64,000 nt of DNA from Paraspadella gotoi (taxonomy: Eukaryota; Animalia; Chaetognatha): positions 11,080,883 through 11,144,882 of the forward strand of contig CM119269.1 in the NCBI GenBank assembly GCA_051294375.1, given 5' to 3'. Every line of letters starts with the position of its first letter. Position 1 is the stretch's first letter. Shown here in pieces: positions 1 through 64,000 of the stretch. Below the pieces are notes generated by a model. It made no database searches and was not told the origin of the DNA. It was given only the letters and a program-made list of their open reading frames with translations. Made by a program: the position numbers and the translations under genes.

Positions 1-376
1 TAATTTTTTCTTTTTATATTAAATATAAATGCCCTCGGTTATTAGCAGTAAGCAGCTATTCAGATAATTAATGCAGCTTTCAGATAATTATCCAATTAAG
101 TAATTTGTGTTCAAAGCTAAGGGGGACCGACAGACGAATGGACAGACGGACATCGATTTTTTTGCATAATTCATTATAATTCGATATTCTGATATGATCT
201 AAGTTACCTACCGATAAGATTTTAGGGTAGGACCGACGGACCGACAACGTCAATTATAGACCACGTAGACTGTGAGAGAGTCTCGATTAAAAGCTTGCAG
301 GGCCCTGCCATGTAAGAGGGATGAAGGACTTAACCCACCAAAGATAAGAATCAAACCAGAATAACTCCGGCTTTAG

Positions 377-13325
<12,949 letters not shown>

Positions 13326-13446
13326 TTGGAGGAAAAAAAAAGAAGAAGAAAAAAAAAGTTCCGAATTAAGTAGAAGATAGATGTGGTTTTACATTTATGC
13401 TTGTACTCGTAGTATGTAAAAATATTGATTTACTATTTTTCTGTTG

Positions 13447-13452
13447 AATAAA
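13447..13452 (+). promoter_or_regulatory. Candidate polyadenylation signal of the dynein gene
   Basis: AATAAA about 120 nt after the dynein stop codon. Confidence 0.45.
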
Positions 13453-14237
13453 CAAAAGCAAAAATTTTTGTAATGCGTATGGCTTCGTTCCGACGGATAG
13501 ATAGGTGGGCCCTTTTGCTTTCAACGACGGTATTCGAAGGTTGCGTGTTTTGGAAGTTTCATGATTGTCTTCATTATACGTCTAAAAGCTCTCTCTCTCT
13601 CTCTCTCTCTCTCTCATCTCTCTCTCTATCTCTTTCTCCTCCTTCCTCCCTCCTCAACCTGTCTCTGCAGTTTTCGCTCCACGTCTTCTTTCTTGTCCTT
13701 TTCGTATTCATTTTGAATCGTCTCCAAAACAAACAAAACAAGAGAACGGGCGAATCGCCAATTGTGACACCGTATTCTCTGGTGCCAGCCCTTTTTTCGT
13801 TGGGCAAACCTCTACTCATTAACCCATTTTTTCAGTCGGTCTGGCTCTCCTTCCAGCAGATCTCGCAAGTCTTTTTCAAAACTGAAGGGTTTGATGATAA
13901 ATAGATTAAGGAAATATAAAAATTATCCATTCATTTAATAAATAAGCTATCTTGCCCCTGACTTTGAACAGGCTTTGGTGGTTTAAGGCCTCCATCACTC
14001 TTACAAGATAATGACATAGCAGGTCCCTGAATTAAAATTAGAAATAGATTGGGATTTGTGCTGAGGTTAGTGGCGATTGAGGATAATATTTTCTTTACAA
14101 CTGAGAAAGGATTTCGAGGAAGAGTTTTTGGTAGTGAAATTAAGAAAAAGGTTTTGGTGAGAGAAATCCCGAGGAAGGTGGATGAGTTTTTGTTATATTG
14201 TATTCGGGCATTGCAATATATTCACCATTGAATAGTA

Positions 14238-14344
14238 TCATCAGCTCATGAGCGTGAGGAAGGCCGTAAACCGCCTTGGGAGCGTGAAAAACCCTCAAGC
14301 CGGGATCCAAGCCCAGGACCCGTTCCATGGCTGCTAGAGGGGGT
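14238..14344 (+). mobile_element. Degenerate twister-like repeat (same family as 10922-11069)
   Basis: GA AGG ccg TAA acc GC CTTGGG...CCCTCAAG CCGGG ATCCAAGC CCAGG, plus the shared tail. Confidence 0.5.
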
Positions 14345-14830
14345 TAAAGGGGTTGCCGATAGCACTCTTCATTCTACAATGTGAAGTGGGTAAATTCGAT
14401 TAAAAAGGTGAAAATATGATATTGGAATCTCTTCTAGTTGGATCAATATTATTTGCTGTTCTTATGTGTTTTTTTTTATTGACTAATTATTGGATGGAAA
14501 TGATCTCATAGGACATATGACATAGTCTGGTAGACTGTATTGTTTTCACATTAGATATCATAAGTCTCATTAACTATATATTTTTTCGCTTTTTCACTCT
14601 CAATTAATTAATATTGATTTACTAATTTCTCATTAATTTCAGTGTGCTATTTTCTACAGTCTGTTTGGTTACTTCATATTGTATTTTGCGTATTTTTTCC
14701 TGATGCAAATACTTCACCTAACAATTATTTTTATTAATGAAAAAAAAATTAAAAACTTTTTCGGCGCAGCAGCCACTTATTAAATTTAATCTTTACGACT
14801 TCTGTCTTCAACTGTCTCCAAAATATCGAG

Positions 14831-17800
14831 ATGAGCGCCGCTCGTTCGTTTCTTAATCCTAACGACGACATTCGCGATCGGACGGTGACGCCCGCGTCAG
14901 GTGCCCCTGATGTCGATGCCGACGAGGAAAGAGAAGCTACGTATACCGTTAGTCGCGAAGTTTTGCAGTGAGTCGCTCATCGTTTTTAAAATAAAATATT
15001 ATGGCAACGGGAGGATTGCCTGTGATACCCGGGGCGCGGGCTATCTCACCAAATGGCGTAGGGACATGCTTGTATAGCAGAATATTTCAAATGAGTTCTT
15101 CAATCTCATTTACATATTGTAGCAGTTTAGATAATTTCTCACAACTTTTGATATAAGATGCCCCCATTATGCATGAATTTGACGCATCGATTAATTATAT
15201 AACTGGCTAATCGACGACCATGAAGACCATCTGTTTACGATCTTTGACCAATGATCATTAATTGCCAAGGTTAGAATCTGCGAACCTTTCGACAAACGAA
15301 TTGCCAGGACTTTCCCTCCTCGACGGCTCTGCGGTTCAGGTGTGAAGATGATGATCCCATTTTGATTTTTGAAAATTTTTATTTTATTTTAAATAGTATG
15401 GCAACAGCCGGGTTGCCTGTGATGCCCATTGGGATGGGGCATCTTACTTTTGACTTTGGGGGCTTCCGACCCTCAGTGACGCCTCCTGTCACTGGCGCCC
15501 CTGCTTTGGAGAATAATCTTCTTCGTTTCATCTTTCATAAGAATCATAGTAGCGAACATAGCTATATAACATAACCTAGCTATTTCGTATTTACATGCAT
15601 TTTTTTCTTTTCAAATAGAGAAAAAACTTTCACGACGTGTTTAAGAAAATTTTGAAGAGACAGTAATTATTGATATGTGTTAGTGACAGAACCGTTCAAT
15701 ATAAGCAGTCCCTGAGCTTCGGATCAGGCTGTAACACCATGTTACAGGCGGGTTAAGCGCCCCGTCCCTCTTAACTGCTAGGCGGCCACCGGGCTAGAAC
15801 CCCGGACCTTTTGGGTTGGGAGGCGAATGACTTGCCTCCGGCTGCTGATGAACGGTTGGTGGATTTTAGTCCACCATAATTTATTATTTACAATTTCATA
15901 GAAAGACGAACAAAGACTAATTTTAACCGATTGTTTTAAGGATATCACTCTAAATCTCCCCACGCTGGAATTCGCAAGCGCGCTCAAAGATCAGGATCCA
16001 ATTTTCACAAAACTGCGTGCCCGATCTCACGCTCTCACATTCGCCGCTTGCGCTAACTGGTAAGTAAAAAAAAATATTTATTTTAATCTACGGAGATTTT
16101 ATATTCGCCAAGTAAACCGTAAATCGTAAATCCTGCAAAATGAAAAAAAAAAATTATGCTTGTTATATAAATTTTTAATACGTTCTATACTATGACATGT
16201 TTTTAAGTTATATCCGCACTCATAAAACGTTAAGCTCAATATTTATTGAAATTAGAGGACATTTTTCATTCGCACTTGACGATGTGCTTGATTCTCTCCA
16301 AGACTTCATCCCTCAACTTCTCAAAGTCGTCGACGTCGAACTTTTGCTCCTCCCGATTCTGTGCGATCATCAACAGATTCTCTTCCATCTTATCGTTGTC
16401 CTTCACGCCCGATTTCACGCCGACGCTTAAGATCTTGACGCCCAACTCGGTGGTATCGTTGACGGCGTCGGAGGCGTCCTTCCGAAACTCTTCGGTCAGC
16501 TGCCCGCCGGTAATGACGAAGACAATCTTGGCCGCCTCGCGTCGTGGATATTTCCGTATCATCTCCACCGCCGCCCGCAACGCCGCCGGGGTGTTTGTCT
16601 CTGGTCCGATGGTCTCGTCAGCCTTGATGTGGACGCCCATCTCGGCGCACTTGTCATCGGTGGCGTTGACGCCGCCGATCCACTGCATCCCTTTGACGGT
16701 TTGAATCAAGCCTGGCCTGCCTATCTCGGCGGAATCAGCTAGGGAAATGCTTTGTCCATAATCGACGGCGGAGGCAAAAGTTAGCAACCCGATCCGCACG
16801 ATGCCAGATCCCTCGTCGAGATAGTCGACAATGTCGACCACGAGGTCGAGTTCTCGCTCGAAGCGCTCGGACGAGTTCAGGCAGGACTCCATATCAGTAT
16901 CATTTTCAGCCAGGTTCATGCTGCCGTCGATGAGGAATACGACGTCGAGAGGCGCCGATTTCCTGGAACAGGTTCGCTCGCAGCGCCGTCCGCGAAACTC
17001 CGCGGCGCAGGTGCATCGGAAGTCGCTTGGGTCTTGGGGCAAAATCTCGCAGGCGGCTCCGTTAAGACAGGGGTTGGGCCGACATGGATCAATGATGAAT
17101 TCACAATCTGTTCCATTGTATCCTGGTTGACATTTGCAAAGGTATCCTGCACCGTCATTATCGCAAGTGCCATTATTTTTGCAGGGGTTGCTAAGTGTGC
17201 AAGGTCTGACATCATTTTCACAATTTATGCCATCGTAGCCTGTTTCACATATGCATTTATAATTGGTTCCTTCATTTTTACAGGAACCATTGTTTTGACA
17301 AGGTTTGTCAATTGTACAAGGTCGGACATCATTTTCGCAATCTGTGCCATTGTAACCTGGTTCACATGCGCACTTATAACCGTCTTCAATATTTTCACAG
17401 GTGCCATTGTTTTGACAAGGATTATTAACTGTGCAAGATATGATTTCATTTTCACAGTTAGTTCCTTTGTAACCCGGTTCACATATGCACTTATAACTGT
17501 CTTCAAAATTTTCACAGGTGCCATTATTTTGACATGGTTCCGTAATATTGCATGGTGCAATATTCTTTTCACAATGCGTCCCATTGTAGCCTGGCTGACA
17601 AACACATTTATAACTGACTTCATCAACTTTGCAAATACCACTGTTTTTACAAGGGTTACCCTTCGTACAGGGTCTTATATCATTTTCACAAGCTGTGCCG
17701 TTGTAACCCCTATTGACAAAGGCAAATATAACTACCTCCATCTTGAACACATGTACCATTGTTTTTACAAAGGTTATCTTTTGTACATAATGTTAATCGG

Positions 17801-20800
17801 TTTTCACAGTGAGTGCCATTATATCCAAGTTGACAATCACATTTAAAATTGTCGCCGTCATTCACACAAATACCTTCATTTTGACAAGGATTGCTTAAGG
17901 TACAGGGTCTAATATCAGTTTGACAGTTGGTGCCATTGTATCCAGGTTCACACACGCATGCATAATTGATTCCTTCATTAGTGCAAGTGCCATTGTTTCG
18001 ACAAGGATTACCAACTGAGCAGGGTCTAATGTCTAGCTCACAATTTGTACCATTGTACCCTAGTTGACATATACATTTATAATTAGATCCTTCTTCTTTA
18101 CAAGTTCCATTATTTTTACATGGATTACCTGTCACACAAAGCCTGATATCGATTTCACAGTCTTTTCCAACATAACCTTGTTCACAAATGCATTCATATT
18201 TAGAACCGTTATTCTCGCAAGTACCATTGTTTTGACATGGGTTTTCAATTGAGCAAGGTCTTAAATCAATCTCACAATGTTTTCCGTCATAACCAGGCCT
18301 ACAAACGCATTCATATTCTGTTCCATTGTCCTGACATGTACTATTGTGCAGACACGGATTTCTATGACTGCATGGTAATAAATCAATATTACAATCATTT
18401 CCTTCGTATCCCGATTTGCAATCACATTCATATCCACCTCCAAAGTGTCTGCAAAGTACCATTATTCTTGCAAGGATTCCCAATGGTGCAGGGTCGTAAA
18501 TCTGTCTCACAATTTCTTCCAATGAAACCAGATAAACACCTGCATGTGTAATTTGTACCATGATTTTCACAAGTACTATTATGCTGGCAAAGATTTTCAA
18601 TATTGCATGGTCTTATATCAATATTACAATCATTTCCTTCGTATCCCGATTTGCAATCACATTCATATCCACCTCCAAAAGGTGTCTGCAAAGTACCATT
18701 ATTCTTGCAAGGATTCCCAATGGTGCAGGGTCGTAAATCTGTTTCGCAATTTTTTCCAAAGAAACCAGGTCGACAACTGCATGTATAATTTGTTCCATCG
18801 TTTTCACACGTGCCATTGTGCTGACAGGGATTTTTTAGACTACATGGTCTAATATCAGTACCGCAGTCATTACCTTTATATCCTGGTTTGCAATCACATT
18901 CATATCCTGTTCCAAAGTGATTGCATGTCCCATTATTCTTGCAAGGGTTTCCAACTGAGCAAGGGCGTGTATCAGACTCACAGCGTTTACCGACGAATCC
19001 AGGTAAACAATTGCATATATAATTTGTTCCATTGTTCTGACAAGTGCCATTATTGTTACAAGGATTAGTCATCGTGCATGGCTTCATGACTTTATCACAA
19101 TCTTTACCACCATATCCACGTTGGCAGTGGCATTGGTAACCTGCACCACGAGGTTCGCATGTTCCATTGTTCTGGCAGGGATTTTCCAGTGCGCAGGGCC
19201 CATGATCGATCTCGCAATTTCGCCCTGCAAACCCAGGTTGACAATGGCATTCGTATGACTGCTTGCTCTTGCGACAGCTGCCCCCGTTTCGGCAGGGCCT
19301 CGTCCGACAAAGATCTTTGCATCCGGCACCCCGCTTGCAACGCCCGCAGTCTTGTCCAGTGTATTCCACCGGGCACCGGCAATAGTATCTGGTACCTTCG
19401 TTGTAGCAGAGTGCTCCGTTGCGGCAGGGATTGGAGTCGCAAGGACGCGCGTGGGTATACCGCTCGCAGGTCACCCCGCAAAATCCCTCTGGGCATTCGC
19501 AGTAGAACTCGGCGCCTTCCTCGTGGCACGTGGCGCCATTTCGACAAGGCGCGGAGTCACAATGTCGGCGCCGCTTTTCGCAGGTGGAACCGCAATGAGT
19601 TGGCGGACACTCGCACCGAAAACCGATTTCCGCAGCAAGGTCATCGAGACACGTGGCGCCATTGGCGCAAGGGCCCGAGGAGCATGGCGGCGCTTTGGCG
19701 ACCGATGCGCCACTGGCGGACGCGATAAAAAGCAAGAGAAGGTAAATGAAACACATGCTTGAAATTCTTTAGCGTATTAGGCAAAAAAAAACTGTAAATC
19801 TCAGGCATTAGCTATGGCCGGCGCTCACGGTTATCGACCACCGGATTCTTGTTGAAACCACTCCCAACAGTATTTAAAGGCTCATATCGGCGTCGACGAC
19901 GACGACGGCAACGACGACGTCCCCTCATTATTTAAATTTCGGCGTCTTTTCTCTTTTTCTCATTCGAATTCGAATGATTGAGTGACGCATCCTCTCATCA
20001 AAATAAGACAAATAATTGAAAAGAAAGGAATGAATGGAAAAGAAAAGGACGAAAAAGAAAAGCAATTAATGTCCATACGTCAAAAGAGTCAAGTGTGAAA
20101 CAATCGGTTGACGAGCAAATCTCAATTCGAGTGCCCTCATTTTGGACCAATTGTAAAAAGTAAAACTAAATACGGCAAAACCTTTCGATTTTTATTCACG
20201 TTAAATCTCGTTAATTTTTGTACTAACTCTGCATAATGCGTATTTTATGTATTCTGAATGATCTATCCAAAAAACGCTTGTGTAAAATTCCGGCACTTTG
20301 ATATATTAGATTTCCAATAGCTAACGATCGTGCCTAGGGTTCCAATAACCGTTAATTTTTGAAAAATTTAGCTTAACCGTTAAAATCGGTTAATTTTATA
20401 ATTTTACTTTAAATTTAAAATATTATTATTTAAATCAAACTAAAGTATTTAATGGTATTTTATCTTTTAACTCTTGCTCCTGTATCTTTTTTATCTTCTA
20501 TTTCAGATAGATAGGTACACATTTTAGTTAGTAAATTAAAAATTGATTTGAGCAAACTATTTTGAATCCACCTATGATAATTTAGCTAATCAGATAATGC
20601 ATCGTGATAAATCTTATTTACAAAACTTTTTCTTTACCTCATAGCATAATAAAAATATATAAAAGGATAAAGAAAGAAAAACCACTAGGTAATTCTAATT
20701 CTATGTTTTGTCTTTTTTTTCTCTCTCTTTCTCTTTTTCTTTTGTTATATCTCTTCATTATTTTTCTTGATGTTAGTTTCGTGAACGCTTGTTTTCTGTT

Positions 20801-22136
20801 TTTATTTTTTCATAAGCCATAAGGAGAATAAGAGAGGACAAGAAAAAATTACTTTTCTTTTAAAAAATCAAAGATTTTATACCAAAAATAAAAAAAATCA
20901 TATTTAAAAATTAACCGAATTTAACCGTTAAAATAAATATATTAACGGTTAGGTTAAAATTATTTTTAACCGTTAACTGTTAACGGTTATCGTAACCCTA
21001 ATCGTGCCCTTTAACAGGGAAGTTGTACTCTCGTGTTTGTTCTTTTATTGATTTTCTGTCCATATTTTCCTCCAGCGCTTTTTTCGTGGGCGTCATCAAC
21101 GAAGCTCGGAGGTTTTTGGGAGAATTGAGCGACACTAAAAAGGTCGGTCGTTGACCTTTACAATCCGTTAAAGGTCCATTTAACATCGAAGAAAGCCAGT
21201 TTATTTTTGCGCGTACCTAATATTTAATATTGAAAAGATACTATATTTTGACAACTCGCTTTCAAGTACAATGTAATAAGTACTATGTAATGTATGTATG
21301 TATGTATGTACTAAGTTCCCCTTTATTTCCGACACCTCAGATCATAGAGGCGGGGCGTCGTCGGGATTGGCGCCACCCATTTCCGGTCAGCGTTATCGGT
21401 TGCGGGCGCTTGGGCCGCCAGATCGTCGATGCTTTGATTACTTACGCCGGTAATTTCAAACAAAGTAGGGATTAAAACGTTATTTAATACCAAAAAAATG
21501 TCAATTAATGCATTTAACAATCAATACTTGTAAAGGAAACTTGGGGAAAAAAAAAAGACTTTGGTTGGTAAATTAAAGCGATCCCTCGACAGGCTTGATG
21601 TCTTAATGATTAATAATCCTTCTCGTACGTAATTACTGCCTCAGGAGTGGAAACTTCTGAGTTTTACATCTCAAGTCGGAGACCGGAGATTTTAGCAAAG
21701 TACAAAGACCTGGGGATCCAGTGTTTCTTCGACAACAAAAAGGTAGAGCGAAGGCGACGCTTGTTCTGCCGCCGGTCGATATCATTAAAATCGTTGTCCC
21801 AATTTTAGTATTCAGTTTCTGACAGCGTGCGGCTTTTGCCTTTTAATCGCTGTCATAAAAATAAATAGTTCTGTGCATTTATATTTTCCGACGCGGGTTG
21901 CGTCTGGTATATTCTAAGCTCATTGCCTCGTTTTAGTGGGAAAAAAGAAATAAAAAATATTGTATTAATGAATGATCGCGTCGACCTCAGCTTTTTTACG
22001 ACTTCTTCCAAGGGGAAAGCTATTTTTAGATGCGATGTCGCGAAACGAAAAATAACCCAGTATAACCCAGTATATTCATATTCAGTAACCCAGTATATTC
22101 ATACCGACTCGCATCCATCATCTTTCAGCGAATCCC

Positions 22137-22200
<64 letters not shown>

Positions 22201-23272
22201 ATTATTATTAGTATTATTATTAGTATTATTATTATTATTTATTCTTCTTCTTCTTCTTCTTCTTCTTCTTCTTCTTCTTCTTCTTCTTCTTCTTCTTCTT
22301 CTTCTTCTTCTTTTGTCTTCGTTATCGTCAACATTTAATATTTTCCGCTAGGCGGCGGCGTCGGCGCGAATTCTTTTTGTCTGCGTTCCCCCGACCGACG
22401 TCGAATCCGTTGCCAACGAAGTGAAAAACGAGCTGAAATCCAGCTGCGTCGTTGTCAGCCTCGTCGCTGCAGTGCCGATCTCCAAACTGAGGCTGCTGCT
22501 GGCCGGACACCAGGCGAGTCTTTAACCGCGACTTAAGGTCAGCTTTGACGCTAATTGATCTATGGGAGTTGGGAGTAATGCGAGTTTTTTGTTGATGTTG
22601 TTTTTTTGTGGAAACAGAATATAATCAAGATGGAATTTTACTGGGAAGAACGGAACGAAATGCGAGAGTGGGACATTTCAAAAGACGTCATCTCATCGCT
22701 TCAGGTTATTCTAGATGGTCTAACATCATGGTCATCAAGAACTGCATCATCATCACTGTCATCAGAATTTAAAACATCATCATCATCACGATCATCAGCG
22801 CTGTCATCGTTTTGGTAATCGCCGAATGAATACTGTCTATGTTAATTACTATGTTAATTACTAAGCTATATTAATTGAATCGACAGAGATAACAAAAGCG
22901 TGAGGTGTGGCAGCAAGACTTAAAGCTGCCTCACTGCTGTCCGTCCTCAGCCTCGTCTCAATGGCTGAGCAGGCTAAATCATCTCATTCCATCCGTGCGT
23001 CCCGGGTTCAATCCCCGGGTATCCCGGTTCTGGCTTAAATGTGACGGTGCCGGTATAAACATGCCAGTGACAGGAGGCGGTCACTGAGGGTCCGCAGCCC
23101 CTACGCCAGTTGGTGAGATACCCCGCGCCCCGGGTATCACAGGCTATCCTCCCGTTGCCATAGAGGTTAGATTAATTTCGGAAATTTGATGGAATTCTAT
23201 TTCAGGATTCGTCAAAGTTAGAAAGGGCCTGTCCGCTCACAACGAAGAAACGAGAATCGATTGTGTGTACCA

Positions 23273-23311
<39 letters not shown>

Positions 23312-23787
23312 AATTGCTAAATCAATTCCATTGGTTCGAATGAGATTTGGTTTCACCTCTCACCAAGACGGAAGGCATCATTCACGGGCGACTTGTCATA
23401 ACCACTTGAATACTGTGCGTCTCAATGGTACTGAATGGTTCTTTTTATTAATTCACTTATTTTACACAAATTCAAATTGAAATAATTTATATCTATTATG
23501 AAACTATTAAAATATTTTTTTCCGTAATCTTTTGAATAAAATTTATTTGAAAATAAAAAAAATATCTAAAAATTAAAAAAAGTGAGAAATGAGGACTCAT
23601 ATAAATTGAATGTCGTTATCTCAGAAATAAAATTAACAACATCGTTACGCACGATATGTAAAAGTTTACAGACAGTACCATTGGGACACACTGTAGCCAA
23701 AGCAATTTTGGTTCGACTGATCCTCCCTTCTTTTTAACTTTTAAAGTTTGTCTTGTCAGAAAAACGGTTCCATTTGACAAACGCTTG

Positions 23788-23867
<80 letters not shown>

Positions 23868-24581
23868 AGGGCAAAGGTCGGGGAGCAATTCATCTATGCT
23901 TTCGTCAATGCGATGACAGAGTTCGGAATCCGAAGACAAGCAGTCTTAGAGCTCGTCCACATATTTCTTCTCGGAGAACCAAGTACGACTCATCTACAGA
24001 GGGAGGAAAGCGAGAGAGCGTGAGAGCGAGAGAGAAACCCAAACACAGGGCAATAACGTCTTGTTAGCTCAATTAGCTTTTCCTCATTTGTTTTTCTCTC
24101 CAGCGACCTCTTGGGGAGAATTGAAACGGTTTTCCATCTTGGAGTCGGACTTAACATCGTCCACGTCGTCGTCGTCGTCGTCGTCGGAATATGAAAGACT
24201 CTTTCCGGTCTTTGATCTTTGCGCCGTCGCTGCCCACGAGACTCCGTTGACGAGTGCGTTGAAGCAAAAATCGGGCATCGTTAAAGGCGAGTCTCTCTCT
24301 CCCTCTCTCCCTTCCTCCCGAAACCATTTTTCCCTTTTTATCTCTATCACAAACCACTCCTCTCTCTCCTCCCCTCTGCCCCCCTGTCCATTTTTATATT
24401 TCTGCCTCCACACTCTTTCATCTTCAAAACGTCTCTCCCTGTCTCTACAGATTCTTCCCGGTCTTTCAAACAAACACTTTCCTATTTCTCAGGTTTCCTC
24501 AAAAGGTTTCTCGATCTTTTCGAACAGTACACGAAATTGAAGCTGAAGATGAAGCATCACCAAACTGTTGGCTGGGATTGA
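14831..24581 (+). CDS. NOXRED1: NADP-dependent oxidoreductase domain protein 1 (P5CR-like), about 12 exons
   Basis: Exons at ~14831-14967, 15270-15339, 15941-16059 (LPTLEFASALKDQDPIFTKLRARSHALTFAACAN), 21076-21142 (AFFVGV), 21341-21449 (Rossmann VSVIGCGRLGRQ), 21644-21742 (ISSRRPEIL..LGIQCFFDN), 22351-22513 (ILFVCVPP..VSLVAAVPISKLRLLL) and later exons to TGA 24579-24581. Motif order matches NOXRED1 as I recall it. The first two exons and the last acceptor are less certain. Confidence 0.8.
15000..15063 (-). mobile_element. Short 3' fragment of the twister-SINE
   Basis: Near-identical reverse complement of 23099-23162. Confidence 0.8.
15397..15498 (-). mobile_element. 5'-truncated twister-SINE copy (3' half of the ribozyme + tail)
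   Basis: Minus strand GC GC CAGTGAC aggaggc GTCACTG AGGG TCGGAAGC CCCC ... GGCTGTTGCCATA. Confidence 0.75.
15700..15858 (-). mobile_element. SINE-like element: tRNA-like head followed directly by a twister ribozyme
   Basis: Minus-strand head ...CAGCAGCCGGAGG...GCCTCCCAA...CCGGGGTTCTAGCCCGG (T-arm/B-box-like) ends a few nt before twister copy B. Confidence 0.65.
15704..15779 (-). ncRNA. Twister ribozyme, type-P5 permutation (copy B)
   Basis: Minus strand: AGCAGUU aa GAGG GA CGGG gcgcu UAA CCC GC CUGUAAC auggu GUUACAG CCUGA UCCGAAGC UCAGG GACUGCU. P5, P3 and P4 pair; T1 pseudoknot UCCG/CGGG; T2 GC/GC; GA and UAA core present. P2 has one unpaired base. Confidence 0.8.
16266..19756 (-). CDS. 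Intronless secreted protein: signal peptide + 23 EGF-like repeats + C-terminal vWA domain; broken into three ORFs by frameshifts; nested in a NOXRED1 intron
   Basis: Hydrophobic N-terminus MCFIYLLLLFIASASG; repeated C-x-x-NPC-x-NNGTC...C-x-C-x-x-GY-x-G-x-x-C units; vWA motifs LDVVFLIDGS, RIGLLTFA, TNTPAAL, KIVFVIT, ILSVGV. Frame breaks near 18450 and 17710. AATAAA on the minus strand at 16242-16247. Confidence 0.88.
20335..21000. mobile_element. hAT-type MITE
   Basis: TIRs TAGGGTTCCAATAACCGTTAA / TTAACGGTTATCGTAACCCTA and an exact 8-bp TSD ATCGTGCC (20327-20334 and 21001-21008). Confidence 0.88.
22138..22312. repeat. Compound (ATT)n-(CTT)n microsatellite
   Basis: Directly visible; source of the poly-Leu ORF artefact. 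Confidence 0.95.
22950..23162 (+). mobile_element. tRNA-derived SINE carrying twister copy A
   Basis: A-box-like TGGCTGAGCAGG (22962-22973), B-box GGTTCAATCC (23005-23014), twister, then a hairpin and the 3' tail ...CCCGTTGCCATA shared with copies at 15000, 15397 and 28467. Confidence 0.8.
23030..23109 (+). ncRNA. Twister ribozyme, type-P5 permutation (copy A)
   Basis: CUGGC uuaa AUGU GA CGG ugccggua UAA ACAU GC CAGUGAC aggaggcg GUCACUG AGGG UCCGCAGC CCCU ac GCCAG. P2 (AUGU/ACAU), P3, P4 and P5 pair perfectly; T1 CCG/CGG; T2 GC/GC. Predicted cut between U23056 and A23057. Confidence 0.82.
23413..23693. mobile_element. Tc1/mariner-type MITE
   Basis: Imperfect TIRs CTGTGCGTCTCAATGGTACTG / CAGTACCATTGGGACACACTG, each flanked by TA; AT-rich interior. 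Confidence 0.7.
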
Positions 24582-26608
24582 ATGGAATTTGGAGAAGGAA
24601 TTTTTCACGATTCAGATTTTGACCGATAGGGATTTTAAATTTTAGCCATTTACAATTAACGTTTTCGTATTTAAATAATTTTTGGTTTCGCAAAGGGTAA
24701 GTTTGTTTATTTTTCATGTAAACAATCTATCTTTGAATTTATTAAATTTGACAAAAACTTTTACACTTATTTCTGGAAATAATCCATAAATCGACTCGAA
24801 AAATTAGAGTCGAAACGTGTCCAAAAATAAAAACCCCTTTTTTGTATACAAATAAACTTTGTTTTCTCTTTAACTAAAACGCAACGAAAAGAAAGTCTTA
24901 ACACAACATAGATATATTTTATCGATATTTACATTTCTATAGTCACATTCTGCCGTGTCTCTTCAGTTTGACCAGTGGTTTGACCACGTAAACAATTCAT
25001 ACGTTCGATATCTGCGTTCACTGTTCAGGTTGAGAAAGGACATGACCCTCGTGGATGCCTTACAGTTGGATATAATTTTAACGGAACCGGTTCAGCCAGT
25101 TTTATCGTTGCCGGTGTTACGGTCGGCTAAAAAAGAAATAAAAAGAGAGAGAAAGAGCGAAAACATAAAAAAATTTATGTACTTCGGCTTCGAAACTAAT
25201 TGTCGAACAAGTTTCTTTGAAATAATCTTGTCGGTCGCAAACGCTCACTATCCTAGTAGCATTTCTTGTCTTCACTTTTGATCGTCGATGTCGTACCAGG
25301 CGACTTTTACCTGTAGTCGATTTCGGCTTTTTTGACAACCGTCGACGATAATGTCGTCGTCGTTTCATTCTCCATGTTGACATTAAAGCGGAAAGCAAAT
25401 TCAGATCCAGACTCCAGTCCGATGGCTCTTGTTTGCTCTCTTCCTCCACTAGCTTTTTTTTTTACTCTTCTATCTCCTTTTTTTTTCATTTCCTACTCTG
25501 TGCTATTATTCTCTTATTTCTTCTCCGTCTTTCTTTTCTCTCTTTTTATGTTCTTTCTTATTTTCCTTCCCTTTCTCTAGTTCTGCCGACTCTTTCAATC
25601 TTTTTCTCTGCCCCTTTTTTCACTCTCTCTCCGACTTCTTTTCAATGTCCCTTTCTAACTTCGATTCTTTTTCCGTCTTCGATGTCAATTTGTGACTCAA
25701 GTCTAAAACTGTTACTTGTTTTGCCGTTTCTATTTTGATTGATTTTAATCTTCTTTCCTTGGTGATATAATTTTTTTTTTCCGCTCTCGATTTAGTTTGA
25801 AGAAGGAAAGCGCCGACGTTCGATTAAATTCTTTTACGCTCGTAAACAAGAAGCGAAGACTAAAAAAAAAGGTAAGTATTTACTTTTAATACATAAAACC
25901 TGTGCCAAGCCGAGTCTCATTATTTAGTTCTTCCTTTTTTAAAAACTTCTCTTTCGGTATTGCCTTTCTGCTGTTTAGTAGCATTATTCCGAAGTTTATG
26001 GTTTTAGCCCTGTAATTTTGTTTAACAAAATATGTATATATAATTCAAAAAGTTTTCTTTTTCATATTATCAGTTAAATTTAATATTGGTTGTACCAATT
26101 TCCTATCATTTCATTAACGTACTAATTTATGCGTTTCTTTTTTTAAAAACTTTTTACTCCTTTTTTTTTCAAAAATTTACTTTTCTTGATTAAAATCTTA
26201 AGTTGTTAGTTTCCTTATCGGGTCGTCAAGACAACAACTTTGCAGCGACAGCGAAGCCGTAGATAAAAGTCCCTTTAATCTTTTTCTTAGCTTTTTTTAC
26301 CCTTGAGGAAAGAATCTGACAGAAAAATATTTTTCCTATCGCTTGGGAAATGTCCACCGTTATCCATTCCATATTCATAGGTTTTTACGAGAATTATGTT
26401 GGGGAAAATCTTTGAGGTCGAGCTCTTTACCGGTTTCCAATTATATTTTCATCCATCTTCGCTGAGTAGGAGCGATCCCCATTCGCATTTACGGCTAGAA
26501 AAAAAAAAATCTCTTAATTAGATTCTTCCTCGATTGGTTTTTTCACGACTTCTCATCGTCCACAGACGTCAACGACCTTTTCATTCCACTTAATCTCCTA
26601 AAGACAAA

Positions 26609-27865
26609 ATGGCGGCTGCGAAATCGAGCCTGGAGGAAGTCTTCAACTCTTTCGCCAATCAGGGTTCGAGAGAAAATGACCGGCAAACTTTGACACATAA
26701 CTTTTACTCGATCCCTCATTCCGGTCGGCGAAAGTGAAATTTAGCAAACGTATATTTATTTGCAGCGCGATCGGCGAAAGGCGAGGCCTTGGAAATTGAT
26801 AACACGAAGTTTAGCAAACTCTGCAGAGATTGCAAACTGTTGAACAAAGGTTGCACAGCGACGGACGTGGATATCGTTTTCGCTAAATACTGCGAAAAGA
26901 CCAAGTATTTTTTTTTTATTTTAAGCTAAGTCTATACACAATTATTTTAAGCTGTAAATATGTACATAATACCTAGATGAAGCGCAAAAAAAGAGGTGTG
27001 AAAAAATTGTCAAAAATAGTAGGCTATTGAATTTGTGTTGGCAGAGTTGGTCTACTATTTTACGTCTTTTGTTGTGTAAAGTGTATGCAACCTTTCTTTA
27101 CAAAATATTACATTAATTATAGGAGATACGTGGGTTTTTCCGTCTTTTGCAAGATGATTGACGAATTGGCCCTAAAGCATTTTAAAGGATTATCAGACGA
27201 CGAAGCGAGAGTAAGCGATCAAACACTTTGGCTTGTGTGTTAATGATGCGTTAGCTATGAGTTCGTGTAAAGTAAAAAGAAATTAGATATTCCTTAACAA
27301 GCTCGTGTTTCGAAGATAATTGCACTTATTTATCCTAGGAAAAATTTCGAGAATTGATTGCGTCTGGCGGCGGTCCCAGAAAGGATGGGACCACGGTGAG
27401 CGAAAGAGAACATGACTCTCATTGAGAGTGAGAAAAGTGAGAGATAAAAACTAATTTTAGTCTTGGATTTTTTTACAGAGAACTGCAAAGGACGATGTTA
27501 CTTCAAGGCTGACGGATACCTCCAAGTATACAGGTTAGCAAATTTATTTGTTTAAACATTGTTAAATTACTTACGATCGTTACATTAATTTTTTTTAAAG
27601 TCAATTATATCTTTTTCAGGAAGTCATAAGGAACGCTTCGATGAGAGTGGAAAAGGAAAGGGACTCGAAGGTAAGGTTTTCGACCAAGGCCCTTTTTTTT
27701 TCGGGCCGAAAAAGACCCTGAATTTCGCACTTTGAATATGAGATGAAGGTTTCGTGGATTTTATTCTCAATCCATTCATTTCATTTAGGAAGGGCCGACG
27801 TCGAGAGGGCCGACGGCTACGTTGGCGGCTACAAACAAAAGGGAACCTACGACGATACCCATTGA
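26609..27865 (+). CDS. TPPP: Tubulin polymerization-promoting protein (p25-alpha family), 7 coding exons
   Basis: Spliced translation [90 protein letters not shown], with GT-AG introns. Confidence 0.95.
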
Positions 27866-28466
27866 AGTTTTTTTTTTTTTTTTGCTTTAAATTCAATCAT
27901 TTTTTATTTGTCTTTGTCCTGTGGTACACGGAACATACGCAACATACGCACATATTTTAAACATTAATTTGTTTTCATTATCGCACTTATATATATCCTT
28001 TAACACAATTCCCTTCTTTCCATGTTTGATGACATATAAAATACTATATTTAAAAATCAAAATAATTTTTTAATCTATTTCATAGTGAAAAGACTTTGGT
28101 TTCGTTGCGTTTAAAATTAAAAGAAAAACAAAATTTATTTTTGTTTACAAACAACGAAATTTATTTTGAAACGATAAAAATTCGACTCTTTTTTAAAATA
28201 AAACTCGTTGTTTGTAAACAAAAATAAACTTAATTTATTTTTTCCAATTGCTTCAACACAAAGAAAAAAGTCGAGAAAGAAATGCTATTTATGGCAGAAC
28301 CGAAATGTTCCTTATGGTCCTATTTTGTTATGGGCGGGGGGACTCGGCAGACCGCCGTGAATTCTTAACATTTTTGTAGATTCCTTGAAGATATTTTAAA
28401 GAATAAATTAGTTACAGAACATACGTTCGAATAAAGACACGCAAAATACCAATAAAACGAAACGAC

Positions 28467-28732
28467 TATGGCAACAGCCGGGTTGGGGTATCTCACTGTT
28501 GGCTTTTGGGGACTTCCGACCCTCAGTGACGCTCCAGTCAGTGGCGCGGTTACCCTACGACGGTCTCGCTTTGCCAACGCAGAGGGAAGTCGTTAGGACT
28601 GTGAATGGAACACAACGCCTGGGATTGACTAAACGATGATGGACGTGAGGCGGTATGAATATACCGCCACAGGATCCCCGGGCCATCACTCAGGTTCTCC
28701 AGGTCTGAGAGGTGTCTGACAAGACTGCTACC
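28467..28732 (-). mobile_element. SINE-like copy carrying twister copy C
   Basis: Same 3' tail (..GGCTGTTGCCATA) as the other copies; a GC-rich 5' extension of ~150 nt without a clear B box. Confidence 0.6.
28499..28577 (-). ncRNA. Twister ribozyme, type-P5 permutation (copy C, partly decayed)
   Basis: Minus strand: UUGGC aaa GCGA GA CCG ucguaggg UAA CCGC GC CACUGAC uggagc GUCACUG AGGG UCGGAAGU CCCC aaaa GCCAA. T1 is CGG/CCG here, compensatory relative to copies A and B. Confidence 0.72.
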
Positions 28733-29607
28733 ATAGGGGTAGGCGCACTCAATGGGGTGAGTAAAAAAATTAGAGCGAGTTCATGCTCAAACGAGAATTT
28801 TTACTTTTTAAGTATACTTTCAATCGTAAAAAGTTGTCTACAAAAAGAATTCTTTTTTAAATATTTTCATGATAAGTGAGTCAAAAATAAGAAAAACCGT
28901 AAAAAATCGTCATTATCATCTTTCGATGATTTTATCAGTTTTTTTATATTTTCATTGTGATTATACCGCCACACTAACTTGTTTTTACTTAACTATGTAT
29001 TATAAATAAAGTTGGTCGTCTTCGCCGTCGTTTTTGTCTTTTGAGTCACTACGGCTTCACAATTTGTCAACGTCAACAGGAGTCGTCTGTAGTTTAGAGA
29101 ATCGTTCGTTCAAAATATGGTTGTAGGAAAGGAAAAAAAAGGAGCGACTAACATCTGCTTTCATAAATTTCATTCTAAGTCGACAAGTGTTGGAGAAAAA
29201 AAAAACAAACTCTAGATTCTCAATGAATTAATCTTGATATAAAAAAAAATTAACAGAAAATAGAAAACTTGTAAACGAAGAGACTTGACGTCGGTCTGTT
29301 GTGCTGGAACAATTGACAATGAGGGGGATAGAGAGTGAGATGTAGAAATGCGAATATTTCGATCGTTGCGGAATTATGTATAACCAAAAAAAAATTCGCA
29401 TGAATGAAAATTAAGTAAAACTTTAATGCCATTAAAAAAAACGTGATTCCGTCTTCGCCTCGGTACAATCTTTTCTTCCCATAGGAATTACGTCTTTCCC
29501 CCCCCCCTTCTTTTCTCGAAGCGTCAAACGAAAAAGTATGCGTCTCTGGGCGTACCCGCTTTTGACTTTCGAACTTATCGTTCACGTATTTTTTGCGCCT
29601 TCTTCTT

Positions 29608-31628
29608 TCATGTAACCGTAACTTGCTTTTTTCCCTCTTCGTCCGTTACATTTTGCTTCGCGCAAAGTGACGTCGTCACTGTCGTCGTCGTCGTCGTCTC
29701 TTCTGCCTCGTTTCTGTTTTTACCGCGTCCGCAACAACAAGATTCTTGTCCCGAGCGCCAAGACCAATCGCCCAATCTCGTCAATTTCTTCGTCTTGGCC
29801 CAATTGCCCTTCCACGTCACCAGCCTGACTAATCTGTCCCTGTACTGCGGTGAAAGAACGAACAAAACGACGAACAAAAGACAACAGTTGAAGTTCGTGA
29901 GGAAAATGGCGGCGCGACGATAGACGTCGAAGACGGGCGACCTCTTCACGACGCCGCTGTGACGCATCAATGACGCGAGGAAATACGGAAGTGACGTCAC
30001 GAGAAACGCCGTCACCACGCTGGCGCAAATCAGCGTCACTTGTCTTTCTGTAGACTTGGCCCAAGAGCGTCGTTCTGGGGCCGTGGTGGCAGAGGCGCCG
30101 GGCGTCGCGAGGACGTCGTCAATACGGCGCCGATTGCCTCTGTCGCCGGGAGAGACGACGGCGTCGCGGGCGGCGCCGCCGGCGACGCTGCTCTTCGCCC
30201 GGAAGGAAGCTTCTTTTCGGATGCAGAGGATTATGCGGATGTTGAAGCAGAAGAGGAGGAGGAGGGGAACGAAGAAGCGCGCCGAATAGGTGAAGGCTAA
30301 TTTGTACGCCCACACGTAGACCGGGTGACGCCGCAGCGCCGTCTTTTGCGTTCCCCAATACGTGACGTTGACGACGACGCCGGCCGAGTCGCGGAGGCAC
30401 GCCGGCATCGGCGCCGCCTCGAACGCGTGCTCGAAAAAACGCGGCACGTTGGCGGCGACGGCGAAGACGATGAGCACCCCGACGACCCCGACCACGTGGC
30501 GGGGAGAGGCGTGGCCGGCGCGGTGACGTAACGGGCGCGAAACGGCGCGCCATCTCTCGAAGCAAAAAGTGGTGAGCACCCACGTGTTCGCCAATTCGTT
30601 CACTTCGCGGAGAAAGTCCTACGCGGAGGGGAGAGGGGTGGAAAAGGGAAGGGCTAAAAGTTAAAAACTCGGAAAAAGAGAAATGAAGTTAATTGGAAAT
30701 GAGAGAAACGAAGTTAATTAGGACAAGAGAGTGACGCGGGGGCGAGAAGAATCAAATAAAACTTCGTTGTTCGTCAAATTCATCAAATTATGAATAACCA
30801 AATTATAAGGATAACTTTGCATAATTTTATGTAAATCTTCCCCCCATAATCCTCGTCACCTCAATCCCCTTTCGCCCACTCATTACTCCTCATTACTCCT
30901 CATTACTCCTCATAACTCATTACTCCTCATCAACGGCGCAGGAATTTTGGAGAGGAGAAACAAGATTTTCTAAAATTCACTTTTCGCTAATGTTATAAAT
31001 TTATAATACGAACTTACGAGGGCAGCATAAACTCACTTAAATTCAAAAAGAGGAAAGACAGAGCGCTCGGGAGATATCTTTCTCCAACACTGACCTGGTA
31101 GATGTGCAGTTCTTTGTGTTGCAACTTCAACGCTATGGAAACGAAAGTAAGATTAAACTCCCACGTGGCCACGAGAAGCCAGATCGTCGAAGTCGTCGTC
31201 AAAGTGATGAGGTAAACAAACGTCGGCGATCGTCGTCGTTCTGATTCAAAAAAATTGAAAACATATGGAGGACGACGATTTCGCACATTTATTATGAAAA
31301 TAATTTTTAAAAATTTTAAGAAGTTTTTGAAATAATTTACGCACTCTCTATTGAGAGAATTAAATTATCTTTCTTTCTGTTTTAAAACTTCTGAGTTAGT
31401 GAGTTTTAAATATCAACAAATATAATCGAATTTAAATTAATTTCGTAGATATCTTTCAGATTATCTTGCGCTTAAAAAAAAAACAACAGAAAACAAACCT
31501 TTTATTAAAACCAGCAGCGCCATCAAGTTTCCGACAATTCCGACGACATTGACGCCAGTTCCGAAAAATCCAAAAAAAATGGCGTCGAAAGACGAAAAAT
31601 CCACATGGAATTCGCAATCGATCGCCAT
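29608..31628 (-). CDS. Rhodopsin-family peptide GPCR (FMRFamide/sex-peptide-receptor-like), 3 exons
   Basis: Exon 1 TM1 GVNVVGIVGNLMALLVL; exon 2 RSPTFVYLITL; exon 3 TWVLTTFCFERWRAVSRP, NVPRFFE, FFVPLLLLFCFN, FLVTSLP, NCCLLFVVLFVLSPQYR. Confidence 0.88.
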
Positions 31629-34600
31629 TTTATGAACTTGTCATCTTTTTCGCGTTAGATTCGAATTTTTTGCCGGAAAGAAATTTTATTATTATTTGTA
31701 GCAAATCATCCGATTATTTCTTTCTTACTTGCTAAAATGTTCTGACCAAAGTAACAAATGCTCTCATTTGGTCGCATATTGTTTTATTTTAGGTTAAAGT
31801 TCGGTGTTAATCCTTTCTTTTCGATGTGTTTGAGAATTAAAAAACAAAAAAGGGAATAAAGTTCAAAATATATAGAATAAAGGATCCACTCATTAAAACA
31901 GGAAGACCATCATTCACCCTGCGGGTCGTGAATAAAAAATGGAGGCAAGGTTTTCGGTCATTACCTCACTGGTAAGGAGACCATTTTTCATGTGTGACGC
32001 ATGCGAAGGCTTATTGTTTGTTTCGATTTTTAGATGAAGAGAAACTATTCTTCAATGGAACTGATAAGGTGGCGAGTTGACAACACAATTTTTTGTTTAA
32101 ATAATTTTGTCGTCAGAGGACTGAAGTTTTTGTATTTTTCTTTTCGCTAAATTTTTTTCAAAAGTTATGATTGAAATAGTTTTTAAAAACTTTTATTTCT
32201 AAACGTGTATCGTAAGGGTAGTCTTTTTTTTTTCTCCCGATGTAAAATTTTGTACAGCCGAGAAATTCAATCTGTTGTTTTCCAATTTAATTAAACTCGT
32301 TTTTGAAAAAAAAAAAGGTCGTGTAAAGTTAATTACGAAAATTTTTCGTAAAGTAATTTACTAGGTGAAATTTATTTTGAAATAGACCGCAGGCCCGGTC
32401 GAATTTGTCGAATTCACTGTTTTGTTAACACCCACGTCAAATCTGATCATAACTATTTCCCCTGTTTCGAGTCCTTTTTGCTCCGGGTATTTTTTTTTTT
32501 TCGTTAAATTTAGGAATCGGATCGAAAAATTAAGGAAAAAATAAATTTAAAGAAGCTCAAAAAAATTCGGTACTGTGAGTTTTCCTGTGAATTTTGGGCA
32601 GAGTGAGTCACGGGACTGTTTAGTGTTAAAGGGGGAAGGCGATCGATTGACGATAGAGGTTTGGTCCGCCGATGCTTCCCCCCGGAGTCCAGCGTCTCGT
32701 GGCGATCGGCCGAGCGATAAGAAAGGGTTCGGTCTGGTCAGAGAGAGGGAGAGAGGGAGAGAGAGAGAGAGAGAGACAGACTTATTAGGGGTAATAGATA
32801 GGTATTTGGGGTTAAAGATGAAAGTTGCAACGGAAATAAAATGACAAAAATTCGGTGAAAATCTTCCGTTTTAGTTACGTAGATAATTATAAACGAAATA
32901 CATATAAAGTAGTTTTAAAAATTATCTTCCAGTTCATAGCAACGATTAACTTATATGACGATAGATAATGCATAAAATAATGTTGAAACATTTTATTTTA
33001 AAATTATACGCTAGATTTTTTTAATCATTTGATAACTTGATAAATACAATATTAAGATTTAAAAAATATTTTATTACCGTCAACTAAAAAGAAAAATTCG
33101 ATAAAGCAATTCTTTGAAATATATTCTTTTATGCGATCGCTCGAGTTAAAAATAGTCCTGATATGACGATAGGTTCGTGCAGAAGCTCAATCATCGGTCC
33201 AGGCTCTAACGACGGCTACTATCCGGCCATGCGAATCTCAAGGAGCAAGAAAAAACCAGTTTAGGTTTTAGGATTCTCATCATAAACAATTTTGAGCATC
33301 CAGTTTTTATTTAAAGACGAAAATACCAAATTCTCTTTTGAAAATAATTGAAAAAATTTGGTGGATCTTCAAGTAATAATCAAATTTAATTATTTAACTT
33401 AAAATTATAATACTCTTAGGACTAAGGGGTGGAAGATTTTTATCCGACATTTTTTTTACGTATTAAATTTAGCGTGCCTAAGTAATAAACTATTATCCTA
33501 CTATTTTTAATATGTATTCTTTAGGTCATTAACTACGTCAGTATCATGATTATAAAGTTATAAACTACTGTGTCCCGCATTATGGTACCAGTGACCCAAT
33601 CAATTTGTTTTTTTAAATTGAATTAAAGCTAAAAAAAACGGAATATTGAATTTTATCTCGGGTCCGTTTGCAGAAATTCCCGACGAAGACTTTTTAGTTG
33701 AATCAAGAATCAAGACGAGGCCGGCCTTGAAAGAGTGTTCCTTCCAAGATTTTCGCTTTTCCTTTTCTGGTTTTTCCAATTTTCCAAACCGCTAGCCAGG
33801 TCGTGTCACATATTTCACGACGAGTTTCTATTGTTCGCAAACGAATCTAGTTTTGCCTTTTGTTTCGAAACGAGTTTCGCCTTTTAAAATTGAAGACGTT
33901 CGAACGGAGGCATTAACTCAGACTCTTTCGGAAATGTAATTACATGCTTTAAGGCCGAACGTTGTTCCTAAAAATAACCTTGAACCAAAATGAAGAAAAT
34001 TTAAAGAAATCTAGAATACATGACTTACGAATAAAACAGTTCTTTTTACTTCTTCTCACTAATTCGCCTTTTACCTTTTGCCTTTTACCTTTTTTGGGCC
34101 AACATTGACCTGCATGTAAGGGACGCTGTTTCTTTTTTTTTTTACCTATGGTTGAAAATGAGCGCTAAATCTTATCGAGTCAGAAGGTTTAACAAATTTA
34201 TACTCCTCACTCAGACTTGAGGAGAGGCACGATGATTGTGATTAAAAAAAAAACAATTTTCAGTAAAACACCAATGCATGGAGGCAGAAGTTTGAGCACT
34301 GGAACAAGGCAGAAAGTCGGTAAAAGAAAACTTAAAACTAAAATTTATGGAGAGCTATAGTTGTTTTGGCTCTGTAGCGAGGCCCTGTGATATTTTCCGT
34401 CATCCACCCTACTCAGCTCTTATAGTGGGGGGTGGGGCGGCCAGGTGGCCAGTGGAGGGGCCCGCCAATTCTCTCGCCGCCCGGGAGATTCAGTATTTAT
34501 TTTTAGTATATTGTAGCAAATTAAAATTAAAATCTTAGCCAACTAAAAATGAAACTATCAAAGAACAAGACTTTGAAAGAATTTTACGAGTATTTTTTTT

Positions 34601-34680
34601 TTTAAATTGTATCCTACAATAACACTATCTACAATGAAAATTAGTGATGGTTCTTTTTTCTTTTTCTTTTTTTCTTTCAC

Positions 34681-35287
34681 GAAAAAGCGAGCGCGGCCAA
34701 ATTTGGATCGGAGAGCTTCGTCTCGTAATCGTTCAATCTGAATGTTTTAAACATGACAAAATTAAGCAACGGCAACGAATACGGGGGAATTATTTAGTTA
34801 AAATGTCTACCTGTTAACGATGCAGCTTTGGACGTTTTGTCTTCCGGACGCGCCCATCTCGTTGAAGCACTCGACGATGAACGAGCGGAAGATGATCGAG
34901 AGACCTTGAAGTGGAATCGCGAATTTCCTGAAACCGAATCTCAGAGATGAGCAGGAGTGTCGATGTCATCCCTAATTCTACATCTACAAAACGGAGCCAT
35001 CTTTCGTCCCCATTTTACAACCAAAAAATATTGAAACCTGTAGACGCGGATGAAAGCTTCTCCGACGGTCGAATGAAATTTGGCGCTGCAGTCTGTCCAT
35101 GTGACGCCGTCCCCGCAGGCCACGTCAAACCACGGCCGTAACCTGACCAGCCTGTTATATTGTGGGAGCCCGGAGGCCGATGTTCTTTTTTTAATTATTC
35201 AGTTTTGGTTTTTATTTTTTAACGTATCTCTGATTGCGGAGAGTTTCTTTTTGCTACTATTTGTTCCGATTTTCTTTTCTTTTATTT

Positions 35288-35379
<92 letters not shown>

Positions 35380-37809
35380 TTCACTCCCACCACATGTGCA
35401 ATCGATCGGGGTCGTTGTTCCGATGAAAATACTCGTTGATGCTCTTCCACAGACACGAGTCTTCCGCTGCTGTTCCCTTCGTCTTTCTCACGCCTGATGA
35501 AATCCAAAGCGAAAAAAAAAATGGATTCGTCGCGAAAAGCGCGCGTAATTTCAAATTGGAATCGAAAACTAAACGCAGCGTAAAGATGCGAAATGCCAAA
35601 ATCTTTCGTTAAAAAAAGAAGAGAATTCGTTTGTAATTTTTTTTTAAAAAAAGTGAATAAGAAATGAGTGAGTTACGTGAAGCGGAAATTAATTCACATG
35701 AGAAAAAGAGAAAAGTAAGTGGGAGGAAGAGAAAGAAAGAAAGAATGGTCTGAAGGAAGTAAGTAAGGAAAACAAGGAAGGGAAAAAGAAAGAAAAAAAA
35801 TATTAATCGAAGTAAAAAAAAAGAGAACACTCTTCAAACAATAAGTAGCGATCGGTTTAGGCCTATATTTTTAAAATTTATTAATGATAAATGTAGATTT
35901 TGAAATGGTTGTAACTGAGTAATTACTTTAAAAATAATGTTTTCGGGTGTCCTTTTTTTTTTTTGCGCAGGACTGAAGAAATTAAAACAAAATTAGGAAG
36001 AAAAAAACATATTGGATAGAGGACTAACCATTGCAGGCTTTGGCGGCCCGCTCGAGAGTGCGTCGAATATCCTGCATCATGCTGACGTCGCCGTGTTCGA
36101 GGAAGGAGGTAGCGCTTCCGAGCCAGTGATCGAAGTAAGACCAATCGAAGAGCTTTTCGCACAACTGCGTCGAAAGGGGGAAGGAGTTTTACGAAATACT
36201 TAGCTTTCTCTCTTTATTTATAAGTTGACGCCGGCTTTAAAGAGCATGCTTAGGCGGTCGGGAGGTTGCGTTTCTTCTATTATCGCAATAACAAAGACAA
36301 TAAGTTCCTTTTCTCTGCAAGGACTCATGATAAAAACATGACGCCCAAAGCATCGAAAAAAAAAGCGTCACGATCTCAAGGCCGAGGAAAGAGGAAAGAA
36401 CCACGTTAGAATATCTGTGTTGTTTTTTTTTATTAAAAACTAGTATAAACCTGTGACGCTTTTCAATGATTCTTTTTCCTCCGAAAAGTTCAATGAACCT
36501 TATTTTATTTGACTCTATTTTGGGTTTTTGGCGTGAATTTCGTTTTATGGTTCGTTGTCGTCGTCGTCGTCGTAACTCTTTTCTGAAATACATTTCAACG
36601 CCGACGACTCAGACAGAAACGCAGGCGACAATTTTCCTCTTTCACGCCACAAGGCGCCGAACGCCAATTTCTTTTTATTTCAACTCGTCAAACCTCGTTG
36701 GCGTAAGATTTGGCGCAGTGTTGAAGATAGATGTCGCGCCACTCCCGGGAAAAAGGGTCGATGTTTACGGCGCCTGCAGTGCCGGCAGCGCGCGCCGCGC
36801 CGGCGAGAGATTTCTGAGGAGTTTGTGCCTTTGGAAAGAAAAAGATAACAGTAGCCATTTATAGTTTCTCAATCTGAGGCGATTAAAATTGAAAATATTT
36901 TTGACGCTTCGATATAATGTGTTAATTTTCTCTTTTCGTTGTAAAAAAGAATTTACAAAATTTGGGAGAAAAAAATTTATAAGCGTGAAAATAAACGAAT
37001 TAACGATAATTCTTTTTAACAAACGATATTTCGTTTATCACATTTAAACAAAAATGGTGTGATGTCCAAAAGCTGTTAACGTTAGTACCGATTTCAGATT
37101 TCAAATCTTAAATTCTAAAACAACTTTTCTCCACTATTTAGTATAATTTATTAAAGACAAATATTGTTTAAATGTAAACGCTAAAAAACCTCATCTACAT
37201 ATATATACATAAATTACAATCTTAGCTACTCTCGCTTGTCTTTTTTATCCCAAAAGTAAAAATAAAACCTGAGCATTGTTTAACAACGGTCGGTTGGCTG
37301 CTGACGCATATTTGAGAGCCCCCGTCGCTTTCGTCAAATTGTTATCTGTATTGATAATATTAACTAATTTTTGTTCAAACCAATTATTAAACGGAACATT
37401 TAATCCTACCTTTCTTTCTCAGTACCTTGTACCTTAAATCTCTGGAGTCGCTCGTGGTTGATCTTGGTAGAAGAAAACGAAAAAAAAATGTTCTTCATGC
37501 ATAATCATGATGCAATTTGAATACTTTAACCAATCAATTACAAAATTCCGACATAAATATAAAGTGATAAATCTTATCCCGAGACGTAAATACGAAAAAT
37601 CGTCTGCCATCCGCCGTCGTATCTCATTCTCGATCTTAAATAAATTCATCGCAATTAAGTTTGTTTTTTTAAATAAGCTTACAACGAGATAATAATAAAT
37701 AACGATTTCCGGATATTCACCCTGGAGTTGGCTGCCTCGGCCGCGGCTTTGATGTGCTTCGCCATTTGCTGCATTTTCTTCATCCCGTTCCCGCCGTCAA
37801 AGAGACCGG
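34681..37809 (-). CDS. Unidentified multi-exon protein-coding gene (ends not defined)
   Basis: Chain of GC-rich, GT-AG-bounded, phase-compatible exons: GMKKMQQMAKHIKAAAEAANSR|INHERLQRFKVQ|AQTPQK..IDPFSREWRDIYLQHCAKSYANE|LCEKLFDWSYFDHWLG..|..LWKSINEYFHRNNDPDRLHMW|LRPWFDVACGDG..|KFAIPLQGLSIIFRSF..|LNDYETKL. Confidence 0.7.
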
Positions 37810-38028
37810 CTTCAGGGGATTTTGGATAATATATTAAAATAACAATGTAATAAACATGTCCGTATATTATTAAATGAAAAATCGTTGACGGAAATATTTC
37901 CAAATTTTGTTTAAATAACAATGTAATAAAGGATAATTAGATATAAATTGATTTAACATAGTATAAATGGAATTTGCCAAAATTTGCTCTCGCTCCTAAA
38001 ATTAAGAGCATTGGTTAGATAAACCTGC

Positions 38029-40265
38029 ATATGACACAATGAAAAATAACGTGGCGAAACGGGTCTCGTGCTGATTTTGTCCCTTTAAAATTGTTTTCTG
38101 AGCCAAATTAATTGATCATTACTTTTGGTAATATGTGCGATATACACTACTGGACATTACTGTATCTGACCATAACCCTTGACCATCAACAAAAAAGCTA
38201 ACTAGATCAAAAATAGTAAAAAAGATGAAGCAATAGAGCTCAAAACGCTTACAAAATTTTAGACCATTGCTTTTATAAATGCAAAAAAAATATTAATATT
38301 ATTAAAACAAAACTTTAACGATAACCTAATAGTTAACCGAGGCCAAGATGAATATTTTTTACCCATCATTTCCCCAATTTATATGAATCATTTGTTTGTA
38401 ATTAGTCAATTAATCTAAATAACAATATGACAAATTCATTTTCAATTTTCTTTATGAATGGGAAGTTTTCTCTGCTTACTCCCCTTGATCTAATTATTTA
38501 ATATTTTAAAGGTATTTTCAAAAACCTTATATAATTACTATATTTTTCACTTTTTTTCAATTCTTTCGAACAAAAACAACATCATAAAACTATTTTAAAT
38601 TAATAAAAAAAAATTGATTGAATGATTTTGGAAAAGAATATTTTGAAACTTGAGAATAATGGATTATGAGTCAGGAAAAAAATTTTGCAATTCTAAAAAT
38701 CAGCCTCTAGCCTTTCGATTTTTCTAGAGGCTGATTTTTTTTATTTTTTGATATTTTGATTTTCTATGCAAAACCATTATTCTCAATGAGCATAGGTCGG
38801 ACAAAATTTTTTTCCAACAATTTGAAAAAATTTCAACTTTTCTAATTAGGCTTTTTTGGGGGAAATAAATAAATAAATTATTATACAATGGGTACATCTG
38901 AAAGTGATATGTCTCTAAATGATAAAAAAATTTTCTTCAAGTTTTATTTTAAAATTTAAGTATTGTACCAATAGAAATAAGTGAGATACTCCCACTTTGC
39001 CGAAATTTTTATTTAACAAAGATTTGTACTGCGTAATTTAAAAAAAATTATTTTTTTAAAAACTTTTGAAAGAAAAGAGGTAGCAAAGGTGGATGTAGTA
39101 TCAAATTAAAGCCTTAATCATGGGACACACTTTCTAAAAGAGTTTTATTAAATTAAATCCATAAATCTTACACAGCTTTTGTTTAAATCAGAGTTAAAGT
39201 ATAAACAGTTTTTTTGCTTTAAAATTTCAATGAAGGCATATGAAATTTTTTCTTTTTCTTTTGTAATTGAAAAAGGAAAGACTGAATTACATTTTGTTTA
39301 TTATTAAATTTTTTTTATTCCATAAAATTGCTTATATTTTTGGTTAAAGTAAAAAACAAGCAAAAATTTATGTTGTAGCTTGATAAAATGTATTTTTAAA
39401 TATTAAAAATGATAAATACAAAAATGTTTTCAGCTTGATATAAACAGTATGGACATCTACCTTCTTGTCTGTAAAAAAAAATCGTCATTTTTCATTATCT
39501 TTAACTGCAAACTAAAACTTGACACACTGTTGTTTATCATAATAAAGTTTAAAAAATTATATAGCTGGTAACATATTTGACAAAGCAAAACATCATTGTG
39601 TTAAATTGTATTGATAATTTTTTTTTAAATATAGCAAGGAATTTAATTCTATTATTTATCATCCATTTTAATTTAATAAAAATATTTCTTATAATAGCCC
39701 ATTAGAAAGGGTTCATTGACTGATTTAATGATGAAATTTTTTAGATTTTTTTACTGCCCCCATTTCATAAGATATAAAAGGTCATGGTTATCATGTCAAT
39801 AAGTCCAGATTATCTGTACCCTTTCTGCAACCTGCATTCCAAATTTTCTTTTTTTCCCTTTCAAATGTATTAAATAAAAAAAATTATTTGAGAGAACAAT
39901 CGGCATGGAGGATACCATTGGTAAGCCTTAGTTACCCCACTTCCCGATCGAATTTTTATAAGGTTTTTTTTCCATCTATTTGAGACATAACACTAACTAT
40001 TAGTACTATTATTTTTTTATATTTTTTTTCTATTACAATTCTATGAATAAATATGAATAAGTAACTTTTTTTAAAAAATTTATCATCTTTCACCCTATAT
40101 TCAGTCATATCTAAAAAACAAAAAAAGATTTTACATTGATATTTTGATATCAACATATGAAACTATAACGTTTTGGGAAAATAAAAAGAAATATAATAAT
40201 ATTGAAGAGTAAATTTTTTTTATGGACGGAACAGTAACGTTACGCCATTTTTCATTGTGTCATAT
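38029..40265. mobile_element. AT-rich ~2.2-kb non-autonomous DNA element bounded by inverted repeats
   Basis: ATATGACACAATGAAAAA..TGGCGAAACG at the left end and its reverse complement CGTTACGCCATTTTTCATTGTGTCATAT at the right end; no coding content. Confidence 0.65.
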
Positions 40266-41779
40266 ATCCTCTTGACGATTACCATTTTTATATTTACAAG
40301 GAGAATAAATTTCCCTGTTATGCCTCACTTATGTTGGGACCTCACCTGTGAGCTGTCCGCCGGAAGTGGAAATTGTAAAAAAGAAACATAAACAAAAGCG
40401 AAATATCTTTGTGGCAGATGTCGTTGATGAAGCCGTCATTGTGCTTTTTTAAATTTCGTTATGTCGGCTCAGAATAAAAGAAAATGGAATTCGCGTTGGT
40501 CTTGTAACGTTTTTATTTTAATCTTAATCGGCGACTTGTGTATTACGAGTGAAAAAAAAAAATTGTCTGAAAATCTGCCTCTGGCAGCAGCGAGAAAAAA
40601 TAACCTAAAAAAAAAGGAATTCATCTTCGTTATTTCAAAAATTTGTCGCGTATCCCTGAGAAACAATTTGCGAGACAAAGGGCTGAGGTGCCATCTGAGA
40701 GGTGGCAACGCTGAGAGGTGTCAAGTGGGAGAACTGGTATCGACAAGAGGAGCGAAGTAAAAGATCTGATGACGTAAAGATATGTTAAAGTAATGAGTGT
40801 TTTTAGACGAGAGAAAAAACATGGGAATAATATGCGAACCAAAAAATGAAAATAGAAAAGTTAAATAAGGAAGATCACCCTGCCCGTTATGACATTGAGG
40901 AAGGAAGCTAAAAATTAAAAACGTGAGGCGGAAGAAGAAAATAAGAAACCATTCATATTATACTACTTACTACTTAGGTTGACTGGAATATAAATCACTT
41001 CGTTAATGAAAAAATAAACACCGTGGCTGGTAGTATTACGCGGACGATAATCGAATTCCTTCCGTCTAACTCTAAAGCGTAGGCGTGAGCCCTCGTTTTC
41101 AAGCAAGAAGTCGGGAACTCTCATGCCAACCTACTTATTCGCTGCTCGCCGGTGCAGTCGTCTGCCGATGTCAGTGGCTGCCGTTTCAGGCGTCGCTTCA
41201 GGTGACACCCGATTTCTTTAACGCAGAGGACTCCCAACACCCAAAGAAAAAAAAAATTAAATAAAAAAAATAATTCCGTAATAAAAAAAGAAGAAGCAAG
41301 GACCTCATGTCGGGTGAATTTACATATTTTCCCAGGCTTTGCAAAGGTTGTAACTCGAAACCGTTATCAGAAATTTGATGGAAGAAATGATTAATGAAGG
41401 AGATTAAAATTAATCCGGCTAATTACTATTTACAAATTATAGTCGAATGAGAACGCTTTTTTTCCTGAAAATCGGTAAAAATGTTAATGTTATTATTTTG
41501 TCTTTAATACATTTATTTTTCTTGACATCGTCATCATCCACATAATCCACAACCACAACCGGCAAAAATTTGATATTTTGTGTAAAGCAATGCAAGTAAA
41601 ATTCTAGTGAGTGTAGACAGAAGAGCAAATTTCTATAGAAAGTAAAGGAAAGGGAAGGTGATCAGTGAGCGAAAGAGTAGGTAATTGGAAAAAACGTGTT
41701 TGTGGCTACATTCTCTATTTCCCTTTTATGTCTCTTTCTATAGCTCTCTGCTTTCACTGCCTCTCTAAAAACCCGTCAT

Positions 41780-41946
41780 CCCCCCTCGGGAAGGAGGCTT
41801 TCCCTTAACATCCCACCCCCCCTAACCCAAATACCCCGATTCAGTTCCCTCTCTCTCGTATTCCCCCCTCGGGAAGGAGGCTTTCCCTTAACATCCCACC
41901 CTCCCTAACCCAAATACCCCGATTCAGTTCCCTCTCTCTCGTATTC
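41780..41946. repeat. Tandem duplication of an ~83-bp unit
   Basis: CCCCCTCGGGAAGGAGGCTTTCCCTTAACATCCCACC...CTCTCTCGTATT occurs twice, nearly identical. Confidence 0.9.
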
Positions 41947-42836
41947 CTCCTTCCGACTTCCGTCGTTGAATTTGTTTGTTTGGGTGACTTCGGCCGAGAG
42001 AGGGCGGGTCCTCGGCCATATAACCGACGTTGTTGCTTTTCTCGTTTTAGTCTTTTATTTTTTTAACTTTTTGACAAAATTGCGAGATTACTTTTTTTTA
42101 CTATATTAGACTAAAATTAGACTCAATTTTAAAATGAATATAGAAGTTTATTATTCATATAAGTACTAGTTTTATTTTGTTTAAATACATTGTGTAACTT
42201 GTGTAAAAATTAACTGTAATTTTAAGAACCATTTTGTGCCACAAAAATTTTTGCTGCAATGATATGTTAGATGACATTGTGGTTGTGAAAAAGCTTTTGA
42301 CATTCAAATTGCTCAGACACTTACTCCAATGTCTATATCTGTAAGATGAACCAAAATTTTAAAACATTTGATTTTTTTTCATAAAAATATATAACAGGAA
42401 GGTCCTATTCAAATATAATTTTTTCTTTTTTAATTTGATTATGCCATTGATGAGCACATAACTAAGAAAGTAAGCAAGCTGGACTACTGGGAGTGGCGCC
42501 TTTTTTTTTTTTTTTTTGCACAGGACTGTTGTTTCTCAAAATAACTCATTGGATCATTTAACTTCGTAGAATTTAAACCACTCAGTTTTCCTATAAGATT
42601 TCAATGTTTTTGCTTAAATGAGCTTTAATGAAAAGCGCTGAATGTTTTTTTTTTTTCAATTCAATGTTCTCGACATGTGACATCCACGCCGGCATCGCCT
42701 TTCTCGTTATCCTGAATCTTCATGTCATGGTAATGATAGAATTTTCTTACTCATAGTCGCCGCAGAAAATGCTCCATATATGATGTCACTTATTATTCCA
42801 ACACCCCATCCCTTATGGATCAGAACAGATCAGTGT

Positions 42837-42898
<62 letters not shown>

Positions 42899-43500
42899 CT
42901 AGCTTTTTTCTTTTTGGAGAATTTTGGAAGGTAGTAGAAGGTTGGTACGAAAAAAAAATTGACTCTCCTCTCTCGAATTAACAGCTAAATTTAATAACAA
43001 GTATTAACTACTAGTATATTGATTGCTGTGGCAGCGTTACAAACGCCGAGACGAAAAAAATGATAACAACAACCACAGCGCAAGAGCGCAAGCCTTAAAC
43101 ACGAACTACTTCGTCATAAACTCCAATTTGAACATCCAGTTTCAAAAATATGCCTTTTTTTCGGGAGGCTGTCTGGCCTCACATATTTCCCGCCTAGACT
43201 TAACAAAAAAAACGTTTTTCTTTTTTCGTTTTTATTTATTCTTCCATTTTTTTGACGTCAAAGTCCAGAGTTTCCTTGAAATGATTTCTTTTGATCCGTA
43301 GGATATTTCAGTGAGTTCCGTTGCCAATGGAAACGCTATTTCGTAGAGACAAATTTAAATATGTTAAATATTATTAAGGGCTTCAAATCCTGGTGAAGTT
43401 AGCTCAATGATGAGTGCAATGGAGAAAGAACAATCTCTGCAAATTTCGCCACCTATATTATGGTTGTACCAATTTCATAAGATTTAGCAAATTATATTTG

Positions 43501-43931
43501 ATGAAATTGGTACAACCAATATAAAAATTATCCATTCATTTAATTAATAAGCTATCTTGCCCCTGACTTTGGACAGGCTTTGGTGGTTTAAGGATACTAG
43601 TGATATTAGTGCGGAGTACAATATGGTATACACCGATCTATTTGTATAGTTGTATTTGCATAGTTCGTCTGGAAAGCTTACATTAAGGAAGTGGTCTTAT
43701 CATACAATTGAAACATTCTTTGAAATATTATACCACTTCATTGATAGGGAAGCAAGGTACTCTGGCGAGACTGTGAGAGAGTCTTGATAGAAAGCTTGCA
43801 GGGTCCTGCTAAGTTAATATCTTGTAAGATAAATGGATTCCGTAAACCACCATAGCCTGTTCAAATTCAAGGGCATGATAGCTTATTTATGGATTGAATG
43901 TATAATTTCATATAAGTTGTACCAATTTCAT
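43501..43931. mobile_element. MITE with ~95-bp TIRs; abundant dispersed family
   Basis: ATGAAATTGGTACAACCAATATAAAAATTATCCATTCA...GCTATCTTGCCCCTGACTTTGGACAGG with an inverted copy at 43840-43931. Related pieces at ~268-345, 6130-6245, 13914-14030 and 59670-59882. Confidence 0.8.
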
Positions 43932-44103
43932 AAAATCGCCCTGAATAATGAAGATGAAAGACCACGAGGTCGTGATCGAGTTCCGCTTTAACCAAAACAG
44001 CGGAAAAAAAAAGTGTTTTTTCTCCTTAACGGAAATCCACCTCTTCTTTCTCCCTCCTCTTGTTATTCTTTCATTCCCAGCTCATAAATTGTGAAGGAAA
44101 GCT

Positions 44104-44209
<106 letters not shown>

Positions 44210-46293
44210 AAAAGAGAGGCGGGCGAAGCCTGCGATCAGGGACACGTTGGCTTTGTTTCTATCCTTATTCTAATATCATTCAGGTGAAAAGAAATATCCT
44301 TTAGGAAATGTAACTAACAATTACCACTGAATGATGAGAAAAATTACCTTTAACAATTACTGCCAGGTGGTAAAAAAATTTAACGGTTTCGTCAACGTTT
44401 CAGGTCCTGGCAAATCTCACCTTTTAACCATGAAAGCACGTGGTTATTAGTGGGACAGTTTTAAAAATGATCGTATCAAAGAAATCAAATCATATTAAGT
44501 TTCTGTTCTTGAGATATTAATACTGTTGCTGAGCAGGATAAAGGAACGAATATACGAGGACAGTTAAGCCGATTTTTTTAATTTTAAAAATTAATAAGAG
44601 AGAAATACGTATATTAAGTCTCAATAAACTTACCCGCGGAGAGATCAAGAAAAACATCTAAAACTGACGCTCAGAAGAACTAAGGCCGTGCCGGCGTCAT
44701 CTGCGCGGAAACAAGATGATTGTGTAATACTCTTTTTTTTTTAAGAACGAATAAGCCGACAAGATAAAAAGCTCAAGTTTATGATTTTTCTTTTTTAATA
44801 GAATCTTGACGTATATATACTTCCTTCCCATTTTAGCTCTTTATACCAATCGTTTTTCTCTGATTCCTACAACATTTTTTTAAATTCTTTTCAAAACCTA
44901 AAAACACTAAACTTGACCACTTGCTCTAGACCACAGCTTTCAATCTGTTTTTCACATTTAGTTATATTCCTTTTTCAATAACGTTTTCACTACTTTCCTC
45001 GGACAACGACTGCTTCTCCACGAGACTAAATACTACTTTCTCCCTGCCACTTGCAAAGCTTTATCGTTATCAGTCGTCTGCATTGACTTTCGGGAAAAGA
45101 AAATAAAACCAGCGGAATGCGAATACTGTGTTAGTTGCGATCCTAGTTTTCGTTTTATCTGTCATTTCAATACTTTTCCCCCTAAATAATGCTATATGCG
45201 CCTGACAGCGACACCATTTAATTTTTAGTATATTTTTGGCATAGGAAACATAAAAAAAAAACATCTATCAACGCAGAAAATCCAGAAAGTCCACATGTCG
45301 TTGAACTTATTCAAATCTGACTTGGGTGCTCAACACAACTAAGTATGCCCTAATTTTGCCGAGAAACTTACGTGAATAAAAAAAACCCCAAAATTAAACA
45401 AACGAAAAAGTGGTTCGTTTTAAAATATTTGAAAGGTTTTAGCGTTTGAGACTCTCGAGATAAATTCATTCACCAACCCTCTTGAAATCGCTCGGGAACG
45501 AGCCTTACCTTGAATCGAACCGCTTTGAAATGGAATTGGAAGAAAGCTTTTTTTTTTACATTTAAAGCTGATTTTATATAAAAAAAAATGTGTGAATTGG
45601 ATGATTTGGATGTATTGATTCATTAATTGATCGCCCTAATGCCAGTCGGAATTCGTAATCTCACATCCGCTCACACGCTACAATCGAGAATATTAACCGA
45701 AAAACCCCTTTCTTCTTTTTTTTTTAATTTCTTTTTCTTTTTAAGTCAAAATGGCGGAAATGGTTGAGAGGGAAACTCGCGAAAATGGAGATGAATTCGA
45801 AGACTCGGACGAAACGGAACGAACGGTAAGAAAACAAAAGAAAACCAAAAAAAAAAATTACCTTTAAGTGGAAACTGCCATTGCGAAAATTTGATTGCTC
45901 TCCCTAAAAAACAAAATATATTTTTTAAATTCATAAACATATCGTAAACGATGAACCAAGAATTCAGTCGTTCGACGTATTAGGGCGGACCAAAATTTAT
46001 CACTTATTTTGCCCTTTATATGCTTAATCGATTTTTACTATTAATTTTTAAACTACTTAAGCATAGTAAAACATTGAAGCATTTAAATATTTATCAATGC
46101 ATAGGCAATGAAAAAATTATTAAATCTTTGTTTATTTTAAGAACGTATTCGGGTAGCCCGTGAAGAGTTGTCTGTTTTCTGTTTTCAAAACCCTTAAAAA
46201 TTATCATAATTAATTAATTATAGTTTTTTGCAAATTTTAACTGATTAAACATAAAAATTTATAAATTGTGTAATCATATTTTTTATTAACTTT

Positions 46294-46295
46294 GA

Positions 46296-46351
<56 letters not shown>

Positions 46352-46403
46352 ATATAAAAAAGAAAAATAAAGAAAGAATGGAAAAAGAAAGAAGGAATGG
46401 AAA

Positions 46404-46487
<84 letters not shown>

Positions 46488-46490
46488 AAT
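46294..46490. repeat. (AAAG)n microsatellite; representative of many (AAAG)n and (AG)n tracts
   Basis: Other tracts at ~3120-3235, 10333-10430, 12815-12985, 35290-35378, 44107-44203, 47812-47898 and 59303-59360. Confidence 0.95.
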
Positions 46491-47519
46491 TAAGAAAGAA
46501 AGATTGGAAAAAGAAAGAGAGAAAGAAAGAATGGAGAAAGAAAGAATAGAAAAAGAACGAAAGAAAGAATGGAAGAAGAACGAAAGAAAGAAAGGAAAAA
46601 GAACGAAAGAAAGAATGGAAAAAGAAAGCTTTGAAAAAAAAAAAAGAATGGAAAAGAAATTAAAACCGGTGGAATTGAATTTGAGTGATGCTGCGTTCGG
46701 GTTTTAAACCGGTTTCGCATAGTAAGTTAACCGTTCAATCTATTCGCTCGTAAACGAAAAAAAAGTTCAAAAACCAAGATAAAGATTTTTTTTATATTGA
46801 AAAAAAAAACTAAAGCGCCCCCCGTTGAAAAAAAAAATTGCTGGAGTCGCATACGCGAAAGACTTTTCGGTTTCATTTGCATCGATTGGTTTCGACGGCG
46901 GCGCTAGTTAGATGTCGCTTTCGTTCATCCGGAACGCGACGTCGCTCGCATCTTAAACTCTGACTTGGAAACTACTACCCTGCTTTTCATAATTTACATT
47001 ATTTGTTATTACAAAAAGTACTGCGAAATAGGATTGCGAAATACGTATAATTTTTTTTGTTTTAAAGACCGACGATTTACGAGCAAGTAGATAATCTCGT
47101 CAACATTCGATTTTTTTTTCTTTCAATTTTCAATCCGCTACCAGGGATGCGTATCAAATAAGATAAATCTATTATTTACAACCAATTTTATTTATTAATT
47201 TTAAGTCTCAGTTCGATTCTCTCGTGAACCTTCGCCAGTTTTTTCTTTCTTTCTTTCATTCTGTTATTTTACTTTAAGAGTGATAAATAAAAGTTAAGTG
47301 TTATCACATCATAACCCTTTAAGGTTCACATCACCAACGAAAACAACCAACCGATACTCAACATAAACTTCGGAGGAAAAAAAGGTTAGAACTTAGAAGA
47401 CGTTGTAAGAAAAAATCGAACAGAGCTCAAGAAAACCTTTTCTAATTTTATTTTAAATTTAATTTAGAATGAATATGTTTTAAATAACGATTTTAAATTA
47501 ACTTGATTATAAAACAGAT

Positions 47520-49246
<1,727 letters not shown>

Positions 49247-51072
49247 GTAATTTATCTAAAGAATCCTTATCGTTCCTCGTCAGATCCTTTTCTCTTCTAT
49301 CTGAAAAAGGCTTTTTTTAGCTCAGAGCATCAATTGTTTAGACTTTTTTTTTTTTGCGTGTGCGTTAAAGTGGGGAAGATAATATTCTTCTCAGTTGCGT
49401 AACGATCTTTTTCATCCTCGGGCTTTCTCGCTTTTCTACTAAATATTTACGACACTGAACAGATGTGACTTACTTTTCCCTTTTGCAAAATCAATACTGA
49501 CATTAACTACTGAGTAACTTTTTTTTAGAAAACAATAATATACTTAAAAATCCTTATGCAAATTAGTAAACTAGATATTGCTTTTGACATTGCTTTTGAC
49601 ATAACCCTCCACGCCCAAATTGATTAATTTTTCACCTGACCACCTGACCTTCGTGAAACTTTTGCCCACAGTTTCTCCCTTCTGGCGATTACGTTGGATT
49701 TTTCTCGGATGATCGCGCCTTCAATTCCTCGAGATATGACGCCGGTCGACGCTTCCTCATGCGGGTGAATAAATGATGTGGCGAAATTATGTAGATGCTT
49801 CGATGAAGCGATATGTTTGAAGGGCAAAGTTCGAATTATTTGTGCAATTAGAATAAAATATTTACTGAAATCCGCCTAACATATTGCATTAAAAAAAGAA
49901 TGGGAATGCTATATTTGCATAGTTCGTCTGGCAAGCTTACTATAAAACGGGTCGAAGTATCTTTACAAAACCTTAGTACCCTATTACCTTAGTACCAAAA
50001 TAAGAGATTTGAGAACGGTTTTTTGCCTACAAAGCCAAAAAGTTCGTAATAAAAATCGGCTTCATTCAATATGCAAATTACATTAAAGTGTCCAAATGAA
50101 ATTTTGTTTTAATGATAAAATTATTTATAAAAATTAATTAAAATAGTATAAAACCGAATTTAAAAGCTAGCATGCAGTGAAACTGAATTTTATTTTCTAA
50201 TTATTTTTTTTAACACAGATTGAATGCTTTTATTTCCTAATTACCTAAAAAAGTTGACAATCAAGCGCACTTTCTTTATTTTTCTCAGATCTCAATTGAT
50301 ACATTTAAATTTTAAAATAATTCTATCTAAACGGAGAGAAAGACACCAAAGATGGCAGTCAGCCGGAAAAAAAATCGGACTAACGAAAACCATGAATACA
50401 AATACTATCCGATCGCTTCTGGAACCTCATCGAATAAACATTATTTTCTTTTTTACAACATTGAGAATCGCTCTTTTCTTCTTTTTTTTTTAAATTTATG
50501 TTTGTATTATGTAAAAACATTTTTAAAAAAAATTACTCTTTTTTTTATGTTCAGTCTTCACCACTGTCAAATAAATAATGGTAGCTTGTCAGTGGGCCTT
50601 GTGCAAAATTACAATTAGGAGAGGACTTTTCGAAAAATTCCAATTTTTGGTAATGTAATTTAATAAAAGCATAACTATTATACATTATCTGTCGTTTTCA
50701 ACTGATGTCTAATTTTTAGTCGAGAGGAGATGTCAGCTGCTCCCAAGGAAGAATCACATTCGAGTCACGATCAGACAGACTCAGTGAGAATATAAATAAT
50801 TGTGATTTTTCGTCACTTGGATGTTCCTGTTAAAGGGTTTGAAATTTAACCGGTTCTCTATTGTTGTTAATATTAAGCAGTTGAGTGGCCTGTTTAACCG
50901 GTTAATCTTATACCGGCTAACTTTTACATTCGCCGACCGGGATTTTGCGGTCGGTGATTTGTTTTTCGCTTTTTCGCGCAAAAACCTATTGATTTGTAAA
51001 ACAAATGTTTTCACAAACTTTTAAATTTGAAGAGAATGTCTGTAAAAATATTTTTTTCACAAGACAATTGGT

Positions 51073-51118
51073 TTTTGCGCTGATGAAGGCTTTCATTTAA
51101 GCCGAAACATATCGGAAA
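51073..51118 (+). ncRNA. Degenerate minimal hammerhead ribozyme (Penelope-type)
   Basis: CTGATGA A GGCTT tcattt AAGCC GAAA CATA TC; stem II intact, stems I and III damaged; sits at the end of an inverted repeat (50976-51080). Confidence 0.55.
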
Positions 51119-52451
51119 TTCGTTTTATTTATAAATCTTAATATAAAATTATATTACTGCGCAAAAAAAGTGTGTATAAATGCGCAAACTGAAACTCGAC
51201 ACTAGAGGGAAAACAAAATATAATGGATTAACAAACCACCGACCGTTGGTAGCTCAGGTTGGTTGTGGACGTCGAATAGTAAAGTTACCCCTTATACCTT
51301 ATCTTTGGGTTGATACTGTAAGTTGGGTCTATATTGGAACCTAATTATCTTTCAAAGTTTGTAAAGACTCCATGATTTTTATCGAGACAGACCGGGCGAA
51401 GCCGGTCCTGTCTCTAATAATAATTCGCTTTGGCTCTTTGTGCCGTAGTCGTCGTCGTCGTCGTCGTCCGTCGTCTGCGTCACGCTTTTTTGCAATCATG
51501 GCTTCTAAAAGTGTGATATATAGGGAATTGAAAATTATATATGGCTTCTAATCATCAAGAATCTTTAAAATTCCCATGTTTCATATCAATATTCTCATTT
51601 GTTTGTTTTATTTACAAAACAAAAACTTTTAATTATATGTCTCTTTCCTCTCTCTTTTCTTTTAATTATATGTCGCTCTCTCTTTCTCTTCTTTTTTTCT
51701 CAATCACTGCTTCTTCTGATTTGTCTAAAAACGAGTTCTGGCTCTGCAGCGTCGTCCAGCTTCTTCTCTCTCTCTCTCTCTCTTCTCTCTTTTTTTTAAC
51801 AAAAAAAATTATATTTATATATATATATATATTTGTGGGCTAACCAATATTGAAGACGATGCCGTTAAGGGGTGAACTTAGGCAAAATTGTTTTCTTAAA
51901 TAGGTAATAGGCAATTTTTTGGTTTACCTAGTAGTTAACTGAATATAAATAGGCAATTTTAATTGTGGAAATGAGCTTTAAAAATAAGATATAACTGACA
52001 AATTTATGATCTAATTTGCTAAGATTTAAAAGGGAAATATTTTTTCAATAATTTAAAACCAAATAATATTCAATTAAATTAAAATTAAAAAAATTACAAA
52101 ATAGGATATTTTTTGGTATTAATTTTTAAACAAAATCTTTATCAAATATAAAACTTTAATTTGCTCAACATTGAAATTCAATTGGTTTTAGCCCAAATAT
52201 TTTTAGAATATTTTCAATGAAAGACAAAATAATTTTGTAAAATAAAATTAATAGCTAAAATATTTATTCAGATTTAACCAAGTTTGGTGACAGGGGTTGG
52301 AGTCCATTATATAATTGTTTTTTAATTAAGATAAACATTTTTTCTGAATGTTCAAAGATGTCATTTTTTATTTTGAGTTAAAATCTTTGTTAATGATAAA
52401 AAAATAGAAGGAAAACTTTTTTGATTTTTAGAGAAAAAAATTTAAACACAA

Positions 52452-52567
52452 TGTTTTTATTATGATTAAACATACATGTTTCGATTTAATTTGCAAGTTT
52501 TTATCAGTGCTAATTTAGTTTTGATATACATAATTTTTTGTTTCACAAGTAAACAGTGAAAGGGATG

Positions 52568-52599
<32 letters not shown>

Positions 52600-53056
52600 T
52601 AAATGTTTCCAACAAAGAATTAAAAAAATGACAGTGGTCAGCTTTGAGGATAAGGAAAGTTTGAGCAGAGAGAAAGAAGGTGGTGAGGAAAAGAAATTGA
52701 AATTTGGCAGAGAAAAGAAAGATGAATAATGTATAAGATGTATAAGATGTATAATGTATTGATCTAATTGTTGACCTCTGCATCTCTCTCTCTCTCTGCC
52801 AAATTTTAATTTCTTTTCCTCACCACCTTCTCTCTCTCTCTGCTCTCAACTTACCCTATCCTCAAAACTGACCACTGTCCTTTTTTTATTTCTTTGTTAA
52901 AAACATTTATTTCTCTCTCTTCTCTCTCTCTTTCCCTCCATATCCTTCTCACTGTTTACTTGTGAAACAAAAAATTATGTATTATCAAAATTAAATAAGC
53001 ACTGATGAAGATTTGCAAATTAAGTCGAAATATGTATGTTTAATCATAATAAAAGT
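52452..53056. mobile_element. Inverted pair of Penelope-like pseudo-LTRs
   Basis: ~52452-52715 is the reverse complement of ~52790-53056; each arm ends in a hammerhead motif. Confidence 0.7.
52997..53041 (+). ncRNA. Minimal type I hammerhead ribozyme
   Basis: AAGCA CUGAUGA A GAUUU gcaaauu AAGUC GAAA UAUG UA/UGUUU. Stem I and stem II pair; stem III is very short; GUA cut site after 53036. A mutated inverted copy lies at ~52468-52512. Confidence 0.75.
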
Positions 53057-54092
53057 CGTTGTTGTTAAAGAAATTCTTTTTCTCTCCAAATCTTAAAAAA
53101 CACAACGAAAGAAAGAAACAACACAATATTTGAAAATTATATCCATAGGATATTTACTTTCTATATTGAGCTCGAATTTTTTAATTTAATCAGCTTGGGA
53201 GGTATTGAGTAATCATATCATATTCTGCAAATAATTCTAGTAAGCTTTGCCATTTTTAAAATAGATACAAAATATTTTTGGGCGACTTGAGTCTTGGCTA
53301 CATTGTTACATCATCTTTGATCGAGGTTTTAATCTTGTCAATCATATCAGGATACAACTGAATTACGTACATTGCAAATCTCTTTAAATGTATGCATCCT
53401 CATTGTTTATTATAAATTTTTTTACTATCTGTTAATAATGAATTAATTATTATATCAATGAATTTAATAATAATTTATAATAATAATATAATAATTTTTA
53501 AATAATTTTATTGCTTCTGGTTCTGGTAGTAGCCAAGTAGATTACAGACTTAATGCCATGCTACTATTGATAATCATATTTCATACCATCTGGGAAAAGT
53601 ATTTTTGGGCTTAAAATATAGTAATAACAAATTGAAATTTAGTTGATAACGAAATTAAAACAATAAAAGAAAATATATTGTTTATTTATCTTTAAAAATA
53701 AATATGAGCAAAATATTTGATTCACAAATTGCCTATATTAATTAAGAAAAATCATTTCTTTACCTAGGCAATTCAGAAAACCTTTGCTCAGTTAATCAGG
53801 CAAATATTACCTAAGTTCACCCCATAGATTGCGGTCAGCAGTTCACCATTCATTCTCGCTTTTTCTTTTTTTCCACTTTTCTTGTATGAATACAAGGGCG
53901 CGAACCGCAAGTCCTTCAGATGGGGAGGAGTTCGCACTACCCGTACGGGCGCCATAGGTACTTACTTATTAAGTAAGAGTAGAAGGGCTGTTGAGGCTTT
54001 TCTCTCTCTGATTCCAGCGGCTGGTCAGGCTTCTCTCTATCTCTCTTTTAATTATATGTCGCTCTCCTCTTTCTCTTTTTTTTTTCTTTCTG

Positions 54093-54482
54093 AATAGGGG
54101 AAGCCCCTCTCAATGGGTGAATCAAAAATTTAGTATGGGAAACATGGCTCAAACGAAAATTTATGCATTTTAAGTATAATTTCAATGTACAAAAAATTTC
54201 TTATATGGCTCTAATAACCCACAAATTTATTTTTTAAATATTTATTTATAGAAAGGAAAAGAGTTTGGCCCTACTCAGATTCGTCGAAAAAACGAGTTCA
54301 GCTCTGCAGCAGCGGTCCAGCAGCTGTCCAGCTTCTCTCTATCTCTCTCTCTCTCTCACTCTTTCTCTCTCTCTCTCACTCTGATTATTTTTTCTTCTGA
54401 ATAGGGGAAGCCCCTCTCAAAGGGGTGAGCCAAAAATTTAGTTTGGGAACATGCTCAAACGAAAATTTATACATTTTTAATT
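54093..54482. repeat. ~310-bp dispersed/tandem repeat, interrupted by the Penelope-like insertion
   Basis: ATAGGGGAAGCCCCTCTCAA..CATGCTCAAACGAAAATTT at 54093 and 54401, resuming at ~56913-57120; related pieces at 28733-28835 and 51720-51770. Confidence 0.75.
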
Positions 54483-54660
54483 GTGGTATAATCCTTTCTT
54501 TCGTTGTGTAATAATTATTAGAAAAGTTTGGAATGAATTTCAACAACGATTTTTTTTAGTAAAAAACGGAACATGTTTCGGCTTAAACTACAGCCTTCAT
54601 CAGCATTAAAAAAGTAGTGAATTTGAAACAAATTCTGTGCATAAAAAAGAGTGAGAGGAG

Positions 54661-54695
<35 letters not shown>

Positions 54696-56912
54696 AGAGG
54701 GCAAAGTTTCCAACCACGAAGTCTGAGAAGGTGGATGTGGTCAATTGTGAGGACAGATTTAAGGTGAAACAAATAGAGCCAGTTTGTGAAGAAGAAATTG
54801 AAAATGGTTGGAGAGGAGAGAGAGAGAAGGAATCGAGAGAGAGAGTGAGAGAAACTTGAAAATCAAATACATGTGTGGCAATGTACAACAAAGATGATAA
54901 ATTGTCATTGTTTAAACTTAATGATCAGTGTTAAACAATTAGCTACTGTGAATAAATAAGTTAGTGAAGATGAAATTGTGAGGCATCAGTGGACAATGTG
55001 AGAGAAGCAGGAGAATGGGTCAATTCCAATGCTCGAGTGTGCTTATGAAAGCGTAAAGAGGGCGGCTCATTGGACAATTTTCAGTATATCGCAAACCGAC
55101 GCACACAGATCAGTACTTCCCTTTGACGTCTCATGGCGCCTTTTATCTCACAAGCTCGCCACGGGTCCGGTTCCTTAACCAGAAAGGGCGCATTGTTCCG
55201 TCGCCCCGAGCCGTTCATGAGCCTTGCCGGAGCTTGAGAGCACGTCAAAAGAGTTCCTTGGGCCGAGATCAGCAGTGGTTCCTTCATTGCTGGGCTGTTC
55301 CGAGGCTAGGTACCCCGGGCCGTTCTGTTCGTATGGGCAGACTGAACGACCACGACGTCCGGGTTGGTCCAAATGCTTTGCCTCGCTGAGTATGGCCTCG
55401 AGTGAATGTTTCTCGCGCTCCATCCCCAGGGAGGGCAAAAGGGAGCTTGCTGCTGAAGAGCCTAACCAGCGCCACCACGCGCAAATGGAACTAGAGCAGA
55501 AGCGGCCCTAAAGAACCGTGGGACCACTTAGTCTCCCCTACCACCAGGGGATCACTGAGTCATTGGTGGGCGCGGTGGCTGGCAAAGCAGGGGATCTACC
55601 TCAGTGACGGCCGCGGTCTATAGCGTGAGCTATTGGTGAAACCGAAAGATAAAATCCCCAGACCGAAAACATCAGGAGGCCCGTCTATTGGGCGGCCTGT
55701 GCAGGGGCGGGCAACCAGGCCTGTACAGCGCATACGTGGCGAGACAGGCAAATCTCTGACGGATCGATTTCAGCAGCACGACGAAACCAATATCGTGATG
55801 CCCGCGGTCATTACTTGTCAGCTGTAGCCGAGCATACCGGTAAATACCTGGCCAATGTATTCTAGAGAAAAGACTGTCTCGTGCTGTCCGCATGACCCGA
55901 ACTGGTTTCAAAGAGGTATTCGAGCGAGGAAATACTCAAAGCCTCTGAGCCTCTTGATCGTGATGGAGGACGATTCGACTCCCTCCAAGCTATGATTCGC
56001 TTATCAAGCGTGGTAGGAGGCCCCGTCTCACAACGTCCGCACAATGATCCCCTGTCTCCACTCAACGGACAGGCAGGAATCCCTTGCGCAGGCAAATGGC
56101 AGACATGCGTTCCTTCACCTGTAGCAACTCATTCCCTTTTCTCGTGTGAGTGAGCGCGCCCAAAAGCGACGGCTGCAGGAGGAAGGAGAGTCCACCACTC
56201 TGTCGCAAGGCGGCAAGAATGGAAAGCCGCCACCTCGTCGCAGGCGCAGAGAGAGGCAGTCGGCAGGCGTACCAGGGCCAGAGAGACATCAGAGTAGCCT
56301 TGGGTATCTTCCGCAAGGAAGCTCCCTAACGCCGCACACATACGGCTCAACATTTTGTCCTCACAGCACTGACACGTCAATGACGCCGAACCACATCGAT
56401 CAGGCCTTTCATTTGCACAACAAAGGGGGCCAGCTCACTTTGAGCTCTTATCTTCAACTCTTATTACTTCACTATAATAATAATTGCTTAAGTATCCTCA
56501 CCTCTACTTTCCTTCACAAATTTCCAAATTTCACAATTTCATCTCACTAAACTTATTTATTCCAGCAGTAGTTAATTGTTAACAACTGATCAATTAAGTT
56601 TTTAACAATATTTATCTTGTTGTACATTGCACAATGTTATTATTTTTTTAAGTTCTCACTCTCTCATCTCTCCTTCTCTCTCTCTCTCTCTCACCATTTA
56701 TTTCTTTTCCACAATGGCTCTATTTGTTTCAGCTGAATCTGTCTCACAATTGACCACTATCCCTTCTCAACTCTGTGTTGGAAACTTTGCCCTCTCTCTC
56801 TCTCTCTCACTCTTCTCTCTCTCTACTCTCTTCTTATCACATATTTTTTATTCTCTTTGTTAATGGCTGAGAAGCTTGATAAGGCGGGACATGCCGTTTT
56901 TAACTAAAAATA
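54483..56912 (+). mobile_element. Decayed, 5'-truncated Penelope-like retroelement with inverted terminal repeat
   Basis: Frameshifted remnants VYRKPTHTDQY (55085), LPYHQGITESL, LVKPKDKI and GIY-YIG-like GETGKSLTDRFQQH. ~54560-54985 is an inverted copy of ~56530-56900; ~40 bp of target sequence is repeated on both sides. Confidence 0.85.
54565..54607 (-). ncRNA. Minimal hammerhead ribozyme in the Penelope-like terminal repeat
   Basis: Minus strand AAUG CUGAUGA A GGCU guaguuua AGCC GAAA CAUG UU CCGUU with palindromic stem III; an eroded copy lies on + at ~56862-56898. Confidence 0.65.
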
Positions 56913-57229
56913 AGTTGGGAACATGCCTCAAAACGAAAAACTTTATAACATTTTTAATTATACTTTCAATGTACAAAAAATTTCTCTAAATGACTCTATA
57001 CCCAAGTATATTAATTTTTAAATATCTATTTATAGAAGGAAAGGAGTTCAACTATTCAGATTCGTCTAAAAACGATTCAGCTCTGAAGCGGCTGCCAGCG
57101 GCTGTCCAGCTTCTTCCTCTCTCTCTCTGTGCGCTCTCTCTGTGTCTCTTCTCTTTGTCTCTCTCTCTTGTCTCTCTCTCTCTGTCTCTCTCTCGTCTCT
57201 CTCTGTACGATCTCTTGCGTGATCGTGCG

Positions 57230-57780
57230 TTTTTCGAAAAATTCTGATATTTTTTCTCTCTTCTAAAACTTTTTATTACGCCATTTTATTCCACGCTTTT
57301 TCTCAATACAAAATCCCAAATTTACATCCGATTTTTTGTGATTTATTTTACGGCTCTGAGATTTAGTCAGAATATGATTTTGTTTGGAAACAAAGTTCGT
57401 AACTAGCTCTCTCTCTCCTCTCTTTCTCTCTCTCTCTCATCATACACGCGTTTGTTTGTTTTATTTACGATGAATGACTCATCGCGTCAATGAATGACTA
57501 TCATCGCATCAGTGAATAAAATATTATCGCAACAAATCTTGCATCAATTTTGTGGTTACCATCGCATCAATTATTGGTTATCATCGCATTAATAAATTAC
57601 TATTACATCAATCAATTACAATTACATAAATCAATCAATTACTATTACATCAATCAATCAATTACTATTATATCAATCAGTCAATCAATCACTATGGTTA
57701 TCATCACATTTATGAATGATTATCATAACGTCAATGAATGCTTATCATCATATCAGTGTATAATTATCATCGTACCATAG
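57230..57780. repeat. Dispersed repeat with an ATCATCGCATCAAT-type minisatellite
   Basis: 57230-57375 recurs directly at 62532-62680 and inverted at ~63590-63690; the minisatellite part recurs inverted at ~63205-63470. Confidence 0.75.
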
Positions 57781-58139
57781 TCGAGGCGAAACTAGCTCGC
57801 CACTTCTCTTCTAATAATCTTCTCTCAAAAATAAAAAACAATTTCTATATTTTTTTGCCGGTTCATGGTTTAACTATCAAACAATGTTTCTAGTTATCAA
57901 GTTCTATTAGTGAGGCAGTGAAATGTGTATTTATTTTCTTTTTTATATCGATTCAAGTATTTTTTGTTTGAATTTCCACATCATTATGATTTACTGCAAT
58001 ATGCAAATTAGATTATAGTACTTTTTCATTAATTTTCTTTGATAGTAAGGTCTGTCGAGATCGTTATACTTTTAAGATTTTTTTTTTTTAATTGATTCAA
58101 ATGGCCGTACTCTGATTATAATTCTTCTTTCCCCACCAG

Positions 58140-58656
58140 ATGTCGTTGAAGTTCGACGTCGTCGACGCCAACAACAACAAGGATGTTGATAAAGACGCCG
58201 CGGCGACGTTTCACGGCGTCGGTGAAGACGAGGTCGACGTCTTCAGCGTCGACGACGGCGTTATTTCCAAAGATGGCGTCGTTAATTTCGTCAGAAACTA
58301 CGCGGACAAGCTCAGCTACCGGTATAAAGTACTATATAAAGTACAGAAATAACAATTAGAATAAAAGTAATGATAATTATGAAGTCGAGTATGAATTTAC
58401 TTTTTTATATACCAACTTTCAAGCTCTTTTCTCATTCCCCTATTTTTTCTCTCACTCCGTCTCCTTCTTCCCATGTTTCTCCGCCTTTCATTCTCTCTCT
58501 CCATCTCTTCTCCCACTTCCTCTCCCAAGAGTCGAGATGAAGGGGCAAGTCAAGAACATGTTTTTATCGGGCACGTTTTCCTTCGAAGACTCGAAAAAGG
58601 AATCCGGATTTTGGATCGCCTGGCCTCTGCGAGTTTATTGGAAATATAGATTTTGA
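58140..58656 (+). CDS. Two exons encoding a beta-rich domain, probably the C-terminus of the TIR gene
   Basis: MSLKFD..TFHGVGEDEVDVFSVDDGVISKDGVVNFVRNYADKLSYR|VEMKGQVKNMFLSGTFSF..SGFWIAWP; AG acceptor at 58138-58139; phase-compatible with the exon ending at 49246. Confidence 0.55.
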
Positions 58657-59299
58657 CGTGACCGTGACCGTGACCTCGACTCATGTTCGGTTTGTTAATT
58701 CGTGAATATTTGTACAATTTTGAGAATCTCTTTCAGGAGGTTGGAGGTTGGAGGTGAGGGAGTCAGCAAGACCATTTAGTATCTCTCAAGTACCCGGGCT
58801 TTAAGTTTTTCTTTTTTTCTTTTTTCCCCCGCTATCTAGTCAGTATTTTCCTTATTGAAACATTTTATTGAAAGCTTTTTTTTATCTCTCCTCATCAGGA
58901 AAATATAAAAAAAATAGCTGTTTCTCAAGTCGGTATGAAGAAATCTTAAACAACTTTGTTGCGCTTTCTTTTTTTTAAAAGCGAATTTGGGTTAATTGAT
59001 GAATGGGCTAGTTTTAGATGTGTTGATTTTTACCAAATTAACGGGGATTATACGCATAATGTTAATAGATATATTAATCTGCGCTAAACTGATAACTAAT
59101 AAAAAAAAATCATATCGCATTACATTTAACGTTATTTTCTGACGATCGAGTTGGCTTTATGAACGACGTAAGTATCTAATTTCATTTTTACGAGCTACAT
59201 AATTAGTATTTATTAAACTTAATTTAAGTTGAGTTATATATGTAAGACGAAATCGTGTATTTATAAATAAACATTACTAAGCAATTACTACGAATTCAC

Positions 59300-59363
<64 letters not shown>

Positions 59364-60023
59364 AAGAGCGAGAGAGAGATAAATGATAAATGATACAACA
59401 ACGGACCTGAGCTCGCTATTAAGCGGCTTATAGAGTCTTTCTTTAACGTAAAAACAAAATTTAAAATCGTATGTACTTGGTAATGTTCCTTTAAAACATT
59501 TGAACCTTTTGATCCCGAACTCCACAAGACACAACGAAACGCGAGAGAGAGAGAGAGATGTAGAACCGTATATATCACAATTAGCAATGAACATAGACAA
59601 GGAAGTAGCGTAAGAACCAAACGACTAATAAAAAAACAGCGATAAAAAATGATTAAAACATTCTTTGAAATAATATACCACTTCATTGATAGGGAAGCCA
59701 GGTACTCTGGGAGTGAATAAACGAGACTGTGAGAGTCTTGATTGAAAGCAGGGACCTGATATGTCATTATCTTGTAAGAGTGTCGAAGGCCTAAAACCCC
59801 CAAAACCTGTCCAAAGTCAGGGGCAAGATAGCTTATTTATTAAATGAATGGATAATTCTTATATTGGTTTTACCAATTTCATCGGTATATTGATTCTCAT
59901 CAACTTCGTCGTCGCCAAAGCTTAAGTTCAACGATTAAGAAATGGGCCGAGTCCGGGGGTAAGCCGGATGATGGATCACGTGGTACAGTAGGTTACGAAA
60001 ATGAAAGCAAATTCTGTCTGAGA

Positions 60024-61617
60024 TCATCCAAAGGTTTCTTGGGCTCGCTCGTCTTCCCGACTGGAGACGCGCTTCTCGTTGACCCAATTGTGAAGTCGAT
60101 GGAGAAACAAGGAGTAAAGAGCCTTTCGGAACTCTCGACTGGAAAGGAAAATCAGTGGGTTATCTTTCTCTCTCCTTGTCCCTCATCGGTCTGTCTTTAG
60201 CTCCGTATCTATCAGTCTCTGTATTAAACTCTACGAAGCAAAACACAATTTGCTTTCCAGTTTTTTTTTCACCTGCAAGCGCAATAAATGAAAAAGTTTC
60301 CACTGAAGTTTGCGGCTTTCATCAATTGCGCGACGGCCGTGAAGAGCGCCAAGTAGATGATGTAGTCGTGGTCGCTCAAACGATGGAGGAAAAATTCGAC
60401 GCTTGAAGGAGTTTCCAGAATGAAAAACATCAAAACGACACCTGAACAGATTTAAGGGACTATGTTTTCATCAATCCTTCTCGACGACAGAGTCCAAGAC
60501 GAGGCGCCATAAGACCCCGTGCAGCCTCACCCAACAACTCGGCGACGTAAGCCTTGCTCCTCCGATTCTCGATCGATCGGTTCTTCGATTGCGTCTTCAC
60601 GTTGTTGTGCGACTTGCGGAGGTGACAAAGAACGCGGATGTTAAAGATGCCAATCGCGAGCGTCACGAGGAGCTGAGAATGACGAAGTAAATGTATTCAA
60701 GTGCGTTGTATCGTATTATATGTACAAAAACATCTTTTTTTTCGGATACGAATCTCAACATTTCATAGAAAATTACATAAATAGTATAATATATGTATGG
60801 CTTGATATTTATAAGAATCAGAAGAAAGTCAGAAGAGCGGATATAATCGAGCGAGTTAATCAATTTATTTATGTAGTTATCTCATGCACGGAAAGTGAAA
60901 ATATAATAATAATAACGAATTGTTTTTTTCATTATGGAGAGGAAGTGCGAATACAAAAAATGACTCATAAAAATGAATTCAAAATATTTGGCAAAAAATA
61001 TCATATTTTTCTATTCGCATTGATTCTCCATAATGAAAATACAATTCGTTATTATTAATCTTTTTTTTTTTTTTTTTGCGCTATTCCTTGCGTTCAAAAG
61101 CAAATGTTGTCCCTTTTTGATCTGAATCGCAGAGTTAAATCACCTTGAAGATGCCGACGGACACGATCCACGTGTACCAGAGGTGCAGCGCCGTGAAGGC
61201 GAATTCAGAGTCGGTGTCGCCTGAAAGGAAAAAGAGTAAAAGTCGAAATAAGTAAGGGTCAAGGAACCTAATAACACTTTAAACGTCTACTTATCACTCA
61301 CTCTAGATTACAACTTTTGAATCATAAATGAAGTCGACTACCGGATTACACAATCTTCGCAATTTCTCTACTCCTTTACCTCTGCGCCAACTGGCATAAG
61401 GCGCAACTGTTTACTAAGAGTTTAAGTTAAAATTAACTGGATCAATTTCCTTACCACATAACGATTAACATTAATTCGAGTTTGTTTTTATCACAAATCA
61501 CGCGTACTCACCGTTGTGCGCGGATTCGGCGCCTTCGAAGAATTTTGGTAAGTTAAAGACGAGCGAGAGGAATCCAGCGGCGACAACGACGAATTTCGTA
61601 CGACGCTCGTTGAGGAA
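60024..61617 (-). CDS. Second rhodopsin-family peptide GPCR, exons for TM4-TM7 and C-tail only
   Basis: RRTKFVVVAAGFLSLVFNLPKFFE|..WYTWIVSVGIFK|LLVTLAIGIFNIRVLCHLRK..LL|GVVLMFFILETPS..ANFSGNFFIYCAC|SREFRKAL..*, with GT-AG introns in phase. Confidence 0.82.
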
Positions 61618-63731
61618 CTGAAAATGGATTTCATTGAATGATTAAACAATATTACTTATTATCATTTATTAAGTTAATTATATGTTTTTATCATTGGTAG
61701 AATTATTTGAGGCGACTTACGACCGGTCTCTCTCTCGAAACCCTTCCTCTCTCCTCTTTCTCAGAGCCGGTCGGTGCCCACGGTCACTTTGCCCCAGCTT
61801 TGGAAATGACCTTAGATTGACCGTACATATTATATATTATATCAATATGATCAAAGAGACCGTAAGGTCAAGTTGATCCGGGCGTTGATAAAAGTGGATC
61901 AGGAGAGAGCTCGTCTATTTTCGTCTTCGATTTTTATTAGACCGGTGAATAAGGATTTATCGTTTCCCACTTTGGTTATGAGAATGATTTTTGATTCGTT
62001 TCAGATGGATTTCCACGGGTTCTCATCGGGCTCAACAGTTGTGAGGGATACATAATTAGATATATTATTGGCAACAAAGAGAGATAGAGAGAGATTGAGA
62101 TAGATAGAGAGAGATAGAGAGAGTTAGAGAGAGAGCTGGGGTCAACCCCTCGGCGCCGAAACCGTAAATCGATAAGGAACGTCATTCTTTTTTATCGTTT
62201 TATGGTTATTTATCTATGTGTCTATATCTATATCAACGAGAGAGAGCTTTGTTTCTCTCTTAAACTAAAAATTAAACTACAGCCAACAGCTATTCTAGAA
62301 GAACTTACCCGAATCGCAAAAATTATCATAAATTATATTCAACCGAATCTCGGTCGGTCGGTCATTTTCCTCTCTCCCCTAATCGCCGTTTTCTCTTTTC
62401 CTTCCTCAAACTTGTCCGTAATATTTCGCCGGTTTTATCTCTCAGGTCATCATCAAATTCTATGAGAAGTTTAGGAAAAGATTTTTGATCGTTTTATGCT
62501 TAGCAAGAGAAAGTCGTCAATATTCGGCCAGTTTTTCTAAAAAATTCTGATTATTTTTCTTCTTATTAAAACTTATATTATCTCCATTTATTCTGCGCTT
62601 TTTTCTCAATACAAACTCCCAAAATTTTCATTCGAGATTTTCGTGGATTTATTTTACGGCTCCGAGATTTAGTCAGAATACCTTTTTTCGTTTGAAAAGT
62701 TATTGGATCGCCGGAGTCTCATCAGACTCCCGATTTCGAAGTCGTACGAACCCGCGAGTCAAAAATACTTACTAAAGCGACTAAATCCGCCCGTTCTTGT
62801 CAACAACTTCACTTGTGTATTTTTTTTTTATCACTCATTTCTTTCTCATGTTTTATTCAAATATTCTTACGACGAAAATAATAACAACAAAAACAACAAC
62901 AACTCAGCTGAGAACTTATCACATCGTATCAGTCATCGGAAAGAAAAAGAGTCGGAACGGAGACTTCGAAATTCGATTACATTATAGATGTACCGACGGA
63001 CCGCCCGACGGACAAACGCAAAAGAATCGAGAAGAAAATAGTCGATATCATTCTAAGTGCGTCAATGCCAACCGCTGCGTCCATTAGATATCGCATGTCG
63101 TCCGAAAATAGGAAATAAATAAATTAAAAAAATAAAATAAGGCCTAACGATACATTCTAAAAAAAACTAAATCTTTAAAAGCATAAAGATCGAGCCGCTT
63201 TCGATAGTAACAAATATTGATGCGATGATAAACCAATATTGATTGCGATGATACCAAATATTGACGCGATGATAACCAATAATTGATGCGATGATAACAA
63301 AATGCTGATGTGATGATAATCAAATGATTGATGCGATGATAGTCATTCATTGATATGATGATAATCATTCATTGTACGATGATAGTCATTCATTGATGCG
63401 ATGATAGTTGATTCATGACGCGCTGAATCATTCATCGTAAATAAAAAAACAAACAATGTCGTGTATGAGTGAAAGAAGAGGAGAGAGAGAGAGAGAAGGA
63501 GAAGAGAGAGAGAGAGAGAAGGCTGGACAGTTGTTTCCCGCCAACGAAACGCAATATTAGGTCTCTCTCGTTTATATAAAGAATAATCAGAATTTTTAGA
63601 AAAAAAAATCCACGAAATCTCGGATGTAATTTGTGATTTTGTATTGAGAAAAAAGCGCGGAATAAATGGCGATATAAAATTTTAGAAGGAAAAAAAAAGA
63701 AGAGAGAGAGAGAGAGAGGAGAGAGAAGAGG

Positions 63732-63765
<34 letters not shown>

Positions 63766-63923
63766 TGAGAGAGAAAGAGGGAGGGAGAGTGGAGAGAGAG
63801 GAAGAAGAAGAGTGTTTCCCACCAACGAGACGCATTATTAGGTCACTCTCTTTATCTGGTTATCCGTTGCCTCGCCAAAATTGGGTCTATGTTGATTTTT
63901 TATACACGTAACGCGTTATATAG

Positions 63924-63981
63924 GTCATGTTCCTCGACCTTGTTTACTTGTTGTCCGCAACGACCACGAAATCATGGTTAT
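63924..63981 (+). CDS. Isolated candidate exon resembling GPCR TM2
   Basis: TAG|GTC ATG TTC CTC GAC CTT GTT TAC TTG TTG (VMFLDLVYLL)...T|GTAAGT. Confidence 0.35.
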
Positions 63982-64000
63982 GTAAGTTATTGTTATTTTG

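Follow-up and report, generated by a model that had tools for sequence, protein, structure and literature searches.

Element A, a short high-copy unit found in the chaetognath Paraspadella gotoi, combines an internal tRNA-like promoter with a type-P5 twister fold and likely represents a solo LTR derived from a miniature retrotransposon of the Helenus type. The twister anatomy is confirmed, at the level of sequence, in A and in two related copies, B and C. We give about even chances to the view that A is a Helenus-like TRIM LTR with a type-P5 twister, acting as an animal Pol III LTR retrozyme that would propagate through a cut and circularised RNA. The window, to which all positions refer, is the whole 64,000-nt stretch of DNA that was analysed. 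An earlier note on it had proposed a mobile family that is non-coding and combines a promoter of the tRNA type with a type-P5 twister fold; the present analysis supports that view.

Ends, target sites and dispersal of element A

The unit and its flanking duplication are as follows.

22906-23162, + strand: element A, complete LTR-like unit of 257 bp, TGTGG...CCATA (ends from contigs)
22902-22905, + strand: target-site duplication GAGG, left copy (from the sequence)
23163-23166, + strand: target-site duplication GAGG, right copy (from the sequence)

Contigs of four sequencing runs (1379, 1660, 713 and 145 contigs) were aligned to positions 22820-23270. Among the alignments listed, 43, 56 and 40 contigs of runs X1, X4 and X5 depart at the left boundary, 22906, and 41, 51 and 37 at the right boundary, 23162, where 10 contigs of run X9 also depart. 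The start of the element, which the earlier note had set at 22950, is thereby moved to 22906. Both ends are fixed in three DNA runs from two studies. Outside 22906-23162 the summed contig depth falls about 1000- to 10000-fold. The summed depth of A is 2,645-14,989 times that of the flank, or 85-484 times after division by 31 for contig overlap, and is not a copy number. The firm measure of dispersal is the number of distinct A junctions, at least about 40-70 per run among the alignments listed. In the same alignments, 5' and 3' junctions are about equal in number (47, 64 and 46 vs 54, 73 and 55 in X1, X4 and X5). No head-to-tail joint from 23162 to 22906 is present among the best 15 of 29 joints, and the units are dispersed singly. 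These 15 joints do not include an empty-site joint of A either. Runs X1, X4 and X5 cover the left flank of A; past 23187, the right flank is covered by X1 and X9 alone. The insertion, or the sequence next to it, may be polymorphic. Run X9, possibly an RNA run, covers the flank as DNA would. Departures of X9 contigs at 23056 and 23058 were set aside, being represented by one contig each. In pattern scans of metagenome contigs, the one match (L001) was a chance match in bacterial-looking coding DNA, and viral contigs gave 0 matches.

From the composition of the flanks, the GAGG duplication has a chance of about 0.005. An exact duplication is known from one copy, A, and shifting the boundary by one would bring a fifth base into agreement. 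The consensus of the loose ends reads ATAT directly before 22906 and after 23162 in X1, X4 and X5, with an agreement of only 0.42-0.49. Loose ends in these runs also read TAC after the shared G, giving palindromic 4-bp targets, again at low agreement. An A-rich or simple-repeat 3' tail is absent: four copies in the window stop sharply at GTTGCCATA and are followed by unrelated flanks. The termini of A are TGT...ATA and those of C are the same, while B begins with TATGG. The usual right end of an LTR is CA, from which the ATA of A departs.

Internal tRNA-like promoter and RNA-level helices

Four features of A lie outside the ribozyme.

22962-22973, + strand: A box of the internal tRNA-like promoter (motif scan)
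23002-23018, + strand: T-arm with the B box at 23005-23015 (motif scan)
22909-22930, + strand: 5'-terminal hairpin with compensatory changes across A, B and C (fold z)
23117-23138, + strand: 3' hairpin with one compensatory change in copy D (folding)

The A/B-box pair of A is the only one in the window at no more than one mismatch per box. The boxes read TGGCT...AGG and GGTTC. At 23016 the majority allele, T, preserves the T-arm pair as G-U. The unit is putatively transcribed by Pol III. A run of four T is found neither in A, B and C nor in the candidate internal region described below. At default settings, ARAGORN calls no tRNA; its calls at lowered thresholds were not counted, since it then also labels the twister a tRNA.

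The earlier note had seen two copies behind an A/B-box head. Only A has a good pair of boxes; B has a B box and a cloverleaf with a degenerate A box. The related description of a SINE-like element with a tRNA head is not supported for A, whose A box lies 56 nt inside the fixed 5' end and which has no tail. Given this position of the A box, the 5' end is explained neither by Pol III initiation nor by ribozyme cutting, which counts for an LTR.

The 5' hairpin has fold z values of -2.7, -3.9 and -5.7 in A, B and C, with 6/6, 7/7 and 7/7 Watson-Crick pairs. The nine terminal bases pair 9/9 as RNA in both A and C, counting G-U; as DNA they pair 7/9 in A and 5/9 in C, every extra RNA pair being a G-U. 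A helix around the tRNA part and the twister is retained in A, B and C despite differing sequence. Because the 5' hairpin and the enclosing helix start upstream of the promoter, they could presumably form only in RNA that contains the whole LTR. Such an RNA would be, for example, a 3' LTR transcript or a circle.

Related copies in the window

Besides A, the window contains two related units and several fragments.

15653-15878, - strand: element B, related unit, starting with TATGG at 15878; 3' end uncertain
15781-15845, - strand: tRNA-like cloverleaf of B, with B box and degenerate A box (fold z -2.4)
28467-28671, - strand: element C, decayed sister copy, TGTGG...CCATA
28672-28733, - strand: candidate 62-nt internal region upstream of C, starting with TGGTAGCAG (28733-28725)
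28958-28973, - strand: 15/16 match to the first bases of C, possible 5' LTR remnant, 302 bp upstream of C
15397-15500, - strand: copy D, 5'-truncated C-type unit with P3, P4, the 3' hairpin and the CCATA end
15000-15063, - strand: copy A2, 3'-terminal 64 bp of an A-type unit (95% identity to A), then ATAT
22093-22137, + strand: 5' fragment of a C-type unit (84% over 45 bp)

In B, a 3' end at 15653 would place AAAT on both sides. ARAGORN calls its cloverleaf only at a lowered threshold. C lacks a B box and carries a 21-nt deletion near its 3' end. It also lacks a target duplication, as a 3' LTR should, and this counts for the LTR reading. The candidate internal region upstream of C begins with a 9-nt match to a tRNA-Met primer-binding site. 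TGGTAGCAG is the only such 9-mer in the window, and its chance is about 0.009, allowing for 25 tRNAs and 150 nt. The match ends at 9 nt and the purine tract of the region is weak. A published animal tRNA-Met primer-binding site is TGGTAGCAGAGC, an example that comes from Copia (GalEa) elements (PMC3587641). The 4-mers flanking the possible 5' LTR remnant differ from the 3' flank of C. Together, C, the 62-nt region and the 16-nt remnant suggest a damaged two-LTR copy. No intact two-LTR copy is present in the window or among the best 15 of 29 joints. Copies D and A2 have kept the 3' end and lost the 5' end, as in target-primed insertions.

An AT-rich dispersed repeat family occurs at 28733-28832, 54013-54480, 54641-54981 and 56531-57168. 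Its first copy adjoins the primer-site-like motif and interrupts the region upstream of C. B, D and A2 are located 400-1250 bp downstream of a gene at 16266-19768 (- strand) that encodes many 117-bp tandem EGF repeats and a C-terminal VWA domain. They are on the same strand as this gene and possibly in its 3' UTR.

The type-P5 twister fold

The fold was delineated in the three full copies.

23030-23109, + strand: type-P5 twister fold of A (descriptor, covariation, covariance model)
23030-23034 with 23105-23109, + strand: P5 of A
23039-23042, + strand: P2' of A, followed by G23043
23045-23047, + strand: T1' of A
23048-23055, + strand: P1 segment of A, self-complementary palindrome UGCCGGUA (self-duplex energy)
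23056-23058, + strand: UAA of A, predicted cut 23056/23057
23059-23062, + strand: P2 of A
23063-23064, + strand: T2 of A
23065-23086, + strand: P3 of A
23088-23101, + strand: P4 of A
15704-15779, - strand: type-P5 twister fold of B, with a bulged 3-bp P2, P1 palindrome GGCGCU, G15766 and U15755
28499-28577, - strand: type-P5 twister fold of C, T1 swapped relative to A, G28565 and U28552

The earlier note had described three twister cores at these positions and in this element order, and the sequence check, the descriptor and the shuffles bear it out. P2, P4, P5 and the pseudoknots T1 and T2 are found in P5-open order in A, B and C. The G of the GA motif and the U/A scissile site of UAA, also claimed earlier, are present in 3/3 full copies. 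In A, none of the core bases is listed as variable at 4% or more in the four runs, and self-cleavage is predicted at U23056/A23057. In T1, the middle pair is swapped (G-C/C-G) between copies A and C. For T2, the pairs are G-C or G-U, with A-U in family E (see below). Three corrections apply to the stems given earlier: P2 of B has 3 bp and is bulged, P2 and P3 of C each contain a mismatch, and P1 as a hairpin has at most 2 bp. The folding energies of the cores are ordinary (z -0.4, -1.9 and 0.0 for A, B and C), and the lowest-energy folds of A and C lack some of the twister helices.

A descriptor was written that required P5, P2, GA, a Watson-Crick T1, UAA, T2 and P4 with an 8-nt loop. Over the window it finds exactly A, B and C. 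The same descriptor gave a mean of 0.15 matches in 980 whole-window dinucleotide shuffles, with 1/980 reaching three, and 0/4000 element shuffles for each copy; it was composed after the copies were known, so these figures flatter it. A loose descriptor finds A, B, C and one AT-rich match (mean of 0.6 in 60 shuffles). A covariance model built from A and C alone recovers B at 24 bits (E 1.2e-4, rough calibration) and has no unrelated match up to E 5. The model built from A, B and C matches a fourth, P3-less motif at 13950-14008 (E 0.0012).

Core identity among the copies is about 58-69%. In a plain MAFFT alignment of A and C, 50/52 cells are paired and 5/26 pairs differ on both sides, and 22/500 shuffles are as high. 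The model-fitted alignment of A, B and C, which is biased toward the structure, has 75/77 cells paired and 14/26 pairs changed on both sides. This count was reached in 0/500 shuffles, and at most 2 such changes were seen with the partners slid. Together with the swapped T1 pair, it agrees with the covariation that had been claimed between copies. A plain MAFFT alignment of seven cores misaligned B and E and was unused for pair counts.

Rfam twister models, which the earlier note had named as a check, were searched up to E 10 and matched none of A, B and C. The RF02684 (Twister-P5) consensus lacks P3, which A, B and C carry. The sole Rfam twister match in the window, at 13957-13999 in family E, scores 23.4 bits against a gathering score of 37.6. 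The Rfam hammerhead search gave no match in the window.

The P1 palindrome

Between T1' and UAA, A carries UGCCGGUA, B carries GGCGCU, C carries UCGUAGGG and family E carries AGGCCU. The segment is wholly self-complementary in A, B and E, and at 6/8 positions in C, where two G-G clashes occur. In A and C, a P1 hairpin would consist of at most 2 bp closing a loop of 4 nt, and a second pair in B would leave a 2-nt loop. The segments of A, B and E form no hairpin alone and have self-duplex energies of -8 to -11 kcal/mol (-10.9 kcal/mol for the 8-bp self-duplex of A). A P1 of 6-8 bp is attainable only between two copies. The inner 4 nt are Watson-Crick in 3/4 segments, with a chance of about 0.001-0.004 if independent; the statistic is post hoc, and the twisters of B and E seem related, hence not independent. 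In a model with nested helices only, a strand-swapped dimer of A reaches -56.5 kcal/mol vs -35.6 kcal/mol for two monomers. Minor alleles disrupt the outer P1 pair (23048 T>A, 5-13%; 23055 A>C, 1-6%).

Hammerheads that act as dimers have a weak stem and a palindromic loop, and axolotl hammerheads with a one-pair stem and a palindromic loop cut efficiently only as dimers (PMC7229834, in part). The palindromic P1 of A suggests cutting as a dimer. Twisters without P1 still cut, inefficiently (PMC8501958, in part), so a dimer may not be needed.

Family E and the surroundings of the unit

A further twister-bearing family, E, is represented by at least six copies.

13913-14029, - strand: family E copy
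59652-59883, + strand: family E copy
6127-6248, + strand: family E copy
43496-43594, - strand: family E copy
43653-43934, + strand: family E copy
267-343, + strand: family E copy

The copies are 78-97% alike and have no tRNA part. They carry a P3-less type-P5 twister-like motif with a bulged P2 as in B and the AGGCCU palindrome at P1. T1 is broken in two of the four copies that retain both strands, and in the copy at 267 one P2 pair is exchanged between A-U and C-G. The family has a common 3' end, variable 5' truncation and one inverted adjacent pair. This insertion pattern resembles that of Naiad and other Penelope-like elements. Judging by arrangement only, E is probably the pseudo-LTR of a Penelope/Naiad-like element. 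A search with the decayed reading frame upstream of E found no relative. Family E may be the donor of the unit's ribozyme.

A decayed element at 55050-56400 (+ strand) contains the motifs VYRKPTHTDQY and GETGKSL, which we take to be a Penelope-like RT end and a GIY-YIG-like motif, respectively. Pfam gave no match on this element. A possible decayed minimal hammerhead is located near 56367-56393, and a weak twister-model match (E 0.03) on the opposite strand at 55967-56039. A near-perfect 190-bp inverted repeat at 52657-52853 is probably a MITE-like foldback. Rfam microRNA and snoRNA matches there and elsewhere were rejected as unrelated and below gathering scores. The window also contains an axonemal dynein heavy chain gene (DNAH5/8-like) with many short introns at 940-13230 (+ strand) and an intron-poor gene for a rhodopsin-family GPCR at 29608-30618 (- strand). 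A fragment of the dynein shares no more than 70% identity with named proteins of molluscs, echinoderms and vertebrates, and its best match overall has 78%.

Comparison with known systems

Helenus elements (TRIMp3) are TRIMs with a tRNA-like segment in the LTR (Kojima 2024, PMC10886601, in part). Animal Helenus elements make 4-bp duplications and leave many solo LTRs; their consensus LTRs start with tgt or tat and end with aca, less often ata, tta or tca (same source, in part). The present units resemble them in the short LTR with an internal A/B-box segment, which starts tens of bases from the end, the TGT/TAT...ACA/ATA ends, the non-coding character and the solo LTRs. With respect to the Helenus tRNA motif (A box TRGCY...YGG, B box GGTTC), A fits, B agrees in the B box and the cloverleaf, and C is decayed. 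Termini of the Helenus LTR type are found in A and C (TGT...ATA), and a 4-bp duplication in A (GAGG). The difference is the 80-nt twister that follows the T-arm here, without oligo-T. In the part of PMC10886601 covered, the word 'twister' has 0 occurrences and 'ribozyme' appears only in a reference title. Inspection by eye of the animal Helenus consensus sequences, in the covered part of its supplement, revealed no twister. The same supplement, in part, holds the gall-wasp LTRs Helenus-2_SyJa and Helenus-2_SyUm, in which a hammerhead core is visible by eye just 3' of the tRNA part. This core has a type III layout, with GUC, CUGAUGA, GAAA and complementary loops (by eye). The covered part of PMC10886601 (DataS1) does not mention a hammerhead in these LTRs.

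Plant LTR retrozymes make 4-bp duplications, have a tRNA-Met primer-binding site and solo LTRs, and are modelled with a circular RNA (PMC4918200 and PMC7761336, in part). On the proposed reading, the likeness lies in a non-autonomous LTR element with a ribozyme in each LTR and a tRNA-Met primer-binding site. Plant elements carry a type III hammerhead with about 700 nt between cuts, whereas A has a twister and a predicted circle of about 270-320 nt; they occur mainly in plants with no tRNA-type promoter described, whereas A is an animal unit with a tRNA-like promoter (same sources, in part). According to the part covered of a recent preprint, LTR retrozymes use hammerheads only and are found mainly in plants (bioRxiv 10.64898/2026.07.22.740005).

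As a ribozyme, the fold follows twister type P5 (RF02684) in its element order, GA and UAA, P4 loop and both pseudoknots (class features from PMC8501958, in part). A, B and C differ by the added P3, by a P1 that is a 6-8-nt palindrome and by scores below the Rfam threshold, and are predicted ribozymes. T-variant twisters of Perere-3 (RTE clade) in Schistosoma mansoni likewise have a weak P1 and belong to a retroelement (Liu et al. 2021, PMC8501958, in part). There, a P1-open twister heads a coding LINE at its 5' end, and the cut site marks where the element starts (same source, in part), whereas the predicted cut site of A is 150 nt inside a non-coding unit.

Sm-alpha resembles A in combining a Pol III promoter and a ribozyme in a short animal repeat (PMC6765202, in part). 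Animal non-LTR retrozymes carry type I hammerheads in tandem arrays, without LTR, primer-binding site or 4-bp duplication (PMC6765202 and PMC7229834, in part); A differs, with single dispersed units and no hammerhead. Nor does A have the 5' tRNA head and the tail of tRNA-derived SINEs. The engineered Tornado system yields circular RNA from a Pol III transcript with twisters (bioRxiv 10.1101/2023.07.11.548538, in part).

The components are each known. In the literature searched, twisters are tied only to RTE elements, and the combination was not found in print, in line with the earlier note, which had thought it undescribed. No twister in an LTR, TRIM or tRNA-bearing element was found in the full-text literature searched; earlier examples could be present in Repbase or Dfam, among the roughly 2700 twisters of a published list, in subscription journals or closed bioRxiv supplements, or in an 'in preparation' note on insect type III hammerheads.

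Replication model and alternative explanations

An LTR retrozyme of this kind could replicate as follows, by a route like the one proposed for plant retrozymes (PMC4918200 and PMC7761336, in part). Pol III would initiate near 22953 in the 5' LTR and then read through, because A, B, C and the candidate internal region lack a 4-T run. Cutting at U23056/A23057 in both LTRs would yield a unit-length RNA. The two LTR copies would fold as a strand-swapped dimer, because the palindromic P1 is too short to close well alone; the two-LTR precursor would be cut and a circle with a single twister would be spared. A host ligase, e.g. RtcB, would join the 5'-OH and cyclic-phosphate ends; in the Tornado system, RtcB carries out the ligation. 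tRNA-Met would prime reverse transcription round the circle, restoring the 47 nt upstream of the promoter. A helper LTR retrotransposon would supply the reverse transcription. An integrase would insert the cDNA, in solo, monomer or multimer form, and leave 4-bp duplications.

An LTR is favoured by the ends, by the short duplication of 4 bp, by the palindromic consensus of the targets and by the primer-site-like motif. Against it stand the Copia origin of the primer-site example, whereas animal Helenus elements are tied to Gypsy, the missing duplication of C, the uncertain one of B and the occurrence of GAGG in one copy. The ATA right end, the poor purine tract and the 5' truncation of D and A2 also count against it. 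For the ribozyme part, the adverse points are the blank Rfam result on A, B and C, the P1 clashes of C and the minor alleles that break P1. We hold only tentatively the fuller proposal of a palindromic-P1 twister that acts only as a dimer within a Helenus-type TRIM, is excised as a ligated circle and relies on an LTR helper, with a hammerhead version having arisen separately in gall-wasp Helenus-2.

A Helenus-type LTR could also replicate in the ordinary linear way, its twister being a Pol III 3'-end former or a Penelope-like passenger. This is unlikely, yet a serious contender, since every piece of LTR evidence fits it equally well. The unit has no T4 run, and many published Helenus LTRs have a T-run after the B box (by eye). 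The tRNA-less family E, with its related twister and Penelope-like insertion pattern, could be the donor. However, the ribozyme would be in both LTRs, and a cut in the 5' LTR would presumably lose the strand-transfer repeat. Compensatory changes in P5, P2, P3, P4 and T1 also speak against a dead passenger.

It is rather unlikely that the unit is a Pol III SINE-like element or non-LTR retrozyme, an Sm-alpha with a twister, target-primed by a Penelope-like element or a LINE. D and A2 would fit, being 5'-truncated with exact 3' ends, as would the slight surplus of 3' junctions among the alignments listed. The window holds the decayed Penelope-like element at about 55050-56400, and animal retrozymes are linked to Penelope-like elements (bioRxiv 10.64898/2026.07.22.740005, in part). 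Yet the 5' end of A is fixed 56 nt upstream of the A box, and a tail is missing. The duplication is 4 bp and not long, and the best 15 of 29 joints contain no head-to-tail joint, whereas non-LTR retrozymes are tandem with longer duplications (PMC7229834, in part). The primer-site-like motif beside C is a further objection. Within the window, no 3' end common to a LINE was seen.

That a MITE-like DNA transposon, its inverted ends short and its duplications 4 bp long, captured a tRNA-twister cassette is improbable. This would account for the sharp ends, the short duplication and the imperfect 9-bp terminal inverted repeat. As DNA, however, the ends of both A and C have a mismatch at the second base, and they become complementary only through sense-strand G-U pairs; DNA transposition needs no sustained selection on an RNA fold.

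Chance likeness to a twister in a GC-rich, hairpin-rich repeat has very little probability: the Rfam blank on A, B and C, the ordinary folding energies and the number of full copies examined, three, would suit it, but the descriptor and shuffle controls, the pair counts with slid controls and the detection of B and of an E copy with models built without them speak against it, as does the Rfam Twister-P5 match to that same E copy.

Implications

If the LTR-retrozyme reading is right, A joins tRNA-promoter TRIMs (Helenus) and LTR retrozymes, classes that have been described separately. It would give twisters a second role in eukaryotes, beyond trimming the 5' ends of RTE elements. Rfam misses genomic twisters that have a P3 and a palindromic P1, and their number may be underestimated. 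The twister would possibly be dimer-gated, and could then help to make circular RNAs that resist re-cutting. The A family would, if this is true, be a natural, self-propagating counterpart of the synthetic Tornado system.
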